Part shown: piece after piece, positions 1 through 64,000 of the stretch
How positions within the stretch are numbered: position 1 is the first letter of the stretch
Layout of the letters: each line of letters starts with the position of its first letter
Sequence record: OZ346219.1
DNA from: a phage
Strand: one strand, 5' to 3'
Length of the DNA: 64,000 nucleotides
Translations under genes and position numbers: made by a program
Notes under the pieces: generated by a model
Seen by the model: only the letters and a program-made list of their open reading frames with translations
The model's database searches: none
Told to the model about the DNA's origin: nothing

Positions 1-2817
<2,817 letters not shown>

Positions 2818-2851
2818 ATACGATAATGCATAAAAAGATGAGGAAATTCTA

Positions 2852-4855
2852 ATGACTCTATTATCACCGGGTTTCGAAACGAAAGAAACTACTCTCTCCA
2901 CTACCATTGTGCAATCTGCGACTGGTCGCGCGGCACTGGTAGGTAAATTCCAATGGGGTCCAGCTTTCCAGATTATTCAAGTAACTAATGAAGTTGAATT
3001 AGTTAATAAATTTGGTCAGCCGGATAATAACACCGCAGACTATTTCATGAGCGGGGCTAACTTCCTCCAGTATGGCAATGACCTGCGTGTTGTTCGTGTA
3101 TTGAATAAAGAAAAAGCGAAAAACGCAACTGCCCTAGCTGGTAACATCGAGTTTGAAATCACAAACGAAGGTTCAAACTATGAAGTAGGCGATACCATCA
3201 AGATTAAACATAACCGTCAAGATATTGAAACGGCTGGTAAAGTAACTAAAGTTGATGGTGATGGTAAAGTTAAGGGCGTATTTATCCCAACTGGTAAAAT
3301 TATCGCTCACGCTAAAGCAATCGGTGTATATCCAGAACTTGATGGCGGTTGGACGGCAGAGTTCACTTCTTCGTCAGGTAACGGTAGTGCGGTGCTGTCA
3401 GTAACTAAAATTGTTACTGATTCCGGTCTTCTGTTAACGGATCTGGAAACTTCCCGCGCCAATATCACAAATCAGACTTTCTTGACTAAACTCCAGAAGT
3501 ATGATATGCCAGCGGTAAGCGCGATCTATGCTGGTGAGATTGGCAACTCGCTGGAAGTTGAAATTCTGGCACGTAGCGCGTTCAGTGGCGCGGTAGCACC
3601 TGAATTAACTATGTATCCGTTCGGCGGAACTCGTGCCGCAGCACGCAACCTGATTCCATATGCACCGCAGAATGATAATCAATATGCATTTATTGTTCGT
3701 CGCGATGGTGTTGTGGTAGAATCCTATGTACTGTCTACTCTGAAAGGGGATAAAGACGTATACGGCAATTCTATCTACATGGACGACTTCTTTGCTCGTG
3801 GTTCTAGCCAGTACATCTATGCAACCGCTCAAGGGTGGGTAGATGGTTTCAGTGGTATTATCTCTCTTGCTGGTGGTGTTTCTGCTAACGAAGCAACGAC
3901 TGGTGGAGTTGGTGCTGATCCGTTCATCGGTGCGATGATGCAAGGTTGGGATCTGTTTGCTGAACGAGAATCTATTCACGTAAACCTGTTGATTGCTGGT
4001 GCATGTGCTGGCGAAGGCGATGCGTTCTCTACCGTACAGAAACATGCTGTTTCCATCGGTGATGAGCGTCAGGATTGCTTAGTAATGGTTTCTCCGCCGC
4101 GTAGCACTGTTGTTAATATTCCGGTGACTACTGCAATTGATAACCTGATTGCATGGCGCGAAGGTTCAGGAAACTATAATGAAAACAACATGAACATTAA
4201 TACCACTTACGCGGTTATTGATGGTAACTACAAATATCAGTATGACAAATACAACGACGTAAACCGTTGGGTTCCGTTGGCTGCTGATATTGCTGGTTTG
4301 TGCGCTCGTACTGATGCTGTATCCCAGCCGTGGATGAGTCCGGCAGGTTATAACCGTGGTCAGATCATGAACGTGGTTAAACTGGCAATTGAGCCTCGTA
4401 AGGCGCACCGCGATCGTCTGTATCAGGCCGCAATTAACCCGGTAATCGGTGCTGGCGGTGAAGGGTTTATCCTAATGGGTGATAAAACCGCTACGACTGT
4501 TCCTAGCCCGTTTGACCGCATTAACGTTCGTCGTCTGTTTAACATGCTGAAAAAGAATATCGGCGATTCAAGCAAATACAAACTGTTTGAAAACAACGAT
4601 AACTTTACTCGCGCTTCCTTCCGTATGGAGGTTTCGCAATATCTCAGCACGATTCGCTCTCTGGGTGGCATTTATGACTTCCGAGTACAATGCGACACCA
4701 CGAATAACACGCCGGATGTAATTGATCGTAACGAATTTGTTGCTAGTATGTTCATCAAACCAGCAAAATCGATCAACTATATCATGCTCAATTTCACTGC
4801 TGTTGCAACTGGTTCTGATTTTGACGAAATTATCGGTCCAGCTAACCAGGCATAA
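2852..4855 (+). CDS. 18: tail sheath protein gp18
   Basis: 667 aa; N-terminus MTLLSPG..FQWGPAFQI.QVTNEV and C-terminal NDVNRWVPLAADIAGLCARTD match T4 gp18; RBS gagg upstream. Confidence 0.96.
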   Translation: MTLLSPGFETKETTLSTTIVQSATGRAALVGKFQWGPAFQIIQVTNEVELVNKFGQPDNNTADYFMSGANFLQYGNDLRVVRVLNKEKAKNATALAGNIEFEITNEGSNYEVGDTIKIKHNRQDIETAGKVTKVDGDGKVKGVFIPTGKIIAHAKAIGVYPELDGGWTAEFTSSSGNGSAVLSVTKIVTDSGLLLTDLETSRANITNQTFLTKLQKYDMPAVSAIYAGEIGNSLEVEILARSAFSGAVAPELTMYPFGGTRAAARNLIPYAPQNDNQYAFIVRRDGVVVESYVLSTLKGDKDVYGNSIYMDDFFARGSSQYIYATAQGWVDGFSGIISLAGGVSANEATTGGVGADPFIGAMMQGWDLFAERESIHVNLLIAGACAGEGDAFSTVQKHAVSIGDERQDCLVMVSPPRSTVVNIPVTTAIDNLIAWREGSGNYNENNMNINTTYAVIDGNYKYQYDKYNDVNRWVPLAADIAGLCARTDAVSQPWMSPAGYNRGQIMNVVKLAIEPRKAHRDRLYQAAINPVIGAGGEGFILMGDKTATTVPSPFDRINVRRLFNMLKKNIGDSSKYKLFENNDNFTRASFRMEVSQYLSTIRSLGGIYDFRVQCDTTNNTPDVIDRNEFVASMFIKPAKSINYIMLNFTAVATGSDFDEIIGPANQA

Positions 4856-4889
4856 TCAGTAAATTAGCATAGATTAAAAGTTAAATCAA

Positions 4890-4908
4890 GCGGGGAGAAA
4901 ATCCCCGC
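4890..4908 (+). other. intercistronic GC stem-loop between genes 18 and 19
   Basis: gcggggag aaaa tccccgc inverted repeat; no clear T-run. Confidence 0.5.
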
Positions 4909-4928
4909 TCTATTAAGGAATATCAATT

Positions 4929-5423
4929 ATGGCACTCGATTTGAATGATATTACACGCGGTTTCGAGTCTGGCGATTTTGCTCGTCCTAACCTGTTTGAA
5001 GTTGAGATCCCGTATCTGGGGCAAAACTTTAAGCTGATGTGTAAGGCTGCGACTGTCCCGGCTGCTACCGTAGAAAAAATTGCTGTAGGCTATCAAAACC
5101 GTAAAATTAACATCGCTGGCGACCGTGTATACGACGACTGGACCATCACTGTATTCAACGATGACGCACACAAGATCCGTGATGCTATCGTTGCATGGAG
5201 CGATCAGACACACGGCACTGGTTCGGCGATCACTGGTGCAACTCCTGCACAATATAAGAAACAAGCTATTGTTCGTCAACTTAACCGTAACACCGAATCA
5301 ACTAGCGAAAAAACATTGTACGGTATTTTCCCAACCAACGTTGGTGAAGTAACCCTCGATTGGGAACAAAACAACGAAGTTGAAACGTTTGAAGTTACTT
5401 TTGCTATCGATTGGGTAGAATAA
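4929..5423 (+). CDS. 19: tail tube protein gp19
   Basis: 164 aa; FESGDFARPNLF, NRKINIAGDR, WPTNVGE..LDW..NNE..TFEV match T4 gp19. Confidence 0.95.
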   Translation: MALDLNDITRGFESGDFARPNLFEVEIPYLGQNFKLMCKAATVPAATVEKIAVGYQNRKINIAGDRVYDDWTITVFNDDAHKIRDAIVAWSDQTHGTGSAITGATPAQYKKQAIVRQLNRNTESTSEKTLYGIFPTNVGEVTLDWEQNNEVETFEVTFAIDWVE

Positions 5424-5435
5424 ATATATTATCAT

Positions 5436-5454
5436 GCGGGGAGAAGTTCCCCGC
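5436..5454 (+). other. intercistronic GC stem-loop between genes 19 and 20 (near-copy of the 18/19 stem-loop)
   Basis: gcggggag aagt tccccgc inverted repeat. Confidence 0.5.
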
Positions 5455-5481
5455 CTAATTTCTCCCAATTCGAGGTGAATA

Positions 5482-7047
5482 ATGTTTAGTAGATTAAAAA
5501 TGCTTGCGCGTTGGGCTGATTTTGACAACGACAAATACGAAGAACAAATTAAAGATAAAGCAGAGTCTATCGCCGCACCTAAAAACAATGATGGTGCTAC
5601 GGAAGTAGAAATTAATGATAATTCACCTGCTAGCTCGTGGAACTCTCTTACCCAGCAATTTTACAGCACCGACCAGAAAATCAGCACAACTAAGCAATTA
5701 GTTAACACATATCGCGGTTTGATGAATAACCATGAAGTCGAAAACGCTGTACAAAATATCGTTAACGATGCGATTGTATTTGAAGAAGGTCATGAAGTTG
5801 TTTCATTAAATCTTGAGGCGACTGGCTTTAGTGAATCTGTAAAAGAGCGCATTCATGAAGAATTTAAAGATCTTTTAAACACTATCCAGTTTGATAGGCG
5901 CGGTCAGGATATGTTCCGTCGCTGGTATGTCGATTCTCGTATTTTCTTCCATAAAATCATCGGCAAAAATCCAAAAGATGGTATCATAGAATTACGCCAG
6001 CTTGACCCACGTAATCTTGAATACGTTCGAGAGATCATTACAGAAGACACACCGGAAGGTAAAATTTATAAAGCAACGAAAGAATATTTCATTTACACTG
6101 TAGGCAATAGCTCTTATTGCGCAGGTGGTCAAGTATTCTCTCCTAATAGTCGCGTTAAAATCCCGCGTAGTGCTATTACATACGCTCACAGCGGCTTGAT
6201 GGATTGCGATGATAAATATATCATTGGTTATTTGCATCGGGCTGTTAAGCCAGCAAACCAGCTTAAATTGTTGGAAGACGCAATGGTCGTTTATCGTATC
6301 ACGCGTGCACCGGAACGCCGAGTGTTCTTTATTGATACCGGAAACATGAACAACCGCAAGGCTGCACAGCACATGAACTCAGTGGCACAGTCTTTTAAAA
6401 ACCGCGTTGTTTATGATGCATCGACTGGTAAACTTAAAAACCAGCAAGCAAATCTATCAATGACAGAGGACTACTGGTTACAGCGTCGAGATGGTAAAGC
6501 AATCACCGACGTTACTACTTTACCAGGTGCATCCGGTATGAGTGATATCGATGATATTCGCTACTTTAACCGTAAATTGTATGAAGCGTTGCGTGTGCCA
6601 TTGTCACGTAGCAATCTCTCCGATGCAAATATGGTGATCGGTGGTGACGGTTCAGAAATTACTCGCGATGAGTTGGAATTTTCGAAATTCATTAGAACTC
6701 TGCAATCACAGTTTTCGGAAGTATTGCGCGATCCGCTTAAATATAATCTGATTCTCAAAAATGTAATTACGGAAGACGATTGGGATCGTGAAATAAATAA
6801 TATCAAGGTGGTTTTCCATCGGGACTCTTACTATACAGAAGTTAAAGACGCGGAAATTTTAGAGCGTCGAATCGGTCTAATCGAACGTATTACACCTTAC
6901 ATTGGTAAATATTTCTCTAACCAGACAGTGATGCGTGACATTCTGAAATATACCGATGACCAGATGGACACCGAGAAGAAACAGATCGAAGAAGAAGCGA
7001 ACGATCCGCGCTTTAAACAAACTCCCGATGAAATAGAGGATTTTTAA
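5482..7047 (+). CDS. 20: portal vertex protein gp20
   Basis: 521 aa; RRWYVDSRIFFHKII, IGYLHRAVKPANQLKLLEDA, MTEDYWLQRRDGKA match T4 gp20. Confidence 0.96.
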   Translation: MFSRLKMLARWADFDNDKYEEQIKDKAESIAAPKNNDGATEVEINDNSPASSWNSLTQQFYSTDQKISTTKQLVNTYRGLMNNHEVENAVQNIVNDAIVFEEGHEVVSLNLEATGFSESVKERIHEEFKDLLNTIQFDRRGQDMFRRWYVDSRIFFHKIIGKNPKDGIIELRQLDPRNLEYVREIITEDTPEGKIYKATKEYFIYTVGNSSYCAGGQVFSPNSRVKIPRSAITYAHSGLMDCDDKYIIGYLHRAVKPANQLKLLEDAMVVYRITRAPERRVFFIDTGNMNNRKAAQHMNSVAQSFKNRVVYDASTGKLKNQQANLSMTEDYWLQRRDGKAITDVTTLPGASGMSDIDDIRYFNRKLYEALRVPLSRSNLSDANMVIGGDGSEITRDELEFSKFIRTLQSQFSEVLRDPLKYNLILKNVITEDDWDREINNIKVVFHRDSYYTEVKDAEILERRIGLIERITPYIGKYFSNQTVMRDILKYTDDQMDTEKKQIEEEANDPRFKQTPDEIEDF

Positions 7048-7290
7048 ATGAAACAATTTATCGAAGCAATTAAAACTCGCGATCTAACGCTGATCGAAAA
7101 AGAATTTGATAAGATCATGGAGGCTAAAAAAGCCCAGATCATCGAATCCCAGCGTGTCGAAATCGCATCCAGTATCATGATCGAAGGTGAAGAAGAAAAA
7201 GACCGCGATGATGAAAAAGATATGGATGATGAGGACGACGAAGACGAAGATCGCAAAGACGATAAAAAAGACAAAGAAGACGACGAATAA
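7048..7290 (+). CDS. 67: prohead core protein gp67
   Basis: 80 aa, acidic C-terminal tail; position and composition as T4 gp67. Confidence 0.85.
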   Translation: MKQFIEAIKTRDLTLIEKEFDKIMEAKKAQIIESQRVEIASSIMIEGEEEKDRDDEKDMDDEDDEDEDRKDDKKDKEDDE

Positions 7291-7302
7291 TAGGAAGCCA
7301 AC

Positions 7303-7710
7303 ATGATTAAAGATTTTACTCCTAAAGCTGACTTAGAAACTTTTCTGCCGGAAGCACAGGAAAAATTGGACATGTTGGCTATGTTTGAGTCAGAAGAACT
7401 ATTGAAAATCGTTGAAGGTATCTCCGAGGATGAGCCGGAACTGGCGGTAGCAATGCTGTCTATCATCGACGGAATTACTGTAAATGAAGCAATGGTTAAA
7501 CATGTAAACGCACGCGGGGAAGTTGCACGTAAGAAAGATCGCAAAACCCGTGAGCGTAATGCTTACATGACTACTGGCCTAAGCAAAGCTAAACGCCGTC
7601 AAATTGCCCGTCGTGCTGCAAAAACCAAACGCGCAAATCCATCTATCGAACGTCATGCGGAACGTAAGCGCAAAAAAGCAATGCGTAAACGTAAGGCGTT
7701 AGGATTATAA
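7303..7710 (+). CDS. 68: prohead core protein gp68
   Basis: 135 aa, basic C-terminus; synteny between 67 and 21. Confidence 0.8.
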   Translation: MIKDFTPKADLETFLPEAQEKLDMLAMFESEELLKIVEGISEDEPELAVAMLSIIDGITVNEAMVKHVNARGEVARKKDRKTRERNAYMTTGLSKAKRRQIARRAAKTKRANPSIERHAERKRKKAMRKRKALGL

Positions 7711-7721
7711 CAGGAAACAAC

Positions 7722-8417
7722 ATGGAAAAGAACGAATTACTGATCGAACAATGGGGCGTTCCTTGTGCTCGCGGTAGTTCGTCATTGCTTGAATCATTTG
7801 ATGATAAGGCTACAGGAAATCTCTATATTCAAGGGATTTTCCTGCAAGCCGAAACGGTAAACCGCAATAAACGCTGGTATCCTCGCAGTGTTCTAGAAAA
7901 TGCGGTTACTAAATACATACATGAACAAGTTGAGACACATCAAGCTCTAGGCGAACTTAATCACCCAGCAAGAGCAATGCCAGATCCATCTAATGCTTGC
8001 ATCATAATTGAAAAATTATGGTGGGAAGGTAATAACGTGATGGGTAAAGCCCGTGTTATTGAAGGGGATAAAGGCGCAGGTGATAAACTTGCGGCACTGA
8101 TTCGCGCTGGCTGGATTCCTGGCGTTTCCTCCCGTGGGTTGGGTCGGTTGAAAGACTCTGGTCGCGGATACAATATTGTACAGGAAGGTTTTGTGTTGAC
8201 GGTTGGTGTTGATGTTGTATGGGGTCCGAGCGCACCAGATGCGTGGGTAACTCCGGTGGTTGAGTCAACGGATAGCGATTCTAGCGCGTCAGACGCACCA
8301 GAAATCGATAAAACCGAAAAAGTGACTAACCCTACAGCCTCACAACAAAACATCGTAGAATTGAATAATAGCGCGTTTATGGCGCTCGCAGAAGCGTTAT
8401 CTAAACGCTATAAATAA
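7722..8417 (+). CDS. 21: prohead core protease gp21
   Basis: 231 aa; IEQWG, GIFLQAE.VNRNKR.YP, QALGELNHP, AGWIPGVSSRGLG, WGPSAPDAWVTP match T4 gp21. Confidence 0.92.
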   Translation: MEKNELLIEQWGVPCARGSSSLLESFDDKATGNLYIQGIFLQAETVNRNKRWYPRSVLENAVTKYIHEQVETHQALGELNHPARAMPDPSNACIIIEKLWWEGNNVMGKARVIEGDKGAGDKLAALIRAGWIPGVSSRGLGRLKDSGRGYNIVQEGFVLTVGVDVVWGPSAPDAWVTPVVESTDSDSSASDAPEIDKTEKVTNPTASQQNIVELNNSAFMALAEALSKRYK

Positions 8418-8448
8418 TAACGTCGTTATCAACAAGAAGGTTATAACC

Positions 8449-9243
8449 ATGCTTAAAGAAATGCTGCTCGAAGAAGCAAAACAGATCACCGTAGACGTTG
8501 CTCTCGATGACCTGTTTGAATCCGTCGAACTGTCGCCGGAAGTAAAAGAAAATTTTGGTACTATCTACGCTCAGGCGGTAAAAGCTAATGCTGTTGCTCT
8601 GGCAGAAAGCCACATTGAAAAAATCGCCGCTAAAGCCGATGAACTGGTAGAATCAAAGGTCGAAGAAGCACGCACCGAGATTGAAACCAAACTGTACGAA
8701 GATGCAGATAAATTCCTGAATCACTTAGGCGCTAAATGGCTGGCAGAAAATAAAGAAGCCGTTACCCGTAATATTAAAGCGGATCTGTGCGAATCCCTGA
8801 TTGGTTCTCTGAAAGATGTTTTCGTTACTCACAATGTTGTAGTACCGGAAGAATCTGTAGACGTTGTTGCTGAACTTGACGAAGCACTCAAAGAAGAAAA
8901 AGAAAAAACCTCTGAACTCTTTGATGCCAAACTGCAACTTGAAAGCGAAATTCGTGGCATGAAGCGCGAACAAGCGATCAATGAAAGCACTCGTGATCTT
9001 TCCGATACTCAGAAAGAAAAAGTAACCGCGCTGATTGAAGGTCTGGAATATAGCGAAACTTTCGATAAGAAATTAACTGCAATTGTCGAAATGGTTGCTA
9101 AGAAAGAAGACAAACCAGCGAAGATTGAAGAATCACTAAATACTGATGCCGACAAGCTGAATGTTATTGCAGAAGCTGTCGAAGAATCAGAGAAAAAGGC
9201 AACTGTAGATTCCGGCGTATCCCGCTACCTGAATTTCATCTAA
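8449..9243 (+). CDS. 22: prohead scaffold protein gp22
   Basis: 264 aa, highly acidic, coiled-coil-like; synteny between 21 and 23. Confidence 0.85.
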   Translation: MLKEMLLEEAKQITVDVALDDLFESVELSPEVKENFGTIYAQAVKANAVALAESHIEKIAAKADELVESKVEEARTEIETKLYEDADKFLNHLGAKWLAENKEAVTRNIKADLCESLIGSLKDVFVTHNVVVPEESVDVVAELDEALKEEKEKTSELFDAKLQLESEIRGMKREQAINESTRDLSDTQKEKVTALIEGLEYSETFDKKLTAIVEMVAKKEDKPAKIEESLNTDADKLNVIAEAVEESEKKATVDSGVSRYLNFI

Positions 9244-9261
9244 TGTAATTCAAATCTACTT

Positions 9262-9269
9262 TATAAATA
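9262..9269 (+). promoter_or_regulatory. T4-type late promoter (TATAAATA) upstream of gene 23
   Basis: exact TATAAATA 34 nt upstream of gp23 ATG. Confidence 0.6.
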
Positions 9270-9302
9270 CTTTAGGTTAACAACAAACAAGGTTTAAAGA
9301 AC

Positions 9303-10889
9303 ATGAAAACTACCAAAGAACTGATGGAAAAATGGTCCCCGCTGCTGGAGAACGAAAAACTGCCGGAAATCGCAACTGCGTCTAAGCAGAAACTGGTTGC
9401 TAAAATTCTGGAATCTCAGGAAGCGGATTTTGCTGTAGACCCGATCTATAAGGATGAAAAAGTTGTTGAAGCATTCGGTGGCTTTATCGCAGAAGCCGAA
9501 GTTGCTGGCGACCACGGTTATGACGCATCTCAGATCGCGGCTGGTCAGACCACTGGTGCAATCACTAACGTAGGTCCGGCTGTTATCGGTATGGTTCGCC
9601 GTGCTATTCCTAACCTGATCGCATTTGATATTTGTGGCGTTCAGCCGATGAGCACTCCGACTAGCCAGATCTTTGCAATCCGTTCTGTATACGGTCCTAA
9701 CCCGCTGGCGGCTCAGGCTAAAGAAGCATTCCATCCGATGTATGCGCCTGATGCGTTCCATAGCTCTCTTGCTGCTAAAGGTGCAATTGTCGGTTCTCCG
9801 ACCGGGACTCCGTTTGCTAAACTGGCAATCGGTACTCAGATTGAAGCAGGTGATATTGTACACCACACCTTCGCAGAAACTGGAATTGCATATCTGCAAA
9901 ACGTTACCGCAGAACAAGTAACCCCGACCAAAGCTGGCAGCGAGTCCGAAGATGAAGTTGTCATGAAGCTGATGGAAGAAGGTAAACTGGCTGAAATCGC
10001 TTTCGGTATGGCGACTTCCATTGCCGAAATTCAGGAAGGCTTTAACGGTTCCAGCAATAACCCGTGGGCTGAAATGTCAATGCGTATTGACAAACAGGTT
10101 GTTGAAGCGAAATCTCGCCAACTGAAAGCCCGTTACTCTATCGAAGTTGCACAGGATCTGCGTGCTGTACACGGTATGGACGCTGACGCCGAACTGAATG
10201 CTATTCTGGCTAACGAAGTTCTGCTTGAAATCAACCGTGAAATCGTTGACGTCATCAACTTTACCGCTCAGGTTGGTAAGACTGGTATGACTCAGACCGT
10301 TGGTTCTAAAGCTGGTGTATTTGACCTGCAAGACCCGATCGATACTCGCGGTGCTCGTTGGGCTGGTGAATCCTTCAAATCTCTGATCTACCAGATCGAC
10401 AAAGAAGCTGCTGAAATCGCTCGTCAGACTGGTCGCGGTGCTGGTAACTTTGTTATCGCTTCCCGTAACGTTGTAAACATTCTGGCTTCTGCTGATCAGG
10501 GTATCAGTCTTGCTATGCAGGGTGCTGCAAAAGGTCTGAATACCGACACCACTAAAGCTGTTTTCGCTGGTGTTCTGGCTGGTAAGTACAAAGTGTTCAT
10601 CGACCAGTATGCTCGTCAAGACTACTTCACCGTAGGTTACAAAGGCGACAACGAAATGGATGCTGGTATCTACTATGCTCCGTATGTTGCTCTGACTCCG
10701 CTGCGTGCAACTGACCCGCAGTCTTTCCACCCGGTTCTGGGCTTCAAGACTCGCTATGGCATCGGCATTAACCCGTTTGCAGACAGCAAATCCCAGGCAC
10801 CGTCCGCTCGCATCACCTCCGGTATGTTGAGCAAAGACAGCGTAGGTAAAAACGCATACTTCCGTCGTGTATGGGTTAAAGGTTGCTAA
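9303..10889 (+). CDS. 23: major capsid protein gp23
   Basis: 528 aa; GDHGY, MVRRAIPNLIAFDICGVQPM, DKQV.EAKSRQLKA.YSIE.AQDLRAVHGMDADAEL, YFRRV.VKG match T4 gp23. Confidence 0.97.
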   Translation: MKTTKELMEKWSPLLENEKLPEIATASKQKLVAKILESQEADFAVDPIYKDEKVVEAFGGFIAEAEVAGDHGYDASQIAAGQTTGAITNVGPAVIGMVRRAIPNLIAFDICGVQPMSTPTSQIFAIRSVYGPNPLAAQAKEAFHPMYAPDAFHSSLAAKGAIVGSPTGTPFAKLAIGTQIEAGDIVHHTFAETGIAYLQNVTAEQVTPTKAGSESEDEVVMKLMEEGKLAEIAFGMATSIAEIQEGFNGSSNNPWAEMSMRIDKQVVEAKSRQLKARYSIEVAQDLRAVHGMDADAELNAILANEVLLEINREIVDVINFTAQVGKTGMTQTVGSKAGVFDLQDPIDTRGARWAGESFKSLIYQIDKEAAEIARQTGRGAGNFVIASRNVVNILASADQGISLAMQGAAKGLNTDTTKAVFAGVLAGKYKVFIDQYARQDYFTVGYKGDNEMDAGIYYAPYVALTPLRATDPQSFHPVLGFKTRYGIGINPFADSKSQAPSARITSGMLSKDSVGKNAYFRRVWVKGC

Positions 10890-10974
10890 TATAAGCCATT
10901 CCTGAAAAACTCCGGTCGGGTGCAATACCCGACTTATCATAAACCTTATGACAGTGTAAAGTGTTAATTCCAAA

Positions 10975-11003
10975 GGGAAGACTCGAAAGGGTCTTCCCTT
11001 TTT
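10975..11003 (+). terminator. rho-independent terminator after gene 23
   Basis: gggaagac tcgaaag ggtcttccc followed by TTTTT. Confidence 0.8.
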
Positions 11004-11019
11004 GCGTATTATAACCCGT

Positions 11020-11027
11020 TATAAATA
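11020..11027 (+). promoter_or_regulatory. possible late promoter (TATAAATA)
   Basis: exact TATAAATA in the 23-24 intergenic gap; no nearby long ORF. Confidence 0.3.
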
Positions 11028-11389
11028 AGGTTGCAAGCCTATATTCTATTGTGAGCGAAAATAGATACACACAACAAAGACAGGAAGATGCAGAACATCG
11101 GTGGGTTGCTAGCCTAAATCCGGTGGCTATGATATGTGATTTCTTTTGATGCTGGATTTATTAAAACACAACAAACAATTCCACCAATTTTCGTAGTAAC
11201 TGCATGGCAAAGGGACCAATGAATGAAATGAGCGTTCATGTTGATATTGGGTCGGATAGATTTGGTAGATATACAAGATCTGGTGTATGCCGACCTTGTT
11301 ATGACATTCCAGTGTGACGCTAGCGGTAATTTTTGGTTTTGGTACGCTGTTCCCCGAATTAACCCAAAATTCTCCATAAGGAGGAATGC

Positions 11390-11542
11390 ATGAGTAAGAA
11401 AGAAAACAGCTATGTTATGACTCGTAAGGAATACAACGAATTGATGTTAGCATTAGCTTATGCAATTATTCGTTCTGATCATGCAATTAATCTGGTAAAC
11501 AAAGTTAACCGTAGCGTTGATAATGTTTCTAGGAAGAAGTAA
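11390..11542 (+). CDS. small hypothetical protein (50 aa)
   Basis: ATG preceded by aaggagg RBS; MSKKENSYVMTRKEYNELMLALAYAIIRSDHAINLVNKVNRSVDNVSRKK. Confidence 0.35.
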   Translation: MSKKENSYVMTRKEYNELMLALAYAIIRSDHAINLVNKVNRSVDNVSRKK

Positions 11543-11582
11543 GTTTATTTTTTGGAATCCTTTGGATTCCTTTTTCTTTTTG

Positions 11583-11590
11583 TATAAATA
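11583..11590 (+). promoter_or_regulatory. T4-type late promoter (TATAAATA) upstream of gene 24
   Basis: TATAAATA 38 nt upstream of the gp24 ATG. Confidence 0.55.
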
Positions 11591-11627
11591 TGATATATCC
11601 ATTAAGGCAAATACAGGATTCATAAAC

Positions 11628-12869
11628 ATGACTCATATTTTTACTGAACTGTTGCGGGAATCTACTTCCTCAGTAGCTAACCAGACAGCGCGACCGCAAC
11701 TATTATCATTAACTCGCGCGGTAAACAACCTGATTTTCTCTGATCTGGTAGCAATCCAGCCAACGGATCAACCAGTATCTGCATTGTACGGCCTACGTTA
11801 TCTTAATCATGATGGTCAGATGACTTTCCGAACTGCTGCAACCTACGGTGGCGCGGTTGGTGATCGCACAGAGATTGAAGAGTTTTCAAAAGAAAAATCT
11901 TATGACGAAGGCGCACTATTCAAATCAGGCGATGTTGTATACGAAGTTGTGACAGCTGGTACAGTCGGTGAAGATGCCGCAACTCCAGAAGCTGCGATCT
12001 TTAAAGGCGTAATGACAAACAAAATTCGTTTCTATAGCGATTGTGCATCGGTAGAATACTTTGAAGATAAAAACACCGAAATTGCGTCTACCTCTATGCA
12101 GTTTGACAAGTGGCAAGTTAATGTAGGTTCTCGTAAACTGAAAACCTCATTCACGACCGAATTGATGCAGGATCTTGAGGCAAGCCAAATCAACTCTGAA
12201 AACTCTGTAATTGATCTTCTGGCTACTGTTGCTTCCGAAGAGATCAACAAAGATATTATTCAGAAGTTGATCACTGTATCATCTCGCTATAAAATTAAAG
12301 GGATCACCCCTGATGGCGTACTTTCTCTCGTTAGCGTTCAGGATGCACCAACACAAGCGCGTGAACTTTACCGCTACGCGTGCGAGATGAGCAATCAAAT
12401 GTTGCGGACTTCCTCCTTTGCTGGTACATACGTTTTGGCGTCTTCTCGCGTGGTTGGCCTCCTGCAATCATCCGGTTGGATGGAAGAAACCGACAATGCT
12501 CTAAGCGAAGGTCGTCTACGTTGCGGTCTGGAAGTGTACGCAGACACGACAACACCTTTCGATTATATGCTCGTTGGTTGTAAGCACATGATCGGTGATA
12601 TGGAGAGTGTAGGTTCTCTGTTCTACTCCCCATATACAGAAGCCGACGGCGCTGGCGCGTATAAGAGCGTAATTGACCCTAATAGCTTCCAGCATCATGT
12701 AGCTATTATGAATCGTTATTCACTATCTGTCAACCCATACACATCAAAAGTTGATCAGGAAGAACACCAGGTCATCAAGGGTGACGATTGGGGTAAAATG
12801 GCTGGACGTTCAGAAATGTCCTACATTTTAGGAATCGAACTGCCACCGCTTGAGATTGACAACGCTTAA
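11628..12869 (+). CDS. 24: capsid vertex protein gp24
   Basis: start set at MTHIFTELLRE (track ORF begins 11517); LTRA...DLVA.Q.T.QPV.A, KWQ..V.SRKLKT, MAGRSE match T4 gp24. Confidence 0.9.
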   Translation: MTHIFTELLRESTSSVANQTARPQLLSLTRAVNNLIFSDLVAIQPTDQPVSALYGLRYLNHDGQMTFRTAATYGGAVGDRTEIEEFSKEKSYDEGALFKSGDVVYEVVTAGTVGEDAATPEAAIFKGVMTNKIRFYSDCASVEYFEDKNTEIASTSMQFDKWQVNVGSRKLKTSFTTELMQDLEASQINSENSVIDLLATVASEEINKDIIQKLITVSSRYKIKGITPDGVLSLVSVQDAPTQARELYRYACEMSNQMLRTSSFAGTYVLASSRVVGLLQSSGWMEETDNALSEGRLRCGLEVYADTTTPFDYMLVGCKHMIGDMESVGSLFYSPYTEADGAGAYKSVIDPNSFQHHVAIMNRYSLSVNPYTSKVDQEEHQVIKGDDWGKMAGRSEMSYILGIELPPLEIDNA

Positions 12870-13457
12870 CTAAATATCTAACCAAGACAAGTCAGATCCG
12901 CCCAAGATTTTTTCGACGGCGGATCTATTTTCTTGATGATATAAGTTAAAACATGGTATCCCATGTCTACGGGCAACATAAACAGCAATTCTAGTTCCTC
13001 CAGAAACAATCCCATTAACTTCTTTCGCCCAAAATAACACACAATCTACAGGATCATCAAGTGTCTCACCTAAGACTTGAGCAACATTTCTAGAAAACAG
13101 ATTTTGCATGTATAACGGTATAGAACGAGGATTATCATAAACGTGTTCTAATTCATCCATCGCCAGATTTTTTTGTTCTAAGGTTTGCCATGCAATCACA
13201 TCATGACCGTTATGTTTGTGGTCATAAAACTTCCAATTTGGAATGAAAATTTTTCTATAATCTGGATCGTAATACTTCATGAAAGCATTGTCCATACCGT
13301 AAGCCCCTCCAGAATGCGCTACAACGCGATTTTCTGACAATACCCTCCCAATGGTACTAGCCATTATCAAAATGTCGCTAGGCGCTTTTCTAGAGCCGAT
13401 TAAAGCACATCTACGAAGTGGTTTTACTCCAAATAGATCTTGTAACTGGTCAAACAT
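12870..13457 (-). CDS. SLOG-superfamily (DprA/LOG-like) Rossmann-fold protein
   Basis: 195 aa; CALIGSR...VAHSGGAYGMD and IVSGGTRIAVYVA resemble the glycine-rich motifs of DprA/LOG proteins; RBS ggagg. Confidence 0.55.
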   Translation of the reverse strand: MFDQLQDLFGVKPLRRCALIGSRKAPSDILIMASTIGRVLSENRVVAHSGGAYGMDNAFMKYYDPDYRKIFIPNWKFYDHKHNGHDVIAWQTLEQKNLAMDELEHVYDNPRSIPLYMQNLFSRNVAQVLGETLDDPVDCVLFWAKEVNGIVSGGTRIAVYVARRHGIPCFNLYHQENRSAVEKILGGSDLSWLDI

Positions 13458-13610
13458 AATATTTCCTCCATAGAAAGCAATATCATACTACAAGTTAATA
13501 ACAAATACAAGTATCCGCGTAGCGGAAGCGAGCACAGCGAGCATTAAAAACACTTCCAGTAATTGATTAATAAATGTTCGAAACAAATTTTTATTATTCT
13601 ATAAGATAAG

Positions 13611-13785
13611 TCTTCGTTTTGATCATAATTTAATCATACATGTAAAAACTACACAAAAGGATATCGCTTCGCGAACTCCTACGGAGTATAACATTTGTGT
13701 TACAATATGTAGTGATTAATAATTAACCAAAGATACATTTTCTATGTTCTAAAGATCTTTCTTCGTTTTGATCATAATTTAATCA
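13611..13785. repeat. two 26-bp direct repeats in an AT-rich 410-bp intergenic region
   Basis: tcttcgttttgatcataatttaatca at 13611-13636 and 13760-13785. Confidence 0.7.
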
Positions 13786-13838
13786 AACAGTATTAATATT
13801 GTGCACATGTAAACTAAAATTATGTTAATAACATATAC

Positions 13839-13863
13839 AAAAAAGCCGCCCCGAAGGACGGCT
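13839..13863 (-). terminator. rho-independent terminator (leftward)
   Basis: A-run then agccg..ccccgaagg..cggct hairpin on + strand, i.e. hairpin plus T-run on - strand, just 3' of ORF 13872-14309. Confidence 0.6.
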
Positions 13864-13871
13864 AATGTTAA

Positions 13872-14309
13872 TTATTTGTTGATAACGATCTGATTTCGGC
13901 GAATGGTAACATTACTCTTAGAGATGATCAGATCATCCGGCACTACGTTAGTTTTGTATGGTTGGAAGCGAACAAGCATCTGATTGCGTTTAGACCCTTC
14001 CTTAATCTTGATTTCCATCTGAATATTGTTGCCTACGTGAGCAACCGCAATTTCACCTTTATTCTCATAGACCCACTTGCTGGTAACGTCTCCCGCAAAA
14101 GCCTTAATAACTTGCAATGCTTCGTCGTATGCGGTAGAGCTGTGAACTTTCAGAAGGCCAGCCGTAGCAAGACGGGAGCAAGTGATCGCCGGAGATTGCC
14201 AAACATCAACATTAATTTGCTCAATCAGCGTAACACCGCCCTGATCAACTGCTTTGAATGCTTCGAACATTGCCTTTTTCATTGCTACGTGGTTTTTACG
14301 GAATTTCAT
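13872..14309 (-). CDS. hypothetical protein (145 aa)
   Basis: ORF with terminator downstream; no recognised motif. Confidence 0.55.
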   Translation of the reverse strand: MKFRKNHVAMKKAMFEAFKAVDQGGVTLIEQINVDVWQSPAITCSRLATAGLLKVHSSTAYDEALQVIKAFAGDVTSKWVYENKGEIAVAHVGNNIQMEIKIKEGSKRNQMLVRFQPYKTNVVPDDLIISKSNVTIRRNQIVINK

Positions 14310-14355
14310 AATTAGTCACCTCTATTGATTAGTTATTCAGAATATTAATTACAAA

Positions 14356-14631
14356 TCAGGACATTGCCCGTTTGAATGCGTCCATTATAACAGTGTTATT
14401 TGGCATGTCAACACGTTTTTGAACTTTATTTTTAAATTTTTTGTTGATGTGGTGTTTACGATAAACAACCTTTTCACGGTTGGCGTAATCCTCTCGTGCA
14501 TCTTTTACCATCAACCATGCCTTAGCCGCATCTTGTCCGCTGATCCCGCCAATCTTTTTAGCAATATCAACAAAATTAAGACCGTGGTCTTCGCGTAGCA
14601 TGTAAACCATTAACGCTGTTTTCTTGTCCAT
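14356..14631 (-). CDS. hypothetical protein (91 aa; start at internal Met of track ORF)
   Basis: MDKKTALMVYML...; ATG overlaps the stop of the upstream ORF (ATGA). Confidence 0.45.
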   Translation of the reverse strand: MDKKTALMVYMLREDHGLNFVDIAKKIGGISGQDAAKAWLMVKDAREDYANREKVVYRKHHINKKFKNKVQKRVDMPNNTVIMDAFKRAMS

Positions 14632-14828
14632 CACTTCGCCCCATTGACGATTAACAGGATAGTGATCAGCACCGGAAACTGGATCATGATAGTGCCAATA
14701 AACCGGATAAATGCATTTTCTGACTTCCACACATGACATGCGACTAGCTGATAGACCATTGTTGAAACCAGAACTAGGATATAAACCGAAAGCGGTGTAA
14801 CTTCGATTAGTCGGGAAATCTCATTCAT
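14631..14828 (-). CDS. small hydrophobic (membrane) protein, 65 aa
   Basis: two hydrophobic stretches (LSVYILVLVSTMVYQLVA, IMIQFPVLITILLIV). Confidence 0.4.
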   Translation of the reverse strand: MNEISRLIEVTPLSVYILVLVSTMVYQLVACHVWKSENAFIRFIGTIMIQFPVLITILLIVNGAK

Positions 14829-14992
14829 ACTTCACCTCATACATTCATAAACACAACAACGAATAATACAGTAACAGTTATTAAAGCCATTTTCAACCCC
14901 ATATTCATAATATTTTCTTCGCCTCACTATGACAGTAGCATGTCGATGCGTGCCATTATAGGCATCTAAATCGCTCTGTCAAGCACAAAAAC

Positions 14993-15017
14993 AAAAAAGC
15001 CACCCCGAAGGATGGCT
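14993..15017 (-). terminator. rho-independent terminator (leftward)
   Basis: agcca..ccccgaagg..tggct hairpin preceded by A-run on + strand, 3' of hoc. Confidence 0.6.
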
Positions 15018-15028
15018 GATAGATTTCA

Positions 15029-15769
15029 TTAAGCAGGATGCGTTTCACGAATGCGTAGAACTCGCTCTAACGTCTCTCGGTCCAGCTTATGTAACTCTTT
15101 GGAATGATACATGAAACCATTGCGAGATTCCATGCAAGTGCAATCACTATATTTTTCTTCCGCTGCCGCGATTGTCTCCAGATCTTTGGCGTACTTGCTG
15201 GTAGAATAAACTTCTCGGTCACGCCACTCTAACCCAGCCTCATTGAATTTAACAATCTCGTCAAATACCCACCATCCAATGTAGATAAATGAAGTTTTGC
15301 GCCACGGGATCGGGTGTACGTAACGAAACATTTTAACAACTTCCATTGAACATTTTCTACTTGTACTTGTTGCAACTTCTACTGGTTCATCTTCAATCTG
15401 TTGATATAGTTTAGCAACACACCAGAATTTGGCTGTGTCATCGTAAGTAGCACTCTCTTTGAACAGATGACCGTCTGGCATGATAGAAAATCCTTCCAGT
15501 GCTTCGCCGACCTCACTACCGATTAGAGTCGGTGACGGTTGCCCTTCGCGCTGCAAATACCAGTTATATTTGATCGTCAAATTAGGCATACCGCTAGAAT
15601 CACCTACAATGTCCTCTGACACAACATAATTAAGTGATATCTCATTACCTAGTGCCACGGTCTTTGATTCCACCACATCCTGATCTACGTTCATTGTTGC
15701 CAGCATGATTTTAGTCGATGCGCTAGCGGCTGAATCTTCCGACTCACCCCACACTTTTACAGTATACAC
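15029..15769 (-). CDS. hoc: Hoc outer capsid protein, C-terminal part (after -1 frameshift)
   Basis: YVHPIPWRKTSFIYIGWWVFDEI...ESRNGFMYHSKELH matches T4 Hoc capsid-binding C-terminus; track start is GTG. Confidence 0.7.
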   Translation of the reverse strand: MYTVKVWGESEDSAASASTKIMLATMNVDQDVVESKTVALGNEISLNYVVSEDIVGDSSGMPNLTIKYNWYLQREGQPSPTLIGSEVGEALEGFSIMPDGHLFKESATYDDTAKFWCVAKLYQQIEDEPVEVATSTSRKCSMEVVKMFRYVHPIPWRKTSFIYIGWWVFDEIVKFNEAGLEWRDREVYSTSKYAKDLETIAAAEEKYSDCTCMESRNGFMYHSKELHKLDRETLERVLRIRETHPA

Positions 15770-16242
15770 GCCGTTTTTATCTGCTGTAAATTCTTGGATT
15801 GTAATATCTTTTTTGTGTCTATAACGTCTTCGCCCTTACTCCAACTATAATGTAGTTCATAGTTGTCTGCTGGAGTCTTCCCACCAGAAAAATTTACTGT
15901 TGCATGTAATTCTACGTCTTTTTGTAATGATACGTAGAAATGCTGCGGTTCGGTGATATTTACGATTAATTCAGCTTCTTCCATGAGGAAAACTTCAGAT
16001 TCTACTGATTCCGTCGTATCGGTATCTTGTACCGTTACTTTATAGCTACCTGCATTTTCACTTGTTGCGTCTGCTACAGTTAGCGTAGCTGTGTTATTTT
16101 CATGCGGTTGGTCGTCTTTTGTCCATGTATATGTCAAATTGCTGGGTAATGGTTCGTCACCCGCTACAGTCGCCGTTAAGGTGAAACCATCTCCAGCAAG
16201 AAAACATCTTTTGTTAGATTGTATTGATACTGTGAAAGCCAT
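15757..16242 (-). CDS. hoc: Hoc outer capsid protein, N-terminal Ig-like part (ends at frameshift)
   Basis: MAFTVSIQ...FTLTATVAG...LTYTWTKDD resembles T4 Hoc N-terminus; ORF stops just after an A6 run. Confidence 0.7.
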   Translation of the reverse strand: MAFTVSIQSNKRCFLAGDGFTLTATVAGDEPLPSNLTYTWTKDDQPHENNTATLTVADATSENAGSYKVTVQDTDTTESVESEVFLMEEAELIVNITEPQHFYVSLQKDVELHATVNFSGGKTPADNYELHYSWSKGEDVIDTKKILQSKNLQQIKTACIL

Positions 16243-16411
16243 ATAAAGCCACTCCCATAGAAAATCCGAATTTAATTAATTGAAATAGTTGATTGTCATC
16301 AACCAGATAACCATTGTGAGATTCCAATACATGAGTATTAGAATAGTGATGCAACGAGGCCGAAATAGTATCGGTCTCGTCTGGGTATTTGTTCTGTTTG
16401 ATGTAATACAT
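16214..16411 (-). CDS. small hypothetical protein (65 aa)
   Basis: ORF only; overlaps hoc start. Confidence 0.3.
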   Translation of the reverse strand: MYYIKQNKYPDETDTISASLHHYSNTHVLESHNGYLVDDNQLFQLIKFGFSMGVALYGFHSINTI

Positions 16412-16507
16412 TGATTTTGTTAGACATGTAGTATCCTCTTTTTAATTGCATAACGGAACTACAATTAAAATTATAACAAATATTTCACAACTTTTATCAC
16501 CCAAAAA

Positions 16508-17236
16508 TTACTTGAGTGTGTGGAATTGGCTATGTTTAGTCTCTCGCACCTTGACAGACCCATCGCGTTTGATATAATAGATCAGTGACTTGAGGGTGTC
16601 GTGTACATACGCGTGCGGGAAACGCTCTGGATACTTCTTCCAATCTGGAGTATTAACGATCCAGTCGAAAATCCACCACGGGCAGGAGTAGTAACCACGA
16701 CCGCCACCGATCAAGCAAATGGTCGGACGGAAGCCAGTAAGATCGCAAAATGAATCAGTGTCATGTGCTGGGGAACGATGATCTGCTTCGTCAGAGAAAA
16801 GGTTGGCTACCGGAGATTCCACTTTAACTTCCGGTACATCTACAACTTCAATTGTAACTGGTACTGTGTGTGGTTTGGCTTCTTCTACAACTTCAATTGT
16901 AATTGGTTCTTCTTTTTGTTCTGGTTCTTTCATTGCTTCAACCAGAGACGGATCAACTTCGTCGAATACCACTTTATCATCTGCGGTGTCTGCTGCCAGA
17001 ATAAGATCGTTAATACTGGTTCCTTCTGCCGGAGTTTCTTCTTCCATTTCGGAAGCCAGTTTAGTTAATTCGGTCTCTACGAACTCGATCATGTTCTCTA
17101 GCGAGAGCGTCTTTTTGACCTTAATATCAAATTGTTTCGCGTAGTCCGCTAATTCTGTTTTAGCGGTTTTCTGTGCTTCTTTGTCGTCGGACGCCGCAAT
17201 AGCGCGGAGTTCTTCGAAATATTCTTTATCAAACAT
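16508..17236 (-). CDS. hypothetical acidic protein with Cys/Trp-rich C-terminal domain (position of T4 inh)
   Basis: 242 aa; internal TIEVV repeats; position between hoc and uvsW. Confidence 0.55.
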   Translation of the reverse strand: MFDKEYFEELRAIAASDDKEAQKTAKTELADYAKQFDIKVKKTLSLENMIEFVETELTKLASEMEEETPAEGTSINDLILAADTADDKVVFDEVDPSLVEAMKEPEQKEEPITIEVVEEAKPHTVPVTIEVVDVPEVKVESPVANLFSDEADHRSPAHDTDSFCDLTGFRPTICLIGGGRGYYSCPWWIFDWIVNTPDWKKYPERFPHAYVHDTLKSLIYYIKRDGSVKVRETKHSQFHTLK

Positions 17237-17262
17237 GTTATTCTCCTGATTGGGGGTGTTTG

Positions 17263-17270
17263 TATAAATA
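17263..17270 (+). promoter_or_regulatory. T4-type late promoter (TATAAATA) upstream of uvsW
   Basis: TATAAATA 37 nt upstream of uvsW ATG. Confidence 0.45.
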
Positions 17271-17306
17271 TTTGTATACTGTATTTATTGAGTGAGGCTA
17301 TTCGCT

Positions 17307-18809
17307 ATGCAAGATATTAAAATTCACTTTCTGAACTACTCCCATGTTCAAATTGAATGTAGCGATTCAATTTTATTAGAAATGCGAGATTATTTTAGTT
17401 TTGAAGTTGAGGGAGCGCGGTTTCAAAAAAGATTTAAGTATGGTGGATGGGATGGGCGTATTCGTCTTTTAGATTACAACGGAAAGCTGCCAATCGGCCT
17501 AACTAAAACCGTGGGAATCTTCGCTAAAAATATGGGCTATAGCGTATGGGTAGATCCTCGCTTATTCGAAAAAGAACAAGTTACAGAAGAAGAAATTACA
17601 AAATGGTGTAATGACTTAGAATTATATTCCGGTGCTAACAGGATCACCCCGCATTGGTATCAATCAAAGGCTGTCTTTGAAGGTATTCATCATAAACGCC
17701 GTATGTTAGTTTTGCCTACGTCCGCTGGTAAATCTGCGATTGCTTGTATGTTGTCTCGTTGGTACTTAGAGAACTACGAAGGGAAAGTGTTGATCATCGT
17801 TCCTACCACGTCGCTAGTGCTGCAAATGCGTGATGACTTTGTTGATTATCGCCAGTTTCCTTATGAAGCAATTCATACTATCATGAGCGGTACTAGTAAA
17901 CACGTAGGTGATCGCCTGATCGTTGTTAGTACATGGCAATCTGCATGTAAACAACCTCGTGAGTGGTTCCAGCAATTTGGGATGGTAATTGTTGATGAAT
18001 GTCACAAGGCCACTGCTAAAAACCTGCTAAACATCGTTACTGATATGGATCATTGCCAATTTAAGATCGGCATGACTGGTTCCCCTCGTGACGGGAAAGC
18101 TAACATGATGCAGTATGTCGGGCTTTTCGGTGATATTTCTAAGATCGTGAGTATTGACCGCCTGATGGAAGAAGGTCAAGTGACAAAACTGAAAATTAAC
18201 TGCCTTTTCCTTCGTTATACCGATGAGGAATGTAGCGCGGTTAAGGGGCGAGAATATGCGGAAGAGATCAAGTATATTACATCTAACCCACGAAGAAATA
18301 AGTTTGCTTGCAATTTGGCGCTAAAACTCGCTAAGAAGGGCGAAAACGTATTCCTGATGTTCCGCAATACTAAGCACGGAAAACTTATGTATGATGCGTT
18401 ACAGAAGGTACACAACAAGGTTTATTATATTGACGGTGGAGTTAAGACAGAAGAACGTGATGAATTTAAGAAAATGGTGGAGGGTGACACCGGGATCATT
18501 TGTGTTGCGTCTTATGGTGTGTTCTCTACTGGTGTTTCAATTAAGAATTTGCACCATGTTATTTTCGGTCATCCAGTGAAGGAATCAACTATCGTTCGTC
18601 AGAGTATCGGTCGTGCATTGCGTAAACATGGTTCTAAGGATATTGCAACGGTCTGGGATCTTATAGATCATCTGGCGGTGAAGACAAAGAGCAAGAATGC
18701 TAAGAAACAGTTTAGTCACCTTAATTATGCTCTTAAACATGCCCTTGAAAGAATAAAAATTTACAACACCGACCGATTCGAATATGTCACGAAAACCATC
18801 GAGATTTAA
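17307..18809 (+). CDS. uvsW: UvsW DNA helicase
   Basis: start at MQDIKIHF (RBS gagg); HWYQ, LPTSAGKS, ILIIVPTT, DECH, GMTGS.RDGKAN, VASYGVFSTG, HLNY match T4 UvsW. Confidence 0.93.
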   Translation: MQDIKIHFLNYSHVQIECSDSILLEMRDYFSFEVEGARFQKRFKYGGWDGRIRLLDYNGKLPIGLTKTVGIFAKNMGYSVWVDPRLFEKEQVTEEEITKWCNDLELYSGANRITPHWYQSKAVFEGIHHKRRMLVLPTSAGKSAIACMLSRWYLENYEGKVLIIVPTTSLVLQMRDDFVDYRQFPYEAIHTIMSGTSKHVGDRLIVVSTWQSACKQPREWFQQFGMVIVDECHKATAKNLLNIVTDMDHCQFKIGMTGSPRDGKANMMQYVGLFGDISKIVSIDRLMEEGQVTKLKINCLFLRYTDEECSAVKGREYAEEIKYITSNPRRNKFACNLALKLAKKGENVFLMFRNTKHGKLMYDALQKVHNKVYYIDGGVKTEERDEFKKMVEGDTGIICVASYGVFSTGVSIKNLHHVIFGHPVKESTIVRQSIGRALRKHGSKDIATVWDLIDHLAVKTKSKNAKKQFSHLNYALKHALERIKIYNTDRFEYVTKTIEI

Positions 18810-18815
18810 TAAATA

Positions 18816-18838
18816 GGGGCTTTAATGCCCCCTTTATT
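18816..18838 (+). terminator. stem-loop/terminator after uvsW
   Basis: ggggc tttaat gcccc followed by TTTATT. Confidence 0.45.
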
Positions 18839-18853
18839 CTACGGAGATTAAAA

Positions 18854-19090
18854 ATGATTAGCTTTAAACGTTTTTTGGTTGAGGCCGCTATTGACGGTTT
18901 CATGCGTAAGATTTATTCTTGTAATACTATCGAGGGATTAAATGAACTTGAGGCATATTATGAGAAGCGCAAGAAAGAAACAGAATTGAAACCTGCTGAT
19001 GATATTTCGATCCGTGATGCCATCGCTGGACGCCGTAAGCAATTGGAAGCGGACAACGAGCCAGAAGATGAGCCGGAAGAGGATTTTTAA
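18854..19090 (+). CDS. uvsW.1: UvsW.1
   Basis: 78 aa; follows uvsW as in T4. Confidence 0.75.
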   Translation: MISFKRFLVEAAIDGFMRKIYSCNTIEGLNELEAYYEKRKKETELKPADDISIRDAIAGRRKQLEADNEPEDEPEEDF

Positions 19091-19101
19091 GATATAAAAA
19101 A

Positions 19102-19120
19102 GCCCCATCATTGATGGGGC
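19102..19120. terminator. bidirectional stem-loop terminator between convergent genes
   Basis: gccccatc attg atggggc flanked by A- and T-rich runs. Confidence 0.55.
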
Positions 19121-19153
19121 AAAATAAACCAATTAAAATCGGTTATCAACAAA

Positions 19154-19330
19154 TTACATTAACAGCATTGTTTGCTCTACGAGTTGTTCTTGTTCTTCGC
19201 CGTTCGCATCTTCACTAATCGAACGTTCTGTTACTAGCTGTAAGCAGTAGCCAGTGTGAACAACGCCGTTTTCTGTCTGGACGGATAACGCATCCTCGAC
19301 AGGTTGTTTACAACAAATACAGATTTTCAT
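19154..19330 (-). CDS. small Cys-rich protein (58 aa)
   Basis: MKICICCKQP...; strong RBS caggagg; position of T4 uvsY.-1/-2. Confidence 0.4.
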   Translation of the reverse strand: MKICICCKQPVEDALSVQTENGVVHTGYCLQLVTERSISEDANGEEQEQLVEQTMLLM

Positions 19331-19351
19331 AAAAATTCCTCCTGCATGTAT

Positions 19352-19759
19352 TTAGCGTCCAGATTCCAGCATACGCAATTCTATAGCATTCTTGATCGCA
19401 AATCCACGAGATTTAACGATATCAAGTGCGCGACCAGCAAAATCCATTACCATCTGGTAATATGCAATTTTCGTATCAAGCGGTAAGATCTCGTCGTCTG
19501 CTGCCATGACAACTTTCAATTCTGATTTCTCATATTCAGCGCGACACCAGTCATCACTGCGGTTAGTGTAAAAATCAAGACGATTTTTCATAGCCTTTTT
19601 CTTTTTAGCCTCAAGAGCAATCGTCTCTCTTTTCGCCTCGCTGTAAATCCTTAACCACTTTGAGTATACTACCGGATTATTCAGCGCCTCCCATTGCAAC
19701 TTAGTCGCATCGATCTTCATGTCAGCTTCTAATTGTTCTTTCAAATCGTTTAGGTCCAT
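19352..19759 (-). CDS. uvsY: UvsY recombination mediator
   Basis: 135 aa; KLQ.EA.NN...YSKWL, KSE.K, IKSRGFAIK match T4 UvsY. Confidence 0.9.
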   Translation of the reverse strand: MDLNDLKEQLEADMKIDATKLQWEALNNPVVYSKWLRIYSEAKRETIALEAKKKKAMKNRLDFYTNRSDDWCRAEYEKSELKVVMAADDEILPLDTKIAYYQMVMDFAGRALDIVKSRGFAIKNAIELRMLESGR

Positions 19760-19806
19760 AATATCCCCTTATTCACACTAAGACCTATATCATATCACAC
19801 ACAAAA

Positions 19807-20205
19807 TCACTTTGCAAGTCTTATGCGTAGTTGTTCAAGATCATCTGGGTTATCTATTACTGAAAAGTAGATTGATACTATGATTGAGTTATCGTCGTAC
19901 TGCGGAGTTACTTCTACTGTCAGGTTTCGGACCCGTGGTTCATAGTTTCGGATCGCCTCATTGATGTTTTTTGATAAGGTATCCACTGTCAGTGGGTTCA
20001 TGTTCTCAAACAGTGATTTATTGAGATCGCATCCAAACAGTGGATCAAATGGACGAGATCCCTTGCGAGTGGTCACGATCAGTAGAATAGAATCCTTAAC
20101 CGCTTTAATCCCTATGTTCTTTTTAACGTCGTTATTCCACGATCTGGATATATTGAGATCCAAATCAGTATACATCTGATTAATAGTTGCCATGTTATAC
20201 CTCAA
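19807..20205 (-). CDS. 25: baseplate wedge protein gp25
   Basis: 132 aa; TTRKGSRPFDP.FGCDL, NYEPR, SVIDNPDD.EQ match T4 gp25. Confidence 0.92.
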   Translation of the reverse strand: MRYNMATINQMYTDLDLNISRSWNNDVKKNIGIKAVKDSILLIVTTRKGSRPFDPLFGCDLNKSLFENMNPLTVDTLSKNINEAIRNYEPRVRNLTVEVTPQYDDNSIIVSIYFSVIDNPDDLEQLRIRLAK

Positions 20206-20831
20206 AGAATTTTAAGGAAACTGGATAGACCTGATAATGAATATACACCAGATTCCCCGCATTCGCACTTGATCGGTACTGCCAGCGTGATTTGATTTCT
20301 TGTTAGCTCGTCGATCACTTCTTCCACTTTATCCGTGGTAAGCATATCCAGCACGCGGTCAAAGTCCTGTGCGTTCAGGTCGTCTATATTGAATTGCTGA
20401 TCTCCGATCACGATATATTCGATACATGCAATTACCATCTGCATAATATCAACATCTTCTGTAAACTTAGGTTGACGAAACTTGATTTTTACTTGTCCTA
20501 AGTCCAGAATATACGGTTCAACTTCTGGTATCTGTGTGCGTGAAACATCAAGAGAATATACTTTCTCTTTATTGCATACACCACATACCCAAGTAGCATC
20601 AATTTTCATCTTATTGAGGCTGTGACACCATAAGAGAAGAAAAATATATTCTGCTTCGCATTTCTCTAGCTCTAATGCATTGATCCCCGTACATTCATGT
20701 ATGATCTCTATAACAACCTCTGACAGCTTGCCAGTCTCTTTTGCTGCTACCAGTTTTTGAAATTCGCCGAAGGTGAAAGCACGGGCGTGTATCAACTTTT
20801 CGCCTAATTGGATCTTGAAAAAGTATTGCAT
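20202..20831 (-). CDS. 26: baseplate hub protein gp26
   Basis: 209 aa; synteny, ATGA overlap with gene 25. Confidence 0.75.
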   Translation of the reverse strand: MQYFFKIQLGEKLIHARAFTFGEFQKLVAAKETGKLSEVVIEIIHECTGINALELEKCEAEYIFLLLWCHSLNKMKIDATWVCGVCNKEKVYSLDVSRTQIPEVEPYILDLGQVKIKFRQPKFTEDVDIMQMVIACIEYIVIGDQQFNIDDLNAQDFDRVLDMLTTDKVEEVIDELTRNQITLAVPIKCECGESGVYSLSGLSSFLKIL

Positions 20832-20873
20832 AATAAAACACCCTTTATAAACACATAGAATTATTTAGTATTT

Positions 20874-20881
20874 TATAAATA
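20874..20881 (+). promoter_or_regulatory. T4-type late promoter (TATAAATA) upstream of gene 51
   Basis: TATAAATA 21 nt upstream of ATG. Confidence 0.5.
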
Positions 20882-20901
20882 CCCGAAAGGGGGATTATAC
20901 C

Positions 20902-21672
20902 ATGAATATTATCCGAATAAAACTGCCGGAAGGTGTGCAGAGATTTAAACCATTCACGGTAAAAGATTATAGAGATTTCCTTCTGGTGTCAACTGAAATT
21001 AAGATGAATCCAGAAGAAGAACAAACGATTCTGGATGAGCTATTAGAAGAAATATATCCAGACGTAGATCCGGCATTTCGTGAATATATTTTCCTGAATG
21101 TCTTTATTAGTTCAATTGGTAAAACTAAGATACCGCTTTGTTTTACTTGCCCGACTTGCAACAAAGAAAGAAAAATGTTGCTTAACTTACAGGTTGAAGC
21201 ATTAAAACCAATCGTTCTAGAAGCCGCAGGGCTTAAAATAACTTTCCGGTATGTTAAACCATCAACCGACTATGCAAAAACGTTTCTGGATGCGATAGAG
21301 CGTGTATCCGATGGTATTAATGATTATCTATGGACTGAATTACCGGAAGACGTTAGAGAACAGGTTATCGATTCAATCTCATTTGCTGAATTTGAAGAAG
21401 TTGTTAAGCAGATGCACACAATCAAGATCGAACAAAAGATATCTTGTTGTGAAAGTCATGACCTGAAATACATAGGTCTTCTTCCATTGTTCAAATTGTT
21501 GTTGAATCCAGATGAGTTATTCATCTTTTATCGAATAAACCATCTATTGGCAAAATCAAATTATTCTATCAGTGATCTTATGGACATGTTACCCGTCGAG
21601 AGAAACATTGCACTGACACTGGTCGAGAAAGACGTAAAAGAGGCAAACAATGCAAAGAACGGGGTTTCCTAA
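20902..21672 (+). CDS. 51: baseplate hub assembly protein gp51
   Basis: 256 aa; synteny 26/51/27. Confidence 0.75.
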   Translation: MNIIRIKLPEGVQRFKPFTVKDYRDFLLVSTEIKMNPEEEQTILDELLEEIYPDVDPAFREYIFLNVFISSIGKTKIPLCFTCPTCNKERKMLLNLQVEALKPIVLEAAGLKITFRYVKPSTDYAKTFLDAIERVSDGINDYLWTELPEDVREQVIDSISFAEFEEVVKQMHTIKIEQKISCCESHDLKYIGLLPLFKLLLNPDELFIFYRINHLLAKSNYSISDLMDMLPVERNIALTLVEKDVKEANNAKNGVS

Positions 21673-22759
21673 TGTCTCAATAAAACTTTATCAGGATTAT
21701 GAGGCATTTCTAAATCATCGCTTTATAGAATTGGGTGCTACCTTTGTTACAATGACTCTGCGTGATTCGATTCGTGGAGTGAACGAAGGATTGTTGCAAT
21801 TCTATGATAATAAGGCGATGCATACAAAATTAAACGGGAGAGAGATCATTCAGATTTCGCTATCCACTGCTAATACAGATGAAGTGTTTAACCGAATCTA
21901 TGGGATCTCTCATAGTAATGTAACAATTGACCAAAAATCTGACAACATTTTAACATTCCAGTTAAAGAGCTATCACGAAACATTAAACCTTAAATTTTCT
22001 CGCTCATTGACAAATAACGCGGTTAATAACGTAACTAGCATGATTGATGCCATCTATAAGGAAGTTCCTTTATGGAAACCTACTATAAAGGGTGATAACG
22101 TTGTTATTCCTCGTTGTCCGTGGGTTAGTACCATAAATGACTATATGGATTTTGTGAGGGCATACGGGCAAAGCGTAGAAACCGAGTCTTTCGTGTATTG
22201 CTGGGAAGATTTTGATGGTATAACGATCGCTGGACACGATACAATATTAAAAAATGAGCCAATACCAGCTATAATCTGTGAGCCTAGACTCATGGGGCAG
22301 TTTATTGATATGTCGCCTAATCTGATGGTTTTTAATTTCGAGTGGCAGACTAAGAGCAATGCTAAAGTTAAAAATTCATTTAGCAATGTGACATACACAA
22401 CTATTGATTTTGTTACTAAGCAGTATAATAAAATTATTGTTGGTAATGGGGATAATATTGCACACTTTGCTCATGGTGGCGCTTATGGCGATTTAACTTA
22501 TAAGAATGCGTTTTTGGAAGGTTCTAAACTTGCCACAATAGAACAATATGATTCATATGCTACCGCCGTGTGTCACGGTAATTTTTCGTTGCGCCCCGGT
22601 ATGGTTATTCGATTCTTTGATGAGAAACAACAAGCACGCAATGATTTTATTGTTGACGAAGTGGTGCATGAAATTAGCCGAGAGCAATCATTAACTCACC
22701 TGTATATGATCGGTAACAGCGAAGAATTACAGGAAGTCAAATTTGAAGGTAAGATATAA
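21650..22759 (+). CDS. 27: baseplate hub protein gp27
   Basis: 369 aa; MQRTGFPNVSIKL, RFIELGAT, EGLLQFYD, EIIQIS match T4 gp27. Confidence 0.9.
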   Translation: MQRTGFPNVSIKLYQDYEAFLNHRFIELGATFVTMTLRDSIRGVNEGLLQFYDNKAMHTKLNGREIIQISLSTANTDEVFNRIYGISHSNVTIDQKSDNILTFQLKSYHETLNLKFSRSLTNNAVNNVTSMIDAIYKEVPLWKPTIKGDNVVIPRCPWVSTINDYMDFVRAYGQSVETESFVYCWEDFDGITIAGHDTILKNEPIPAIICEPRLMGQFIDMSPNLMVFNFEWQTKSNAKVKNSFSNVTYTTIDFVTKQYNKIIVGNGDNIAHFAHGGAYGDLTYKNAFLEGSKLATIEQYDSYATAVCHGNFSLRPGMVIRFFDEKQQARNDFIVDEVVHEISREQSLTHLYMIGNSEELQEVKFEGKI

Positions 22760-23277
22760 TGACAGAAACTAAACCTATGTTAAAATTTGTTGTTCCTGTA
22801 AAAAAAATAGAAATAAACGGGAAACATATCAAGATCCCAAAAATGGGGATTAAGCAACATCGATTATTAAAAGATGTTCGTAGCTGTGATGAAACATTAA
22901 AGATTCTTCTTGATTCAATCTGTCCTGGGTTAAACGCTGCCGAGTCTGAATTGGTTATGCTTAACCTTTGTGCGTTTAATGGTAAGTGTCTGGAAGAAAA
23001 AGATGGTCTTAAGCTGTCTGATGTGTATATTTGTACAGAGACTGAATTTACTTTAAATGGTAAAGTCTTTAAATTTAAAAATCCAATGTATACTTCTGAC
23101 CCCATTATCGATGACGCTGATTTCTTGAGTCATCATTATCACGATCCTAGCGTAGACTTCCATGATTTCCCGGCTTTTATTATGGATTGGGCTACAGGAT
23201 TAAGAAAAACTATTGCACTGGATACACCGGAAGGTACTATCTATGGTGGAATTAACATATTGGATCGCCTATCATGA
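22759..23277 (+). CDS. 28: baseplate hub distal subunit gp28
   Basis: 172 aa; synteny. Confidence 0.75.
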   Translation: MTETKPMLKFVVPVKKIEINGKHIKIPKMGIKQHRLLKDVRSCDETLKILLDSICPGLNAAESELVMLNLCAFNGKCLEEKDGLKLSDVYICTETEFTLNGKVFKFKNPMYTSDPIIDDADFLSHHYHDPSVDFHDFPAFIMDWATGLRKTIALDTPEGTIYGGINILDRLS

Positions 23278-25007
23278 ATGACGCATTAACATCATTTCGC
23301 GGGATGCGCAAGGAAGCGGAAGAAAACCCGATTGATAAAATTAACAAATTAGATAAACTTGATTCTATTGATAATTTGCAAGCCGCTACCGAATTGGTGG
23401 CGGAGACAGTAGAACAAAAATCTAATGAAGTTGTTGGTGCGGTAGAGGATAACACCGCAGCCAATGAATTGACGGCAGAAAATACACAATCTACCGCTGG
23501 CAATACCCAAAAAACTTATGAAGAATTGCAAAAACTCAATAATTTCTCTTCTCAGATGAATGAGAAATTACGTGGTTTTGGTGTTATGATGGAACGTAGA
23601 TTTGGTGTTGTCAGTAAAATGGCTAGCGGTATTGGTGCGATTGAAGAAGCACTGAAAAAACCGGAACAACCGCAAACAATGCCATCACCTCAGCCAGTTT
23701 TGCCTACTGTACCGGAACAGCCTAATAATGACAACTATCAAGGTCTTCCAAAGAAAAAACCAGATGTTGATGACCGAAAGAAAAAGAACGCCACAGATAA
23801 GCGTAATGCCGATTCTATGGAAAATCTTCTTAAAGTTGTTCGTGGAGGATTTAAAGAAACCATAGGTATCTCTAATAAGGTCTTAGGGATGTTATTTAAG
23901 ATCACTTTGACCGCTATGGCAGAAGCCGCAAAATGGGGTGCTATTTTGATGGGTATTGTTTTTGTCATTGATACCCTGATGGTTCATTTCAGATATTGGA
24001 GCGATTTATTCGAGACAAAATTCAGTGAATTTATGGATAAGGCCGGAGATTGGGCTGGTCCTATTAGCGATATTTTAACTACTGTTCGTCAGGTTAGAGA
24101 TTATTGGTCTAAAGGAGAATATAAAGAATTAATTAAATCGCTGGTTATGGGTATTGGTGATGCATTCTATAAAACCTTTATCCAACTTGATCGAATTATC
24201 ACTACTGGTATTGCTAAAATTCTTCGCATGATCCCTGGTATGGGTGATTATGCCGATAATTTAGAATACGGTGCTTTAAAGTCTGCTGTTGCTAAAGGCT
24301 ATAAGCCAAATGACAGAGAACTCGAATTAATGGATAAGATCGAGTCTGAACACGAAGAAGACAAATATGGAGAGCGCACAGGATGGACAGGAAAAGCCCG
24401 TGATATTGGCGAAGCTATTGGGGATTCTATTAAGGATAAAGTTAACGAGGGTCTTGTTAGTCTGGGCTGGAGAGATCAAAAGGATGTTGACGCAGAGAAA
24501 CGACAAGAAGAATTAAAACGCGGGGAATACAAGTCTGTTTCTGCTGAACAACGATCTGCTAGTCGTAAACTTAAAATTAGAAGCGAGGGAGCGATCAATA
24601 ATATTAATGAAGTTATGGAGAATTTGAGCGGTGACTATGACAAAGAAAGAATGGAAGAGTTGAAAAAGGATATTGATGTTTACCGTGAGCAAGTTCAAGA
24701 TCCTACATTAGTTGAAAGTGATCGTTCTCAGTTAGAGCGTCTTATTGAAAAATTTGATGAGATGTATGCTGATAAAACTAAGGGTGTGGTTCCAACTAAT
24801 CCTGTTCCTGCAACTGAAACGGAAACAGCAAAACAAGCGGAACGTACTGAACAAATGCAGAAACAAGCTGCAATCCAGCAACAAACGACAAATCAGACCT
24901 CAAACGTAAATAATACACAAATTGTAACAAACAATAGAACTATTAAACAGGGTGCACCAACAACTAGAATTGATGCCCCCGGTACAATTAATATGGGGAA
25001 CTTTTAA
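23274..25007 (+). CDS. 29: baseplate hub / tail length determination protein gp29
   Basis: 577 aa; synteny; coiled-coil and Q/N-rich C-terminus. Confidence 0.8.
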   Translation: MNDALTSFRGMRKEAEENPIDKINKLDKLDSIDNLQAATELVAETVEQKSNEVVGAVEDNTAANELTAENTQSTAGNTQKTYEELQKLNNFSSQMNEKLRGFGVMMERRFGVVSKMASGIGAIEEALKKPEQPQTMPSPQPVLPTVPEQPNNDNYQGLPKKKPDVDDRKKKNATDKRNADSMENLLKVVRGGFKETIGISNKVLGMLFKITLTAMAEAAKWGAILMGIVFVIDTLMVHFRYWSDLFETKFSEFMDKAGDWAGPISDILTTVRQVRDYWSKGEYKELIKSLVMGIGDAFYKTFIQLDRIITTGIAKILRMIPGMGDYADNLEYGALKSAVAKGYKPNDRELELMDKIESEHEEDKYGERTGWTGKARDIGEAIGDSIKDKVNEGLVSLGWRDQKDVDAEKRQEELKRGEYKSVSAEQRSASRKLKIRSEGAINNINEVMENLSGDYDKERMEELKKDIDVYREQVQDPTLVESDRSQLERLIEKFDEMYADKTKGVVPTNPVPATETETAKQAERTEQMQKQAAIQQQTTNQTSNVNNTQIVTNNRTIKQGAPTTRIDAPGTINMGNF

Positions 25008-26065
25008 TGAAAATTAGTGTTATCAATGATGCCGTTGATAGCTTTAAAGCGGGGGTTAAAACCTCCGCTGGTTTTACCTCAAAAAATAAAGGGAAAACAT
25101 TAACCGCTCAATTCCCCGCTGAACGTGCTAGCGGTAATGATGCTAGCGGTTATTATATCAACGACTTATATAATAATGGTCTGTTATTCACTGCATACGA
25201 TTACACATCTCGTACTACTGGATCGTTGCGTGATTTCAGGAAAAAGAAAAATGTTGCTAGTGGTTTTGGTGGTAGCGTTAATATCGCTGGTTTTGATTTA
25301 AATTTGGGTGGGAGAAATGCTGCATTTGACCGAGAGGCAATTGCTAATATTCTTCTTCCTCGTAGTCAATCTGACGTTGACGCTGCTAGCCATAAGTTTA
25401 ATGATGTTGGTGAATCTGTTATTTCTCGCGGTGGTGGTACTTTAGGCGGTGCTCTTTCTAATATGGCATCTACTGCCGTTTTTGGTGGTATCGAAAGTAT
25501 TACTGGTGGATACCTTGCCGATCACGGTGAACAGATTTATAATACTGCGCGAAGCATGTATGCTGGTGCTGACGCACGAACTAAAAACTACGTATGGCAT
25601 CTAACCCCACGTAGTATTGAAGACCTTCGCAATATTCTGATCATATACGAAACGTTTTTAGAATTGTCTTATGGTTCTAGTGGTATTTCCAGCACCGCAA
25701 AAGAATTAAAAGCGGAAGTTGATGCGTGGTATAAAAATACACTATTGAGAAAATCCACCCCAGAGGAAGCGAAGAGAAATGATACTCTGTTTGAAGGGAT
25801 CACCGATTTTCTATCAAACGCAATTACTGTATCTAACCCGACAATATGGATGATCTCTAACTTTGGTAAGCGTACATCGTTTGAAGGGCGTAGCGATGCA
25901 TTTGGTCCCGCTCAGATCTCAAGTGTACGTCTGGACAAGTCGCCTGATGGTAAGTTTAATGGCCTTGCTATTTCTCCTAACTTGCCTAGTACATTTGTTC
26001 TGGAAGTATCATTTAGAGAGATCTTGACACTTTCCCGTGGTACTATATTTGGGAGTGCGGTATAA
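25007..26065 (+). CDS. 48: baseplate tail-tube junction protein gp48
   Basis: 352 aa; synteny 29/48/54. Confidence 0.8.
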   Translation: MKISVINDAVDSFKAGVKTSAGFTSKNKGKTLTAQFPAERASGNDASGYYINDLYNNGLLFTAYDYTSRTTGSLRDFRKKKNVASGFGGSVNIAGFDLNLGGRNAAFDREAIANILLPRSQSDVDAASHKFNDVGESVISRGGGTLGGALSNMASTAVFGGIESITGGYLADHGEQIYNTARSMYAGADARTKNYVWHLTPRSIEDLRNILIIYETFLELSYGSSGISSTAKELKAEVDAWYKNTLLRKSTPEEAKRNDTLFEGITDFLSNAITVSNPTIWMISNFGKRTSFEGRSDAFGPAQISSVRLDKSPDGKFNGLAISPNLPSTFVLEVSFREILTLSRGTIFGSAV

Positions 26066-26997
26066 TGTTTGATTTAAATGACTTTAACGAACAAGCCGCT
26101 AACCTTGACTTTCAGCGATCGAACTTATTCAGCGTGGCATTTGCCACCACTCCAAGTAATAAGACACAAGCGATCCTAGAAAGTATGGGAGGTGCGGTAT
26201 ATGATATTATACCAAATGCATTAAACGACTATTTCGGGATTACTCGTGGTGATTATACTGACGCATTAACAAATCTTGCTGTACAGGGTGTTAGGCGTGC
26301 TGTTGATTCATCTGGTGTCAAAAAGTATCTTTTAGGTGCAATGTCATCCCGCGTAGTTCAATCTCTTCTGGGGCAATTTGATGTTGGTACGTATGCGCTT
26401 GACTGGTTCAATATGGCATATAAGACAAGCGGTCTTCTGGTGTATGCTGTTAAGGTTCCAGAAAATAGATTGAATTATGAAATTGACCGTAACCACAATG
26501 CACCAAACATTCGAATTACCGGACGTGATTTTGATCCGCTTGTATTGAGCTTTAGAATGGACTCTAGCGCATCAAACTATAGAGCAATGCAGGATTGGGT
26601 TAACTCAGTAGAAGACCCCGTTACAGGGCTTCGTGCTCTTCCTGTTGACGTTGAAGCAGATATTCAGGTTAACTTACATAACCGAATGGGAGTTCCTCAC
26701 ACGATCATGATGTTTAATGGTTGTGTTCCTGTTGGTGTGAGTGCACCGGAATTAACCTATGAAAACAACAACGAAATTACAACATTCGATGTTACTTTCG
26801 CATATCGTTCTATGCAAACTGGTGCTGTCGGAGAGCAAGCCGCGCGAGAATGGATTGAGGATAAGGCAATAAACGCAATAACAAACACTTTCGGCAATAA
26901 TTTACTTGATAGTGGGTTATCTGCTGCTGGTAATGCTTTATCGCGTCTAAATGGCGTTGGTGGGCGTGTGGTGAATACTGTCACTAACTGGTTCTGA
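26065..26997 (+). CDS. 54: baseplate tail-tube initiator gp54
   Basis: 310 aa; synteny; tube-protein-like C-terminus. Confidence 0.8.
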   Translation: MFDLNDFNEQAANLDFQRSNLFSVAFATTPSNKTQAILESMGGAVYDIIPNALNDYFGITRGDYTDALTNLAVQGVRRAVDSSGVKKYLLGAMSSRVVQSLLGQFDVGTYALDWFNMAYKTSGLLVYAVKVPENRLNYEIDRNHNAPNIRITGRDFDPLVLSFRMDSSASNYRAMQDWVNSVEDPVTGLRALPVDVEADIQVNLHNRMGVPHTIMMFNGCVPVGVSAPELTYENNNEITTFDVTFAYRSMQTGAVGEQAAREWIEDKAINAITNTFGNNLLDSGLSAAGNALSRLNGVGGRVVNTVTNWF

Positions 26998-27006
26998 TAA
27001 GCGAAA

Positions 27007-27035
27007 GGCGGGGATTATCCCCCGCCTTTTTATTT
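27007..27035. terminator. bidirectional rho-independent terminator between convergent gene 54 and leftward operon
   Basis: ggcgggg attatc ccccgcc followed by TTTTTATTTT. Confidence 0.8.
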
Positions 27036-27515
27036 TGCTAAATCATTGCAATATTTTAGTGCCTTAGTTTGAAACTCTGCGCTGTTAAGTTCTTCATAAC
27101 GGTCATAATCACCGTTTAATGCTGCCTTTCTTGCTTCTTGCTCTATCTGCATGTCAGACATGATAATACAGCGATCCCGTGCTTTCATCTTCTCAAGTTG
27201 TATAGACTCTTCTTTCTGCTTGCGCAATTCTTCTTGACGCTTCTTTTCTTCTTGTGCTTTCTCTTCCCGCGCTTCTTTGATTGCATCCTTGAACATCTGC
27301 GTTTGTGGTGCTAAACCAACTTTAACCCGATCTACGTCTCGACGTTCCATTTTAGAAATAAAGCATGATTCGATCTGTTTATCACTTGCATATGATGCTT
27401 TACATTCACGAAGCAAGAAAACCGGATCTGATTTAGCATTCATCATAGCTTCCATGTTGGTACAACCAGTAAGCATGAATGCAGCCGCAAGACCAATCAG
27501 TTTAATCATTTTCAT
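27030..27515 (-). CDS. putative lipoprotein
   Basis: 161 aa; signal peptide with lipobox LTGC; charged coiled-coil region. Confidence 0.6.
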   Translation of the reverse strand: MKMIKLIGLAAAFMLTGCTNMEAMMNAKSDPVFLLRECKASYASDKQIESCFISKMERRDVDRVKVGLAPQTQMFKDAIKEAREEKAQEEKKRQEELRKQKEESIQLEKMKARDRCIIMSDMQIEQEARKAALNGDYDRYEELNSAEFQTKALKYCNDLAK

Positions 27516-28336
27516 TTAGTCACCTCACCGAAAATTGTAAATTGTCTACGATTCTCATCGCCGAAAGATTCTACTACGTCGTTTACCTTTACGCAAGTCC
27601 CGCGCGGTAAAATTACTTCACATTCGCAAGGATTCCATGCAATTGACCCAACAACAAAACCTTTATGATCTTTTACTTCAATTACCCATGATACATTACA
27701 AGAATGTTGCATCTTTCCGGTCATTGATTCATATCGATTCTCACAATAAAGGCTAGTGCTGTTTGATAGCCATCCTCCAAAGATGATTGGTGTCATGCTG
27801 GTTGACACAAAGTTTTTAAAGGTAAATTCCTTATCTTCAATAATACGCTCTATTGTCTGAATGTCAAGATGTTGACCGCGATAAAGAGTACAGTTTAACT
27901 TTTCGGTTTTATCCATGACACAATCCATCAAATCAACAATCTCTGATATCTCATTGGTCATGTCTTCTTCCCCTAAGAGAGCACCATTTACCCATTCGTA
28001 TTGTTCAGACACATAATCACAGATTGCATTATATTCTGCTGGGGTTATGTTGTTATGTTTGTAATGTTTGAATACATTATCTCCAAAGTCTTCGGAGTGT
28101 ACTTCATACATCACATTAATGATTTTCTTGACAAATCCATAATCTTGTGTCTCTCGCTCAAGGAAGCGGATAACCTTCACATAATCATCAAAGTTAATCT
28201 GATCGCTGATCATCTCAGTGATCATGTAGCCATTAATCCCCTCAATGTCATATGTTTCGATGTAATTATCCATACGTTCCATCATTGATTCGCGTGATTC
28301 TTCTGAAAGACGAAAATCCTGTAATTGTTTGAACAT
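27512..28336 (-). CDS. ADP-ribosyltransferase, short Alt/Mod-like paralog
   Basis: 274 aa; R-S-ExE motifs (LYRGQ, VSTSMTP, ECEVILPRG) shared with adjacent alt. Confidence 0.75.
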   Translation of the reverse strand: MFKQLQDFRLSEESRESMMERMDNYIETYDIEGINGYMITEMISDQINFDDYVKVIRFLERETQDYGFVKKIINVMYEVHSEDFGDNVFKHYKHNNITPAEYNAICDYVSEQYEWVNGALLGEEDMTNEISEIVDLMDCVMDKTEKLNCTLYRGQHLDIQTIERIIEDKEFTFKNFVSTSMTPIIFGGWLSNSTSLYCENRYESMTGKMQHSCNVSWVIEVKDHKGFVVGSIAWNPCECEVILPRGTCVKVNDVVESFGDENRRQFTIFGEVTK

Positions 28337-28414
28337 TTTAAACCTCCCATATAACAGAAAACGGGGCTAGTATAAAACTAGTCCCCGTTTGAGTCAACCA
28401 TTATTTCTTAAAAA

Positions 28415-30466
28415 TTACATTTTAAATTTATCCGGCATTGCGTCTACAGATACCAGATCAGCGATAAGCTGACGTAGAGTTGCCTTATCTGCTTTCTTAC
28501 GTTCGGTTTTAGCTTCGCTAATGAAGCTGGAGAAAGACAGGTCAGAAGCAGGTTTAACAACACCTTCACGGATGAATGCATCACCGTCCGCGATCATCTC
28601 GCCAGATTCTTGTAATGCTGCCAGTTCATTTTTGTTCATAATATGTGCCTCAATGTAATAAGTTTCTTGTGAATCCGTCGATGCAGTAGCACGAGTTACC
28701 GTATCAAAGGATAACACAACACCGCGAGGAAGTAAAATCTCGCATTCTTTGTAAGCAAATGCTTTGTTACCTACTGGCAAGACAGGGATGTTTTCCGCGC
28801 CAGCAATGGAGAAAGCAACATTAGCGCCACCTTCACCGCGAGAGCCAGCCATAGAATCAACACCAGCAACGGCACTAGCCACGTTTGCATTCCAGCCGCC
28901 AAAAATGTTAGGTGCAAGGGAAGTGCTCACATAGTTTTTAAAGTAAAACGCTTTTTGCTTACGTGCAGTTTCCCACATTTGCGACCGGAAGTCCATACCA
29001 CGATACAGAATAGTACCAGGATCAAGTTTAACGCCATAGTTAGAGAAGGCATTATCCAGTGCATCGCACATCTTGACCAGTTCTTCTGGATCTGCGATTC
29101 CTTCAAACTCTTCCAGCTTACGGTCGGTTAGGAAGTTGTTCATGTTGATGTATGCTGCATCGGCATATTCGCTCAACACAAAACCTTCCGCGCCCGGCAG
29201 ATCAAGATCAATATCTGCCATCATTTCACCCATGTTGCTAGCAATTGCTTCAAACATACCGGAAGCAACATTACGTAGGGCATCGGTTTTAATCTGGGTG
29301 ATATGACTACGCAGCATTTCAGCTTTTACATCTGCTGGCATAGACTGGTCTACTCGATCCATTGCCAGAGCGGTGATCTTGTTTTCGAATACTTCCTCGC
29401 TCATGATTTCTTTTAAGCGTTTGATTGATGCTGCGATAACTTCCGCAGACAACGGATCATATTGATCCTGAACTTTTACCAGTTCGCTTACTGCGTATTT
29501 TGCATCGGCTTCGCTTTCAAAAATAGTACGCATGAAACCATAGCGAGTGATAATATCACTTGTCCAGTCATTCAGAGAACGAGCGGTTGAACGTTCTAAT
29601 GCTTGACGATCAATCAGAGTATTAAACTGTTTCTTAGGTTCGGCTTCGGTGATATCTTCTTCTGGTTTAAGATTAATTTTTTCTGGATGATTCACGTAGT
29701 CGCTGTTATATGTCGCTTGAGTTTTCAGCATTTCTTCTTTAGTCAAACGAGATTTAGCCGCTACGCGTTGTTCTGCTTCCGCGTTTCGTTCTTCTTCTGA
29801 CACAAGACTAGCCGCATATGCCTCATCTTTAGTCAGAGATTCACCCGTAGCCTTAGATACCCAGCGATCACCTAAATCACTTTCTACTTTAGTGAACAAG
29901 GATTCATCAAGTTTAATACCTTTAATCTTATCAATCGCCATCCCGCGACGCTTGACAACAACTAAAGCGATCTTTTTGCTGGTCATTACTTCCTGCTGGA
30001 ATACTTCAAACTTCGGTGTACGACGCACCAAACGCTCTATAACGCGCTTAACCAGTTCGGTCTTACCTTTCATGCGGGATACGTTAAAACGGAACATAAC
30101 AGCGTCTAATTGCGCTTTACGGGCTGTTTCCATAACCACATCAAAAGCACTTGCCATAACTGCAATCGGGTTATCGCCTAGACCATTTTTAAGCTGTACA
30201 ATACGACCGCTTTTGTTCATTTCGCACAGTACAACATGTGCGGTCTTGTCACCCATACGAATGATTTTAGGTGTTTTGTTGGTGAAGTTACAAAGACGGA
30301 CAATCACATCTTTATCGCGTGTCTGTACTGCAAAAAGCTGTTTAGGATTCTGCTTAGGCTTTAAGCACTGTACCGGAGCAATACTACCAAAGTTTTCTTC
30401 CTCTTCCGTCAACAGCCATTTCTCGAAAGATTCAATCATTAGATCGTCGATTTCTAAGTTAAACAT
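28415..30466 (-). CDS. alt: Alt ADP-ribosyltransferase (head-packaged)
   Basis: 683 aa; LFTKVES.LGD, ILYRGMD, FYFKNYVSTSLAPNIFGGW, ECEILLPRG as in T4 Alt. Confidence 0.88.
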   Translation of the reverse strand: MFNLEIDDLMIESFEKWLLTEEEENFGSIAPVQCLKPKQNPKQLFAVQTRDKDVIVRLCNFTNKTPKIIRMGDKTAHVVLCEMNKSGRIVQLKNGLGDNPIAVMASAFDVVMETARKAQLDAVMFRFNVSRMKGKTELVKRVIERLVRRTPKFEVFQQEVMTSKKIALVVVKRRGMAIDKIKGIKLDESLFTKVESDLGDRWVSKATGESLTKDEAYAASLVSEEERNAEAEQRVAAKSRLTKEEMLKTQATYNSDYVNHPEKINLKPEEDITEAEPKKQFNTLIDRQALERSTARSLNDWTSDIITRYGFMRTIFESEADAKYAVSELVKVQDQYDPLSAEVIAASIKRLKEIMSEEVFENKITALAMDRVDQSMPADVKAEMLRSHITQIKTDALRNVASGMFEAIASNMGEMMADIDLDLPGAEGFVLSEYADAAYINMNNFLTDRKLEEFEGIADPEELVKMCDALDNAFSNYGVKLDPGTILYRGMDFRSQMWETARKQKAFYFKNYVSTSLAPNIFGGWNANVASAVAGVDSMAGSRGEGGANVAFSIAGAENIPVLPVGNKAFAYKECEILLPRGVVLSFDTVTRATASTDSQETYYIEAHIMNKNELAALQESGEMIADGDAFIREGVVKPASDLSFSSFISEAKTERKKADKATLRQLIADLVSVDAMPDKFKM

Positions 30467-30505
30467 TTTATATCCTCTAGTTGATAACCTATAAACCTAT
30501 ATTTA

Positions 30506-30528
30506 TGAAAAAGGGGCTTAACGCCCCC
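30506..30528 (-). terminator. rho-independent terminator (leftward)
   Basis: A-run + ggggc ttaac gcccc on + strand. Confidence 0.55.
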
Positions 30529-30533
30529 ATTTA

Positions 30534-30746
30534 TTATAATGCACCATCGAGCAATTGCTCTAAGGTGTATCCTGAATAGTCTTTTTCAATCAGGATATAT
30601 TTTCCTACTCGTTTAATACAACCGCGCATTTCAACGTATTCTGCGTAGTTGATGGTACGAGTTGTTCCATCTTCCAGTAATGCAGTACCGATTTCGTTAA
30701 TGCGGTCATAAGTTACGTCGGTAATGATGATTTCGATGTTAGCCAT
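30534..30746 (-). CDS. hypothetical protein (70 aa)
   Basis: ORF with promoter cassette upstream. Confidence 0.5.
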   Translation of the reverse strand: MANIEIIITDVTYDRINEIGTALLEDGTTRTINYAEYVEMRGCIKRVGKYILIEKDYSGYTLEQLLDGAL

Positions 30747-30782
30747 TTGATACTCCTTAGTAGTTCGTTTCGGTATGGGTGT

Positions 30783-30811
30783 ATTATGATATACACCATC
30801 TGTTATGTCAA
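30783..30811 (-). promoter_or_regulatory. sigma70-like early promoter cassette with stem-loop (PeSL-like)
   Basis: on - strand TTGACA-N17-CATAAT; 37 nt upstream of ORF start. Confidence 0.6.
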
Positions 30812-30817
30812 CAACTT

Positions 30818-30997
30818 TTAGAACATTTTTGAAATTAATTCTGCTTTGATTTCGCAGAGAACATCTAAAGATTTCTCGTCACCCGCTTTTGCTGCTTCTG
30901 CTTGCATTTTTGAAATGGCTTCAATGTCAGTGCAATTATAAGCCGCTTGAACTTTAGCGATTGCGATGATTGCCGATTCGATGGTTAAGTGTTTCAT
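30818..30997 (-). CDS. small hypothetical protein (59 aa)
   Basis: RBS ggaga in conserved leader; below track size cut-off. Confidence 0.4.
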   Translation of the reverse strand: MKHLTIESAIIAIAKVQAAYNCTDIEAISKMQAEAAKAGDEKSLDVLCEIKAELISKMF

Positions 30998-31029
30998 GTT
31001 TGATTCTCCTTTCGTTTCGGTATGTGTGC

Positions 31030-31059
31030 ATTATGGGGGATCACCGATCCCCCTGTCAA
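31030..31059 (-). promoter_or_regulatory. sigma70-like early promoter cassette with stem-loop (PeSL-like)
   Basis: TTGACA-N18-CATAAT on - strand; stem-loop gggggatcaccgatccccc. Confidence 0.6.
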
Positions 31060-31066
31060 CAATTTT

Positions 31067-31585
31067 TTAGTTATTTTTTAATTGCTCATCTTGCAATAGG
31101 GCAATCACATGCTGGCGATGTTCTTCCGATTGAGGCACACCGAAAAAGTTTGTTTTGTAGAAATACTCTAATCGGTCTTCTCGTGTGCTCTCTTCCATCA
31201 TGATCGCGGGTAGTCCGAGATTTCGGAAACGTCGCTTTTCTGCTGGCGTAAAATCACTGTAATACAACATAGAATCATCATTACCAGCAATGCTAAACTC
31301 ATCCTTCATAAAGGAGAATATTGCGTTTAAACGCTGTTTACCGTCCACGATTTCGATCTCATAGCGAGAGCCATCATCAATCTTAGCCATTGCGATAGCA
31401 CCAACCGGAAAATCATTAATAAGGTTTTCGATAAACATACGTTTGTTTTCGGTGTCCCATACTAAAGGACGCTGATAATCTGGGTTCATGCTGATATAGC
31501 CATCTTCTAACCATGCATCATAAACAGAGATGACAAAGTTTTTAGTATTGGTATAGTAACGGCGTTTAGGCGTTAAACGGTTCAT
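31067..31585 (-). CDS. DUF262 / ParB-like domain protein (stand-alone)
   Basis: start at MNRLTPKRR (RBS aggaga); motifs DYQRPLVW and IVDGKQRLNAI typical of DUF262/ParB N-terminal domain. Confidence 0.6.
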   Translation of the reverse strand: MNRLTPKRRYYTNTKNFVISVYDAWLEDGYISMNPDYQRPLVWDTENKRMFIENLINDFPVGAIAMAKIDDGSRYEIEIVDGKQRLNAIFSFMKDEFSIAGNDDSMLYYSDFTPAEKRRFRNLGLPAIMMEESTREDRLEYFYKTNFFGVPQSEEHRQHVIALLQDEQLKNN

Positions 31586-31586
31586 G

Positions 31587-31919
31587 TTATAGTCTCCTGA
31601 ATGGATCATCACGTAAATCAATATCTTTTAAGAACTCATCCCATGAATGCCGGATATTGTTCTTAATTCTCCAGATAAGCGCAGGGATTGAACGCTCTCC
31701 CATCTGGAAGTAGGGATCATATGATCCGTATGCCCAATATGCTACTACAATTCCACAATCAGCGCAATAGTATTCTATTTCACTGGCTGGCGACCAAAGT
31801 CCATCAATATGATCGGTGATCTTGCTTTCGATGTTATGGCTATGACAATCAGGGCAACGGATGCAATGACCTTGTTTATCGTAATTTGACGTTAGCGAAT
31901 ACTTAAACAATCTCATCAT
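31587..31919 (-). CDS. zinc-finger protein (CxxC...CxxC)
   Basis: 110 aa; CIRCPDCHSH ... CADCG. Confidence 0.5.
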   Translation of the reverse strand: MMRLFKYSLTSNYDKQGHCIRCPDCHSHNIESKITDHIDGLWSPASEIEYYCADCGIVVAYWAYGSYDPYFQMGERSIPALIWRIKNNIRHSWDEFLKDIDLRDDPFRRL

Positions 31920-32632
31920 AGATCCTTATTTGCTTCAAATACTGCCTTTGCGAATCCTCGCGGGGTAAGTGACCTGATAGTCTTTGTTTTCGTTCCTTTC
32001 CCGCCTAGCTTAGAATGCTGTTTACTGTACCCTTTATTAATCTGCAACGGTTTCTTTTCTGGCATTATAAAGCCTTGTCCGGTCCATAAGCAAGTCTTTT
32101 TCGGGTACATATCACGGGCGGCGATATACTCAGGAAAAGTAGGATGTTTATCATCTTCCGGCAAATAACCGCCATATTCCCACGGGTGGAACATGTAATC
32201 AGGCTTACGCCACATGCTAGAGATAACGCTTACAGGATTCTCTATCATGTAGGGAACTCCTAGCCATTCACCCAAATAAGCGGTTATTTTAGCTGCCCTT
32301 ACATCATGAACTTGAATCAATGGTCCTTGTTCTCGTTTCTTTCGTTCAAAGTGTGCAGCGCCACTAACAGCTAAATTGGTGCACGGTGGGAATGCAAAGA
32401 TAATATCCGGTTTCCCCCATTCAAGGTCCATTGCTCTTTCCAGCCAGTTCAAATCAATCCAGGTGTTTACATAGGTAATGTTTGGATGTTCAAATCTGGT
32501 ATTATACTTTTTGTATGTGCCGTGGTCGCCATCATCAGCATTAAAGCAGATCACCTTATGACCTGCTTTAGCCCATTCTAGCCCCATTATCCCCGATCCG
32601 TCAAAGTTACAGAATATTAATTTTTGTTTCAT
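31916..32632 (-). CDS. C5-methyltransferase-like protein (putative)
   Basis: 238 aa; FCNFDGSG (motif I-like), FAFPPCTNLAVSGA (PC motif IV-like), YMIENPV (ENV motif VI-like). Confidence 0.5.
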   Translation of the reverse strand: MKQKLIFCNFDGSGIMGLEWAKAGHKVICFNADDGDHGTYKKYNTRFEHPNITYVNTWIDLNWLERAMDLEWGKPDIIFAFPPCTNLAVSGAAHFERKKREQGPLIQVHDVRAAKITAYLGEWLGVPYMIENPVSVISSMWRKPDYMFHPWEYGGYLPEDDKHPTFPEYIAARDMYPKKTCLWTGQGFIMPEKKPLQINKGYSKQHSKLGGKGTKTKTIRSLTPRGFAKAVFEANKDL

Positions 32633-32874
32633 ATACGCCCCTTTAATCCAACACAGATTTTAGAAGGTTCTTTGCCGTGCCACATTAAGTAAAGTCCGTT
32701 AATGCGGCCTTGTTTTGTATATGATTCTTTTCTGATCTTCTTATAGTGTCGTGTTTCCTCAACTGATTGTTTAGAATACCAATCATAAAGGAAGAGGCAC
32801 AAAGGCCAACCATTAGCGGCCTTTGTGCAGTTATTAAGAAATTCCTTATTGCGTTTAATTAATTTTCTTTTCAC
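32629..32874 (-). CDS. hypothetical protein (81 aa)
   Basis: ATGA overlaps with neighbours. Confidence 0.5.
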   Translation of the reverse strand: MKRKLIKRNKEFLNNCTKAANGWPLCLFLYDWYSKQSVEETRHYKKIRKESYTKQGRINGLYLMWHGKEPSKICVGLKGRI

Positions 32875-33122
32875 GCTGCCCCCATTGGTTTGATAGTAAC
32901 AGAATCTAAAAGACCTTTGTTAGCCAGTTCGCGGCAAGTTTTCAGATCCGCAACTTCCCAGCCAGCCGCAATCAGGTTATCAATGAGGCTGTTAGCAACT
33001 TCTTCGCTCATGAAAGAGCACTGTTTGCCGATGGTGTAGCGTACACGCTGTAATTTCAGTTTACGGAAGCCTTTAACGTTCAGGTCTTTAGCGATTTTCT
33101 TTGCGGTTTCGATGTTAGCCAT
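32871..33122 (-). CDS. hypothetical protein (83 aa)
   Basis: conserved leader with RBS ggaga. Confidence 0.55.
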   Translation of the reverse strand: MANIETAKKIAKDLNVKGFRKLKLQRVRYTIGKQCSFMSEEVANSLIDNLIAAGWEVADLKTCRELANKGLLDSVTIKPMGAA

Positions 33123-33152
33123 TGTTTGATTCTCCTAAGTGGTATCTCGTCT

Positions 33153-33181
33153 TGATGGTTGTATTGTAGGGGAGTTATCCT
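33153..33181 (-). promoter_or_regulatory. sigma70-like early promoter cassette with stem-loop (PeSL-like)
   Basis: TTGACA-N17-TACAAT; stem-loop ggggagttatcctcccc. Confidence 0.6.
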
Positions 33182-33205
33182 CCCCTGTCAACACTTTTTA
33201 TAAAA

Positions 33206-33373
33206 TTATTTGTTAATTTCCGGTGCGTTGCTCGGATAGTAACCTTCTTTAACACCCAGATATTTTGCAACCATCCCTACAATCTTCTGTGCTACTACAA
33301 TGTCAAATTTCAGATAATCTTCGCCGTGGGTTTCAATGATATATGCTTCACATGCTGCTTTAGTCTCGAACAT
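33206..33373 (-). CDS. small protein (55 aa), copy A of duplicated gene
   Basis: MFETKAACEAYIIETHGEDYLKFDIVVAQKIVGMVAKYLGVKEGYYPSNAPEINK; paralog at 36492-36659. Confidence 0.5.
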   Translation of the reverse strand: MFETKAACEAYIIETHGEDYLKFDIVVAQKIVGMVAKYLGVKEGYYPSNAPEINK

Positions 33374-33407
33374 TTTGATTCTCCTATTTCGTTTCGTTAT
33401 GTGTGTA

Positions 33408-33436
33408 TTATAGGGGATCTCCCGATCCCCGTCAAC
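33408..33436 (-). promoter_or_regulatory. sigma70-like early promoter cassette with stem-loop (PeSL-like)
   Basis: TTGACG-N17-TATAAT; stem-loop ggggatctcccgatcccc. Confidence 0.6.
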
Positions 33437-33449
33437 AACTTTTTTAAAA

Positions 33450-33731
33450 TTATTCGTGATTAGTTTCGATGTTGTGCATTTTGCACCAGTTCAGCCAATC
33501 GCCCAGATCTTGATAGTTGATGCTTTTATCTGCTGCCATCGTTTTTGTCTTGATACCCATATGTGCGTTATGAGTAAGCATTTTTACAGTGAACTCGATT
33601 TTATCGCCTTTAGCTTTAACATCAACCAGTTTTGTCCACTGGCTACCAGCACCGCGAATGTTCATACCAACGATGTTTCCGATGTATGCTTCTTTGTTTT
33701 TCAGGATTTCGGTTGCTTTGATGAATTTCAT
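33450..33731 (-). CDS. hypothetical protein (93 aa)
   Basis: ORF with leader/RBS. Confidence 0.55.
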   Translation of the reverse strand: MKFIKATEILKNKEAYIGNIVGMNIRGAGSQWTKLVDVKAKGDKIEFTVKMLTHNAHMGIKTKTMAADKSINYQDLGDWLNWCKMHNIETNHE

Positions 33732-33763
33732 TTTTGATTCTCCAGTTCGTTTCGGTATGGGTG

Positions 33764-33792
33764 TATTATGCTATGTTCTTACTTTGGTGTCA
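33764..33792 (-). promoter_or_regulatory. sigma70-like early promoter cassette (PeSL-like)
   Basis: TTGACA-N17-CATAAT. Confidence 0.6.
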
Positions 33793-33802
33793 ACAACTTT
33801 TT

Positions 33803-34072
33803 TTAGATATTTTCAGAAATAAATTTTAAAACTTGACGTAAATGTTTCTCATCTTTGATAGTCGCCGGAAGTTCTTCTTTTACTTCCTGTGCAAGATAGA
33901 TATTTCCGTTCCAAGTGAAAGATCCGTCTTCGTTTACGCGATAGCTGAACATCCACTCGCAATCATTTTCGATTTCATATACACACAGAAGGGTGTAATC
34001 GTTAAAGCTATTGATTTCAAGGTCGAAGCCGTGACGTTTTGCAAAGTTGGTAGTGGTTTTAGTCAGCGCCAT
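33803..34072 (-). CDS. hypothetical protein (89 aa)
   Basis: ORF with RBS ggag. Confidence 0.55.
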   Translation of the reverse strand: MALTKTTTNFAKRHGFDLEINSFNDYTLLCVYEIENDCEWMFSYRVNEDGSFTWNGNIYLAQEVKEELPATIKDEKHLRQVLKFISENI

Positions 34073-34111
34073 TGTTTGATTCTCCTAAGTGGTATCTCGT
34101 TTCGATGGGTG

Positions 34112-34140
34112 TATTATGCTATAGGCGTGATCTGGTGTCA
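34112..34140 (-). promoter_or_regulatory. sigma70-like early promoter cassette (PeSL-like)
   Basis: TTGACA-N17-CATAAT. Confidence 0.6.
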
Positions 34141-34164
34141 ACAACTTTTTTAATTTTTTGGAAA

Positions 34165-34190
34165 TAAAAAAGCCGACACTAAGGTCGGCT
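34165..34190 (-). terminator. rho-independent terminator (leftward)
   Basis: A-run + agccgac actaag gtcggct. Confidence 0.55.
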
Positions 34191-34201
34191 AATAAAATCA
34201 T

Positions 34202-34507
34202 TTAGACAAAATAATCATTCAGTGCAATCCGGTCGGCGTATGCTGGTGTTACGTCAATCGCAATCACTTTAACGCGTGCTTTCTTGCGACCTGGGTTTTC
34301 TCGTAACCAGTGCTCATGACCGTGAACATTTTTATACTTTGATGCTTCTTCAAATGTACGGATCGGACCTGGATAATCTGCGTAAAGGATCTCTAGGTCT
34401 TCGGTGATGTAAAAATATACATCATAATTACTGTTCTCTAGTTTAAGCAGAGACTTTCGGAACATTGGGAGATTTTCGCGGGTAAATTCAAAGATATTAT
34501 CTTTCAT
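34202..34507 (-). CDS. small protein, HxHW paralog family member
   Basis: 101 aa; HGHEHWL...RVKVIAIDV. Confidence 0.55.
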   Translation of the reverse strand: MKDNIFEFTRENLPMFRKSLLKLENSNYDVYFYITEDLEILYADYPGPIRTFEEASKYKNVHGHEHWLRENPGRKKARVKVIAIDVTPAYADRIALNDYFV

Positions 34508-34531
34508 AGTATTATCCTCAATAGTTTGATG

Positions 34532-34555
34532 AAAAGGGGTGGGGCTTAACGCCCC
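34532..34555 (-). terminator. rho-independent terminator (leftward)
   Basis: A-run + ggggcttaacgcccc (same hairpin as at 30513). Confidence 0.5.
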
Positions 34556-34560
34556 GTATA

Positions 34561-34848
34561 TTAAAACAGTCCTTCCTGTACACCGTAGTAGAGTTCATCG
34601 CTGATAATTTCATTAATGCGACGGTGTGCATATTCCTGATTTGCGAAGTTATCAGCAAGTTCTACTTTAGTTTCTCCGTCATGAGTCCATTTAGTGATAA
34701 CTTTACCATCTGCAAATTTGAAGTTGAACTCTTTAGCTACTGCATCGCGTACCAGACGTGCGAACTTGTTATTACGGATTGCATTATCGGTTTCGTGTGC
34801 AGCGTGAGCGAATTTGTTAACTTTCAGAGTGATAGTAATGTATGCCAT
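34561..34848 (-). CDS. hypothetical protein (95 aa), AKEFN family
   Basis: RLVRDAVAKEFNFK; paralogous to 37855-38166. Confidence 0.55.
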   Translation of the reverse strand: MAYITITLKVNKFAHAAHETDNAIRNNKFARLVRDAVAKEFNFKFADGKVITKWTHDGETKVELADNFANQEYAHRRINEIISDELYYGVQEGLF

Positions 34849-34894
34849 AATTTGATTCTCCTAGTTAGAAAGTGTATCTCGTTTCGATGGGTGT

Positions 34895-34923
34895 ATTATG
34901 CTATACACCCGATCTTATGTCAA
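34895..34923 (-). promoter_or_regulatory. sigma70-like early promoter cassette (PeSL-like)
   Basis: TTGACA-N17-CATAAT. Confidence 0.6.
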
Positions 34924-34929
34924 CACTTT

Positions 34930-35208
34930 TTATAAAATAATTTTTTGATATTTTTCTATGATGTTTGTGTAGGTCACGTCAACCGCTAGCACCGTTGCTT
35001 CGAATCCACCGTTTAGCCAATGGCTATGATCATGATCGTGAAAGAAACCAAGACCAGTACGAAGACCTTCTTTATATTCGGCGCGTACATTTAGATCATC
35101 ATCGATAAACAGATAAAACCATGAATTTTTACTAGGATTGATGATACAACCTTTCAGATTAGGGAGAATATCACGACTAAGAATAAACTTATCACCTACT
35201 TTGAACAT
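34930..35208 (-). CDS. small protein, HxHW paralog family member
   Basis: HDHSHWL...ATVLAVDV; start set at MFKVGDKF with RBS (track ORF starts 35223). Confidence 0.5.
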   Translation of the reverse strand: MFKVGDKFILSRDILPNLKGCIINPSKNSWFYLFIDDDLNVRAEYKEGLRTGLGFFHDHDHSHWLNGGFEATVLAVDVTYTNIIEKYQKIIL

Positions 35209-35212
35209 AATA

Positions 35213-35533
35213 TTAGTCCTCATTTATAAGGTCAAACCAATTGTTTTTCGCATAATGCTTAATGCGTGCTTGATCTGCTTCCGCTGGTGATAGATTCCAT
35301 GCAACCACTACAACTTCTGACGCATCGTCATCCGTTTCTGATACCCAATGATTGTGATTCATACAGTTATTTGCGATCGAGTGAGCAAATGATTTCATCA
35401 CTGGAGACGTATAATCATAGTAACGGATTTTCAGATTTTCATCAACGTACAAATAGATCGTATAAGGTTTATATTCAGTAACCAGTAACAGACAGTTACG
35501 CAATTCTGGGAAAATCTTTTTAGTTAATTTCAT
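35213..35533 (-). CDS. small protein, HxHW paralog family member
   Basis: MNHNHWV...EVVVVAW; start set at MKLTKKIF with RBS gagg (track ORF starts 35614). Confidence 0.5.
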   Translation of the reverse strand: MKLTKKIFPELRNCLLLVTEYKPYTIYLYVDENLKIRYYDYTSPVMKSFAHSIANNCMNHNHWVSETDDDASEVVVVAWNLSPAEADQARIKHYAKNNWFDLINED

Positions 35534-35534
35534 T

Positions 35535-35753
35535 TTATAATCCTCGGTCGCGGCTATAGTACACGGTACGCCATACAATTTCATGTTTCGTGTCGCTCCA
35601 GCACACGATCTCATTTACTCTTAAATCTTTGTTATCAACAAAAGATGAACATTGTGACGCTTCTTTCATCATTTTATCTGCTGTTTTCTCATCAAATACA
35701 GCACAGATTTCTTTATACACTCGATAATCTTTGAATTGACTCTGAATACCCAT
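35535..35753 (-). CDS. small protein, tandem paralog B
   Basis: FKDYRVYKEICAVFDEKTADKMMKEASQCSSF aligns with upstream paralog. Confidence 0.45.
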   Translation of the reverse strand: MGIQSQFKDYRVYKEICAVFDEKTADKMMKEASQCSSFVDNKDLRVNEIVCWSDTKHEIVWRTVYYSRDRGL

Positions 35754-35976
35754 AATTAACACCATTCCAACCAATTGTTTTTGAGAAAACGTTTATCCAC
35801 TGTTGAGTGTAACATGTTTCTTTCCATGATACAATACGAGTAGAATAATGGTTTTTGTTTCCAGAAAAGGACGGGCATTTTGATGCATCTTCCATCATCT
35901 TTTCGGCGAACTCTGGTGCGTATACTCGCAGGATCTGTTGATATGCTTTGTATTCTTTAAATTTGCTCATAATCAT
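35713..35976 (-). CDS. small protein, tandem paralog A
   Basis: FKEYKAYQQILRVYAPEFAEKMMEDASKCPSF. Confidence 0.45.
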   Translation of the reverse strand: MIMSKFKEYKAYQQILRVYAPEFAEKMMEDASKCPSFSGNKNHYSTRIVSWKETCYTQQWINVFSKTIGWNGVNYGYSESIQRLSSV

Positions 35977-36235
35977 TCACTACCTTATCAGCTTCTTTTG
36001 TTGTTTTTACATCAACTGCGATAACTCGTAAAGGTTCGTCATGGTTCCACCAGTGGTCATGAATATCAGCTTGTGATTTATCACCAAAGGAATCACGAAT
36101 ATCATTTTTACATTTATAGCTAATGTGACCTTCATAGTCAACATAAAGGTAATTATCGAAAATCGGCGTTTTTAAGATCATACCGAAAAATCTTTCTTTG
36201 TGTGTCTTATCCAGCGTTGCAGTAATTCGCATCAT
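35957..36235 (-). CDS. small protein, HxHW paralog family member
   Basis: IHDHWWN...LRVIAVDV; RBS agagga. Confidence 0.55.
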   Translation of the reverse strand: MMRITATLDKTHKERFFGMILKTPIFDNYLYVDYEGHISYKCKNDIRDSFGDKSQADIHDHWWNHDEPLRVIAVDVKTTKEADKVVNDYEQI

Positions 36236-36247
36236 AATATATTCCTC

Positions 36248-36427
36248 TTAGAAAGGGATGGTCATTTCTTGAGCTTGTACGTTCTCGTTAGGATTAAACT
36301 TCATCCAGCCGATATTGTCTACCAGCATATGCACATTTTTATCATATCCTACGTGGGTAGTCAATACTGTATGTGCTTTACCTTCAATGATGAGTTCCAT
36401 GTACTTCTGAACTTCGATAGCTTTCAT
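36248..36427 (-). CDS. small hypothetical protein (59 aa)
   Basis: conserved leader/RBS; below track size cut-off. Confidence 0.4.
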   Translation of the reverse strand: MKAIEVQKYMELIIEGKAHTVLTTHVGYDKNVHMLVDNIGWMKFNPNENVQAQEMTIPF

Positions 36428-36459
36428 TTTGATTCTCCGTTTGTTGTCTTGATGGGAGT

Positions 36460-36488
36460 ATCTTACTACTCCCTTTAATCATTGTCAA
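36460..36488 (-). promoter_or_regulatory. sigma70-like early promoter cassette with stem-loop (PeSL-like)
   Basis: TTGACA-N17-TAAGAT; stem-loop gggagtatcttactactccc. Confidence 0.55.
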
Positions 36489-36491
36489 CTA

Positions 36492-36659
36492 TTATTTGTT
36501 AATTTCCGGTGCGTTGCTCGGATAGTAACCTTCTTTAACACCCAGATATTTTGCAACCATTCCGGTGATCTTCTGTGCTACTACGATATCGAATTTCAGG
36601 TAGTCTTCACCGTGGTTTGCTACAATGTATGCTTCGCATTCTGCTTTAGTCTGGAACAT
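36492..36659 (-). CDS. small protein (55 aa), copy B of duplicated gene
   Basis: MFQTKAECEAYIVANHGEDYLKFDIVVAQKITGMVAKYLGVKEGYYPSNAPEINK. Confidence 0.5.
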   Translation of the reverse strand: MFQTKAECEAYIVANHGEDYLKFDIVVAQKITGMVAKYLGVKEGYYPSNAPEINK

Positions 36660-36691
36660 TTTTGATTCTCCTATCTCGTTGGTATGTGTGC

Positions 36692-36720
36692 ATTATAGGG
36701 GATCACCGATCCCCTGTCAA
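36692..36720 (-). promoter_or_regulatory. sigma70-like early promoter cassette with stem-loop (PeSL-like)
   Basis: TTGACA-N17-TATAAT; stem-loop ggggatcaccgatcccc. Confidence 0.6.
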
Positions 36721-36725
36721 CAACT

Positions 36726-37019
36726 TTATAATGCTTTATATGCGTATTTCATAAATTTGTCTGCCACTTCATTGGCATGTTCAGATTCTACGCCTGATTC
36801 TAGAACAATAGCTAGGTCGGTTTCGTCATTCCCGCCGTACCAATGATTTGATGTTCGATTTTTTTCAATTGGAAATTGGTCACTTTTATCTGTGCGACAA
36901 AATACATCTAAATGCTCGTCGATGTAAAAGATCCAATCTTCATAAAGAATAACGGTATTAGCCAGATTTTTATTGCCTTCAACGAAAGGTTCGGCTACAA
37001 ACAAATTAGTATGTTCCAT
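36726..37019 (-). CDS. small protein, HxHW paralog family member
   Basis: SNHWYGG...LAIVLESGV; start set at MEHTNLF with RBS gagga (track ORF starts 37076). Confidence 0.45.
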   Translation of the reverse strand: MEHTNLFVAEPFVEGNKNLANTVILYEDWIFYIDEHLDVFCRTDKSDQFPIEKNRTSNHWYGGNDETDLAIVLESGVESEHANEVADKFMKYAYKAL

Positions 37020-37035
37020 AGTATTTTCCTCAAAA

Positions 37036-37227
37036 TTATACAGCTTCGTAAACTTCCCAATGTCCAACACCAGCACGCTTAACGAAAAGGTTTTCTTTTA
37101 TGTTATTCATAAACGTCTGGATGGATTTAATGCGGTTTGAAGGTTTCCATTCTTCGTTGGCATTGCGTCGATACATCATAACATTACCAGTTCGCTTATA
37201 TTCAGCAACCATTTTAAGACCACACAT
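37036..37227 (-). CDS. hypothetical protein (63 aa)
   Basis: ORF only. Confidence 0.35.
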   Translation of the reverse strand: MCGLKMVAEYKRTGNVMMYRRNANEEWKPSNRIKSIQTFMNNIKENLFVKRAGVGHWEVYEAV

Positions 37228-37283
37228 AATATTATCCTCAATTTGTGGGAGAGTATTACCCTCCCGATTATTGTTATACTACA

Positions 37284-37586
37284 TTACGCAAAATGGCGTG
37301 TCAATGCTTCTTTTGCTGTTCCGCTAAGATTCTCGATCTCTCCTGGCATAACCTCAACCGCAAGAACTTCTACAACATCCTCTGATCCTAACCAGTGAGT
37401 ATGACCTTTGTAGAACTTGATATCCCATTTATCGCTATCGCTAGCCCACCACACATCACCGTCGATAAAGTTGATGTAAAGCACACTACGACACATTGAA
37501 TTAATTACTTTCAATACTGCGCCTTTCATCTCTTCCACGGTATGGTCTTCCATTTTGAAGACCTCGCCTACCTTAACTTTTGCCAT
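37284..37586 (-). CDS. small protein, HxHW paralog family member
   Basis: GHTHWLGSEDVVEVLAVEV. Confidence 0.55.
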   Translation of the reverse strand: MAKVKVGEVFKMEDHTVEEMKGAVLKVINSMCRSVLYINFIDGDVWWASDSDKWDIKFYKGHTHWLGSEDVVEVLAVEVMPGEIENLSGTAKEALTRHFA

Positions 37587-37603
37587 TTAGTCACCTCTCT
37601 TTA

Positions 37604-37786
37604 TTACATAACAATCACGCCAGCCGTTGAAAGTTGATGTTTCAACTGAGCATTTTCTGCTACCGTCAAATCAATGATTTCTTGTGACGCTGCAATCATA
37701 TAGCCATTGGTGATATTGTTTTGCATCAGTTCAATGGTTTCTTCGTTGTAGCGGATTTTAGCGATGATTTCGTTGAAGTTCATAAT
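37604..37786 (-). CDS. small hypothetical protein (60 aa)
   Basis: start set at MNFNEIIAK after leader RBS ggaga (track ORF starts 37849). Confidence 0.4.
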   Translation of the reverse strand: MMNFNEIIAKIRYNEETIELMQNNITNGYMIAASQEIIDLTVAENAQLKHQLSTAGVIVM

Positions 37787-37817
37787 TGATTCTCCTAGTT
37801 CGTTTCGGTATGTGTGT

Positions 37818-37846
37818 AGTATAGGGGATCGGTGATCCCCTGTCAA
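37818..37846 (-). promoter_or_regulatory. sigma70-like early promoter cassette with stem-loop (PeSL-like)
   Basis: TTGACA-N17-TATACT; stem-loop ggggatcggtgatcccc. Confidence 0.6.
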
Positions 37847-37854
37847 CAACTTTT

Positions 37855-38166
37855 TTAAAGTTTTTCCATGATAACGGTCATAATTACATCTTCTGCGCGA
37901 GCGGTCAGATTATCAGCGTCAGCATGTGGGCGGTTGGTTGTTACAGAGATAACACCGTTGCGCACTGGTTTGATGTTGATATCAAGATGATCCGCGAAAC
38001 GTTCGCCAGTTACAGAATGAATTTTGGTGTTAAATTCTTTTGCCAGTGCCTTGCGAACTTCACGAATCAGGGTAGCGTTTTTCAGTTGGTTCTCCGCGCT
38101 CATGGTCTTCTTGGTGTTCATGGTTCCGTCGAAGTCAATCATTGGCAGCGTTACGATGTATTTCAT
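37855..38166 (-). CDS. hypothetical protein (103 aa), AKEFN family
   Basis: REVRKALAKEFNTK; start set at MKYIVTLP after leader RBS. Confidence 0.5.
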   Translation of the reverse strand: MKYIVTLPMIDFDGTMNTKKTMSAENQLKNATLIREVRKALAKEFNTKIHSVTGERFADHLDINIKPVRNGVISVTTNRPHADADNLTARAEDVIMTVIMEKL

Positions 38167-38211
38167 TTTTGATTCTCCGTTTAAGAAAGTGTGTTTCGTT
38201 TTGATGTGTGT

Positions 38212-38240
38212 AGTATAGGGGATCACCGATCCCCTGTCAA
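38212..38240 (-). promoter_or_regulatory. sigma70-like early promoter cassette with stem-loop (PeSL-like)
   Basis: TTGACA-N17-TATACT; stem-loop ggggatcaccgatcccc. Confidence 0.6.
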
Positions 38241-38252
38241 CAACTTTTTGAA

Positions 38253-38729
38253 TTATTTTTCTTGATGCTCGCGATCGTACTTTTCGAAATAAAATTCTAC
38301 TGGCTGGTCATGAATTGACAGTAAGCCAAAGCGTTTAGCCGCTCGCAATCCCATATTGCGCTGAATGTACTTCTGGAAGTTCTCGCGTATACACTTACGC
38401 CAGTATTCTAAGCCCATACAGCTTTTATAAAGATTGCATTGCACACACGCCGGATTCATGTTATCAAGTATATCATGTTCCGGTTTATGCATTCCTACAA
38501 CCTTATACTTCCACGATCCATCATCATTACGGGCAATTCGTCCATTTTCATCATAGACTACCTTTGAGCGTCGCAATACTGGTTTGATGTGGTCTGCGTG
38601 CCAGCGATCCCCTAGTTCCTCGCCACAATAGGCACAACGTCCACCATATTTCATTTTCAGGATCTGGCGTTGCTCTTTCTTTGACATTTTTTTAGGTTTA
38701 GGGGCTTTCGCCCCTTCATTATCACACAT
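38253..38729 (-). CDS. HNH endonuclease
   Basis: 158 aa; CAYCG...HADHIKP...CVQCN HNH motif. Confidence 0.65.
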   Translation of the reverse strand: MCDNEGAKAPKPKKMSKKEQRQILKMKYGGRCAYCGEELGDRWHADHIKPVLRRSKVVYDENGRIARNDDGSWKYKVVGMHKPEHDILDNMNPACVQCNLYKSCMGLEYWRKCIRENFQKYIQRNMGLRAAKRFGLLSIHDQPVEFYFEKYDREHQEK

Positions 38730-40224
38730 CGAATACCTCTTTTACTGTATTTGCAGTGGTCTTGTCGTATCGAATACGTTTGATGATCGGGAGAAATAAA
38801 GAGAACTCCGGTTCATCTTCTTTACGTGATTTGCTGCGGATATACCCGTTGCATGTCATCTCAATGACTTTTCCAATCAGGTTATGACGGTCAGCCCATA
38901 ACATTTCTCGGTCGAGTTCATTTCGACGATCGAACGGAATTACACGTTCAGTACCATCATCACCTTTTTCGGTTGTAGTGTCGGTTAATCCCGATCCGGT
39001 GTTAGTCATCATTCGTCCGCACGCACTACGGACAGTAAAACCGCCTACCTTATTGGGGTCTTTACTATGCGGATATACATCAACAATTTCCGCGTCGAAG
39101 TCAATCACTTCTTTAAATTTAACCTGATCTTTACTACGGCGATCTTCAAATACACCATGTAAATTTTTAAGGATAATACCTTCTAAGCCCATGTTGACAT
39201 AACGATGATATACTTCGCGAGCTTCATCGATATTGTTAACTACAGTGTTTTCGATGATCTGAACACGAGGATCGTTAAGTTCTTCAACAATCTGTTTTAG
39301 TTCTTCGAATCGATCTTTATATTGCTTCGTTGCTTTCTCGTTTCCGTAATACACATCACGGTCGATAACATCCCAGACAGTGTAAACAATACATTGGGCT
39401 TCTTCTTTTGGAATAGTTCCTTTCAGTGATTTGTTGAGGATACCATTTCCGGTCTGACGATCTGCAACAACGGATTCTTTTACTGCTTCCGCTACTGGCG
39501 TTAATGGCATTTCCTCTTCTTCAAATATCCATGACAGAGTACCATCATAAACGCTTTCAACGAAGTTCTGCGCTGGTGTTTGCGAAAGGGTAGGCATATA
39601 TACCAATTCCCCATCTAGAACAATTCCACGGCCTCGTAGACGCTCTAAAACCGCAAACAAATCATCAAGCCCTTGATAGGTATTACCTGAGCGGGTATAG
39701 ATTGCTAATGTTTCCCCGTCAATATCAGCCATACCACGAGCGCCATCGCTTTTAAGTTGTGCATACGCCGGATACTTGATATTAGCAATAGTCTTATCAG
39801 AACATGACGATGCAAGGTGGCACGGTTGCTGAGGGATCAGTTTCTTCCATACCTTGTTTGCGGTGGTAGCGGAACAACCGCATTCCAGATCACGATTCAG
39901 GACCATCATTGCAACTTTAGCATCATCCTCTGACAAGCAAGTCAGAGTATCGGTAACTAGCTGTAATGCTGCATTACCAGTTACTTGACGCGTGGCAAGT
40001 TTATTTTTAAAGACCTGTAATGCACCGGATAAAGACAATACAGACGAATAGCGAGATGGTTTATCGTATTTCTTTACGCCAAACGTAACCTGTTTGCAAT
40101 ATGCCAGATAAAAGCATTCTTTCAGCGTTTCATTGCTTGCTGATTCTTTCAGAATCTTTTCTTTCAGCGATGTTTTGTCTGTTGCTGCAAGCTGATTAAT
40201 GATATTAAGAATTGACATTTTCAC
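38722..40224 (-). CDS. 30: ATP-dependent DNA ligase gp30
   Basis: 500 aa; adenylation motif AQLKSDGAR; LDGELVY, GLEGIILK, KFKEVID as in T4 ligase. Confidence 0.92.
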   Translation of the reverse strand: MKMSILNIINQLAATDKTSLKEKILKESASNETLKECFYLAYCKQVTFGVKKYDKPSRYSSVLSLSGALQVFKNKLATRQVTGNAALQLVTDTLTCLSEDDAKVAMMVLNRDLECGCSATTANKVWKKLIPQQPCHLASSCSDKTIANIKYPAYAQLKSDGARGMADIDGETLAIYTRSGNTYQGLDDLFAVLERLRGRGIVLDGELVYMPTLSQTPAQNFVESVYDGTLSWIFEEEEMPLTPVAEAVKESVVADRQTGNGILNKSLKGTIPKEEAQCIVYTVWDVIDRDVYYGNEKATKQYKDRFEELKQIVEELNDPRVQIIENTVVNNIDEAREVYHRYVNMGLEGIILKNLHGVFEDRRSKDQVKFKEVIDFDAEIVDVYPHSKDPNKVGGFTVRSACGRMMTNTGSGLTDTTTEKGDDGTERVIPFDRRNELDREMLWADRHNLIGKVIEMTCNGYIRSKSRKEDEPEFSLFLPIIKRIRYDKTTANTVKEVFDV

Positions 40225-40684
40225 CTCGTTTTGTTAAACGTTCACGAATATCATTGAGGATACTACAAAATTCCGATTCAGTCAATATAGTCTTTAACGG
40301 ATCAGTTCCACCTATACTATGACGTAATTTCTTATTTCCGGTAGCGAGTAATGCTTTACAAAATTCTGGGTTATTCCGTGCCATCGTAACAAATGCCAGA
40401 TGCACCAGTCTGTAATAATGCTCACTCATTCGATGAATCGGGCGACCCTGAAAATATAACAGGTGATTCTCAATCTTTTCAGTTCTTCCGGTTCTTTTTG
40501 CTTTGCCACCGTGCATCAAAAAGATTTCTCTTTGTCTCTGAGGGTTCTTAAATCTTAGCCCCTGTAAAAATCCTTCTGTGCTGTTAATATCGCAACCAAA
40601 TAAACGGAATGGTCTTTTATTGAAATTACTCAATTCACCCGATGGATAAGGTCCACCCGCATAGATATCAATTTCAGAAGTCAT
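40205..40684 (-). CDS. NADAR (YbiA-like) domain protein
   Basis: 159 aa; LSNF..RPF.LFG, STEGFLQG, LLATGNKKL resemble NADAR/DUF1768 pattern. Confidence 0.5.
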   Translation of the reverse strand: MTSEIDIYAGGPYPSGELSNFNKRPFRLFGCDINSTEGFLQGLRFKNPQRQREIFLMHGGKAKRTGRTEKIENHLLYFQGRPIHRMSEHYYRLVHLAFVTMARNNPEFCKALLATGNKKLRHSIGGTDPLKTILTESEFCSILNDIRERLTKRGENVNS

Positions 40685-40859
40685 TGAAACTAATCTCGCT
40701 AATCAGAGAGAACGGATCATAATCGTCATTAGGAATATCGATAGTAATCGAATGAGGATTTACCCATACACCAAACTGGTCTTCTTCGGTGAATACTTCG
40801 GTATGGATTTCGTGGATGTTTACATTCATAGTTTTCATAATAAATTCCTTAATAATCAA
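40674..40859 (-). CDS. hypothetical protein (61 aa)
   Basis: ORF only. Confidence 0.35.
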   Translation of the reverse strand: MIIKEFIMKTMNVNIHEIHTEVFTEEDQFGVWVNPHSITIDIPNDDYDPFSLISEISFNDF

Positions 40860-40881
40860 TAACTTACAAAATCATATAGCC

Positions 40882-40908
40882 AAAATATAGGCGGGATTAT
40901 TTCCCGCC
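40882..40908 (-). terminator. rho-independent terminator (leftward) after gene 31
   Basis: A-rich run + ggcggga ttatt tcccgcc. Confidence 0.55.
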
Positions 40909-40919
40909 GTTTAAAATCA

Positions 40920-41243
40920 TTAACCGTAAACTACCACAATATTCTGTTTGTGCGTTACAGTCCATTTCAGGTCGATCTCTTCTTCCTTCTTAACGCCGTT
41001 AATAACGTCTGGATGAGGAACTTTATTCATCTTGCCATGTGGCAGTAGAACAGTTTTACCCAGCAATTCTTTATCTACCGTCTCGCCAATATCAATAATC
41101 TTACCTACCAGCGGAATCTCGCCCATAGTGCGCTTTTGCTCAATAATGATCCCAATAGAGCTTTTTACTTCTGTCCCTGCGCTTTCTGCTTTAGCTTCAA
41201 TGATCACATAGTCACCAAGTGCTTTAGGAGTTTTAACGGTCAT
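40920..41243 (-). CDS. 31: co-chaperonin gp31 (GroES-like)
   Basis: 107 aa; GDYVII...G.II...V..G.....G..V.L; position as T4 gene 31. Confidence 0.75.
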   Translation of the reverse strand: MTVKTPKALGDYVIIEAKAESAGTEVKSSIGIIIEQKRTMGEIPLVGKIIDIGETVDKELLGKTVLLPHGKMNKVPHPDVINGVKKEEEIDLKWTVTHKQNIVVVYG

Positions 41244-41284
41244 AATTTTATTACCTCTTCAAATCAATACAGTTTAATGATGAA

Positions 41285-41605
41285 TTATTTATAAATTTCG
41301 ACGATCTGCGCTGGAGTCAGCCCGTCTACATTAATCAGAGTATCAAGCCCAAAACTACGGAAACCTTCAACTGCAATTTCATATACTGGCAAAGATGTTT
41401 CTGATTCTTTACGCGGTTTTTCAACATTAGGAACTAACCACTTTTCGTATGTTTCAAACGGCATCAGTGCCGGATCTCGCGTGGCGATCATCTCACGGAC
41501 AGTACCATCTTTCTTAGTAAACTGCAAAGAGTGAGTACCGACCGAAAACATTTTCTTTAGTGCTTCACGAAGTGCGATATTATCAACTTGTTCAGTCATT
41601 ATCAA
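41285..41605 (-). CDS. hypothetical protein (position of T4 31.1)
   Basis: 106 aa ORF. Confidence 0.55.
   Translation of the reverse strand: MIMTEQVDNIALREALKKMFSVGTHSLQFTKKDGTVREMIATRDPALMPFETYEKWLVPNVEKPRKESETSLPVYEIAVEGFRSFGLDTLINVDGLTPAQIVEIYK
41286..41293 (-). promoter_or_regulatory. possible T4-type late promoter for gene 31
   Basis: TATAAATA on - strand 43 nt upstream of gp31 ATG. Confidence 0.3.
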
Positions 41606-42098
41606 TACCCTTCAAATCAGTCAATAATGCTTTTGGAATACGCGTGATCGTAATATCTGCATTATTCAGAATATCAGCCCAATCACGCCCACCATTTCGG
41701 TCATATGTGTCGCAATAGTATAGATGTTTGATTCCACTGTTTGCAATTGCTTTAGCGCAATCTGGACAAGGTGAAGCAGTGCACCACATACTAGCGCCTT
41801 CAATCGATACACCGCTACGGGCAGCAAACAAAATAGCATTTAATTCAGCGTGGATCTCGTTTTTATGTGACCATGCACTATGCTCTGGCCGTTTTTCTGG
41901 GATCATTTTGCCGTCATCATCCAGCCAACCGCTTTTATGTGCATGACAGCTACAATTTACTTGCCCTGCTGGAGTGCCGTTAAATCCAGTAGAAATGATT
42001 CGCCCGTCTTTTTCAATTAGTGCGCCTACCTTCCACGAAACACATTTAGAGTTCTTTGCGATTAGATAGGCGATCTGCATGTAAGTTTGTGACAACAT
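41592..42098 (-). CDS. cd: dCMP deaminase
   Basis: 168 aa; zinc-binding HAELNAI and PCPDCAKAI motifs. Confidence 0.88.
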   Translation of the reverse strand: MLSQTYMQIAYLIAKNSKCVSWKVGALIEKDGRIISTGFNGTPAGQVNCSCHAHKSGWLDDDGKMIPEKRPEHSAWSHKNEIHAELNAILFAARSGVSIEGASMWCTASPCPDCAKAIANSGIKHLYYCDTYDRNGGRDWADILNNADITITRIPKALLTDLKGIDND

Positions 42099-42119
42099 AA
42101 TATAATCCTCACATATTAA

Positions 42120-42323
42120 TTAACCGTATACGCGAAAGTATTCTACTGATCCGTCGCTATACTGTTTTACATTGAATGTATTCACGCCATGATCATTGCT
42201 CATAATGACATACACACTGCGACGCTCATCACTAAACGGGTTAACTGGTGCTGGTTCAATTTCAACATTAAAACCACGTTTAGCAAGTGCTTCGCCTAAT
42301 TTCTTGAGTTTATCGGTAAACAT
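42120..42323 (-). CDS. hypothetical protein (67 aa)
   Basis: ORF only. Confidence 0.45.
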   Translation of the reverse strand: MFTDKLKKLGEALAKRGFNVEIEPAPVNPFSDERRSVYVIMSNDHGVNTFNVKQYSDGSVEYFRVYG

Positions 42324-43222
42324 TAAAAGTCTCCGTAGTTAACCTGAAAACATTCTACACCAATTGAGCGATACATGTCAACCACTTGATCACGGTCATC
42401 TACCGCCAAAACAACATGATAACGCGGTGCAATTTCAGAGAAGAAGATCTCTTTCTTCACTTCATGATCAGGACGACGATCATTAGTTTCACGTTGAAAG
42501 TGATCACTCGGTTCAATACCCTGTTCACGCAACCATTGCAGAGTATCTTCTTCGCAAACATCCTCACGCCCTGAGCATGTAATGATACGATAACCATTAT
42601 CACGATACAGTTTAAGCATTTCGACCACTTGCGGACGAGGTTTATCTTCTTTGACCTTTGTCCAGTCAAACGGATGACGACCGCCCTTATCCGCTAATGT
42701 CCCATCAATATCAAAGATCACTGCCTTTGGCAGCATGGTATTCGGTTTGTATACTTCTTGACCCATATATTCCTGCATCAGATAAAATTGGTTGCGCAAA
42801 TGAGAAAGTGGAATTGCTTTCTCACCGCGATAGAAATTACGTTTCTTTAGTGTCTCAAATGATTCATTGAACACTTGTTCAGTATACACCGCGTTAAATT
42901 CTTTTGCAAGTTCTTTGTAGAATACACGATGTTTTTCTTTCAGGTTGGTATCAGAGATAATGATACTTAATCCGCGTGATAGAGTCTCACGAGCAATCAT
43001 TCTCTGAATAGACTCTACCAGCTTTTCTTTTTCCTTAGTATACTTGTATTTCAAATGTGAGTCAACACCAAACAACATAAGACGAAGATCATCACGATTC
43101 ACATTACGATAATTACTAAACCGTTTACATGTTTCCATCGCCCATGTAGTTTTACCGGACCCAGAACAACCAACGGTTAAAATCACTTCACATTTCGGCA
43201 TTATTTCTCCTTCGGTTTGCAC
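42323..43222 (-). CDS. pseT: polynucleotide kinase / 3'-phosphatase PseT
   Basis: 299 aa; P-loop GCSGSGKTTWA; HAD motif AVIFDIDGTLA; RIGVECFQV as in T4 PseT. Confidence 0.92.
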   Translation of the reverse strand: MQTEGEIMPKCEVILTVGCSGSGKTTWAMETCKRFSNYRNVNRDDLRLMLFGVDSHLKYKYTKEKEKLVESIQRMIARETLSRGLSIIISDTNLKEKHRVFYKELAKEFNAVYTEQVFNESFETLKKRNFYRGEKAIPLSHLRNQFYLMQEYMGQEVYKPNTMLPKAVIFDIDGTLADKGGRHPFDWTKVKEDKPRPQVVEMLKLYRDNGYRIITCSGREDVCEEDTLQWLREQGIEPSDHFQRETNDRRPDHEVKKEIFFSEIAPRYHVVLAVDDRDQVVDMYRSIGVECFQVNYGDF

Positions 43223-43533
43223 CGTTCCTCATTAAGTTCTTTTCGATAATAACACATGATCAACTTACTTTCAAGTGTATATCTCTTAATATCCGCAAGC
43301 CAGACTCTGAATTTTTGGGAGTCCTCCCACGACATAGAAACTCTAGGTTTACCGTCTATTGTATCCACTTTCAGGTCAATGTCAACTTTTTCTATTGGTG
43401 CTGGTAGTGGAGGATGTAATTTCGGTTCCTGTGAATAATGGTCCATTGTACACGAAGAAAGCGCAAATACAATAGGCAAAGCGAAGACATGGATTATGGA
43501 GGTCTGAAAATTCTTATGTGCTTTCTTAAACAT
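43201..43533 (-). CDS. putative o-spanin (outer-membrane lipoprotein)
   Basis: start set at internal MFKKAHKNF; lipobox LSSC; Pro-rich PKLHPPLPAP; track ORF extends to 43653. Confidence 0.5.
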   Translation of the reverse strand: MFKKAHKNFQTSIIHVFALPIVFALSSCTMDHYSQEPKLHPPLPAPIEKVDIDLKVDTIDGKPRVSMSWEDSQKFRVWLADIKRYTLESKLIMCYYRKELNEERCKPKEK

Positions 43534-43649
43534 CCAGTGTATCACGAAAATTGAAAACACCATCAGGATAATAATGCTTGCACCTATCCACAGATAATCA
43601 ACCAGATTAAAATTGCTTATCTGCTCTTGTGTAGGCAATATTTCTATGC

Positions 43650-43973
43650 TCATTTAGTAGCCTCCTTTAATTCTTCGGTAAACTCCTTAAATGAATCATT
43701 AAGCTGTTTCTCTACCAACTTTGGTTTTTGTGCTACTACATAGCCTCGTGTAGCGTCTTTCATTGCTTTGTTTTGTTCTTCCGCAAACTTAGTTCTTATT
43801 CCATACATCTCCTTTTGTAGTGAGTCTACGACCTTCATCTTTTCATCGGTCTTTTTCTTATACTCTGTAAATTCCTGATTCAGTCGATCTACCTCCTTTT
43901 TATTTTCCCACCACATATTACCACCTACCCCTAGCAACACAGAGATGATAACAATGTATATCAGCTTTGACAT
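43650..43973 (-). CDS. putative i-spanin
   Basis: start set at MSKLIYIVIISVLLGVGG (N-terminal TMD) then coiled-coil; position of T4 pseT.3. Confidence 0.5.
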   Translation of the reverse strand: MSKLIYIVIISVLLGVGGNMWWENKKEVDRLNQEFTEYKKKTDEKMKVVDSLQKEMYGIRTKFAEEQNKAMKDATRGYVVAQKPKLVEKQLNDSFKEFTEELKEATK

Positions 43974-43988
43974 ATTACCCCCAACGAC

Positions 43989-44011
43989 AAAAGGCGGGGA
44001 ACTAGCCCCGC
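43989..44011 (-). terminator. rho-independent terminator (leftward) after rnlA
   Basis: A-run + ggcgggg aactag ccccgc. Confidence 0.55.
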
Positions 44012-44017
44012 TTATTA

Positions 44018-45187
44018 TTACCAATCAATCTTATCAGCCGGAATAAGTTTCTTATAATTCCGTAGATAGTAAGTTTTCATTGAATCCAGAATACGGTCAT
44101 AATCAAGACCATCAAATGCAATCATCAGACACATGAAAATATATGCTTGTGCATCACCATGTTTACGTGATTCGATAGTCGCATTTGATGCATATGTCTT
44201 TCTGTCTTCTCCCGCGTGTGCGTTATAAAATTCTGTTGCTGTCGTGAAGGCATTGCGAAGAATAGACCTGAATGCTTCCTCGAATAGCTCGATTCGTTCC
44301 AGTGCTTCCGGTTCGCCTTCATATGCAGCACGCAAATCATCGGTTTCGCTTTCTACGACATAGTAGATCAGGTTATTAGGAAACATCGATGTGTTTTTAA
44401 TGTTATGCACACCAATATACCATTCACTCTTCACTTTGAACATTTGACCGTCTTTAGTGCGTGCAACAATTCCTTCGATACCTTCTGCGGTCCGAACTTC
44501 ATCAAGAATATTGCTAAAACGCGCTGAATCAACCTGTAACGCATTTACCAGATGAGGACGTAGGATTGCGTCAGAAAATAGCATTTGATGCGGTACGTAC
44601 TCTCCTGTGACGTTATGGCGTACATTCAGAAGTGTTAGCGACGGTTCAGAATATTCTACAACAATTCGGTTGCTGGGCGCTGTATATTCAAAGTTGAAAG
44701 TATAATCAGACCCAATATCAGCAATCTTAGCGCGTAGATCCGCATACTTCTCTGAATACAGAAGACCGTTTGCTCTCTCTGCCTGGCTTGAGTACAAGGC
44801 CGCTTTAGACTTCAACTGAACATAGCCGTTATCAATGTAGGTGCTTACTAGACTACCGTCCATTTTGTCCATGACCATTTCCACATCTTCCGGCTTAAAG
44901 CGAGCGCGATCATTCTCACCCAAATTAAAAAACTTCTCCATAGGACGAGATGCAATGCGGACAGGTCGGTCTTTATCATCGATTTCAAACATGATCCCGC
45001 GACACTCTAACGCATCTGGTTTATTCCACATTTCCGGTTTGCTCAAGTACAGATAACTAAAAATGCGCATACGGGTTTGCATCGCCGTAATTTCATCTTT
45101 GTAATAGAACGTATCAGATCCGTCACATAGTGCCATCAGATTTTTGAACAATGCTAAAACTTTTTTGTTGTTTTCTTTTGTTGACAT
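44018..45187 (-). CDS. rnlA: RNA ligase 1 (RnlA, gp63)
   Basis: 389 aa; ALECRGIMFE, PVRIASRPMEKFFNL, nucleotidyltransferase KMDGSLV, NFE..AP.NRIV as in T4 RnlA. Confidence 0.92.
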   Translation of the reverse strand: MSTKENNKKVLALFKNLMALCDGSDTFYYKDEITAMQTRMRIFSYLYLSKPEMWNKPDALECRGIMFEIDDKDRPVRIASRPMEKFFNLGENDRARFKPEDVEMVMDKMDGSLVSTYIDNGYVQLKSKAALYSSQAERANGLLYSEKYADLRAKIADIGSDYTFNFEYTAPSNRIVVEYSEPSLTLLNVRHNVTGEYVPHQMLFSDAILRPHLVNALQVDSARFSNILDEVRTAEGIEGIVARTKDGQMFKVKSEWYIGVHNIKNTSMFPNNLIYYVVESETDDLRAAYEGEPEALERIELFEEAFRSILRNAFTTATEFYNAHAGEDRKTYASNATIESRKHGDAQAYIFMCLMIAFDGLDYDRILDSMKTYYLRNYKKLIPADKIDW

Positions 45188-45584
45188 AATTTGTGTTCCA
45201 TTCTGGTTTAAATTTGGTGATCAAAACAGGTTCTTCGATATCGGCAGTGCTTATAATATCCTTACCCGTTGGATTCTCAATATATAACTCAAAGCACTGG
45301 CGGTAATAGAATGTTACTGTCTTACCTTCCTCTAGCGCCTTATGAATATTCTTACTCTTGCGAGTATCCGCTGTTGGTGTTTGTCTGTTAATGCTAGTCC
45401 GGTAATAATTGATCCGCTTTCTGAGATTGACAGTCTGACCAATATATACCAGTTCATCATCAACAACAATAGCGTAAAGAACATTTAAACGGTTCTTCTG
45501 AGGCGGCAGAATCACATCACCATCTTTACACTCTAAACATGAATATTTAACGAATCCATAGTTTTCTATTAGCTCATTAATCAT
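45123..45584 (-). CDS. denA: endonuclease II (DenA), GIY-YIG family
   Basis: 153 aa; NVLYAIVVDDELVYIGQTVNLRKRINYYRT...EEP as in T4 DenA. Confidence 0.85.
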   Translation of the reverse strand: MINELIENYGFVKYSCLECKDGDVILPPQKNRLNVLYAIVVDDELVYIGQTVNLRKRINYYRTSINRQTPTADTRKSKNIHKALEEGKTVTFYYRQCFELYIENPTGKDIISTADIEEPVLITKFKPEWNTNYVNKRKQQKSFSIVQKSDGTM

Positions 45585-45604
45585 TATCCTTTCCTCACGT
45601 CACA

Positions 45605-45627
45605 ACAAAGGCGGGATTTCTCCCGCC
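45605..45627 (-). terminator. stem-loop / terminator (leftward)
   Basis: ggcggga tttc tcccgcc. Confidence 0.45.
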
Positions 45628-45634
45628 CGCCTTA

Positions 45635-46033
45635 TTAACTTTCCAGAATATCGCGAGCTTCGTTACGCTCCTTGATGATTTTCAGGACAAATTCCAGTTT
45701 TTCTTTGTTCAGCGTTCCATTTTCCATTGCTTCTTTGACGGTAAACACTCCGCCACCTTGCCCGTATACAGTGACAGTGATTTCACCTAACATCGTGGTA
45801 TGAAAACCGCCAATTTTCGGTGATTCGAAAGAAACAATTACCTCGCGAACAGTATTACCGTCGTTGATTTCTGAGAGGGTAATGTCGTTTTTGTAGGCGG
45901 TTGCTTTAACCATACGGATCAGCATAGTCTGATCTGGGGAGATGGTCATTTTGTCCATTGCATGTTGCAATGCAGCGTAACCGAAAACTTTAACGAAGTC
46001 CAGAACATCTTTGCGAGTTTGAAATTTAATCAT
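45635..46033 (-). CDS. hypothetical protein (132 aa)
   Basis: ORF with promoter cassette upstream. Confidence 0.55.
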   Translation of the reverse strand: MIKFQTRKDVLDFVKVFGYAALQHAMDKMTISPDQTMLIRMVKATAYKNDITLSEINDGNTVREVIVSFESPKIGGFHTTMLGEITVTVYGQGGGVFTVKEAMENGTLNKEKLEFVLKIIKERNEARDILES

Positions 46034-46066
46034 CTTGATACTCCTTAGTTGTTTTGGTATGGGAGT

Positions 46067-46095
46067 ATCTTACTACTCCCGTGATATGCTGTCAA
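46067..46095 (-). promoter_or_regulatory. sigma70-like early promoter cassette with stem-loop (PeSL-like)
   Basis: TTGACA-N17-TAAGAT; gggagtatcttactactccc. Confidence 0.55.
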
Positions 46096-46104
46096 CTGCT
46101 TTTT

Positions 46105-46254
46105 TTATGCAACCGCAAACATCAACATTTGAACATTCTTGGCTGTCTGGCTTTCAAAGTTCTGACATTCTTTGATAATGTCCTCTACTTTCTCGCCGGA
46201 GATCTCCGCGTAAGTTTCGATTGCCATTTTCAGTACCGCGTCAAAGTTGTTCAT
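46105..46254 (-). CDS. small hypothetical protein (49 aa)
   Basis: leader RBS ggaga; below track cut-off. Confidence 0.35.
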   Translation of the reverse strand: MNNFDAVLKMAIETYAEISGEKVEDIIKECQNFESQTAKNVQMLMFAVA

Positions 46255-46292
46255 TTGATTCTCCTTAAAGTGTATTTCGTTTCGATGGGGGT

Positions 46293-46321
46293 ATATTACT
46301 ACCCCCGTTTCATGCTGTCAA
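46293..46321 (-). promoter_or_regulatory. sigma70-like early promoter cassette with stem-loop (PeSL-like)
   Basis: TTGACA-N17-TAATAT; gggggtatattactaccccc. Confidence 0.55.
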
Positions 46322-46540
46322 CTACTTTTTAATGACAAGTTCGAATTTTGCTACCTTGCGTCCTCGTTTATTGAAAGCAACCCACGGACGGTTTTCAATG
46401 TAGAACAATTCTTCGCCAATAATGAATACTGGCTGATTGTAAAGGCGACCCATCAGGTCACGCTGGCGAATGGTAGTAGATTCGTATACTTCGCCTACTA
46501 CAAAGTGTTTGCTGATAGAGTCGGTGCAAGTAAATTTCAT
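46322..46540 (-). CDS. hypothetical protein (72 aa)
   Basis: ORF with leader. Confidence 0.45.
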   Translation of the reverse strand: MKFTCTDSISKHFVVGEVYESTTIRQRDLMGRLYNQPVFIIGEELFYIENRPWVAFNKRGRKVAKFELVIKK

Positions 46541-46572
46541 TTTGATTCTCCTTTGTTTCGTTTCGATGGGAG

Positions 46573-46601
46573 TATCTTACTACCCCCGTTATTCAGTGTC
46601 A
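46573..46601 (-). promoter_or_regulatory. sigma70-like early promoter cassette with stem-loop (PeSL-like)
   Basis: TTGACA-N17-TAAGAT. Confidence 0.55.
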
Positions 46602-46609
46602 ACTACTTT

Positions 46610-46828
46610 TTACTTGTTGTATTCATTCCACCACTGGGTGAGCTTATCAATTATTTTTGTGTTTCTATCCAACTTCTCCCACCGTTTTCTAGGGTTTATC
46701 AACCGGAATAGGTAAGGTGTACTTGTTAAGTGAACTCGGTCAATGTAGTGATTGATATACTGCTTTTCAATTCTAAGTTTCATCTTTTTACGATGAAAAT
46801 ATGCAATGACTTGTTCTTCTGTTTCCAT
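46610..46828 (-). CDS. hypothetical protein (72 aa)
   Basis: ORF with leader. Confidence 0.45.
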   Translation of the reverse strand: METEEQVIAYFHRKKMKLRIEKQYINHYIDRVHLTSTPYLFRLINPRKRWEKLDRNTKIIDKLTQWWNEYNK

Positions 46829-46852
46829 ATGTTCCTCCGTTTCGATGTGCGT

Positions 46853-46881
46853 ATTATGCTATGGCAAGATCAGATTGTCAA
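46853..46881 (-). promoter_or_regulatory. sigma70-like early promoter cassette (PeSL-like)
   Basis: TTGACA-N17-CATAAT. Confidence 0.55.
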
Positions 46882-46891
46882 CACCCAATAA

Positions 46892-46917
46892 CAAAAAAGT
46901 CGCCACTATGGGCGACT
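46892..46917 (-). terminator. rho-independent terminator (leftward)
   Basis: A-run + agtcgcc actatg ggcgact. Confidence 0.55.
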
Positions 46918-46928
46918 TTGAACAAACA

Positions 46929-47405
46929 TTAATCATGACCGTGATTTGCAATATCCGCTCGCGTCTTATCTTTGTGATTTCCTACGTCAAAGACACGATA
47001 ACCATTTTCACGCAAAACTTTAATCACTTCTGGGTTATCCTCAAAGACTCCGACAACTTCATCTTTATCAAAGGATTTAATTACCTCTAATTTGATGTGA
47101 TAATCTTTACGGGAATCGGTACGGCCTCTCATAAAGATTTTATCAAAACACACCCCGTTAGAAATTAACCAATCAATTGTTTCCATGTAAGCATGTGAAC
47201 TTCGTCCGGTGAGGATGTAAATCAAATGCCCGTTGTCGGAAAGAGCATTGATAACACGGATTACATCGTAAATGGGGGAATCTCCCCCACATGCCTTGTT
47301 ATATTCGATCCATGACTCGACTTTATCAAGATTTTCGGTTGGCATCTTTGCTAGTCGATGCGTTGGATCTGTGATCGTAAAATCTAAATCGACAAAATAT
47401 ATCAT
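46929..47405 (-). CDS. HAD-superfamily phosphatase (PseT phosphatase-domain-like)
   Basis: 158 aa; N-terminal FVDLDFTITD, later ILTGR and GVFEDNPEVI resemble HAD motifs I-III. Confidence 0.55.
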   Translation of the reverse strand: MIYFVDLDFTITDPTHRLAKMPTENLDKVESWIEYNKACGGDSPIYDVIRVINALSDNGHLIYILTGRSSHAYMETIDWLISNGVCFDKIFMRGRTDSRKDYHIKLEVIKSFDKDEVVGVFEDNPEVIKVLRENGYRVFDVGNHKDKTRADIANHGHD

Positions 47406-48562
47406 AGATATTTCCCGAATCGGTTGTAGTCATCGTCTGTTAAATCGGTATTAACCTGAGATACCAGATACATAATCTCTACTTCCTGCGCCGCGTTTTG
47501 AACTTCGTCAGAGTTCAACCATTTACGCATCCACGGTAACGGATGACGACGAACACTAAACGGGCTTTTCAGTCCGGCAGCACGCATACGGGAATCTGCC
47601 AGGTATTCTACATAGGTTTTCAGAATTTCCGGTGACAGGTTAGGAATTGCCCCCATTGCGAATAGGTGGTCTACCCATTCTTTTTCTTGCTCGACAACAT
47701 CCAGAAAGATTTTCGTTGCTTCGTCTTCAAGTTCTTCCGCAATCTGTTTCCACTCATCACCATCAGCCCCCGTTTGCCATTGACGAATAATGTATTGTGT
47801 GCCTTTTAAGTGAAGTTGTTCATCACGCGCAATAAATTTCATGATCTTCGCGTTGCCTTCCAGTAAACCACGTTCGGCAAAGCTGAAAGTACATGCAAAG
47901 GACACATAAAAACGAATTGCTTCCAGTGCATTGACGCAGTGTGCACACAGATAAATCGAAGCCATCAGATCTCGTTTTGTATCTTCAAAAAATCTTCTTG
48001 CATCATCTAATGCTGTCTGGTCGTCTCGTTCTTCCCAATAGCGGAGATCTTCTTTTGCATTCTCATACTTACGAATCCAATAAAGAACATCATCATAATA
48101 TTTCCCGATAGATTCCGCTCGCTTCATGATAGCAGGGTTATCGATGATCTGGTCGAACTCACTAGCCGGATCAATGAAACAGTTACGCATAATGTGTGTA
48201 TAGCTTCGGCTATGAATCGTTTCGCTGAATGTCCATGTTTGCAACCATGTATCGAGAGTTGGATCAGATACAATTGGACCAAATGCTGCGGACGGTGCGC
48301 GACCTTGAATAGAATCAAGTAATGTCTGATACTTCAAGTTTTCAGTAAAGAAACGCTTTTCAACGTCACCCATATTAAGATATTGAATGCGGTCGGTTGC
48401 AAGTGAAATTTCTTCGGGGCGCCAGAAAAATGACAATTGCTTTTCGATCAGTTCTTCAAATACTTGATGACGCTGAATATCATAGCGAGCGATACCCAAC
48501 CCACTACCCAGAAACATTGGTTCGTTCATAATATCAACATGTTCGCGGTTAAATACGCTCAT
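47402..48562 (-). CDS. nrdB: ribonucleotide reductase small subunit NrdB
   Basis: 386 aa; FFWRPEE, ferritin-like di-iron fold sequence; synteny with nrdA. Confidence 0.9.
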   Translation of the reverse strand: MSVFNREHVDIMNEPMFLGSGLGIARYDIQRHQVFEELIEKQLSFFWRPEEISLATDRIQYLNMGDVEKRFFTENLKYQTLLDSIQGRAPSAAFGPIVSDPTLDTWLQTWTFSETIHSRSYTHIMRNCFIDPASEFDQIIDNPAIMKRAESIGKYYDDVLYWIRKYENAKEDLRYWEERDDQTALDDARRFFEDTKRDLMASIYLCAHCVNALEAIRFYVSFACTFSFAERGLLEGNAKIMKFIARDEQLHLKGTQYIIRQWQTGADGDEWKQIAEELEDEATKIFLDVVEQEKEWVDHLFAMGAIPNLSPEILKTYVEYLADSRMRAAGLKSPFSVRRHPLPWMRKWLNSDEVQNAAQEVEIMYLVSQVNTDLTDDDYNRFGKYL

Positions 48563-48577
48563 TAATTCACCTCACTA

Positions 48578-48745
48578 TCACTTTTTAACACAAAAGAACT
48601 TAGTATTTCTGTTAACTTCGATATCCTGCTGCAATTCCTGCACAGCTTCAAAACAATTTTGATGTGATGAAAACTCTACGCTGGTAACAGTTCCTTTATT
48701 ATATGATCCTACGCTAACGGAAAGCAATAACCATAATGTAGCCAT
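48578..48745 (-). CDS. small protein (55 aa), tandem paralog
   Basis: MATLWLLLSVSVGSYNKG...; TAATG overlap with upstream ORF. Confidence 0.35.
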   Translation of the reverse strand: MATLWLLLSVSVGSYNKGTVTSVEFSSHQNCFEAVQELQQDIEVNRNTKFFCVKK

Positions 48746-48918
48746 TAGTTCACCTTTTGTTTTTCAACGCAATATAGATTCATAAAGCGTTTATTGTCTT
48801 CACGGATAATCTCGCGAGCTTTAACGCAATCCTGCTTTGTTGCAAACTCAATGCTTGACATATTTCCGTAATTATACATTGAATTGCTGATTGCAATCAA
48901 TAACCATACAGTAGCCAT
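48745..48918 (-). CDS. small protein (57 aa), tandem paralog
   Basis: MATVWLLIAISNSMYNYG... Confidence 0.35.
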   Translation of the reverse strand: MATVWLLIAISNSMYNYGNMSSIEFATKQDCVKAREIIREDNKRFMNLYCVEKQKVN

Positions 48919-49085
48919 TATTCGACAACCTCAAAGCATTTATCATCAGGAAGAATAGCCCATTCTATGCCGTATTCATCCTCAACGTAGTAGCAAGTCC
49001 CGTCATGTCGAGCATCATATACATCACCAACAACAAAGCTATCAGCTAGCTCAAAATCTACAGCAACACATTTTAATTTGGTCAT
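48918..49085 (-). CDS. small hypothetical protein (55 aa)
   Basis: promoter cassette and RBS upstream. Confidence 0.4.
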   Translation of the reverse strand: MTKLKCVAVDFELADSFVVGDVYDARHDGTCYYVEDEYGIEWAILPDDKCFEVVE

Positions 49086-49117
49086 AATAAAATCCTCACT
49101 TGTTTTTTGATGGTTGT

Positions 49118-49146
49118 ATTATAGCGGGGATTTCTCCCCGCGTCAA
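49118..49146 (-). promoter_or_regulatory. sigma70-like early promoter cassette with stem-loop (PeSL-like)
   Basis: TTGACG-N17-TATAAT; gcggggatttctccccgc. Confidence 0.55.
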
Positions 49147-49154
49147 CACTTATT

Positions 49155-51398
49155 TTACAGCTTGCAAGATGAGCACTCGCTAGCGTCTTCCGTACCATCT
49201 GCACCATCACGCACGTTAGCGTAATACAGTGTCTTGAGGCCGTAATATTGAGCAAACAACATATCATCTAAAACATCAGCAATATCGACTTTACCAGTCT
49301 TATAAGTGCTTGGATCGTAGGATGTGTTGGAACTAATCGCCTGATCTACAAACTTCTGCATGATCGCTGCCAGTGTCAGATAAGGCTTGTTACCTTTCTT
49401 GATCAGTGTCCAAAGCAGGTCAATAACATCAGCATTATTCTCTACGTTCGGAATGACCTGATTAAATTGCCCTTCTTTCGATCCTTTAACCGATACAATC
49501 CCGCGAGGCGGTTCAATACCGTTTGTGCTGTTAGATACCTGAGAAGACGACTCACACGGCATCAGCGCCGAAAGTGTACTGTTACGAATGCCATATTTTT
49601 TCAGGTCTTCGCGCAGTTCTTCCCAATCCATCTCATACACCGGATCAACCAGTTCATCTACTGTCTTTTTGTACCAGTCGATAGGCAGTTCACCGCGACC
49701 ATAGCGTGTTTCGTGCATCAGTTCGCAAGCACCCTTCTCTTTAGCCAGTCGCACACTAGCCTTAATCAGAGCATATTGCAAGCGTTCAAACGTTTTATGC
49801 GTAAACTCGTTAGCGTCTTCATATGTGAAGAAATTATCTGCTAGATATGATGCAAAGTTAGTAACACCAACACCCAGAGAGCGACGTTTTTTGGCTGTCA
49901 GAGCTTGTTCTACAGGATAATCCTGATAATCTAACAGGTTGTCAAGTGCACGCACCATAACCATAGCAATGCGTTCTACTTCTTCCATATTTTCGATATC
50001 GAAATTACCTAAAACATATGCTGCCAAAGTACATAGGCTAATTTCTGAATCATCACGACCCATCGGTTTAGTAGGCAGTGCAATTTCACAACACAGGTTA
50101 GATTGTTTAATCGGTGCTACATTACGAATAAACGCCCCGTGATTGTTCATGTTGTCTGTGAACGTTGGGTAGATTCGACCAGTGTTAAAACGTTCAATTG
50201 CCACCGCTAAAAACAGGTCTTCGGCTTTAACACGAGTTTTACGAACACTCGGATCTTTTTCCAGTTTTTCGTAAAGTTGGCGGAAACCTTCCTCATCTCG
50301 GAAGTATAGATCCCACAACAAGCCACCCGCAACATCTGGACTAAACAGAGTAATGTAATCCCGTTTAAGGAATCGCTCTACCATCAGGTTATTAATCTGT
50401 ACGCCGTAGTCAAGATGGCGAATGCGGTTATCTTCCACGCCCTTATTGTTCTTTAACACAATCAGACTTTCAAACTCTAAATGCCACATTGGGTAATAGA
50501 GTGTCGCTGCCCCGCCACGAATACCGCCTTGTGAGCATGACTTAACGGCAGTCTGAAAATGTTTCCAGAATGGGATAACGCCAGTATGACGAACTTCACC
50601 ATGCCCGATCTTAGATCCTTCCGCGCGAATCATGCCAGCGTTGATACCGATACCAGCACGCTTGCTAATATACTTAATGATTGCATTTGCGGTTTCATTA
50701 ATACCCTGCAATGAGTCATCACTTTCGATCACCACACACGAACTAAATTGGCGTGTTGGGGTACGCACACCTGCCATAATCGGAGTAGGCAGAGAGATTT
50801 GCTTATTCGCAACCGCATTATAAAAATCAATCACATGTTCAAGTCGATTTTCGGTCTCTTCTTGATGCAAGCACATACCGATCAGCATATACGCAAATTG
50901 CGGTGTTTCGATGATTTTCTTAGTGCTGCGATCCTGAACAAGATATTTCTCTTTTAACTGCATCGCACCAGCATAGGTCATTTTAAAATCAAGTTTATGG
51001 TCGATGAATTTCTCCAGATATTCCACTTCTTCACGGGAATACTTTTGCAGAATTTCGCGATCATATTTTCCGGTTGCAATATTACGCTCAATATGGCTGT
51101 AAAAATCAATCGGTTGGAATTGACCGTATACTGATTTGCGAAGCGCGAACATTGCAAGGTTACTTGCTACATATTGATAATCGGGTGTTTCTACAGTAAT
51201 GTTATCTGCTGCGACCTTAATCAATACTTTCTGGATATCGTTGGTAGACATACCTTCTGTCAGAAGTGGTTCAACCATATCAAACAATTCATATGGATCA
51301 ACGTTATGACCTTCGGCTGCCGCTTCCAGAATTTTCATTACTTTTTCTTTTTCAAAAGGAACAGTCAGACCGGAAGACTTAACAACATTTTTAATCAT
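49155..51398 (-). CDS. nrdA: ribonucleotide reductase large subunit NrdA
   Basis: 747 aa; N-terminal ATP-cone, class I RNR core, C-terminal CSSC. Confidence 0.92.
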   Translation of the reverse strand: MIKNVVKSSGLTVPFEKEKVMKILEAAAEGHNVDPYELFDMVEPLLTEGMSTNDIQKVLIKVAADNITVETPDYQYVASNLAMFALRKSVYGQFQPIDFYSHIERNIATGKYDREILQKYSREEVEYLEKFIDHKLDFKMTYAGAMQLKEKYLVQDRSTKKIIETPQFAYMLIGMCLHQEETENRLEHVIDFYNAVANKQISLPTPIMAGVRTPTRQFSSCVVIESDDSLQGINETANAIIKYISKRAGIGINAGMIRAEGSKIGHGEVRHTGVIPFWKHFQTAVKSCSQGGIRGGAATLYYPMWHLEFESLIVLKNNKGVEDNRIRHLDYGVQINNLMVERFLKRDYITLFSPDVAGGLLWDLYFRDEEGFRQLYEKLEKDPSVRKTRVKAEDLFLAVAIERFNTGRIYPTFTDNMNNHGAFIRNVAPIKQSNLCCEIALPTKPMGRDDSEISLCTLAAYVLGNFDIENMEEVERIAMVMVRALDNLLDYQDYPVEQALTAKKRRSLGVGVTNFASYLADNFFTYEDANEFTHKTFERLQYALIKASVRLAKEKGACELMHETRYGRGELPIDWYKKTVDELVDPVYEMDWEELREDLKKYGIRNSTLSALMPCESSSQVSNSTNGIEPPRGIVSVKGSKEGQFNQVIPNVENNADVIDLLWTLIKKGNKPYLTLAAIMQKFVDQAISSNTSYDPSTYKTGKVDIADVLDDMLFAQYYGLKTLYYANVRDGADGTEDASECSSCKL

Positions 51399-51466
51399 AT
51401 TACCTCACTTCATATTTTAGCAGGAACAAGTTTATCCTCCATATTGGGGGCTTTCGCCCCCTTTGT

Positions 51467-52699
51467 TTATACTGCCATTTGAGCGGTGATTGCTGGATGG
51501 CTTTGATAGTTGTGAATTTTAAAGTCTTTCGGAGTCTTTGTCAATACCTCATCTAAAGATTTAAATTCCGGCAACTCAATCGTTGGTTTATCAAACGGAA
51601 CACGGCTTAACTGTTCCATAACTTGATCAAAATGGTTTTTGTAAATGTGAGTATCTCCACCAGAGAAAATCAGTTCTCCTACCTCAAGATCACACATTTT
51701 CGCTATGATGTGAGTTAACAGCGCATAGCTGGCGACGTTAAAGGGCAAGCCTAAAAAGCTGTCTACGCTTCTCTGAAACCACATACAAGACAGTTTACCT
51801 TCATTGACGTAGAATTGCACGAAAGGATGACATACACCCAATACAGCATTATGTGTTCCTTGTACGTTCCATGAGTCAATAATGATCCGGCGATCCGTTG
51901 GATTGTTTTTAATTTGTTCAATCACGTTTTGTAACTGGTCTTCCCAAATCTTCGGGCGATAGACATATTCTTCATCGTCTTTAGTGCTCGATGTGTCTAC
52001 GTCCATACTAGCAAAGATCGTGGTATCTGGTGCTAAAATATCCCCACCCAGATAATCACTATCAAGCAGATAACCGAAATAACCATCATCTACCCATTCC
52101 TGGAATCCCCACAAGCAATATGCATCATTAACAAAATTAGATTGAGTCTTCCAGTGGTCTGCTACTAAGAATAGATTATACTCAGAATCAAACTCTTCAT
52201 AACGCATACCACGCCAGATAGCACATAAACGGTCTTCTGTTTCATTGGTTGGCGTAAAGTCTTCTACCCACGGGTGCTTAAATGTATGTGCATATTTGCT
52301 CTTAACGCGCTTAATTTTGATTTCACCGTGTGGATGAATCGGTTTGCGTCGCCATGCCATACCATACATATTGCCGACATTATAACCATTGAATCGCAAA
52401 GGATTCTTTTCTTTCATATCAAGACAGTTGCCGCGCCAAATGTCGAAGGCTTCTTCGTCAAACTTACCGCGTGTAATTTCCTGTAAGCGACGGCGGTCAA
52501 GTGATCCCTCCATAAACCATAGCAATTCGCCAATTACAGAGGCTGTAGCCATCTTTTTAGTGGTTAGTAAGGGGAAACCCTTGCTTAAATCAATTCGCAT
52601 CTCTGCGCCGAATTTAGAGAGCGTACCTACCCCCGTGCGGTCTTCACGAGGCCAGCCATTATCAAGAACATCACGCAATAGTTTCAAATATTCTTTCAT
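51467..52699 (-). CDS. td: thymidylate synthase with ~120-aa internal insertion
   Basis: 410 aa; DRTGVGT, RRIIIDSWN, catalytic CH, FQRSVDSFLGLPFNVASYALL, GGDTHIY match ThyA; extra segment between WRR and DQLQNVI. Confidence 0.85.
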   Translation of the reverse strand: MKEYLKLLRDVLDNGWPREDRTGVGTLSKFGAEMRIDLSKGFPLLTTKKMATASVIGELLWFMEGSLDRRRLQEITRGKFDEEAFDIWRGNCLDMKEKNPLRFNGYNVGNMYGMAWRRKPIHPHGEIKIKRVKSKYAHTFKHPWVEDFTPTNETEDRLCAIWRGMRYEEFDSEYNLFLVADHWKTQSNFVNDAYCLWGFQEWVDDGYFGYLLDSDYLGGDILAPDTTIFASMDVDTSSTKDDEEYVYRPKIWEDQLQNVIEQIKNNPTDRRIIIDSWNVQGTHNAVLGVCHPFVQFYVNEGKLSCMWFQRSVDSFLGLPFNVASYALLTHIIAKMCDLEVGELIFSGGDTHIYKNHFDQVMEQLSRVPFDKPTIELPEFKSLDEVLTKTPKDFKIHNYQSHPAITAQMAV

Positions 52700-52940
52700 C
52701 CCACTTCACCTTTTTCTTATTGATTGCTTTCTTACGCAGTTTTGCTACTGTCTCGTCAATGTCTATAAAGATAACACCACGGTCGAATACAGTAGCAGGT
52801 CTTGAGATATCGCTATTTTCTTGCACAGGAAGCCATGATGCGCTCGCTTCATCATAGAGATATTGTAAACCGTAATAATCTACGGCTACTGCGTAGTTTT
52901 CACTGGTAGCTGACCATAATTGAATAATACCGACTTTCAT
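52671..52940 (-). CDS. hypothetical protein (89 aa from MKVGIIQ)
   Basis: ORF; overlaps td start. Confidence 0.4.
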   Translation of the reverse strand: MKVGIIQLWSATSENYAVAVDYYGLQYLYDEASASWLPVQENSDISRPATVFDRGVIFIDIDETVAKLRKKAINKKKVKWDERIFETIA

Positions 52941-53032
52941 TATTGCTCCCGTCCACAATGTAAACACCGACTACCAGCAAACATCAAAGATTCACCACAA
53001 TGTTTGCACTCATAATCTGTCAGAATTTTCAT
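52940..53032 (-). CDS. tiny zinc-ribbon protein (30 aa)
   Basis: MKILTDYECKHCGESLMFAGSRCLHCGREQ; two CxxC pairs. Confidence 0.3.
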   Translation of the reverse strand: MKILTDYECKHCGESLMFAGSRCLHCGREQ

Positions 53033-53033
53033 G

Positions 53034-53603
53034 TTACGCCTTCTTACGTTCTAAAATTTGTTCGCTGATCAGGTAATTATCAAGGAAGTGATTATGTTCT
53101 TCTTTGGTTACAAAGTCAAAATATAATTCCTGAATCATTTCCTTAGAGATACCAACATCATATTCAAATGGATCGTTGACCCCTGAACGTTGAACATACG
53201 TTAACACAATACGGTCCGCAAAGTCAACCGCTTTTTCAATCAGGGAAGGTCCGCCGATAACACTTACCAAACCTTGCGTTTTCTCCAGGACTTTTAACAG
53301 ATCCTTTAATTCAATTCCAGTATACACATTAGGCTGGTCGCCGTTTTTGGCTTTCGGTGTCGGCTTGCTGGCATCGGTACTAATAACCACATTAAGACGA
53401 CCTTCCAGTGCTTTAGGCAGACTTTCAAAGGTATTACGTCCCATTACAACAGCCGCAAGTTCAACATCTCCCATAGTGCGCATTTTAAAGTTTTCCATGT
53501 CCTTTTTGATTGGACGCCCCCACGGTAAACCGCCTTTAAAACCAAAAGCCCAATTTTCATCTGACATTTTAGTGTCACCAATCGCAAATACACATTGAAT
53601 CAT
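53034..53603 (-). CDS. frd: dihydrofolate reductase
   Basis: 189 aa; AFG..GGLPWGR, VIGGPSL as in T4 Frd/DHFR. Confidence 0.88.
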   Translation of the reverse strand: MIQCVFAIGDTKMSDENWAFGFKGGLPWGRPIKKDMENFKMRTMGDVELAAVVMGRNTFESLPKALEGRLNVVISTDASKPTPKAKNGDQPNVYTGIELKDLLKVLEKTQGLVSVIGGPSLIEKAVDFADRIVLTYVQRSGVNDPFEYDVGISKEMIQELYFDFVTKEEHNHFLDNYLISEQILERKKA

Positions 53604-53618
53604 AATATAAATCTCCCA

Positions 53619-53948
53619 TCAAATCAGTTTGAAATAGTTTTCGTTTACATTTTCTTCTGTGATTGCTGTCTTAAATTCTTGACCGTTATCCGGTGTGATG
53701 AAATAACGGTCAGAATAATCACGAAAACGTTTTAAGTGAGATACCCCAACATTAACACCATTTTCCCAGAAACGAAAGGTAATCATTTTTGGTTCATATC
53801 GATAATCGCTGGTTAACACAGTACCATCCCCGCGACGGGCTTCATAAACCGTAATACATTCACGATTAGCGGCTTTAAGGCATTCTTCAATAGTGCCGCA
53901 CGAGATAATACTTACTTTTTCATCTACGATTTGTTCTACAGTCCACAT
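53619..53948 (-). CDS. hypothetical protein (109 aa)
   Basis: start set at MWTVEQ after promoter cassette (track ORF starts 53981). Confidence 0.5.
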   Translation of the reverse strand: MWTVEQIVDEKVSIISCGTIEECLKAANRECITVYEARRGDGTVLTSDYRYEPKMITFRFWENGVNVGVSHLKRFRDYSDRYFITPDNGQEFKTAITEENVNENYFKLI

Positions 53949-53979
53949 AATATAATACTCTCTTTGTTTCGATATGTGC

Positions 53980-54007
53980 ATTATACACTATTGCGTTACG
54001 CTGTCAA
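53980..54007 (-). promoter_or_regulatory. sigma70-like early promoter cassette (PeSL-like)
   Basis: TTGACA-N16-TATAAT. Confidence 0.5.
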
Positions 54008-55180
54008 CTCTTTTTCAAAAGATTTTACAATATACATGATAGTGCTCAATTCAGACGGCGCTACTGTCTCTGTGTAGCCGTCCGGCATATCTTCTTTTGA
54101 GATATAGGAAGTTTTACCTTTCATAGCTTCCTTGATCTTGTTCTCTAATTCTAAGATCTTTTGACCATCTTGTAAAGTCAATTCATAAAAGATCTCGTGG
54201 TCGAACTGAGATTTACTGCTTTGTTGTTTTAGTCTTTTGGTGGTATTAGAATTTGTGACCCCAAATTTTACCCCGATTAATAAATGCTCTTTTATTAATT
54301 TTTGAATATACAGAGTTCCTTTTTTTAATGGATTGTACCCATATTTTGCACATTTAGGACATCGAGTTCCGTTCTGAAAATCAGTTATTCTAGGACTAAA
54401 TCCATGTCCATGATCACATAACAACTTTAATCTTGTATTCACACCTTTCCATTCATCTACAAAACCATTACATGTTATATTTTCTTCAACGAAAATTGGT
54501 TTAAGTCTTTCAAGATATTCTTCTTTTGAACGAGCATAGTTTTTTGCACACTTAAAACAACGTCTTCCCGCTTGAAAACTAGATATAATTGGATTAAATT
54601 CATGACCATACTCACACAATAAATTCATTTTTGTTTTGTTGCCGTTCCATTCACCAATAAATCCGTTAAAAATTATGTTCTCTTTTATGAAAATTGGTTT
54701 AAATCTTTCAAGATATTCTTCTTTTGATAAAGCATAATTATGTGCGCATTTAGGACATCGAGTCCCTCTCCGAAAATTTGTTATTGTCGGTGCAAATTCG
54801 TGTCCTTCACAACACACTAAATCTAACTTTGTGAATACACCTTTCCATTCATCTACAAAACCATTACATGTTATATTTTCTTCAACGAAAATTGGTTTAA
54901 GTCTTTCAAGATATTCTTCTTTTGATAAGGAATAATTATGTGCGCATCTAGGGCAACGTTTACCTTTTTGAAAATCTGATATTCTTGGTGTAAATTCATG
55001 TCCTTCACAACACACCAAACCCAATTTTGTTACGTTGCCTTTCCACTCACCAACAAATCCATTAAATACGATATTTTCTTTTTCGAAAATTGGTTTAAGT
55101 CTTTCGTAATATTCCGTAGGACTAATCGAGTTGTATTTTTTCTTAACCCATTCAATCTCATGAGCTTGACGTACTAACAT
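53996..55180 (-). CDS. four-repeat zinc-finger protein with T5orf172/GIY-YIG-like C-terminal domain
   Basis: 394 aa; 4 x ~66-aa repeats (SKEEYLERLKPIF.EENI.CNGFVDEWKG..TKL.L.C..GHEF.P.I..F..G.RCPKCA.NY); C-terminal GTLYIQKL...IGVKFGVTN...TKRLKQ. Confidence 0.6.
   Translation of the reverse strand: MLVRQAHEIEWVKKKYNSISPTEYYERLKPIFEKENIVFNGFVGEWKGNVTKLGLVCCEGHEFTPRISDFQKGKRCPRCAHNYSLSKEEYLERLKPIFVEENITCNGFVDEWKGVFTKLDLVCCEGHEFAPTITNFRRGTRCPKCAHNYALSKEEYLERFKPIFIKENIIFNGFIGEWNGNKTKMNLLCEYGHEFNPIISSFQAGRRCFKCAKNYARSKEEYLERLKPIFVEENITCNGFVDEWKGVNTRLKLLCDHGHGFSPRITDFQNGTRCPKCAKYGYNPLKKGTLYIQKLIKEHLLIGVKFGVTNSNTTKRLKQQSSKSQFDHEIFYELTLQDGQKILELENKIKEAMKGKTSYISKEDMPDGYTETVAPSELSTIMYIVKSFEKELTA
54325..55126 (-). 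repeat. four tandem ~200-bp coding repeats
   Basis: recurring gaaaattggtttaagtctttcaagatattcttcttttga near 54490, 54700, 54890, 55085. Confidence 0.7.
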
Positions 55181-55209
55181 ATTTTATCCTCCGTTGTTTC
55201 GATGTGTGC

Positions 55210-55237
55210 ATTATACATTACAGCATCAGCATGTCAA
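55210..55237 (-). promoter_or_regulatory. sigma70-like early promoter cassette (PeSL-like)
   Basis: TTGACA-N16-TATAAT. Confidence 0.5.
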
Positions 55238-55262
55238 TACATTTTCATAAAATTTTAGGCAA

Positions 55263-55289
55263 TAAAAAAAGCCTCCCCGAAGGAAGGCT
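55263..55289 (-). terminator. rho-independent terminator (leftward) after gene 32
   Basis: A-run + agcctccccgaaggaaggct. Confidence 0.55.
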
Positions 55290-55299
55290 TTAAAATTCA

Positions 55300-56274
55300 T
55301 TACATCCCTAACAGAGCGTCAAGATCATCCAGATCAGAAGCGGAGGAAGTACCGCCACCCAGGTCCAGAGATGCCATCAGATCATCAGCGGAAGAATCTA
55401 ACGCCGTGCTAGCTGCGTTAATACCAACTACAGTGCTAGCTGCGGTAGTACCAGCGTCGAATGCATTCATCTGTGCGTCAAAATCATCAAGCTGGCTGTT
55501 AATCGCTGCCGCAGCACTGGAAGCCGCCGCACCAGCTACCATAGAAACGCCCATAGTTTTCTTAAATTTGGTTTCCAGTTCATCGAACGGTTTAAACTGG
55601 CTAGGCGCTACAATCTCACTCAGATCAACCATGTTTTCCATCAGATATTTCTGATATGCTTCGTCTTCAATTTTCGGAAGCTGTGATTGCTGCATGAAAC
55701 GAGAATCGTCATAGTTCTGGTGTTTATCAACCTTCTTAGCTTTCAGGAGGAAGTTAGCACCGGAGAACACACAAGTTACATCTACCGGAACTTCGCCCAT
55801 GTCGGTATTCACGTTCACCATTGCAACGATCTTATCATAAATTTTCTGACCGAAGCGGAATTTGAATACCTTACCTTCATTTTCTGGTGCTTGAGGATCT
55901 TTCAGTACCAGAATATTTGCGTAGTAAGAGGCTTTACGCTTAATCAGTTGCCATTCTGTTTTATCGGTATTGTACAGGTCTTTTTCGTTAATATATTTGC
56001 ACACAGGGCAAGAATCAAAATCACCGTGGGTGCTTGAGCAGTTTTCCCAATACCATTTACCATTAACTTTGAAGGAATGGTTTACCAGTTTCACAATCGG
56101 CAGACCGTCTTCTGTCTTAGACGGCAGGAAGCGAATCAGGGCTTCACCGTTACCTGCTGCATCAGTCTTAATCTTCCACTCTTTCGGATCTTCTTTGGAG
56201 AAACCGTTGCCACCTTTCAGTGCGGCCAGTTGAGCTTGCAGTTTGGAAGAATCTTGACGACGAAACATGTTCAT
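55300..56274 (-). CDS. 32: single-stranded DNA-binding protein gp32
   Basis: 324 aa; [49 protein letters not shown], acidic C-terminus as in T4 gp32. Confidence 0.93.
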
Positions 56275-56334
56275 AATTATACCTCTTTATACATTAACTA
56301 TTGATTAATTTACGTTTTATACTATATCAGATAC

Positions 56335-56931
56335 TTAATTGCTTGTCAATACTTTATCAATTATATCTAACAGTTTTGGCTTTCTATTTTCAAATTCTAA
56401 CATCTCTTCGGGAGAAATGTCAACTACTTCTGTTTTGTTGAAAAAGTTTGGGTCTATAGCATCAGCAACAAAGTTTCTCGCAAGTGCTGCCGCTTTCTCA
56501 TGGACATATATTCCCAAATATATCAACTTCTTTCTTTCGACCTGAATATTGGCAACATATTTACCATCTCGTTTATAAAGACTAACACCGATATATTCAG
56601 ACGATCGACCTTTCTGTTTACCCATATTTCTTGAGTTTTGTTGCTCGTTCGCATCTCTCAAGTTTTCAATCCGATTATCTGTTATAATTCGGTTAACATG
56701 GTCAACGTATTTTGGCATGTATCCATGATGCATAAAGAAAATTATTCTATGCTCTTTATGATGTTTACCATCGATACACACCAATCTGTATCCATGACTA
56801 GGATTAACTCCACCCGCTCTAGATCCGACTTTATGCTTTCGGTTTGTCGATATCTTGCGAATCAGCTTACCGTTATCATATTTAAAGAGTTCATGACAAC
56901 GAGCATACAATTCAGGATCATATGTTTTCAC
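56335..56931 (-). CDS. HNH homing-endonuclease-like protein with AP2 DNA-binding domain
   Basis: 198 aa; HHKEHRIIFFMHHGYMPKYVDHVNR...DNRIENL (HNH) and EYIGVSLYKRDGKYVANIQ (AP2-like). Confidence 0.65.
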   Translation of the reverse strand: MKTYDPELYARCHELFKYDNGKLIRKISTNRKHKVGSRAGGVNPSHGYRLVCIDGKHHKEHRIIFFMHHGYMPKYVDHVNRIITDNRIENLRDANEQQNSRNMGKQKGRSSEYIGVSLYKRDGKYVANIQVERKKLIYLGIYVHEKAAALARNFVADAIDPNFFNKTEVVDISPEEMLEFENRKPKLLDIIDKVLTSN

Positions 56932-57595
56932 CTTTTAACCTCGATATTTCTTTACACTCTTTAACTACTTTAACAAATAATGCTCTTGCTTTTGCGGCGT
57001 CAATAACAAGTAGTTTCTTGTACGCCTTCATTTTAACACTATAAGTTTGCCAAATCAAGTCTTTGGCTACCTTGTCGTGTTCGTCGATTATATTTAGAAA
57101 GCTATCTAACAACATAAACGACTCAAACGATATAATCCGATTTTGCAGTAGTTTAAAGATACCGCTAGTTTCGGTTGCGGGATTGTATGTAATTAGCTCT
57201 TTAAGAGTAACCCCGCGTTTCTCGGAGAAGTATACCAGACTTTTAATGTCATCGTCAAATCGTGTTGCTGCATCGGTTATCTTTCCTATGTATTCCATAT
57301 AAAAGCCGTATGCGTCAACATCAGTGATTTCACCTACCCATGCATCGGTATTAGCTACCAGATTGCTTAGGAATAGGAAGTATAATTCTCTTAGATTGTA
57401 CTTTTCCGCTAATTTCGCGAAATAATACTTATCTCTGCGTTTATTGAATGCGGCATCAGATAACCGCATCCTCCAATTGTATTTTACGCAATCATAACGC
57501 CCGTTCATATGAGCTTTCATCATGCAATATAACATATACACAGATTTAGCATTAATTCGCATATCTGGATCTGGAGGAAGACGGTTTCTGATCAT
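56918..57595 (-). CDS. 59: helicase loader gp59
   Basis: 225 aa; KSVY.LY.M.K.HMNG.YD..KYNW.MR.SDAA..KRRDKY.F.KL, FISNLVAN.DAW as in T4 gp59. Confidence 0.9.
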   Translation of the reverse strand: MIRNRLPPDPDMRINAKSVYMLYCMMKAHMNGRYDCVKYNWRMRLSDAAFNKRRDKYYFAKLAEKYNLRELYFLFLSNLVANTDAWVGEITDVDAYGFYMEYIGKITDAATRFDDDIKSLVYFSEKRGVTLKELITYNPATETSGIFKLLQNRIISFESFMLLDSFLNIIDEHDKVAKDLIWQTYSVKMKAYKKLLVIDAAKARALFVKVVKECKEISRLKGENI

Positions 57596-57604
57596 ACATA
57601 CCCC

Positions 57605-57874
57605 TTAAATATCGAGAGTGTTGGTCGGTTCGTCGATCACTCCCTTCCTGAGCGTTCTATTTACTATACATTCTTGTGTGATCTTGTCAATAATGGACAC
57701 CGGAATATATTTCTGATAGTGACAATATTCTATAGAGTTTTCCTCTACAAACTGAGTTGTCGCTTCAAGATAAGTCAATCCCTCTTCAACAACCAGTTTT
57801 TCGATTGCAAGACCGTTTGCTGTTTTATTCGCGGCTTTTACCGCATGTTCATTAAGCATTGAACACCCGATCAT
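57605..57874 (-). CDS. 33: late transcription co-activator gp33
   Basis: 89 aa; IEKLV.E.G..YLEATT.F.EENSI, C-terminal NTLD as in T4 gp33. Confidence 0.75.
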   Translation of the reverse strand: MIGCSMLNEHAVKAANKTANGLAIEKLVVEEGLTYLEATTQFVEENSIEYCHYQKYIPVSIIDKITQECIVNRTLRKGVIDEPTNTLDI

Positions 57875-58127
57875 AGAGTTCTACCGCTTCGTCGCGTTCT
57901 GCTTCGAAGGTTTCGCGCTGTTGCTGGTGATACAGTTTAAACAGAATGCCCCACATTTTACCATCTACGCCTAATTCTTCTTTAGCACGCTGTTTGATCT
58001 CTTTGATCTTATCGCCATATGCTTCTTGAATGGTTTTCTGATCGCTGGCTTCTTTAATCAGTTGCGCCAGGGTATTTCCGTGTACATTTTCATCGAATAC
58101 TACTTTTTCTTTTTTCTGTTCAGTCAT
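57852..58127 (-). CDS. dsbA: putative DsbA dsDNA-binding protein
   Basis: 91 aa; position between rnh and 33 as in T4. Confidence 0.55.
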   Translation of the reverse strand: MTEQKKEKVVFDENVHGNTLAQLIKEASDQKTIQEAYGDKIKEIKQRAKEELGVDGKMWGILFKLYHQQQRETFEAERDEAVELYDRVFNA

Positions 58128-58132
58128 AATAT

Positions 58133-58729
58133 TTAACCCTCTTTCGTCATTAATTGAAAACCACGTTCAGCTTTTGAAATTTCGCTAGGACTTAAATCGT
58201 CACCAACATATTCTAGCATCATTTCTCGGATAATGTCAAGTGCTTTTTCATCACCTGATTTTAACTCGAACTCAAGTTCATAGTGAGCCTCTCCCATTCT
58301 TTCGCCGACTTTGCAATAATAGAAAGTGTCTTTGCACATTTCCACTATAGCACCCTCAAGGTCAAGTGTCAATGACTTGCGGTATGTCATTACTTGCAAT
58401 AAAGGAACGATAAGGTCGGAGTTTACGCCTAGACTATCAACATAATGATAGAAATCATCCATTGTTGAAAAAGTAATTTCTTCTCGGTTGAAGAGTCCAG
58501 ATTCACTATCACCTATTTTGACCATGATCAATGATCTATTAACGTCAAGTCGAGCATAAATTCCTTTTCGACGCAGTGCATGATCTTCGGTATCATAATA
58601 AAATTCGTGTTTTAGAGTGTTAGCACGATCTACTAGATTGTACCCGTCATACATTGCTACCCACAAATCACAGATTGTTTCGACGCCAATTTGTGAGTGT
58701 GCATAGTATTTTAATTCAAGTTCTTTCAT
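58133..58729 (-). CDS. CYTH-domain (triphosphate tunnel metalloenzyme) protein
   Basis: 198 aa; N-terminal ELELK (ExExK), YYDTEDHALRRKGIYARLD, C-terminal HYELEFELK. Confidence 0.55.
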   Translation of the reverse strand: MKELELKYYAHSQIGVETICDLWVAMYDGYNLVDRANTLKHEFYYDTEDHALRRKGIYARLDVNRSLIMVKIGDSESGLFNREEITFSTMDDFYHYVDSLGVNSDLIVPLLQVMTYRKSLTLDLEGAIVEMCKDTFYYCKVGERMGEAHYELEFELKSGDEKALDIIREMMLEYVGDDLSPSEISKAERGFQLMTKEG

Positions 58730-58739
58730 ATATCAACCC

Positions 58740-59687
58740 TTAGAACTCACCAATTTTCTGCAACATTTTAACTAACGCATTTGTTACAAAATAGTTATAA
58801 ATTTTACCGCGTGGTGCTGGTTTAGATTTCTCCCATGCTAACAAAATTTCATATTCGATGTTATCAGGAATAAATTCAAAATCAATAAGTTCGCGGTTTT
58901 CGTCAAAGCGTCGTGCTTCTTCCTCTGTCATCAAAGACTTTGGATCTTCGGCATCGAAAATTTGCTCTAACCATTTGGTTGCAATTGGTTTAGCTCGTTC
59001 TCCTTCCAGTCGTGAGATAATGAAATCACTACGGCACTTGATCGAAGCTACACCGTCTTTTGCGTCACCCTTAACACATTTTACCATAAGGTCTTTGTAA
59101 GGGCTACCATATTTGCATTTCTTCCATGCTTTCTGTACTGGTGCCCACTGTTTCACATTTTTGTATTTGTGCAACTGTGTGTAGTCACCATCGCCGGAGT
59201 TGATTAGCACCTGGCGACCTTCTACAGAAAACTTTTTAGTTAACACAGCGATTATATCATCCGCTTCAACTTTGTCAACCTTAATAACGTGATAAGGCAT
59301 GTTCTCTTTAAACTCTTCGGTGATCTTATTGATCGCAGAAAAGATCATCTCCCAATCACGCGGATCTGCGTCTCGTTTTTCCTTACGGTTGCGTTTATAG
59401 TAAGGTGCGATATCACGTCGCCAGTAACCTTTGCTTGAATCAAAGGCAAGTACCGTAATTGGGTATTGCTCTTTGAATTTTGTCATATTATAACGCATGG
59501 TGTCAAGGATAAGATGACGGATCATGCCTTCATTAATAGGATCTTCCGGTTTAAAGGTATGTGAGATAGTAGCAATCATAAGCTGCGACATATCAATCAA
59601 ATGCACACCTTCCGGCAGTTTATCTTCTGGATCATCAAAGAAATCATTAAGTGTAGCGGTAGTTTTTGTAAACGGGTTATACGTCAT
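58740..59687 (-). CDS. rnh: RNase H / 5'-3' flap exonuclease
   Basis: 315 aa; size and position as T4 rnh. Confidence 0.8.
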   Translation of the reverse strand: MTYNPFTKTTATLNDFFDDPEDKLPEGVHLIDMSQLMIATISHTFKPEDPINEGMIRHLILDTMRYNMTKFKEQYPITVLAFDSSKGYWRRDIAPYYKRNRKEKRDADPRDWEMIFSAINKITEEFKENMPYHVIKVDKVEADDIIAVLTKKFSVEGRQVLINSGDGDYTQLHKYKNVKQWAPVQKAWKKCKYGSPYKDLMVKCVKGDAKDGVASIKCRSDFIISRLEGERAKPIATKWLEQIFDAEDPKSLMTEEEARRFDENRELIDFEFIPDNIEYEILLAWEKSKPAPRGKIYNYFVTNALVKMLQKIGEF

Positions 59688-59689
59688 AA

Positions 59690-59875
59690 TTAAGTTCTCT
59701 CCACTCTCACAACAACATATTCGCCAAACGAGTTAGATACTTCACGATCATACCCGTACTTCTCCATAACTCGCAGAATTGCATTGTTTAATTCAGCACG
59801 GAAATAATTATAATCCTTATCAGGGATTCTGTCAACTACCCATTTTGCACCTTCTGACAAATCAACTTTAACCAT
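59690..59875 (-). CDS. hypothetical protein (61 aa)
   Basis: ORF only. Confidence 0.4.
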   Translation of the reverse strand: MVKVDLSEGAKWVVDRIPDKDYNYFRAELNNAILRVMEKYGYDREVSNSFGEYVVVRVERT

Positions 59876-59913
59876 AATTTATCATCCTCTTTTGTTTCTA
59901 TCAAGCCTCATTT

Positions 59914-59921
59914 TATAAATA
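59914..59921 (+). promoter_or_regulatory. T4-type late promoter (TATAAATA) upstream of gene 34
   Basis: TATAAATA 29 nt upstream of ATG. Confidence 0.55.
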
Positions 59922-59949
59922 TGAACATACTATAAAAGGAGACCCAATA

Positions 59950-62900
59950 ATGGCAGATTTTTCTCAACATTTCAAGGCCACATTTGGCTTTGACGCTGGT
60001 AATGAAAAGGTCGTCAATGTAGCATTGGCTGATAAGAATGTCAACACCGATGCGGTCAACGTTGAATTTTTCAATTACCATAATGGTATTACTCAGTATG
60101 ACACAACTCGCGGTTATGATCAATACGGAACTACAATCTATCAAAACCGTCCGTATTATGCAAAAGAAGATATCACAAAGCCAGCAGGAGATTTTGACCC
60201 GACTAAATGGCAAGCACTGCGCACGGACCCACGTTGGGATTATATTGCAGCAACTTCCGGTGATACTCCTTTACAGTCTGGCGATTATATCGCAGCAGAT
60301 GGTCAATTTGCAAACTTGACTTTCTCTATGCCAACTAAACCAGCAGAGGGAGACACTATAACAGTAAAAGATATCGGTGGCAAGTGTGGTGTTAACGAAT
60401 TATCGTTCTTGAGTACAGGACATGAGTTTTACCATAATGGTAATGTGTATAACAGAAAATGGTATTGCACTACCCCGTATGCAATGAACTATTTCATCTT
60501 TGTTCGGAATCGTTGGCATGTTTATCAGACAGGAACAGAGCCACGCGGTGTGTACGCACAGCCAGCGATTGATGCTATTCAAATGCAGAATGGTGATCAG
60601 GTATTTCGTCGTAGTTCGTTGGGTAATATTACCTTAGTGCTTCCTAAGTTTGCCAACAATGGCGACATGATCCAGACTACAGACCTTGACGGATTAACCG
60701 CAACCAACCACGTTACGGTTAAAGTTCATGAGCACGCAGAAGAACAATCAATTGGCACGTCCGGTCTAAAAGAGATTATCGGTAAGCGTAGCGGTCATGG
60801 TGTATTCATCTTTGACAAGACGGAAAACTTATGGCGTTTGTGGGATGGTGATCAGTCTGTTCGTCTTAAACCGATCATCAATGACACTCGCTTGCAACCT
60901 AATAGCTATGTTGCTGTATTTGGTGGTCGTGATGTTACTCTGACGCTGCCGACCAATGTCGAGCCGGGTGATCGTATTCAAGTTTCTATGCAGTATATGC
61001 ACGGAAACCAGACTTGCCGAATCATTACCTCAGAAGAGGATACAAAAATCCTTATGCAGAAAAACATGGTTCAGTTTCCTAAGCGTAGCGAGTACCCATT
61101 CAATGGGACCGATACATGGACTGGAGTGTCTGAATTGTCTTTCAACGCTGCAAATGATTATGTACCTTATCTGGAGTTCTCTTATTCAGAAGGTGATGAT
61201 GGTAAGAAATACTGGTTGGTGGCACATGCTCACCCGATTGTAGAACGAGTAGATCCGACTCGTAAAGATCGTGTTGGTGTAATTGCACTGGCTACCCAGA
61301 CTGAAACGAATAAAAACCATGAAGAGAATCCTAGCGACGAAGTTGCTGTAACACCAAAAATGCTGGCTAATAAAACAGCCAACGAAACTCGACGCGGTAT
61401 TGCTCGCATTGCGACTCAAGCGGAAACGCATCAAGATACTGGTTCCAACTTCCTGGATGATGTTATCGTTACACCCAAAAAGTTAAATGACTGTGTTGCT
61501 ACCGAAGCCCGTCGTGGTGTGATGGAAATTGCAACCCAGCACGAAACCAATGAAGGTTTAGACGATACCCGCGCTATTACTCCTAAGAAATTAGAAGAAC
61601 GTCGCGCTTCCGAAGATCTAGCTGGTATTGCTGAAATTGTTCAGGCTGGCGGTAGTGCTGCCGCTCGACGTGGCGAAGCTGGTACAGGGATCTATAACAT
61701 CAACGACCATGCTAAAATTGTTACGCCACAAAACATCAACGAAGTCAAGGCGACCGAAACTTCCCGTGGTGTTGGCTATCTGGCAACTGACGCGGAAGTG
61801 CAAGGGGCTACAGAATCAACCCCGCAAGATGCTTTACTAATCACGACTCGCACGCTAACGAAACGTACTGCTACCGAATCGCGCACTGGTATCGCTGAAA
61901 TTGCAACTCAGGAAGAAACAAACTTAGGTCAAAGTGATAACCATATCATCACGCCTAAAAAGCTGCATACTCGCCGCGCAACTGAAACTTTACATGGTTT
62001 AGCAGAAATTGCAACTCAACCGGAGTTTGACGCAGGTCGTGACGATTCTCGCATTTCTACCCCATTGAAGATTAAAACCTTCTTTGAGAATGCACAGCGT
62101 TTGAAAGTAGATCCGACTCAGGGGCTTAACCTTACTGGTGATTTGTGGCAAGGTATCATGATCAGCGGTCTGGATGCAACCGAAGACACAAAAGGTGTCG
62201 CTAAAGTTGCGACTACTCAGCTTACTGACGCTGGTCAAGATGATACTACAATCATCACGCCTAAAAAGCTGCAAGGCAAAAAGGCCACCGAAGGTAAAGA
62301 AGGTATTATCCGAGTTGGTACTCAAGCCGAAACCGTGGCTGGTATTATGGACAATGTAGCAATTTCTCCGAAGAACTTCAAATATGTTGTTCAGACAGAG
62401 GATACATGGAAAGCAACCGAAGCGCGTCGTGGATTCTTGAAAGTTGCTACTCAGGAAAACTGTTTTGTTGGTGATAATCTGCAAGGTTCTACTCAAGAAC
62501 TAGGAAACTACCAGCATGACGGAATTGCTGTTACCCCTAAAGGATTAAACTACGCACTTGCTAATTTCTTACCTAAGATGGCAACCGCTCAGAATAGTTT
62601 GAAATTGGGTAACGTAGAGGCCTCTAAATGGGCGCGTAGAGACATTGACCAGACCATTGAGAGCAATTACACGTTTAATAAAAACGTTAACGTGAAGGGC
62701 GATTTAGAGTGCTTAAAATCTGGTTCCTTTGAAACTCTGTCTGTGACTAAGAACTCGACCGATGTTCCGAGTAATGGTCATCTGGTGTTGGGTGAGCGTG
62801 GAGTTGACGGTCACACCGGAATTACTCTGCATGGCACAACCGCATCGGAAGGCATGAAAAACTCTTGGTCTATTATCGTTGGTGGTACTGGAACAGCGCA

Positions 62901-63690
62901 AGTTGTTGATAGTGATGCTATCGCTTTCGGTAAAATCAATGATGGTGGAGTCGTTGAGCATTACGCCTTTGCTATGAAACACAATGGCGACGCGACAGCA
63001 TATAGAGACTTTATTGCAGGTCGTAACCTGTATGCGAAACAAGGCGGTTTATACATTGTTGACCAGTCTAATCCGGCAATGACTCGTTCCCCAGATGGTA
63101 TGCTGAATATCGGTCACGGTGGAAGTGTTAACATCAAGGCAGGGCATCAAACGTTAACTACAGAGATCGCCGGACAGAAGTATCAGATCGTACACGCAGG
63201 AAACGCTGACGAAGTTCTTAACCGTCAGTTTGTTAAGAATGCTGGCGATACAATGGTCGGTAAGCTGACTATGGATAATGCGCCTATTGTTTCTGTTAAG
63301 CATGAAGCTAGCGCGGCAACCGCTCCGGCAATCGGTAACATCGGTTTCTGGAATATGCGAGTTACTACCCAGAACATCAAAGAAACTTATCCAGAGAAGA
63401 AAAACGGTACTCTGATGCAATGGGGTACTGACGCGGACGGGCTTACCCAGCTTTGGTCCCCTGATGGTACTCATAAACATTATATCCGTTCCGGTACTGG
63501 TGGTCAATGGACCGCATGGGGTGAAATTTACACCAAACAGAACAAGCCTACCGCTCAGGAAATCGGGGCAGTAGTTGCAGAAGGTGGTTTAATGAACTCT
63601 ATGACGGTTCGTGATTGGATCAAAGTTGGTAATGTTAAAATCATCGCCAATAATCTGACTCGTACCGTAGACTTTATCTGGGAAGACTAA
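59950..63690 (+). CDS. 34: long tail fibre proximal subunit gp34
   Basis: 1246 aa; NVALAD, FPKRSEYP, RRGIARIAT, ITPKKL repeats, C-terminal DFIWED as in T4 gp34. Confidence 0.93.
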   Translation: MADFSQHFKATFGFDAGNEKVVNVALADKNVNTDAVNVEFFNYHNGITQYDTTRGYDQYGTTIYQNRPYYAKEDITKPAGDFDPTKWQALRTDPRWDYIAATSGDTPLQSGDYIAADGQFANLTFSMPTKPAEGDTITVKDIGGKCGVNELSFLSTGHEFYHNGNVYNRKWYCTTPYAMNYFIFVRNRWHVYQTGTEPRGVYAQPAIDAIQMQNGDQVFRRSSLGNITLVLPKFANNGDMIQTTDLDGLTATNHVTVKVHEHAEEQSIGTSGLKEIIGKRSGHGVFIFDKTENLWRLWDGDQSVRLKPIINDTRLQPNSYVAVFGGRDVTLTLPTNVEPGDRIQVSMQYMHGNQTCRIITSEEDTKILMQKNMVQFPKRSEYPFNGTDTWTGVSELSFNAANDYVPYLEFSYSEGDDGKKYWLVAHAHPIVERVDPTRKDRVGVIALATQTETNKNHEENPSDEVAVTPKMLANKTANETRRGIARIATQAETHQDTGSNFLDDVIVTPKKLNDCVATEARRGVMEIATQHETNEGLDDTRAITPKKLEERRASEDLAGIAEIVQAGGSAAARRGEAGTGIYNINDHAKIVTPQNINEVKATETSRGVGYLATDAEVQGATESTPQDALLITTRTLTKRTATESRTGIAEIATQEETNLGQSDNHIITPKKLHTRRATETLHGLAEIATQPEFDAGRDDSRISTPLKIKTFFENAQRLKVDPTQGLNLTGDLWQGIMISGLDATEDTKGVAKVATTQLTDAGQDDTTIITPKKLQGKKATEGKEGIIRVGTQAETVAGIMDNVAISPKNFKYVVQTEDTWKATEARRGFLKVATQENCFVGDNLQGSTQELGNYQHDGIAVTPKGLNYALANFLPKMATAQNSLKLGNVEASKWARRDIDQTIESNYTFNKNVNVKGDLECLKSGSFETLSVTKNSTDVPSNGHLVLGERGVDGHTGITLHGTTASEGMKNSWSIIVGGTGTAQVVDSDAIAFGKINDGGVVEHYAFAMKHNGDATAYRDFIAGRNLYAKQGGLYIVDQSNPAMTRSPDGMLNIGHGGSVNIKAGHQTLTTEIAGQKYQIVHAGNADEVLNRQFVKNAGDTMVGKLTMDNAPIVSVKHEASAATAPAIGNIGFWNMRVTTQNIKETYPEKKNGTLMQWGTDADGLTQLWSPDGTHKHYIRSGTGGQWTAWGEIYTKQNKPTAQEIGAVVAEGGLMNSMTVRDWIKVGNVKIIANNLTRTVDFIWED

Positions 63691-63695
63691 TTAAA

Positions 63696-63711
63696 GGGGG
63701 CGAAAGCCCCC
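63696..63711 (+). other. stem-loop after gene 34
   Basis: gggggc gaaa gccccc; weak T-run. Confidence 0.4.
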
Positions 63712-63723
63712 TATGGGGTTATT

Positions 63724-64000
63724 ATGACACAAGATATAGAATTACGCAACACTGGAATTAGGTTTGCGCATTTCGACGAAGACTCTGCGACATTTACCAG
63801 CATTTCAGAAAATAACTCTGTGATGTATAAGCTGGAAGTGCGCGGATCTAATGCGGATTCTACCAAACCAGCAAGGATTAGATTTAATGGAGTGGAGATC
63901 GTTGGCACTGGCTATGAAAATGGCCTAAATTTTAAAGTTCTTACTCCAACTGGACAACTACACGAAGAAAAGGTATTCTATGGTCGCGGTGCTGTTTTGG
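63724..64000 (+). CDS. 35: long tail fibre hinge protein gp35 (5' part, truncated by window end)
   Basis: MTQDIELRNTG...NSVMYKLEVRGS resembles T4 gp35 N-terminus. Confidence 0.75.
   Translation, partial: MTQDIELRNTGIRFAHFDEDSATFTSISENNSVMYKLEVRGSNADSTKPARIRFNGVEIVGTGYENGLNFKVLTPTGQLHEEKVFYGRGAVL

Follow-up and report, generated by a model that had tools for sequence, protein, structure and literature searches.

Interlocus (ectopic) gene conversion homogenises dispersed paralogs such as tufA/tufB of Salmonella. In the T4-type phages RB49 and Phi1, a second kind of exchange has been described, the modular shuffling associated with promoter-early stem-loops (PeSLs; Arbiol, Comeau, Kutateladze, Adamia and Krisch, 2010, PMC2839356; Comeau et al., 2014, PMC4122927). 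The published activities are those of RB49 cassettes: that of a promoter for PeSL206/205, which is strong and reached ~13,000 Miller units as a lacZ fusion, and that of a terminator for PeSL211/210. In addition, a PeSL mini-circle was recovered that contained ORF191 together with the other genes of the ORF 191–194 block (Arbiol et al., 2010, PMC2839356). The words "paralog" and "gene conversion" are absent from the text of the 2010 paper (PMC2839356).

The Locus and Its Two Gene Copies

The window analyzed here, a 64-kb stretch of phage DNA, belongs to an RB49-like coliphage (Krischvirus). Over 4 kb, its nucleotide sequence is 98.6% identical to that of phage kaaroe, and matches were obtained to 59 krischvirus records. 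The locus lies in the hyperplastic (accessory-gene) region of this T4-type coliphage between alt and the DNA ligase gene 30, where the gene order is that of RB49p190–p213 and phi1p190–p213. Two genes for 55-aa proteins, termed copy A and copy B, are spaced 3.3 kb apart (Table 1) and form the only close paralog pair within the window, the remaining pairs sharing 25–47% amino acid identity. Every product tested from the ORFans located between them was assigned to PHROGs of unknown function.

A first-pass annotation had described these ORFs as near-identical, with about 70 identical 3′ nucleotides, diverged 5′ parts and a promoter cassette directly upstream of each. All of this is borne out: the translations match exactly, the identical run comprises 70 nt (the final 69 nt of the ORF plus one), all differences lie 5′ of it, and a near-consensus sigma-70 promoter with a stem-loop precedes both copies. 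Overall, 20 of 168 nt differ (88% identity), all inside ORF nt 7–99, which corresponds to 20 differences in 99 nt (80% identity) in the 5′ part as opposed to none in the 69 nt of the 3′ part. An identical run of this length is rarely reached by chance (P = 2.5e-4 when 20 differences were scattered at random over 168 sites 200,000 times). The codon differences comprise 11 synonymous and 6 non-synonymous changes. In the 5′ half, the NG86 dS of 1.47 is near saturation (dN 0.095, dN/dS ~0.065), whereas the 3′ half shows a dS of 0.000 in the window and of 0.16–0.88 elsewhere. Perfect 3′ identity is peculiar to the window genome and no general property of the gene pair. The flanks past the ORF are ~33% identical without gaps at the same register, which is the random level, while the upstream PeSL can be aligned with gaps; the repeat unit therefore consists of the ORF and its upstream PeSL, a direct repeat of ~240 bp, and of no larger segment.

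The spacers upstream of copy A (TTGACG-17-TATAAT) and copy B (TTGACA-17-TATAAT) hold a G/C stem-loop, and the hexamers match the sigma-70 consensus at 11/12 and 12/12 positions, with 17-nt spacers in each case. The cassettes downstream of A and B reach 11/12 and 10/12 matches, respectively. The PeSL hairpins (GGGGATC...GATCCCC and GGGGAG...CTCCCC) have predicted minimum free energies of -14.9 to -20.5 kcal/mol (z -1.9 to -4.5), an AT-rich element (AATTTTAAAAAAG) is found just 5′ of the -35 box, and GGAG is placed 7–8 nt ahead of the ATG. Copy A represents a single-gene cassette bounded by PeSLs on both sides.

Table 1. Features of the two-copy locus, in window coordinates.
Feature	Position	Strand	Details	Basis
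PeSL downstream of copy A	33123..33205	(-)	Drives ORF190 homolog (32871-33122); -35 33186-33191; stem-loop GGGGAGGATAACTCCCC; -10 TACAAT 33163-33168	Promoter scan, fold
Copy A	33206..33373	(-)	55-aa early ORFan; RB49 ORF191 / Phi1 ORF191 homolog; PHROG 8009	ORF list; position matches RB49p191, phi1p191
Maximal converted tract, copy A	33205..33274	(-)	70 nt, = 36491-36560; encodes invariant C-terminal 23 residues and stop	Exact-run computation; 17 A-type copies of other phages
Minimal converted tract, copy A	33221..33266	(-)	ORF nt 108-153; six diagnostic synonymous sites	
PeSL upstream of copy A	33374..33445	(-)	AT-rich UP; -35 TTGACG 33430-33435; stem-loop GGGGATC-GGGA-GATCCCC 33413-33430; -10 TATAAT 33407-33412; SD GGAG 33381-33384	Promoter scan, fold
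Ten small ORFan genes	33374..36491	(-)	RB49 ORF 193, 194, 197-204 homologs, between the two direct repeats	
PeSL downstream of copy B	36428..36491	(-)	Drives ORF204 homolog (36248-36427); -35 TTGACA 36483-36488; -10 TAAGAT 36460-36465 inside stem-loop GGGAGTAGTAAGATACTCCC	Promoter scan; fold z = -4.46
Copy B	36492..36659	(-)	55-aa early ORFan; RB49 ORF205 / Phi1 ORF205 homolog; PHROG 8009; likely tract donor	ORF list; position (RB49p205)
Matching tract, copy B	36491..36560	(-)	Putative donor	
PeSL upstream of copy B	36660..36730	(-)	= RB49 PeSL206/205; -35 TTGACA 36715-36720; stem-loop 36697-36715; -10 TATAAT 36692-36697; SD GGAG 36668-36671	Promoter scan, fold

Probable Conversion of the 3′ End of Copy A

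At ORF nt 108, 114, 117, 120, 141, and 153, the majority of A copies have G, C, C, A, T, and A. In copy A of the window, none of these six A-type alleles remains, and the bases are those of copy B in the same genome (A, T, G, T, G, and G). Over nt 100–168, the two copies of a phage differ at 2–7 sites, all synonymous, in 14 other two-copy krischviruses and at none only in the window. The fully converted allele occurs in no database record (best matches 99.4%), and nearly the same allele, different at 1–2 sites, is present in kaaroe, FL37, Cognac, W115, and LF73P4. Some of these form nested intermediates: kaaroe_A keeps only A153 and is one site off, while FL37_A and Cognac_X keep both G108 and A153. 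Among the sampled A-type copies outside the window, 141G is confined to the closely related kaaroe, FL37, and Cognac alleles.

Divergence is anomalously low in one tract inside otherwise diverged paralogs (dS 0 vs. 1.47), the orthologs of related genomes lack the identity, and at the six sites the window's copy A is nearer to its own copy B than to typical A copies. We consider lineage-specific interlocus gene conversion from B to A, with a tract of 46–70 nt, to be the explanation of the 3′ identity of these old paralogs, with a probability of roughly 0.85. The direction of transfer is inferred by parsimony across 20 genomes. A short, non-reciprocal homologous recombination event would have replaced the 3′ end of copy A by copy B sequence, thereby erasing six synonymous differences; the tract would span at least 46 and at most 70 nt and was probably assembled in nested steps. 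By analogy with T4 biology, the enzymes involved are presumably supplied by the phage itself, from its T4-type systems for recombination and recombination-dependent replication. The converted allele could also have arisen by recombination with a co-infecting relative, which would be the same process in another place. In other phages, the 3′ half likewise shows a lower dS (~0.5) than the 5′ half (~1.5), and part of the 3′ similarity therefore reflects either older homogenisation or separate origins for the gene halves.

Distribution, Mosaics, and Deletions Across the Genus

Of the 59 krischvirus records, 52 contain the complete pair, RB49, Phi1, JSE, and GEC-3S among them, while copy A is absent from five phages. 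The same 20 differences are seen again in the 5′ part of almost every sampled copy and pair; nine of them hold without exception in the 35 copies, and only mosaic alleles depart from the rest. Judged from these sequences, A and B are old, long-standing paralogous early-gene cassettes rather than recent duplicates. The mosaic alleles include PTE-Eco09_A, which is B-type at nt 7–24, Brandy_B and PTE-Eco09_B, which are A-type at nt 51–75, and PHB13, where A and B alleles are swapped at 141/153, as well as G2494_A and Makalu003_A. Polymorphisms at nt 24, 141, and 153 are shared between A and B. Conversion between the two copies is thus apparently recurrent in the genus, with independent mosaic tracts among strains.

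The ~240-bp direct repeats also support crossovers, by which two phages have lost the whole interval. In Cognac and FL04, everything between the repeats is absent. The single Cognac copy combines the upstream context of B with the ORF and downstream context of A, the junction falling between the Shine-Dalgarno sequence and ORF nt 7; FL04 shows the same type of deletion, but with its junction inside the PeSL core. These junctions indicate that both phages lost the interval via a crossover in the PeSL/5′ UTR. In other phages, copy A alone would have been lost by exchange between two PeSLs: JK32 and Brandy, the two of the five A-less phages in which the empty site was read, carry a single chimeric PeSL there, in which the 5′ part of the PeSL upstream of A is joined to the 3′ UTR of the PeSL downstream of A.

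Alternative Explanations

The first-pass annotation had proposed a recent segmental duplication or gene conversion, and only the latter agrees with the comparison of genomes, given the B allele at 6/6 diagnostic sites in the window's copy A and the differences retained in the 14 other phages. A recent duplication of one gene, followed by rapid divergence restricted to the 5′ part, would fit the high overall identity and the perfectly identical 3′ end in the window genome. It is nevertheless highly improbable, since the same 5′ differences separate both copies genus-wide, the 5′ dS is near saturation with a dN/dS that speaks against accelerated protein evolution, the 3′ part differs at several sites in other phages, and the neighboring genes are neither duplicated nor homologous. 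As a candidate, recent segmental duplication was rejected on its 5′ identity (80%), its flanks (~33% ungapped), and the second copy in 52/59 records. Nucleotide-level purifying selection on the 3′ 70 nt, exerted through an embedded RNA element or a regulatory or binding site, would dispense with recombination altogether and would be in keeping with C-terminal 23 residues that are invariant across all 35 copies examined and with a tract that adjoins the next promoter. Among phages, however, synonymous variation occurs at nine of the 69 sites (108, 114, 117, 120, 132, 141, 153, 159; 117 is multi-allelic), and those nucleotides are therefore free to change; the tract also holds no significant RNA structure (z = -0.65) and matches no Rfam family at threshold, which leaves such selection very unlikely as the cause. 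Another possibility is that one gene had been expanded to two during assembly, a concern raised at the outset, or that a chimeric consensus across a repeat had created the identical 3′ ends. Consensus errors can occur at short repeats, and the fully converted allele is unique to the window. Yet dozens of independently assembled genomes annotate both copies (52 share the layout), each copy has unique flanks and 20 private 5′ differences, the 70-nt repeat is shorter than an ordinary read, and nearly the same allele recurs in the five related phages. Polishing errors could account for no more than one or two sites (108 and 153). An assembly artefact is accordingly extremely improbable, and the concern is refuted.

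A further alternative differs from gene conversion between old paralogs only in the origin of the second copy. Copy A may be a xenolog, that is, a diverged ortholog that arrived from a different phage lineage on a PeSL mini-circle and entered at a PeSL, its 3′ end being homogenised later against the resident B. Such an origin is somewhat unlikely, and several observations agree with it: copy A is a clean cassette, with one chimeric PeSL in its place in JK32 and Brandy; ORF191 has been detected experimentally on a mini-circle (PMC2839356); unrelated siphoviruses contain diverged relatives (70% and 40% amino acid identity); another relative (78%), on the metagenomic contig P0003, shows both A-like and B-like residues; and dS differs ~3-fold between the gene halves. 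On the other hand, B-only phages carry A-derived patches in B (Brandy_B nt 51–75; MIZ5_B 141/153), so that A is no less likely to have been lost than to have been absent from the start; moreover, no donor lineage with an A-type gene was identified.

The 55-aa Protein

Both copies match the PHROG 8009 profile over its full length (residues 1–55 of 55 positions; E = 6.8e-38 for A and 1.2e-38 for B) and share 98–100% amino acid identity with the RB49, Phi1, and JSE proteins. PHROG 8009 is a family of unknown function, and the protein has no Pfam match and no PDB relative. An AF2 model of low confidence (pLDDT 64) suggests that the A/B-specific residues sit in a helical N-terminal part; the invariance of the C-terminal tail GYYPSNAPEINK is evident from the sequences themselves, and the model gives this tail a pLDDT <50. 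The protein would most likely act as a non-essential early host-interaction factor. Relatives in PHROG 8009 are found in krischviruses and in Swiduovirus, Skatevirus, and Sashavirus siphoviruses, with two copies only in krischviruses. The siphovirus gene sits beside the terminase genes, with a conserved 70-aa partner gene after it; this partner has no counterpart in the 64-kb window.

It is conceivable, if unlikely, that A and B are kept as a functionally differentiated pair, in which conversion repeatedly homogenises the 3′ part, with its invariant C-terminal tail, while selection preserves the divergence at residues 13–15 and 32, and that the ~240-bp repeats at the same time make the ten ORFans one excisable and re-insertable module. 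The divergent residues might then serve, for example, two different host targets or a heterodimer. The reciprocal product of excision would be a 3.3-kb mini-circle with one PeSL-ORF copy as a homology handle, and Cognac and FL04 would represent the empty state of the module.

Comparison With Known Systems

The two copies offer a compact natural example of how T4-type phages may homogenise and delete accessory genes via very short homologies, as the same repeats appear to give both conversion tracts of tens of nucleotides and deletions of multi-gene blocks. The two-copy state and its variants (a single chimeric copy, or B only) provide a handy typing marker for krischviruses, several of which are in phage therapy use, and the pair calls for caution in assembly and polishing.

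With interlocus gene conversion as seen in tufA/tufB and in eukaryotic segmental duplications, the pair shares short tracts of anomalous identity, shared polymorphisms, strain-specific mosaics, and persistent islands of divergence. Unlike in those cases, the genes reside in a lytic phage genome, measure 168 nt at a distance of 3.3 kb, exchange tracts of only tens of nucleotides, and are presumably converted by a phage-encoded recombination system. The likeness to the PeSL system is one of identity of loci, with copy B behind the PeSL206/205 of measured activity and copy A equivalent to ORF191 of the ORF191–194 mini-circle (PMC2839356). The build is the same (AT-rich UP element, -35, G/C stem-loop, -10, and Shine-Dalgarno sequence), and here, too, deletion/insertion polymorphisms have their junctions inside PeSLs. 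In the published model, however, exchange takes place between ~100-bp PeSLs flanking unrelated ORFans, whereas homology here runs on through paralogous coding sequence (~240 bp), and the A/B repeat appears to give non-crossover conversion tracts within the ORF in addition to crossovers. The shuffling model would thereby be extended from promoter cassettes to promoter-plus-paralog repeats. Integron gene cassettes resemble the locus by analogy only, as small, promoter-dependent accessory genes that are able to leave in circular form and to reinsert at a boundary element found repeatedly; PeSL exchange differs in that it proceeds by general homologous recombination, without an integrase or attC site, and in that each cassette has its own promoter. 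The A/B pair is a new instance of known processes and no new kind of system, an ordinary but clean example of accessory-gene shuffling in RB49-like phages.

Gene Content and Age of the Pair

Over the 4-kb region carrying the two copies, the window matched 59 records, every one an RB49-like T4-type coliphage of the genus Krischvirus, with 98.6% identity to Escherichia phage kaaroe. Its gene order, running from alt through small ORFs and an HNH endonuclease to DNA ligase gene 30, is that of RB49 ORFs 184–213 and of Phi1, where the equivalent of the region is one of the described “hyperplastic regions” (PMC2839356). By position, copy A corresponds to RB49 ORF191 and copy B to RB49 ORF205, and the neighboring ORFans all fall into PHROGs without known function. 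Besides its Alt-like ADP-ribosyltransferase, the window encodes a shorter paralog that aligns with the C-terminal part of this enzyme at 36.7% identity across 109 aa, and RB49 has both as ORF184/ORF183.

Both minus-strand ORFs lie where the first-pass annotation had placed them and have the translations it gave. Between them, 20 of the 168 nt differ, and every difference falls within ORF nt 7–99, giving 11 synonymous and six non-synonymous codon differences. The identical 3′ end, put at about 70 nt in that annotation, was confirmed as a run of 70 nt; with 20 differences placed at random, a run at least this long has a probability of 2.5e-4. Homology between the copies comprises the ORF and the ~70-nt upstream promoter cassette, with small indels, and ends 2 nt past the stop codon. 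Other ORF pairs in the 64-kb window are far less alike (25–47% aa identity), and tblastn detected no third copy of the gene in the window.

The pair had been taken for a possible recent segmental duplication, a view which the comparison with other phages contradicts. Both copies were found by tblastn and megablast in 52 of the 59 krischvirus records, including RB49, Phi1, JSE, and GEC-3S, where A and B are both annotated as hypothetical proteins. Across a comparative set of 35 copies from 20 genomes, nine of the 20 differences in the 5′ part are fixed in all copies, and only a few mosaic alleles depart from the rest. Nei-Gojobori estimates for codons 1–33 (dS ~1.47, dN ~0.095) indicate that the A/B split is old and that both copies are under purifying selection. 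The second copy may have arisen by in situ duplication, or it may be a diverged ortholog imported on a mini-circle formed by promoter-early stem-loop (PeSL) cassettes; diverged relatives of the gene do exist in Swiduovirus, Skatevirus, Sashavirus, and the metagenomic protein P0003.

Coordinates of features in the window and in extracted loci of related phages
Feature	Sequence	Position	Strand	Remark
Copy A	window	33206-33373	-	55 aa
Copy B	window	36492-36659	-	55 aa
Identical 3′ run	window	33205-33274 = 36491-36560	-
Minimal converted tract	window	33221-33266	-	>=46 nt
Maximal converted tract	window	33205-33274	-	<=70 nt
Alt-like ADP-ribosyltransferase	window	28415-30466	-
Shorter Alt-like paralog	window	27512-28336	-
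Intrinsic terminator	window	34171-34190	-	follows ORF 34202-34507
ORFan family members	window	34202-34507, 34930-35208, 35213-35533	-
Further ORFan family members	window	35957-36235, 36726-37019, 37284-37586		by eye
Overlapping paralogs	window	35535-35765, 35713-35976	-
Adjacent tiny paralogs	window	48578-48745, 48745-48918	-	55 and 57 aa
Deletion crossover	Cognac (L003)	~6934-7168
Deletion crossover	FL04 (L007)	~6431-6668
Empty A site, chimeric PeSL	JK32 (L004)	10682-10765
Empty A site, chimeric PeSL	Brandy (L017)	1422-1505
ORF192-type gene	RB49 (L002)	6449-6925
ORF192-type gene	FL38 (L012)	465-938
ORF192-type gene	G2494 (L013)	489-962
Unrelated gene upstream of A	JSE (L009)	452-763		312 nt
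Loss of ORF206-209 homologs	PTE-Eco09 (L015)	2869-3419
Siphovirus homolog	swi2 (L005)	4001-4358
Siphovirus homolog	SeSz-2 (L018)	756-1113
Siphovirus homolog	Sasha (L019)	472-866

A Signature of Gene Conversion in Copy A

Among the two-copy phages compared, the window alone has no 3′ difference between A and B; in 14 others, nt 100–168 of the two copies are separated by two to seven synonymous differences (dS 0.16–0.88). Most A copies carry the alleles G108, C114, C117, A120, T141, and A153. At these six sites, the window’s copy A has A, T, G, T, G, and G, which are the alleles of its own copy B, and the gene conversion proposed in the first-pass annotation is thereby upheld. The pattern is a signature of interlocus gene conversion, its direction apparently from B to A. 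The window’s A allele has no matching database record, the closest being 99.4% identical. In copy A of FL37 and the single copy of Cognac, the converted core is flanked by retained G108 and A153 alleles, and A153 is the only A-type allele retained in copy A of kaaroe. Judging from these alleles, conversion in the window lineage was probably built up in nested steps.

Were the 3′ identity ancestral, no conversion would be involved, but this conflicts with the data: it requires zero synonymous change in the 3′ part while the 5′ half neared saturation, and the window is a close relative of kaaroe and FL37 (98.5–98.6% over the 4-kb region). Selection at the nucleotide level, keeping the 70-nt tract identical, fails because sister phages show synonymous variation at these sites, the RNA fold of the tract is not significant (z = -0.65), and no Rfam family was matched. 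A candidate RNA element in the tract was rejected on this z score, Rfam having returned only a sub-threshold chance match elsewhere. An assembly artefact, which had been raised as the origin of the pair and could also be held responsible for the identical tract, does not survive the recurrence of the two-copy state; at most, polishing errors could account for the two outermost sites, 108 and 153.

Conversion between the copies recurs across Krischvirus, with mosaic alleles in several phages. In PTE-Eco09, nt 7–24 of copy A are B-type, resulting in a chimeric protein, and nt 51–75 are A-type in copy B of both Brandy and PTE-Eco09. Alleles 141 and 153 are exchanged between A and B in PHB13, and copy B of MIZ5 has the A-type alleles at these sites though MIZ5 lacks copy A. 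Both paralogs are polymorphic at sites 24, 141, and 153. The paralog-distinguishing residues 13–15 and 32 are kept in almost all copies, the exceptions being copy B of Phi1 (residue 15) and copy A of RB49 (residue 13), which hints, in a small sample, at selection against homogenizing that part.

PeSL Cassettes and Rearrangements at the Pair

Near-consensus sigma-70 promoters with a 17-nt spacer lie both before and after each of A and B. The spacer contains a G-run/C-run hairpin, an AT-rich stretch is located upstream, and GGAG is found 7–8 nt ahead of the ATG. The promoter cassette previously noted directly before each copy has the PeSL architecture (Arbiol et al., 2010; PMC2839356). PeSL206/205, located ahead of RB49 copy B, is a very strong promoter (~13,000 Miller units), and ORF191 was recovered together with ORFs 192–194 on a circular “PeSL mini-circle” (ORFs 191–194; PMC2839356). 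The words “paralog” and “gene conversion” are both absent from the text of PMC2839356, which thus makes no remark on ORF191/ORF205 paralogy; neither PeSL paper takes up the pair, and papers on eukaryotes were all that a literature search on gene conversion or paralogs in Krischvirus/RB49 yielded. Variants of the upstream PeSL stem-loop (loops GGGA, ACC, and GGT) are swapped between A and B among phages. The A/B interval has few terminators other than PeSLs; one is a canonical intrinsic terminator with a 7-bp G/C-rich stem followed by TTTTTATTT, which carries a terminator annotation in Makalu_003, GEC-3S, and G2494.

Cognac and FL04 have a single copy and wholly lack the A/B interval; the upstream neighbor of this copy is that of B, its ORF and downstream neighbor those of A. 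In Cognac the crossover point falls between the Shine-Dalgarno sequence and ORF nt 7, in FL04 within the PeSL core, and these different junctions indicate independent deletion events. FL04 also has a different upstream gene (519 nt vs. ~300 nt). Copy B alone is present in five phages (JK32, Brandy, UPWr_E1, MIZ4, and MIZ5). The empty A site of JK32 and Brandy is one chimeric PeSL, with the UP element, -35, stem-loop, and -10 of the cassette upstream of A and, in its 3′ part, the 5′ UTR and Shine-Dalgarno sequence of the cassette downstream of A, joined in ACAC(A)CAT directly past the -10. This structure is exactly as predicted by the model of PeSL excision and insertion.

The PeSL junction directly upstream of A is also a hot spot for insertions, and at least three states occur there: the window and Phi1 have no additional gene, RB49, FL38, and G2494 have an ORF192-type gene of 474–477 nt, and JSE has a different, unrelated gene. 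Beside the pair, PTE-Eco09 shows another PeSL-bounded deletion, in which the ORF206–209 homologs are missing and copy B directly follows an ORF210-type gene.

The 55-aa Protein and Its Relatives

The protein belongs to PHROG 8009, a family without known function, and matched nothing in Pfam even at E <= 10 or in a PDB sequence profile search at E <= 1. Among 5.8 billion proteins, a word-indexed search found five matches, of which two appear to be chimeric or fused ORFs. Exhaustive HMMER searching across 1.84 billion representatives yielded only three full-length clusters that are credible; its other matches, one chimeric ORF plus short segments of long proteins, were judged spurious. Two AlphaFold2 runs on shallow alignments yielded low-confidence models (pLDDT 64.5 and 64.4) with helices at residues 5–16 and 18–39 and an unstructured tail. 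The C-terminal tail (...EGYYPSNAPEINK) is invariant across krischvirus copies. A predicted strong early promoter drives the gene, which belongs to a block of dispensable ORFans, and our best guess is that it encodes a small early factor acting in host interaction or anti-defence.

Diverged relatives share 70% (Swiduovirus/Skatevirus), 40% (Sashavirus), and 78% (P0003) aa identity, the P0003 contig having a different, non-PeSL context. The siphovirus homologs adjoin terminase genes and are each followed by a conserved 68–70-aa partner gene (MPTNYMPRCLREIPK...), of which tblastn found no homolog in the window. Two further metagenomic proteins, P0004 and P0005, have a copy-B-like start continuing into unrelated sequence, which in one of them ends with a fragment of a histidine-kinase-like ATPase (PF02518); rather than true fusions, both probably represent chimeric assemblies or frameshifted calls.

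Other Paralogous ORFans

A family of ~95–105-aa ORFans, with up to six members in 3.4 kb, has the pattern “...Y.Y.D...HW...V.A.DV” in common. Three members match phrog_9345, one of them weakly (E = 1.5e-5; its best match is phrog_17255), and none matches Pfam; blastp of 35213-35614 against 34202-34507 gave 31.6% identity (E = 6.6e-12). Two adjacent, slightly overlapping paralogs inside the A/B interval (39.7% identity, E = 3e-14), both with “...KMM(K/E)(E/D)AS(Q/K)C(S/P)SF...”, are an old tandem duplication. Outside the A/B region, two adjacent tiny paralogs share 38% identity (E = 1e-12).

Relation to Known Systems

The A/B pair serves well as an illustration and as a marker for typing in a known genus. 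Rather than a new kind of system, it is a well-resolved new instance of two known processes, namely PeSL-mediated shuffling and interlocus gene conversion.

Follow-up and report, generated by a model that had tools for sequence, protein, structure and literature searches.

The question raised by this locus is what the small NADAR-like protein encoded beside the DNA ligase gene of this phage is, and what it does. The window, i.e. the whole stretch of 64,000 nucleotides of phage DNA that was analysed (sequence record OZ346219.1), contains the 159-aa ORF exactly where an earlier note on this DNA had put it, on the minus strand, and its start and stop are identical to those annotated in the deposited Krischvirus records. 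The sequence motifs quoted in that note were all found in the translation (LSNF at residues 18-21, PFRLFG at 25-30, STEGFLQG at 35-42, AKRTGR at 62-67 and LLATGNKKL at 112-120). The gene and its two neighbours are the following:

40205..40684, minus strand: adfN (gene 30.3) orthologue, 159 aa from ATG to stop, a core-only phage NADAR and predicted guanine-ADP-ribose DNA glycohydrolase
38722..40218 or 38722..40224, depending on the start codon, minus strand: gene 30, ATP-dependent DNA ligase of 498-500 aa, downstream of adfN (PF01068, 2.8e-22; phrog_114, 1.4e-141)
40674..40838, minus strand: 54-aa ORF, function unassigned, upstream of adfN (phrog_15277, 5.6e-42; annotated in Krischvirus records)

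About 60 RB49-like coliphages share 98-99% identity with this region of the window; they belong to the genus Krischvirus, which the GenBank taxonomy lines place within Straboviridae and outside Tevenvirinae.

The family membership of the protein is clear-cut. On the Pfam model PF08010 ("Phage_30_3 / Bacteriophage protein GP30.3"), whose cut-off is 36 bits, it scores 131.9 bits (E=1.8e-38), and the match is full length, since residues 13-148 fall on profile positions 2-138 of 138. PF08010 is also matched by all 86 aligned relatives, and the window protein belongs in addition to the matches of PHROG 652. The protein of Krischvirus RB49 has the same sequence (100% identity), and T4 gp30.3 aligns with it from end to end with 38% identity (E=3e-30). 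Judged by its sequence, the ORF is orthologous to T4 gp30.3/AdfN and represents the RB49-type form of it found in Krischvirus, a gene already known and identical to that of a sequenced reference phage. In the literature the gp30.3 family (PF08010) is treated as the "phage NADAR" family (PMC11125620, PMC12945103); its members were named "gp30.3 proteins" in Toxins 2024 (PMC11125620), and phage NADARs are one of four NADAR families in Toxins 2026 (PMC12945103). We note that the finding as such is already known; the family to which the protein belongs has been named and characterised by experiment. The deposited records nevertheless name the gene "hypothetical protein" or "T4 like phage protein".

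The family is widespread: tblastn detected a homologue in 1,510 phage records, and an exhaustive HMMER search of a library of 1.8 billion proteins gave 970 cluster representatives at E<=1e-3. The PADLOC models matched neither the window protein nor T4 gp30.3, and the NCBIfam models gave only a weak match (DS32_2 NADAR anti-phage protein, 13.5 bits where the cut-off is 240). Some metagenomic relatives (P0019, P0021, P0024, P0041, P0059, P0068, P0078 and P0080) carry the gp30.3 domain in fusions, which include tandem duplications, a calcineurin-like phosphoesterase (P0068) and BspA-type LRRs (P0059); one form that recurs is about 470 aa long, of which the N-terminal 320 aa or so carry no annotation. 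Most fusion partners had no Pfam match, and those found, Metallophos and LRR_5, say little about the substrate.

The relation to the NADAR fold needs a separate argument. PF08010 is a Pfam model separate from, and divergent from, the Pfam NADAR model PF08719. On the window protein alone PF08719 scores 15.4 bits (E=0.022), below its gathering threshold of 35.1, so that the link to NADARs has to come from profile or structure evidence. A single-sequence phmmer search of the PDB sequences likewise gave no NADAR match, and its top match was a spurious one to DltA (E=7e-4). When a profile of 86 family members was compared with the PDB, the best two matches were E. coli YbiA (6.8e-4) and P. nicotianae NADAR (PnNADAR, 0.15), both aligned through the LSNF and S-x-E...K motifs. 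Moreover, 22 of the 86 family members match PF08719 individually at E<=0.01. The AlphaFold2 model of the window protein is of very high confidence, with a pLDDT of 95.9 and a pTM of 0.90. In a Foldseek search of the PDB with this model only 2B3W (7.5e-6) and 8BAU (1.6e-3) stand out, the rest having E>5, and a search of the predicted viral structures in BFVD returned gp30.3-family proteins first and then many proteins named NADAR. With family profile and predicted structure in agreement, the assignment of the NADAR (YbiA) fold is secure. The NADAR-like character asserted in the earlier note is thus borne out by the full-length PF08010 match and by the family profile and predicted fold, which match NADAR structures. 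The profile search against NADAR/DUF1768 that it had proposed came out mixed: similarity is seen via the family profile, whereas a direct PF08719 match above threshold was not obtained, so that by direct search alone the refutation test named in that note would have been a borderline case.

The state of the allele was assessed from four elements of the protein:

40574..40576, minus strand: codon GAA of E37, the counterpart of catalytic E36 of T4 AdfN, E43 of PnNADAR and E88 of E. coli C7 NADAR
40553..40555, minus strand: codon AGA of R44, at the site of the catalytic, diphosphate-binding Lys (T4 K43, C7 K95)
40319..40321, minus strand: codon CAT of H122, the signature His of phage NADARs, with Glu in the YbiA family and Asp in DarG1-type NADARs
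40214..40279, minus strand: C-terminal helix, residues 136-157 of the AlphaFold2 model, an element missing in the defective RB69 allele

Residues were tallied over 161 aligned family sequences, and conserved columns were taken from the 86-sequence family alignment. The column of E37 contains Glu in 158 of the 161 sequences; the alignment with T4 runs without gaps over residues 3-62, which cover E37, and the family profile places this residue on the S-x-E Glu of YbiA and 8BAU. The column of H122 is His in 159/161, and H122 comes after the last beta-strand (E119-121) of the model. At the catalytic position of the last strand, phage NADARs are known to have His where YbiA has Glu and the DarT1-linked NADARs have Asp (PMC11543638, PMC11125620). 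At the C terminus the alignment reaches the last residue of T4 AdfN and the window protein extends 9 residues further. The window protein agrees with the 86-sequence alignment at all 20 of its invariant or nearly invariant (>=90%) columns. It departs from the consensus at two sites where Trp is usual, with Lys at 70 and Phe at 78; T4 also lacks the Trp at 70. Among the Krischvirus copies the Nei-Gojobori dN/dS is 0.04-0.10, and against the 69%-identical relative it is 0.11-0.13, a rough figure because dS (about 1.6-1.9) is there near saturation. These ratios indicate strong purifying selection. The conserved Glu, the His and the C-terminal helix, like the family membership, the NADAR fold and the purifying selection, are observations on the window protein itself.

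The most striking departure from the family pattern is R44. Its column consists of K (147), R (10), Q (2), T (1) and V (1), and the sequences with Arg include the 69%-identical relative (P0002/L006) as well as several unrelated lineages. By alignment, R44, still a basic residue, is a natural Lys-to-Arg variant at the position of the catalytic Lys.

What such an enzyme does is best documented for NADARs studied elsewhere. Schuller et al. 2023 found that NADARs hydrolyse guanine-N2-ADP-ribose and function as antitoxin to DarT1 (PMC11543638). For T4 gp30.3, removal of guanine-linked ADP-ribose from DNA has been demonstrated both in vitro and in vivo (PMC11125620, PMC11825919). The purified protein removed G-ADPr and not T-ADPr in vitro (PMC11125620), and the T4 enzyme was active on G-ADPr and inactive on C-ADPr (PMC12945103). 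T4 30.3 was renamed adfN (anti-DarT factor NADAR) by Johannesman et al. 2025, who found it necessary and sufficient for resistance to DarTG1 (PMC11825919); transposon insertions in the gene are lost only on DarTG1 hosts, which makes it conditionally essential (bioRxiv 10.1101/2025.11.20.689424). RB69 has a defective allele, truncated by 15 residues, which leaves that phage sensitive to DarTG1 (PMC11825919). By analogy, Krischvirus AdfN would be a core-only ADP-ribosylglycohydrolase of NADAR fold, probably made early in infection. The DarT1 toxin of the host's DarTG1 toxin-antitoxin defence puts ADP-ribose on the N2 of guanine; in the phage DNA, AdfN would bind the guanine-N2 ADP-ribose and cleave its N-glycosidic bond, restoring unmodified DNA, and removal of the adduct would let phage replication proceed in hosts that carry DarTG1. 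We consider it quite probable that the window protein is an ADP-ribosylglycohydrolase which removes the guanine adducts made by DarT1 from phage DNA and so neutralises DarTG1. Its substrate, G-ADPr on DNA, is here read across from the T4 orthologue and other NADARs, and so is its role against DarTG1. On the same analogy, the reversal of DarT-type toxins and the anti-defence role that the earlier note had suggested find support, and can be narrowed down, as the T4 orthologue acts against DarT1 (guanine) and not DarT2 (thymine) (PMC11825919, PMC11125620, bioRxiv 10.1101/2025.11.20.689424).

Several observations count against this proposal: Arg at the catalytic Lys site, Lys 70 and Phe 78 at the usual Trp positions, the sub-threshold direct Pfam NADAR score, and the dependence of AdfN-T4 on a T-even factor, i.e. 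the T4 protein is fully active only during T-even infection (PMC11825919), while this phage lies outside Tevenvirinae and no 30.1/30.2 homologues were detected in the window. The phages assayed against DarTG1 were T2, T4, T6, RB69 and Bas35-47, with no Krischvirus among them (PMC11825919); G-ADPr removal or DarTG1 counter-defence has been shown for the T4/T2 alleles and the unrelated Bas32 and Bas60 NADARs only (PMC11825919, PMC11125620), and a literature search for DarTG tests on a Krischvirus or RB49-like phage found none.

If the Lys-to-Arg change had crippled catalysis, the protein would be a weak or inactive enzyme, for instance a binder of ADP-ribosylated DNA, or the product of a gene decaying like the RB69 allele. 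R44 occupies the site of T4 K43; the E36A and K43A mutants of T4 AdfN are impaired, and on DarTG1 hosts K43A rescues RB69 only in part (PMC11825919). The Lys-to-Arg exchange in E. coli C7 NADAR, K95R, cuts both ways, since the mutant loses the rescue of cells from DarT1 toxicity and yet retains hydrolysis in vitro (PMC11543638). What makes a crippled or decaying enzyme very unlikely in our view is that dN/dS remains at 0.04-0.13, also when measured against the 69%-identical relative that keeps R44, that Arg occurs in several independent lineages with the other motifs intact, and that the ORF is full length and includes the C-terminal helix. Another reading, in which the Krischvirus allele is a functionally shifted AdfN, builds on R44, the two non-Trp positions, a phage outside Tevenvirinae and a window in which no 30.1 or 30.2 homologue was detected; we hold it to be rather improbable. 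Were it true, the protein may act without the T-even helper factor, or may prefer another ADP-ribosylated nucleic-acid substrate or DarT variant, and its comparison with T4 AdfN could reveal the determinants of NADAR specificity in vivo.

A different main substrate is also conceivable for an active hydrolase, namely ADP-ribosylated guanines in RNA, or soluble ADP-ribose derivatives or signals of other host immune systems. All four NADAR families, that of T4 included, remove G-ADPr from RNA (PMC12945103), the allele differs from T4 at R44, besides the two usually-Trp positions, and RNA-repair genes lie nearby:

42323..43222: pseT
44018..45187: rnlA

Against this, the sole phenotype found for the T4 30.3 knockout is the failure to grow on DarTG1 hosts (PMC11825919; bioRxiv 10.1101/2025.11.20.689424), and the active-site Glu and His are unchanged in the window protein. 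We regard RNA or a soluble compound as an unlikely main substrate, and keep guanine adducts on DNA as the preferred one.

The earlier note had drawn its functional conclusion in part from the genomic context, i.e. from the adjacent ligase and from two ADP-ribosyltransferases encoded in the same genome. Both elements exist. The ligase is 41% identical to T4 gp30, and the 3' end of adfN overlaps the start of its gene by 14-20 nt, according to the ligase start codon. On the other side, there is an overlap of 11 nt between the stop of the 54-aa ORF and the start of adfN, an arrangement suggestive of translational coupling. The pairing of the 54-aa ORF with adfN is kept in the metagenomic relative whose AdfN is 69% identical (L006); by tblastn the 54-aa ORF showed no relation to T4 30.4. 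The two transferases lie 8-12 kb from adfN:

28415..30466, minus strand: ADP-ribosyltransferase-domain ORF, Alt-sized, 683 aa (PF03496)
27512..28336, minus strand: ADP-ribosyltransferase-domain ORF, short paralogue, 274 aa (PF03496), adjacent to the 683-aa ORF

In T4 the gene order is alt, alt.1, 30, 30.1, 30.2, 30.3, 30.4 ... rIII, 31, 31.1, 31.2, cd. The counterparts detectable in the window keep this order and comprise only 30, 30.3, 31.1, cd and cd.2; when 38722..42098 was compared with T4, no counterpart of 30.1, 30.2, 30.4-30.9 or rIII was detected. Gene 30.3 is one of the few genes retained in this variable T4-type block. It adjoins the ligase gene only because 30.1 and 30.2 are absent, and an equally compact ligase-adfN arrangement is seen in the 69%-identical metagenomic relative. 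We rejected the adjacency as evidence of a functional link between adfN and the ligase, because it is not conserved in T4 or JS10, where 30.1 and 30.2 lie in between. As to the earlier note, the adjacency itself is confirmed by the overlap, and its use as support for a repair or anti-defence role falls with the separation of the genes by 30.1/30.2 in T4. The two transferase ORFs were likewise correctly noted, but no link to the NADAR could be established from them. The contextual reasoning, whether from the ligase or from the transferases, does not carry the functional conclusion.

One could still imagine that the protein reverses or edits the phage's own Alt-type ADP-ribosylation, or forms a general DNA-repair module with the ligase next to it. 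The two PF03496 genes and the overlap with the ligase start are compatible with such a role, as is the fact that alt, 30 and 30.3 are neighbours in T4 too, and NADARs are expressed early along with the ADP-ribosyltransferases in T4-like phages (PMC9503650). The documented in-vitro activities of NADARs, however, concern base-linked ADP-ribose (PMC11543638, PMC11125620, PMC12945103), the ligase adjacency is lost in T4 and JS10, and no ligase-dependent phenotype has been reported. We consider a role of this kind extremely improbable and retain the removal of DarT1-made guanine adducts as the function to be expected.

Expression early in infection is probable for the adfN orthologue, given an orientation and synteny like those of the T4 early-gene block. 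A promoter scan around adfN found 20 sites against 16.6±4.4 expected in shuffled sequence, i.e. no better than shuffled, and we draw no conclusion on transcription units from it. The sole feature to emerge lies downstream of gene 31 and is a terminator-like hairpin (40890..40908).

Some other features of the region deserve mention in their own right. Directly downstream of the ligase, overlapping its stop by 8 nt, there is a 158-aa HNH endonuclease ORF (38253..38729, minus strand; Pfam HNH 5e-6, phrog_2118 1.3e-54) where T4 has alt.1; it looks like an insertion of the homing-endonuclease type. A gp31.1-like protein with a WYL_2 (Sm-like SH3) domain (41285..41605, minus strand; L001 4591..4905) is labelled "Tail fiber protein" in OZ034687, which is probably a misannotation. 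A 153-aa ORF (45123..45584, minus strand), which at its 3' end runs into the start of the RNA ligase 1 gene (44018..45187), has a borderline GIY-YIG domain (22.5 bits against a cut-off of 22.6) and is possibly another mobile endonuclease. Finally, the match of a 184-aa ORF (31067..31621, minus strand) to GmrSD type IV restriction enzymes is confined to their N-terminal domain, DUF262 (PF03235, 7.8e-20), which is unusual in a phage-encoded protein. The DNA modification of Krischvirus has been reported as unexplained (PMC13390438).

If the preferred reading is right, RB49-type phages carry the anti-DarTG1 enzyme AdfN, as would the roughly 1,500 phage records with a homologue. In many deposited genomes the gene still goes by "hypothetical protein", and these could be re-annotated. 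The natural Arg variant in the Krischvirus lineage is the one modestly interesting thread, as natural Arg variants outside the tested T-evens offer a ready test of why NADAR activity in vitro is not always matched by protection in vivo.

Comparison with known systems places the protein among the phage NADARs. It differs from E. coli YbiA (PDB 2B3W) and the P. nicotianae NADAR (PDB 8BAU), both of PF08719, in scoring below the gathering threshold of that model and in having His for their Glu. YbiA-type enzymes are tied to riboflavin-intermediate N-glycosidase activity and housekeeping roles (PMC11125620); this identity was ruled out because the last-strand residue, H122, is His and not Glu. The DarG1 antitoxin (BC4488-type; PDB 8BAT; E. 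coli C7 NADAR) has an N-terminal beta-sheet/helix extension that the window protein lacks, its last-strand residue is Asp in place of His, and no darT1 adjoins the window gene, an orphan encoded by a phage, whose neighbours are the 54-aa ORF and the ligase. For these three reasons identity with DarG1 was also ruled out. The T4 system is the closest, although here, too, there are differences: the window protein has R44 for T4 K43 and the 9-residue C-terminal extension, the gene abuts the ligase as 30.1 and 30.2 are missing, and the phage is a Krischvirus outside Tevenvirinae. The window protein and T4 gp30.3, i.e. AdfN, are homologous from end to end, both are core-only proteins of about 150-160 aa that have the signature His and the C-terminal helix in addition to the catalytic Glu, and their genes lie in the same block, between gene 30 and gene 31.

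Follow-up and report, generated by a model that had tools for sequence, protein, structure and literature searches.

Where does translation of an o-spanin begin when its ORF opens 40 codons upstream of the Met from which its lipoprotein signal would look ordinary, and what do the additional codons encode? The question is raised by two overlapping ORFs in a phage sequence of 64,000 nucleotides (OZ346219.1; hereafter the window is this whole stretch), both on the minus strand at the positions in table 1. An earlier note had read the upstream ORF as an i-spanin with an N-terminal transmembrane helix and a charged coiled-coil, and the downstream ORF as an o-spanin whose lipoprotein signal requires an internal start, leaving either a small extra membrane peptide or an o-spanin with an unusual N-terminus.

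A Known Spanin Pair of RB49-Like Phages

The window derives from an RB49-like Krischvirus and has 95–99.8% nucleotide identity to 59 Krischvirus genomes, which label both genes pseT.3/pseT.2 or spanins. By sequence, ORFs 43650–43973 and 43201–43653 are PseT.3 and PseT.2, the two-component spanin of these phages. The order rnlA, pseT.3, pseT.2, pseT, cd.2, cd, named according to the RB49 annotation, matches that of T4-type phages and JS98, and the two genes are adjacent, "separated" genes that overlap by 4 nt and lie beside pseT. PseT.3 and PseT.2 match the "Rz-like spanin" families PHROG 739 (E = 7.8e-27) and PHROG 812 (E = 2.4e-32), respectively, the latter over residues 54–150 only. Pfam PF26831 (Phage_T4_Spanin) is precomputed on homologues of the PseT.2 product, and tblastn with the o-spanin finds matches in 1124 T4-like records. 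RB49, Phi1, and JSE are entries of the T4 spanin family in SpaninDB (Kongari et al. 2018, PMC6139136), and lambda Rz/Rz1 is complemented by T4 PseT.3/PseT.2 (PMC6139136). PHROG matches, PseT.2 homology, synteny with T4, and the SpaninDB listing establish the identity of the genes and confirm the pair that had been proposed. The pair itself is already known; the new part is the leader of the o-spanin, a modestly interesting variant.

Table 1. Positions of spanin genes, signals, and leader segments in the window
Feature	Position	Strand	Description and basis
Terminator-like GC hairpin	43994..44011	-	GCGGGG-CTAGTT-CCCCGC then CTTTTGT; between rnlA stop and pseT.3 start
Shine–Dalgarno-like run	43978..43982	-	GGGGG, 4 nt upstream of i-spanin ATG; sequence
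pseT.3, i-spanin gene	43650..43973	-	107 aa, ATG at 43973–43971; ORF, sequence, PHROG 739
Shine–Dalgarno	43661..43667	-	AAGGAGG, 7 nt upstream of pseT.2 ATG, inside the end of pseT.3
pseT.2, o-spanin precursor gene	43201..43653	-	150 aa, ATG at 43653–43651; sequence, PHROG 812
Acidic N-tail of leader	43597..43653	-	aa 1–19, net -3, LP...FNL motif; predicted periplasmic
TM1 of leader	43534..43596	-	aa 20–40, strong hydrophobic helix; hydropathy, AF2, pN far below pS
Basic loop of leader	43504..43533	-	aa 41–50, MFKKAHKNFQ, net +3, includes Met41 codon; predicted cytoplasmic
Second hydrophobic helix and lipobox	43450..43503	-	aa 51–68, TSIIHVFALPIVFALSS / C, Cys68 at 43450–43452; pattern match
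Mature o-spanin	43204..43452	-	aa 68–150, 83 aa; Thr at +2, Pro-rich linker, beta hairpin, C-terminal helices

The features of PseT.3 are those of a type II inner-membrane i-spanin and bear out the earlier assignment. Its N-terminal TMD (about aa 4–22; hydrophobic 19-mer LIYIVIISVLLGVGGNMWW, Kyte–Doolittle 1.86) is followed by a helical periplasmic part of 85 aa that is 45% charged and contains 0 Cys. The curated i-spanin sequence in SpaninDB is identical in type, and one coiled-coil (aa 25–56) is listed there for RB49 and JSE (PMC6139136). The GGGGG run upstream of the gene is the ribosome-binding site given in SpaninDB for PseT.3 of Phi1, with an equivalent GGGGG for JSE (PMC6139136). Near the spanin genes, no T4 late promoter (TATAAATA) was found; on the minus strand the closest match lies at 41286, hence none serves these genes directly, and sigma-70-like matches are at background level only. 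The terminator-like hairpin is only a pattern match from a consensus scan, with 1 site found versus 1 expected from shuffles.

The mature part of PseT.2 shares homology with T4 PseT.2 that extends to both essential periplasmic Cys. The o-spanin is 39–40% identical to PseT.2 of T4-type (RB68) and JS98, with C68, C134, and C145 invariant; secondary structure from AF2 places Cys134 and Cys145 in the C-terminal helices. A search for a solved structure of any homologue found none. A unimolecular spanin of the T1 gp11 type is rejected: both hydrophobic helices precede the lipobox, and a hydropathy scan finds no hydrophobic segment beyond about residue 74. Scans of IMG/VR and JGI metagenomes yielded only six further loci, all 95–98% identical. 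The divergent sequences used for comparison are five metagenome proteins (P0004–P0008), and gene calls give a 107-aa i-spanin in every divergent relative.

Start Codon and Coding Status of the Extension

The start of pseT.2 is embedded in tightly packed genes. Its ATG overlaps the TGA of the i-spanin gene (43652–43650) as ATGA at 43650–43653, and its TAA overlaps the ATG of pseT (polynucleotide kinase) as TAATG. The coupling of the full ORF to the i-spanin stop, reported earlier, is invariant: the ATGA overlap and the Shine–Dalgarno sequence, as AAGGAG (AGAGAGG in one lineage), are kept in every lineage compared, and the same coupled start is seen in T4-type, in JS98, and in L014, a relative with a short signal. 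The codon of Met41 (43533–43531) is ATG in most lineages, TTG in JSE, ATA in L024 and P0008, and ATT in P0007. A Shine–Dalgarno sequence is absent from the 18 nt upstream of codon 41 in every lineage compared.

The extension behaves as a coding sequence. In eight lineages, the most divergent of which retain about 40% identity across the N-terminal 88 residues, its frame (+1) has 0 stops and each of the other five frames has 1–8. Synonymous differences greatly exceed nonsynonymous differences in three independent pairs (Fisher p = 1.4e-6, 4e-13, and 0.013); in the extensions of P0005 and P0006, for example, they number 19.5 and 4.5, respectively. Judged by these alignments, the 40-codon extension is real, conserved coding sequence under purifying selection, and its translation and conservation are regarded as established.

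These data bear on two other accounts of the N-terminus. One holds that the extension is untranslated: the protein starts at Met41, and gene callers, which take the longest ORF, include an upstream frame that is open only by chance. It would explain why the o-spanin family profile starts at about residue 52–54, why all other T4-like o-spanins have signals of 15–21 aa, and why SpaninDB flags the signal as too long. But the strong purifying selection in this frame, its openness in all eight lineages, the absence of Met41 from four lineages, and an upstream ATG with a conserved Shine–Dalgarno sequence and ATGA overlap largely refute this reading, which is highly improbable. The other account is a dual-start gene resembling lambda S107/S105, with a 110-aa form from Met41 as the working precursor and the 150-aa form as a regulator or by-product. 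That codon 41 is ATG in most lineages and a near-cognate elsewhere is in its favor, as is the textbook signal peptide counted from Met41, which has three Lys in the first seven residues and Cys at 28. Lambda-type genes have two conserved starts, each with a ribosome-binding site, whereas codon 41 is changed in four lineages and has a ribosome-binding site in none. Moreover, Met to Leu or Ile is a conservative single-base change of the sort expected at the end of a helix, and codon 41 sits within a coupled, actively translated ORF driven by its own Shine–Dalgarno sequence. We consider a dual start unlikely.

The comparisons thus support resolving the start ambiguity in favor of the full 150-aa ORF at the upstream ATG. 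Of the alternatives left by the earlier note, an o-spanin with an unusual N-terminus stands, given a translated extension, purifying selection, and a Met41 that is not conserved; the data give no support to a small membrane peptide translated on its own, since the frame carries no stop codon there in any lineage.

Architecture and Predicted Processing of the Leader

The 67 residues that precede the lipobox Cys have a layout of charge and hydrophobicity that is established across lineages. In the N-tail, L6, P7, F15, N16, and L17 are invariant and net charge is -1 to -3. TM1 has a Kyte–Doolittle value of 2.53 here (2.05–2.62 across lineages), and its strong transmembrane segment (aa 20–38) agrees with the hydrophobic 40-aa extension recognized earlier. 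The basic loop is +2 to +3, and the 13-mer of the second hydrophobic segment scores 1.8–2.6. The AF2 model, which served for helix boundaries only (overall pLDDT 60, pTM 0.26), has two helices at 17–44 and 47–67, with a block-mean pLDDT mostly of 74–82 in the first.

The second helix ends in a conserved lipobox. MFKKAHKNFQTSIIHVFALPIVFALSSC is found in the o-spanin ORF, with Cys68 at 43452–43450, and a PROSITE-style pattern has one match in this ORF (ALPIVFALSSC). H55, F57, L65, S66, S67, and C68 are invariant, and LSSC is constant while flanking residues vary. It conforms to [LVI][ASTVI][GAS]C, and the +2 residue is Thr or Ser across lineages, never Asp, though Cys at position 68 of the translated ORF is outside the usual range of 15–35 (PROSITE PS51257 has Cys no later than residue 35). 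The positional rule (Cys at 15–35, K/R in the first seven residues) is satisfied only when counting from Met41. The lipobox matches and five Pro in the first 25 mature residues uphold the lipoprotein signal and Pro-rich segment described earlier. The further claim that the signal works only from the internal Met does not hold: because the acidic N-tail, TM1, and basic loop are conserved, the second segment is predicted to run in-to-out in the full-length protein, as a signal peptide does, and an internal start is not required. We infer that the leader is part of an N-out helical hairpin precursor processed by Lgt and LspA at Cys68. Acceptance of this substrate by the two enzymes is a prediction because a literature search for a lipoprotein signal behind a full transmembrane helix, or for an internal lipobox, found no pertinent precedent and the standard rules place Cys within the first 35 residues.

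We infer topology, LspA processing, leader fate, and lysis function as follows. Translation from the ATGA-coupled ATG would yield a 150-aa precursor with a periplasmic N-tail, TM1, a cytoplasmic basic loop, and a second helix ending in LSSC. TM1 would act as a reverse (N-out) signal-anchor, so that the second helix is oriented like an ordinary lipoprotein signal peptide. Cys68 would be lipidated by Lgt, LspA would cut before it, and Lnt would acylate it. With Thr and not Asp at +2, the 83-aa lipoprotein is predicted to be carried by the Lol system to the outer membrane, where its C-terminal domain would bind the i-spanin of the inner membrane at the latter's C-terminus. After endolysin has removed the murein, the spanin complex would fuse the two membranes. 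The leader, a 67-aa hairpin with two transmembrane helices, would stay behind in the inner membrane. We give a probability of about 72% to this reading as a whole, in which a 150-aa precursor from 43653 with a two-helix leader becomes an LspA-processed lipoprotein and functions in the PseT.3/PseT.2 spanin.

Homologues of the leader are confined to this group of o-spanins. An exhaustive phmmer search with residues 1–67 against 1.84 billion representatives found only two o-spanin-family clusters, one represented by the truncated P0009, and two spurious long proteins. A profile search against 5.8e9 proteins returned the same nine proteins and none outside this o-spanin clade, and PHROG and Pfam scans of the leader matched no family. 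The idea that the leader is an independent small membrane protein which became fused to the o-spanin is rejected, as these searches revealed no separate gene for it. Early starts of tblastn matches in JS98 and a Karamvirus phage arise because the upstream frame is read through; the o-spanin genes there are ordinary and short. Pseudomonas phage Amme-1 also has an early tblastn match, and its annotation gives the o-spanin no gene of its own. The ordinary signal of the sister L014/P0010 shows the leader to be an insertion specific to the RB49-like clade.

Two further alternatives concern what the leader does and how it arose. The 150-aa protein may remain unprocessed, as an inner-membrane hairpin of two transmembrane helices with a periplasmic C-domain that either has no outer-membrane spanin role or acquires one after some other release. 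A Cys 68 residues from the N-terminus is beyond the range that lipoprotein predictors accept, and the lack of a literature precedent for LspA cleavage after a preceding transmembrane helix points the same way. Against this, the L-S-S-C lipobox is invariant between variable flanks, +2 is never Asp, the mature domain is homologous to the T4 PseT.2 known to complement Rz/Rz1, and the charge layout sets Cys on the periplasmic side, just where a signal peptide would have it; we regard an unprocessed protein as distinctly unlikely. A duplicated signal peptide would make the leader a tandem duplicate and neutral relic, as two hydrophobic segments in series and short similarities seen by eye (NF..., SII..., VF) might suggest. 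In local alignments from five lineages, however, TM1 matches the signal region no better than composition-matched shuffles (p = 0.06–0.92), and purifying selection and the invariance of the non-hydrophobic P7, N16, G24, and H55 also argue against a relic. Tandem duplication is accordingly rejected as very improbable.

Within the reading of a processed precursor, the leader could itself be a second gene product, a stable inner-membrane hairpin released by LspA that acts in lysis. This suggestion, made by analogy, is speculative and probably wrong. The released hairpin could pair with the i-spanin TMD or with holin/antiholin and time or license membrane fusion. A specific interaction of the leader would fit the invariant P7, N16, G24, and H55 and the conserved LP...FNL motif.

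As reconstructed, the leader would be a natural lipoprotein signal peptide that works behind a full transmembrane helix. Lipoprotein predictors bar this order of elements by rule, so the case bears on substrate recognition by Lgt and LspA and on the annotation of start codons and lipoproteins. It also settles the annotation doubt of the SpaninDB curators on RB49, Phi1, and JSE. Should the hairpin prove stable and active once released, a signal sequence in a group of well-studied, therapeutic-candidate coliphages would conceal a small lysis or membrane factor that is new.

Comparison with Known Systems

Extended signal peptides of autotransporters (ESPR) follow the layout N1-H1-N2-H2-C, in which two charged stretches alternate with two hydrophobic ones ahead of the cleavage site. 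The leader shares this layout. However, H1 is weakly hydrophobic and N1 basic in the ESPR, whereas H1 is a full transmembrane helix and N1 acidic in the leader, and the ESPR is cut by signal peptidase I and not II, the cleavage site in the o-spanin being a lipobox. Scans for Pfam ESPR (PF13018) found no match in the leader (E ≤ 1) or in the full protein (E ≤ 0.1), and an ESPR is rejected.

Bacteriocin release proteins, or colicin lysis lipoproteins, are small LspA-processed lysis lipoproteins. Their stable signal peptide works when expressed alone (van der Wal 1995, as cited in PMC5727409). The likeness of the leader to this signal peptide and to the stable signal peptide of arenavirus GPC is an analogy of mechanism and involves no sequence relationship. 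Unlike these analogues, the o-spanin would, after sorting, occupy a different membrane than its leader.

PseT.2 of RB49, Phi1, and JSE in SpaninDB is the same protein as that of the window (95–100% identity), listed with 150 aa, an 83-aa mature part, a 67-aa signal, and an AGGAGG Shine–Dalgarno sequence (PMC6139136). The supplementary table flags the entry "Too long signal sequence", unexplained and with a curator's question, and the main text treats localization signals as functionally insignificant (PMC6139136). The entry carries the flag only and offers no analysis of conservation, of selection, or of how the internal Met was lost.

The short-signal sister (P0010, locus L014) resembles the window in its 107-aa i-spanin and ATGA coupling, and its mature o-spanin is about 66% identical over the aligned part, including the YTLESK.IMCYYRK.LNEERC tail. 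It differs in that its signal (MIWRGLLKMLSTLLTPAVLTGC) is an ordinary one of 21 aa and pseT is absent downstream.

T4 PseT.3/PseT.2 is like the pair in the window in its pseT and rnlA neighbors, 4-nt ATGA coupling, and "separated" architecture, but the window has no alc upstream and no pseT.1 downstream. The i-spanins of both lack Cys and have a TMD at the N-terminus and a charged, helical domain in the periplasm; they differ in length (107 aa here versus 117 in T4). The contrast lies in the leader, which has 67 aa with an extra transmembrane helix and acidic N-tail here and is a signal of 16 aa in T4. Beyond it, both o-spanins have a lipobox Cys, a Pro-rich linker, and an 83-aa mature domain in which 11 residues separate one Cys position from the other (C134/C145 here and C87/C98 in T4).

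Spanin genes and their neighborhood

Gene order on the minus strand of the window is that of T4 (denA, rnlA, pseT.3, pseT.2, pseT, cd.2, and cd), and 59 complete genomes of RB49-like coliphages (Krischvirus, Straboviridae) match the 1.2-kb region at 95–99.8% identity. Phages of the T4 type and JS98 have alc and pseT.1, both of which are missing from this gene order.

Genes at the spanin locus
Gene, product	Coordinates	Strand	Length
rnlA	44018-45187	-	
pseT.3, i-spanin	43650-43973	-	107 aa
pseT.2, o-spanin	43201-43653	-	150 aa
pseT, polynucleotide kinase	42323-43201	-	

A check of the sequence recovered every feature described in the earlier note. The ATG of the o-spanin overlaps the upstream TGA (ATGA), the internal Met is residue 41 (43533–43531), and residues 41–68 are MFKKAHKNFQTSIIHVFALPIVFALSSC, where the lipobox pattern has its single match, at Cys68, ahead of a Pro-rich stretch. 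The 40-residue extension preceding Met41 is hydrophobic, with a strong transmembrane segment at residues 20–38 (Kyte-Doolittle 2.53). The proposed two-component spanin pair is the known T4-type pair, based on mature-domain homology to PseT.2, invariant Cys, and published listing in the T4 family. The mature o-spanin (residues 68–150) aligns at 39–40% identity with PseT.2 of RB68 (T4-type) and JS98, with no change at the lipobox Cys or at either periplasmic Cys (C134 and C145 here are C87 and C98 in T4). The match to PHROG 812 "Rz-like spanin" (E=2.4e-32) is limited to residues 54–150. T4 pseT.3 and pseT.2 complement lambda Rz/Rz1, and both Cys are essential (Kongari et al. 2018, PMC6139136). 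The same study, source of the SpaninDB catalog, assigns both subunits of RB49, Phi1, and JSE to the T4 family and, in supplementary tables, lists the o-spanins of RB49 and JSE as 150 aa, of which 83 aa are mature. As judged by sequence, the pair belongs to the T4 spanin family on every criterion that could be tested, the leader (residues 1–67, before Cys68) being the sole departure.

A single hydrophobic helix (Kyte-Doolittle 1.86) at the N-terminus of the i-spanin precedes an 85-residue periplasmic part, 45% charged and free of Cys; the protein matches PHROG 739 "Rz-like spanin" (E=7.8e-27). In RefSeq, pseT.3 of RB49 (L001 1785–2051) and JSE (L016 596–862) is annotated as 267 nt (88 aa) and lacks a transmembrane domain because the start is placed at an internal Met. 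Other records, like every gene call from metagenomes, have the 324-nt (107-aa) ORF, and SpaninDB curators likewise corrected the start to this form. A terminator-like element, in which a T-run comes after a GC-rich hairpin (43994–44011, minus strand), separates the rnlA stop from the pseT.3 start; the Shine-Dalgarno GGGGG of the i-spanin starts just 11 nt past its stem, and no T4 late promoter motif (TATAAATA) was found near the hairpin.

The pseT.2 stop (43201–43203, minus strand) overlaps the pseT ATG (TAATG), and through such start/stop overlaps pseT.3, pseT.2, and pseT are coupled in translation one after another. A GTG at 43222, the pseT start in a mechanical ORF list, is unused by annotations. 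The start of rnlA is also ambiguous because annotations differ: the longest ORF (389 aa) overlaps the denA 3' end by 65 nt (45123–45187, minus strand), as annotated in RB49, and other records and metagenome calls start further downstream (372 aa). Linkage of spanins and pseT is not universal among relatives, since a sister lineage with a short signal (L014 2192–3197; L015) lacks pseT after the spanins and has, directly behind them, a 72-aa ORF and then cd. The most divergent leader-bearing contig (L004) has, besides the full-length pnk that follows the spanins, a separate 158-aa gene with a HAD_PNKP phosphatase domain (324–800) several genes upstream of rnlA.

Start codon of the o-spanin

The ambiguity in the o-spanin start was seen earlier in SpaninDB, yet left unsettled there. 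The earlier note saw a lipoprotein signal only with translation from the internal Met; four lines of sequence evidence favor the upstream ATG. This codon, at 43653, has AAGGAGG 7 nt upstream. All relatives, even the most divergent, keep the Shine-Dalgarno and the ATGA overlap, and T4-type phages, JS98, and L014, the relative with a short signal, share the coupled start. In no lineage is there a Shine-Dalgarno in the 18 nt before codon 41. Met41 itself is dispensable: the codon is TTG in JSE, ATA in L024 (a 95%-identical metagenome Krischvirus) and metagenome homolog P0008, and ATT in P0007. That both a 150-aa and a 110-aa product are made is unlikely, as the internal codon has no Shine-Dalgarno and is not conserved as a start.

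Homologs found among 5.8 billion proteins retain the extension over considerable divergence (P0004, 81% identity; P0005 and P0006, 72%; P0007 and P0008, 61–62% overall and ∼41% across the first 88 residues); all five are 151–155 aa and lie in the same context of rnlA, 107-aa i-spanin, o-spanin, and pnk. The leader frame has no stops in eight of eight lineages, and each other frame has one to eight. In the extension (39 codons), synonymous differences approach saturation and nonsynonymous differences are few (P0005 versus P0006: 19.5 and 4.5; pS 0.74, pN 0.05). The dN/dS ratio is ∼0.13–0.40 where dS is estimable, and for three pairs that are phylogenetically independent, Fisher tests give p = 1.4e-6, 4e-13, and 0.013. 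The conserved start signals, nonconserved Met41, retention over divergence, and selection therefore indicate that the extension is translated and constrained as protein, and an untranslated extension is essentially refuted.

Layout and distribution of the leader

In every lineage the leader has an acidic N-tail (net charge −1 to −3; L6, P7, F15, N16, and L17 invariant), TM1 (Kyte-Doolittle 2.05–2.62; G24 and M31 invariant), a basic loop (+2 to +3), a second hydrophobic helix (H55 and F57 invariant), and an invariant L-S-S-C lipobox. The AF2 model of the o-spanin is poor overall (pLDDT 60) and has helices at 17–44 and 47–67 (block-mean pLDDT mostly 74–82), followed by a disordered Pro-rich linker, a beta hairpin (94–107), and helices (109–144). 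Codon 22 (43588–43590, minus strand) is Trp (TGG) in the window, FL04, AV108, and L024, a nonconservative change where conservation is otherwise the rule: the remaining six relatives of the protein alignment, the 60%-identical ones among them, carry Gly here, as part of a G-x-G motif at TM1's periplasmic end.

Only the RB49-like clade has the leader: o-spanin matches occur in 1124 T4-like phage records, and those that extend over the N-terminus are the 59 from Krischvirus alone. In the closest outgroup, P0010 (locus L014), the genes are coupled in the same way and the i-spanin is also 107 aa, but a 21-aa signal stands in place of the leader. An exhaustive search of residues 1–67 against 1.84 billion representative proteins yielded clusters of the RB49-like o-spanin clade only, one of them represented by truncated P0009; a profile search with the leader added nothing further, and no PHROG or Pfam family matches it. 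P0009 (108 aa, ENA metagenome) matches the precursor over its first ∼83 residues, then diverges fully, and is probably a frameshift or assembly error rather than a natural stand-alone leader. Local alignment did not support TM1 as a duplication of the signal peptide.

Predicted biogenesis and parallels

By the positive-inside rule, the N-tail would be periplasmic and the loop cytoplasmic, and TM1 would therefore be a reverse signal-anchor. The second helix would cross in-to-out, exactly as a lipoprotein signal peptide, and present the lipobox at the periplasmic face. Cys68 would be processed by Lgt, LspA, and Lnt, and with Thr at +2, Lol-dependent sorting would yield a normal 83-aa outer-membrane o-spanin that pairs with the i-spanin and, after murein degradation, may drive fusion of inner and outer membranes (model of PMC6139136). 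The by-product would be a 67-aa hairpin of two transmembrane helices in the inner membrane. The literature searched yielded no example of a lipobox signal that acts behind a full transmembrane helix, and PROSITE-style rules applied from the real start would not call the o-spanin a lipoprotein. With the lipobox invariant and a proven o-spanin as homolog, the 150-aa protein is unlikely to stay unprocessed in the inner membrane.

The spanin pair is already known, and its function is ordinary; the two-helix leader is an uncharacterized variant earlier flagged merely as a curiosity. The main text of PMC6139136 does not discuss it and treats localization signals as functionally insignificant. We regard the leader as a clean, testable oddity in how a lipoprotein is made, and one that may conceal a small membrane peptide. 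Its nearest functional parallels, as analogies rather than evidence, are stable signal peptides active after cleavage. One is that of arenaviruses, which remains with the glycoprotein complex mediating membrane fusion (PMC12408356), and the other is that of the bacteriocin release proteins (van der Wal 1995, cited in PMC5727409).

What the first reader, a model, noticed from the sequence alone, without database searches (positions are those of the whole stretch)
51467..52699. Thymidylate synthase with a ~120-aa insertion in the small domain
The 410-aa protein aligns with ThyA/Td over both ends, with conserved DRTGVGT, RRIIIDSWN, catalytic Cys-His, QRS.D, PFNVASY (Asn retained, so dUMP-type specificity) and GGDTHIY. 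About 120 extra residues (KPIHPHGEIKIKRV … DEEYVYRPKIWE) lie between the WRR and DQLQNVIEQI segments, at a site known to be variable in ThyA. The reading frame is continuous, so this is not the td intron known from T4, and there are no intein motifs. The insert could be a novel domain, or the enzyme could be a divergent dUMP-modifying paralog.
Basis: partly seen in the sequence, partly recalled or inferred. Interest (0 to 1): 0.55.

Follow-up and report, generated by a model that had tools for sequence, protein, structure and literature searches.

The report
Thymidylate synthase carrying a decayed homing-endonuclease domain
This is the ordinary thymidylate synthase gene of an RB49-like coliphage, and its extra ~125 residues are the folded but degenerate remnant of a phage homing-endonuclease-type module that sits in frame and unspliced; fuller copies of the module still appear to move between the thymidylate synthase genes of other phages.

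Summary
A 410-aa thymidylate synthase (TS) ORF lies on the minus strand at 51467-52699. It has 136 residues between R117 and D254, where E. coli and T4-like TS have 10-11.

The window is a Krischvirus (RB49-like) genome. The gene is the annotated td, lying between frd and nrdA, and all about 59 Krischvirus records carry the insert.

All TS catalytic motifs are intact. There is no intron, no intein and no Pfam domain in the insert.

The insert is homologous to a very large family of phage proteins that has no Pfam model. PHROGs label the family "HNH endonuclease", and its free-standing members sit in classic homing-endonuclease positions.

- **Long forms.** About 250-aa versions occupy the same TS site in at least 81 diverse TS clusters and in jumbo phages.
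- **Transfer.** In Asteriusvirus UE-S1 the insert plus flanking td sequence was imported as a cassette. Sister phages such as PBECO4 lack it.
- **The window's copy.** It is a reduced core that AlphaFold2 predicts to fold confidently.
  - It keeps only 13 of 32 family-conserved positions.
  - It has lost the invariant polar residues and both terminal parts.
  - It is strongly acidic.
  - Its dN/dS is 0.15-0.39, against 0.01-0.04 for the TS core.

Best reading: a working TS carrying a tolerated fossil of an in-frame, non-splicing homing element. Nuclease activity is untested for any family member.

The parts
51467..52699 (-). td gene: 410-aa thymidylate synthase, with the stop codon at 51467-51469
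   Evidence: ORF listing. PF00303 at 1e-84. TIGR03284 at 283 bits. 99.8-100% identical to td of RB49 and FL38.
52349..52699 (-). TS N-terminal segment, residues 1-117. It includes DRTGVGT (R21) and GNMYGMAWR. The 35 residues just before the insert carry the 'insert-associated' flank signature NC.D....P.RFNG.N.GNMYG..WR.
   Evidence: Alignment to E. coli TS residues 1-82. Alignment A1 of insert-bearing and insert-less TS.
51941..52348 (-). The in-frame insert, residues 118-253 (136 aa; net gain about 125 aa over E. coli or T4-like TS)
   Evidence: Boundaries from A1. No Pfam hit. AF2 insert-only model has pLDDT 93.1 and pTM 0.85. An HMM built from 69 non-TS family members hits it at 37.6 bits, E 9e-14, while 200 shuffles reach at most 2.3 bits.
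52304..52345 (-). N-terminal connecting strand of the insert (KPIHPHGEIKIKRV, residues 119-132). It is basic and is predicted to pair with the C-terminal strand as a two-stranded beta-ribbon stalk.
   Evidence: DSSP strands E3-15 and E130-139 in the insert-only model. The segment is conserved in all insert-bearing TS as PHG....ERK.
51983..52276 (-). Degenerate core of the homing-endonuclease-family module, residues 142-239.
- The helical part includes IWRGMRYE. This was W..M..RCY in the family, and the Cys and Tyr are lost.
- LWGFQEWVD is retained.
- The hairpin reads LLDSDY...LAPDTTIF. This was LDKD...YSPDTCIF, and the Lys, Tyr, Ser and Cys are lost.
- The following helix, which carries the invariant Asn, is missing.
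   Evidence: HMM alignment and conservation table give 13/32 conserved positions kept, against a median of 30/32 in free-standing members and 26/32 in long TS inserts. Net charge -14/-15, pI 4.05.
51941..51967 (-). C-terminal connecting strand of the insert (YVYRPKIWE, residues 245-253)
   Evidence: Strand E130-139 in the model. Conserved as V.RP.I..DQ in all insert-bearing TS.
51470..51940 (-). TS C-terminal segment, residues 254-410. It contains DQLQNVIEQI, RRIIIDSWN, the catalytic Cys-His (GVCHPF), QRSVD, PFNVASY, GGDTHIY and the C-terminal MAV.
   Evidence: Alignment to E. coli TS residues 110-264, 165 bits. Motif coordinates.
53034..53603 (-). frd (dihydrofolate reductase), upstream neighbour and functional partner of TS
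   Evidence: PF00186 at 5.7e-22. Annotated frd in Phi1.
49155..51398 (-). nrdA (ribonucleotide reductase large subunit), downstream neighbour
   Evidence: 747-aa ORF. Annotated nrdA in Phi1, G2248 and SSG23. The same synteny holds in the metagenomic relative L013.

Best explanation
The gene is the functional dTMP (thymidylate) synthase of a Krischvirus (RB49-like T4-type coliphage). It methylates dUMP with methylene-tetrahydrofolate, and the DHFR encoded next door recycles the dihydrofolate product.

The extra 136 residues are not removed at the RNA or protein level. They form an autonomous domain held away from the enzyme's small domain on a two-stranded beta-ribbon stalk.

This domain descends from a phage homing-endonuclease-type gene. 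That family is labelled 'HNH endonuclease' by PHROGs, has no Pfam model, and has not been characterised biochemically as far as I could find. The gene became lodged in frame at this surface site of TS.

In other phages the module is still full length (about 250 aa). There it keeps the family's invariant residues and moves between td alleles together with flanking td sequence.

In the Krischvirus lineage it has decayed:
- The N-terminal beta region and the C-terminal DNA-binding-like region were deleted.
- The invariant polar residues were replaced.
- The surface became strongly acidic.

What remains is a fixed, foldable fossil. Selection mainly keeps it from disturbing the enzyme.

Shown here: homology, decay, fixation, relaxed but purifying selection, and cassette transfer of the long form. 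Inferred, not shown: TS activity, absence of splicing in vivo, and nuclease activity of any family member.
For: **It is a TS.**
- PF00303 at 1e-84, TIGR03284 at 283 bits, and alignment to E. coli TS with all catalytic motifs present.
- frd-td-nrdA synteny.

**The insert is homologous to the homing-endonuclease-like family.**
- By tblastn the insert is 34% identical (E 5e-12) to the insert of the UE-S1 TS, and 31% identical to that of a Vibrio phage D69 TS-like protein.
- The UE-S1 insert matches phrog_2081 at 4e-32, phrog_953 at 7e-25 and phrog_374 at 8e-21, all labelled 'HNH endonuclease'.
- An HMM of 69 non-TS members hits the window protein at 37.6 bits (E 9e-14). Shuffles reach at most 2.3 bits, and insert-less TS give no hit.
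- Foldseek against viral models finds the same TS inserts and small phage proteins.
- The family is very large: 12,030 representative clusters at E<=1e-3.

**Free-standing members sit in homing-endonuclease contexts.**
- One lies between two terminase fragments, after a sub-threshold group I intron hit.
- One lies between two nrdF fragments.
- One lies beside a DNA polymerase gene.

**Decay in the window.**
- It keeps 13/32 conserved positions, against medians of 30 and 26.
- Model columns 1-88 and 190-253 are absent.
- Net charge is -14, pI 4.05, against a median of +2 and pI 8.4 for long inserts.

**Still a folded domain.** pLDDT is 92-93 both in the full-length context and alone.

**Selection.**
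- Insert dN/dS is 0.15-0.39, against 0.012-0.043 for the core.
- The insert is retained in relatives whose TS core is only 62-67% identical to the window's (52-62% over the whole protein), with the same synteny.

**Mobility of the long form.**
- UE-S1 td is 95-98% identical at the nucleotide level to PBECO4 td at both ends but 40-70% in the middle.
- It is 85-98% identical to Klebsiella phage KP13-7 in the middle and 70-77% at the ends.
- At least 19 listed Asteriusvirus relatives match only the td ends (two aligned pieces, about 93.5% identity), as PBECO4 does; PBECO4, the one read in full, has a 309-aa td without the insert.
- Core and insert identities are nearly uncorrelated across 102 insert-bearing TS, rho 0.09. 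For example, UE-S1 versus P0016 is 48% in the core and 70% in the insert.
Against: - No Pfam HNH model matches even the intact members. The family has Lys where HNH enzymes have the catalytic His.
- dN/dS below 1 and retention across deep divergence are also what an exapted, functional domain would show.
- The dN/dS counts are small: 9-12 non-synonymous and 6-13 synonymous changes per pair.
- The UE-S1 mosaic shows recombination of a cassette, not nuclease-driven homing as such.
Confidence: 0.68

Rival explanations
1. The insert is an exapted, functional domain of Krischvirus Td. It might be a protein-protein interaction module (for instance for a T4-type dNTP-synthesising complex), an acidic DNA-mimic surface, or a regulator of TS. 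On this view its endonuclease ancestry is irrelevant to its present role.
For: - It is under purifying selection, with dN/dS 0.15-0.39.
- It is fixed in all about 59 Krischvirus records.
- It is retained with a clade-specific conserved signature (GGDI[LI]APDT, LWGFQEWVD) in relatives 52-62% identical overall, one of them (P0006) confirmed in the same frd-td-nrdA synteny.
- It is confidently predicted to fold.
- It carries a striking net charge of -14.
Against: - The insert evolves about ten times faster than the core in dN/dS.
- The acidity is not conserved within the short-insert clade. Net charge ranges from -14 to -1.
- Other lineages (P0010/P0013, P0020) show independent, different reductions of the same module, as expected for decay.
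- A 4-aa indel segregates within the genus.
- No partner or ligand is indicated by any result.
Confidence: 0.2
2. The window's insert is still an active homing endonuclease expressed as part of Td. It cuts insert-less td alleles of co-infecting phages.
For: - It is homologous to a family found in homing-endonuclease contexts.
- Long-form relatives show cassette transfer.
Against: - It keeps only 13/32 conserved positions.
- All invariant polar residues are replaced: RCY, the Lys of D-K-D, Tyr, Ser, Cys and Asn.
- Both flanking regions present in intact members are deleted.
- Its pI of 4.05 is unsuited to DNA binding.
- There is no presence/absence polymorphism in the genus.
Confidence: 0.03
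3. The protein is not a thymidylate synthase. It is a diverged paralog that makes a modified pyrimidine (a dUMP or dCMP hydroxymethylase type), with the insert contributing new specificity.
For: - TS-family enzymes in phages do include hydroxymethylases.
- Some insert-bearing relatives (Vibrio phage D69, Tenacibaculum phage PTm5) have altered motifs or are annotated as hydroxymethylase.
Against: - The window protein keeps every TS motif, including Cys-His, QRS.D, Asn in PFNVASY, DTHIY and the C-terminal residues.
- It passes the TS equivalog model by a wide margin.
- Its core is 52-54% identical to ordinary T4-like TS.
- It is adjacent to DHFR. From established knowledge, DHFR is needed only when the folate is oxidised, that is, for true TS chemistry.
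Confidence: 0.04
4. The insert is removed, either as a cryptic intein at the protein level or as an intron that happens to be open in frame.
For: - TS genes of phages are known hosts of both introns (T4 td) and inteins (actinophages; bioRxiv 10.1101/2025.01.02.630785).
- Some long forms have a Cys or Ser near the N-terminal junction.
Against: - No Hint or intein Pfam hit in the short or long forms.
- No terminal HN followed by Cys/Ser/Thr. The window has Ile at the position where some long forms have Cys.
- No Rfam group I or group II intron hit in the window or in the UE-S1 and KP13-7 genes.
- The in-frame translation is itself homologous to a protein family and folds confidently together with TS, pTM 0.90.
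Confidence: 0.02

Closest known systems
T4 Td / E. coli ThyA (PF00303, TIGR03284)
   Same: Same enzyme family, catalytic residues and gene neighbourhood (frd-td-nrdA). The core is 52-54% identical to T4-like TS.
   Different: It has 136 residues where these enzymes have 10-11, between W-R and D-Q of the small domain. It has no td intron.
Small-domain inserts of other TS (Lactobacillus casei TS, 316 aa; Asteriusvirus PBECO4 TS, 309 aa)
   Same: The extra residues lie at the same variable surface site (PDB hits 1lca and others; PBECO4 alignment).
   Different: Those inserts are about 40-50 aa and are unrelated to the homing-endonuclease-like module. The window's is about 125 aa and belongs to that family.
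Long-insert TS of jumbo phages UE-S1, KP13-7 and phiKp_21, and of at least 81 metagenomic TS clusters
   Same: Same insertion site, same stalk segments, same flank signatures and a homologous module.
   Different: These are about 250 aa. They keep the N-terminal beta region, the C-terminal region and 26-28 of 32 conserved positions, and they are basic. The window's copy is a 136-aa acidic remnant.
Free-standing and intron-associated phage proteins of PHROG 2081/953/374 ('HNH endonuclease', 'HTH homing endonuclease')
   Same: Homologous module. These give the likely origin of the insert.
   Different: They are separate genes of 175-300 aa, often with AP2-like or other C-terminal DNA-binding parts. 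The window's copy is fused in frame inside an enzyme and is degenerate.
Inteins carrying homing endonucleases in phage TS and other genes
   Same: An in-frame insertion of a selfish, endonuclease-type element into a conserved enzyme. It shows sporadic distribution and disagreement between the phylogenies of insert and host gene.
   Different: There is no Hint splicing domain and no splice-junction residues, so the insert must stay in the mature protein.
ShiLan domain in a mycobacteriophage DNA methylase (PMC11855218)
   Same: A non-intron, non-intein insertion that reads through in frame with its host gene and behaves like a homing element.
   Different: In ShiLan the HNH endonuclease is encoded out of frame within the insertion. 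Here the endonuclease-family module is in the host's own frame and is predicted to fold as a domain of the enzyme.
T4 td group I intron with I-TevI
   Same: A mobile element in td that spreads with co-conversion of flanking exon sequence.
   Different: That is a self-splicing RNA element at a different position with a GIY-YIG enzyme. Here there is no RNA structure and no splicing.
PacI (HNH restriction endonuclease, 3m7k)

Membership tests
Thymidylate synthase ThyA/Td (PF00303; TIGR03284) | Profile match above the curated threshold over both halves of the fold | tested here: met
   PF00303 at 284 bits against a cutoff of 24.3. TIGR03284 at 283 bits against a cutoff of 108.
Thymidylate synthase ThyA/Td (PF00303; TIGR03284) | Catalytic Cys-His, the phosphate-binding arginines (R21, R126', R127', R166 in E. 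coli numbering), Q165/S167/D169, the Asn177 pyrimidine selector and H207/Y209 | tested here: met
   DRTGVGT, DRRIII, GVCHPF, QRSVD, PFNVASY and GGDTHIY align to the E. coli residues.
Thymidylate synthase ThyA/Td (PF00303; TIGR03284) | dUMP + CH2-THF -> dTMP + DHF activity; complementation of thyA | not testable with these tools
   Inferred only. Adjacency to DHFR supports it.
Intein | Hint splicing domain with an N-terminal Cys/Ser/Ala and a C-terminal His-Asn followed by Cys/Ser/Thr | tested here: not met
   No Pfam Hint or intein hit at E<=10 for the short or long inserts. The junctions read WRR|KPIHPH and RPKIWE|DQL.
Group I / group II intron | Conserved ribozyme structure interrupting the coding sequence | tested here: not met
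   No Rfam intron hit at E<=1 in window 49000-56500. The frame is continuous, and its translation is homologous to a protein family.
Phage homing-endonuclease-like family (PHROG 2081/953/374; no Pfam model) | Significant sequence homology to family members that are not TS inserts | tested here: met
   An HMM of 69 non-TS members scores 37.6 bits, E 9e-14, with shuffles at most 2.3 bits. A direct PHROG scan of the short insert gives only E 0.5.
Phage homing-endonuclease-like family (PHROG 2081/953/374; no Pfam model) | Retention of the family's near-invariant residues (G.GY.G, W..M..RCY, W, F, D, L-D-K-D, Y-S..T-C.F, N) and of the N-terminal beta region | tested here: not met
   It keeps 13/32, against a family median of 30/32. 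RCY, the Lys, Tyr, Ser, Cys and Asn are replaced, and model columns 1-88 are absent.
HNH (beta-beta-alpha-metal) endonuclease superfamily | HNH-type Pfam match, with a catalytic His at the end of strand 1 and Asn/His metal ligands | tested here: inconclusive
   - No Pfam HNH hit for the insert, the long inserts or free-standing members.
- The family has Lys where His is expected.
- In the window, the Lys, the Asn and the helix are gone.
Active homing element | Presence/absence polymorphism among close relatives, with co-converted flanks | tested here: not met
   Not met for the window's genus: all about 59 Krischvirus records carry the insert. Met for the long form in Asteriusvirus, comparing UE-S1 with PBECO4 and others.
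Active homing element | Site-specific cleavage of the insert-less allele | not testable with these tools
   No biochemical report on this family was found.

The most novel reading that the evidence does not exclude
The long (about 250-aa) inserts found at this site in many phage TS genes would be a distinct kind of selfish element: a homing endonuclease that needs neither intron nor intein. It is tolerated, and expressed, as a surface domain of the dimeric enzyme it invades. It spreads by cutting insert-less td alleles and being copied in with flanking td sequence. The Krischvirus insert in this window would be its fixed, disarmed descendant, possibly recruited for a new protein-interaction role.
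Probability: 0.3. Interest if true: 0.8.

Novelty: new variant of a known kind. Interest (0 to 1): 0.55.

Why it matters
The gene itself is ordinary and long annotated. The origin of its insert does not appear in the literature I could search.

Selfish endonuclease genes are thought to survive inside essential genes only by splicing themselves out, as introns or inteins. Here a homing-endonuclease-type module sits unspliced in frame inside a core nucleotide-metabolism enzyme.

All stages can be seen in public data. There are intact copies that move laterally as a cassette, several independent partial decays, and a fixed fossil in a well-studied coliphage genus.

This offers a tractable system for two questions, using RB49, UE-S1 and PBECO4 on E. 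coli. How do enzymes tolerate and then absorb mobile-element domains? And is 'spliceless' in-frame homing a real strategy?

It also flags a very large phage protein family, over 12,000 clusters at 50% identity, that has no Pfam model, no solved structure and no biochemical characterisation I could find. Finally, it exposes misannotations such as a TS-family protein labelled 'HNH endonuclease'.

Tried and rejected
- **Word-indexed protein search with the insert alone.** It found only 2 candidates and no hits, although near-identical proteins are in the database. This is a limitation of the index, not evidence of absence.
- **Domain libraries.** Pfam and NCBIfam scans of the insert, the long inserts, free-standing homologs and larger non-TS homologs gave no domain.
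- **Solved structures by sequence.** A profile search of the PDB found nothing.
- **Introns.** Rfam found no intron in the window or in the long-insert td genes.
- **Separate expression of the insert.** I looked for an internal start with a Shine-Dalgarno motif and found none upstream of any internal Met.
- **Hidden out-of-frame endonuclease ORF, as in ShiLan.** Rejected. Only chance-sized ORFs of 41-138 aa overlap the gene in other frames, and the homology lies in the td frame itself.
- **A conserved acidic 'DNA mimic' function.** Weakened, because net charge varies from -14 to -1 within the short-insert clade.
- **Literature.** Four full-text searches found no description of the RB49 td insert or of in-frame unspliced endonuclease modules in TS. 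The RB49 genome paper itself was not held.
Full report
**1. The observation**

The ORF at 51467-52699 is real, lies on the minus strand and encodes 410 aa. It matches Pfam Thymidylat_synt at 1e-84 in two separated stretches. It scores 283 bits against the NCBIfam TS equivalog TIGR03284, whose cutoff is 108. It also aligns to E. coli TS crystal-structure sequences over query residues 1-82 and 254-410.

From the WR motif through DQLxxxxx the protein has 146 residues. Insert-less T4-like TS have 15-21 over the same span. The insert is residues 118-253 (nt 51941-52348), a net gain of about 125 aa. Rfam finds no intron.

**2. Where the window comes from**

The protein is 100% identical to td of Escherichia phage FL38 and 99.8% identical to td of RB49. 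About 59 Krischvirus records carry it at 90% identity or more, and all of them include the insert.

The neighbourhood is gp32 ... frd - small ORF - td - nrdA, as in T4-type phages. The gene is therefore the long-annotated td of the RB49 group.

I found no discussion of its insert in the searchable literature. The 2002 RB49 genome paper was not held.

**3. What the insert is**

It has no Pfam or NCBIfam match. By tblastn, however, it finds the same site of the 517-aa TS of jumbo phage UE-S1 (34% identity, E 5e-12). It also finds a 477-aa TS-like protein of Vibrio phage D69 that is annotated 'HNH endonuclease' (sequences).

The 245-aa UE-S1 insert matches three PHROG families labelled 'HNH endonuclease', at 4e-32, 7e-25 and 8e-21. 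It also finds 1,307 phage records by tblastn. Most of these are separate small genes.

The free-standing homologs I inspected lie in textbook homing-endonuclease positions:
- between two fragments of a T7-like terminase gene, after a sub-threshold group I intron hit;
- between two nrdF fragments of a Staphylococcus phage;
- next to the ICP1 DNA polymerase gene.

None of them has a Pfam or NCBIfam domain.

I built a profile from 23 TS inserts and searched 1.84 billion representative proteins. It finds 12,030 clusters at E<=1e-3 and 4,515 at E<=1e-10. Of the top 146 new clusters, 81 are TS-family proteins of 450-680 aa with the module at the same site. The other 65 are not TS, and about 40 of those are proteins of 174-300 aa.

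To avoid circularity I built a second HMM from the 69 non-TS members only. It hits the window protein at 37.6 bits (E 9e-14 for a single sequence). Two hundred shuffles of the insert reach at most 2.3 bits, and insert-less TS give no hit.

**4. Fold**

AlphaFold2 gives pLDDT 92.1 and pTM 0.90 for the whole protein, and pLDDT 93.1 and pTM 0.85 for the insert alone. The predicted elements are:
- two long connecting strands (residues 118-130 and 245-254) that form a ribbon;
- a helical bundle containing IWRGM and LWGFQEWVD;
- a hairpin (residues 210-213 and 228-231).

No solved structure is close:
- Foldseek against the PDB finds nothing.
- A profile search of PDB sequences finds nothing.

Against viral models, the best matches are other TS with inserts and small phage proteins. 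Some of these are named homing endonucleases.

The 'HNH' label is therefore unverified. The family has an invariant L-D-K-D at the end of the first hairpin strand, where HNH enzymes have D-H.

**5. Decay in the window**

Thirty-two model positions are at least 75% conserved among 41 free-standing members.

| Group | Conserved positions kept (of 32) |
|---|---|
| Free-standing members (median) | 30 |
| Long TS inserts (median) | 26 |
| UE-S1 | 28 |
| Window | 13 |
| Window's short-insert relatives | 9-11 |

What survives in the window is the hydrophobic core (W, M, V, W, F, D, W, L, T, F). What is lost is every invariant polar residue: R-C-Y, the Lys of D-K-D, Y-S, Cys and Asn. Also lost are the whole N-terminal beta region, the helix after the hairpin, and the C-terminal region that resembles a DNA-binding element.

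The core of the window's insert has a net charge of -14 to -15 and pI 4.05. Long inserts have a median charge of +2 and pI 8.4, and whole free-standing proteins have a median pI of 9.1.

Other lineages (P0010/P0013, P0016, P0020, P0022) show different partial reductions.

**6. Selection and age**

I compared the window with three Krischvirus td genes. The insert has dN/dS 0.15-0.39, and the TS core 0.012-0.043. The counts are small.

Metagenomic relatives 52-62% identical overall keep the short insert. Their insert identity is 35-58% where core identity is 62-67%. One of them lies on a 169-kb T4-like contig with the same frd-td-nrdA synteny.

The remnant is therefore old, fixed and constrained, but far less constrained than the enzyme.

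**7. The long form moves**

A megablast of the UE-S1 td region shows that Asteriusvirus relatives match at about 93.5% but only in two pieces (PBECO4, 121Q, slurp01 and at least 16 others listed). PBECO4 td is 309 aa, with an unrelated short segment at the site.

| Region of the UE-S1 td alignment | nt identity to PBECO4 | nt identity to KP13-7 (Klebsiella phage, another genus) |
|---|---|---|
| Ends (codons 1-80 and 461-517) | 95-98% | 70-77% |
| Middle (includes the insert) | 40-70% | 85-98% |

UE-S1 td is therefore a recombinant. The insert arrived together with about 30 codons of upstream and about 100 codons of downstream td sequence. This is the pattern left by homing with co-conversion, although recombination alone is not excluded.

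Two further observations fit this:
- All insert-bearing TS share flank signatures that insert-less TS lack.
- Across 102 insert-bearing TS, core and insert identities are almost uncorrelated (rho 0.09). In some pairs the insert is much more similar than the core, for example UE-S1 versus P0016 at 70% against 48%.

There is no intron and no intein feature in these genes, so the module must remain in the mature enzyme.

**8. Interpretation**

The window encodes a normal TS carrying a disarmed, foldable remnant of an in-frame, unspliced homing-endonuclease-type module. I put confidence in this at about 0.68.

The main rival is that the remnant has been recruited for a new function (0.2). The remaining readings are each unlikely:
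- an active endonuclease in the window;
- a modified-pyrimidine synthase;
- a spliced element.

The closest published analogue is the ShiLan domain (PMC11855218). There, however, the HNH enzyme is encoded out of frame. Inteins with endonucleases in actinophage TS differ in having a splicing domain.

**9. Verdict**

The gene is known and ordinary in function. The insert is real, is not a chance feature, and can be explained. Its explanation is a new variant of a known theme, the decay of a mobile element inside a host gene. It also points to a possibly new 'spliceless' mode of homing in the long-form relatives, which needs biochemical testing.

Noticed in passing
window 53996-55180 (-): A 394-aa protein lies between gp32 and frd. 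It has four tandem CapR-homology repeats (PF21817, 1.5e-20), each with CxxC pairs, and a weak C-terminal MUG113/T5orf172 match. It looks like a free-standing T5orf172-type homing endonuclease or a CapR-like DNA-binding protein, two genes upstream of td.
   Followed up: partly
window 52671-52967 (-): A 98-aa ORF between frd and td overlaps the td start by 29 nt. It is annotated as a hypothetical protein (89 aa, ORF236) in Phi1, G2248 and SSG23, and has no Pfam hit.
   Followed up: partly
L002:2455-4008 (UE-S1) vs L011:856-1785 (PBECO4) vs L012:926-2479 (KP13-7): UE-S1 td is a mosaic. Its ends are Asteriusvirus-like (95-98% nt identity to PBECO4). A central cassette of about 1.1 kb, which includes the 245-aa insert, is Alcyoneusvirus-like (85-98% to KP13-7). 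This is presence/absence polymorphism of the long insert among close relatives.
   Followed up: yes
L001:3638-5071 (Vibrio phage D69): The gene annotated 'HNH endonuclease' is a 477-aa TS-family protein (PF00303, 1.9e-47) carrying the long insert. Its TS motifs are altered (RETRSGKVRG, SFYNIWSY, DAHTY), so it may be a different pyrimidine-modifying enzyme.
   Followed up: partly
L007:1608-3191 (Tenacibaculum phage PTm5): A 527-aa 'thymidylate synthase and pyrimidine hydroxymethylase' carries the same module at a different point of the small domain, before GAMYGVQW rather than after WR. It also has a second insertion before QRS. This suggests an independent invasion.
   Followed up: no
P0131, P0137, P0167, P0179, P0200, P0231, P0242 and others: Many long-insert TS match the TS query in three pieces, with a further 40-90 residues inserted near TS position about 165-168. 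This is a second variable or invaded site in the same enzymes.
   Followed up: no
L003:1247-1480 and 1507-2043 (Yersinia phage fPS-85): The free-standing homolog g045 (178 aa) lies between two terminase-gene fragments. It directly follows a sub-threshold group I intron match (RF00028, 26.5 bits, E 0.003).
   Followed up: partly
whole family: This is a phage protein family of over 12,000 clusters at 50% identity. It has near-invariant motifs G.GY.G, W..M..RCY and L-D-K-D...Y-S..T-C.F...N. It has no Pfam or NCBIfam model, no solved structure, and no biochemical characterisation that I could find.
   Followed up: partly
The word-indexed protein search returned no hit for the 155-aa insert query, although a 99%-identical protein (P0001) is in the same database. 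Negative results from that tool with short or unusual queries should not be read as absence.
   Followed up: no
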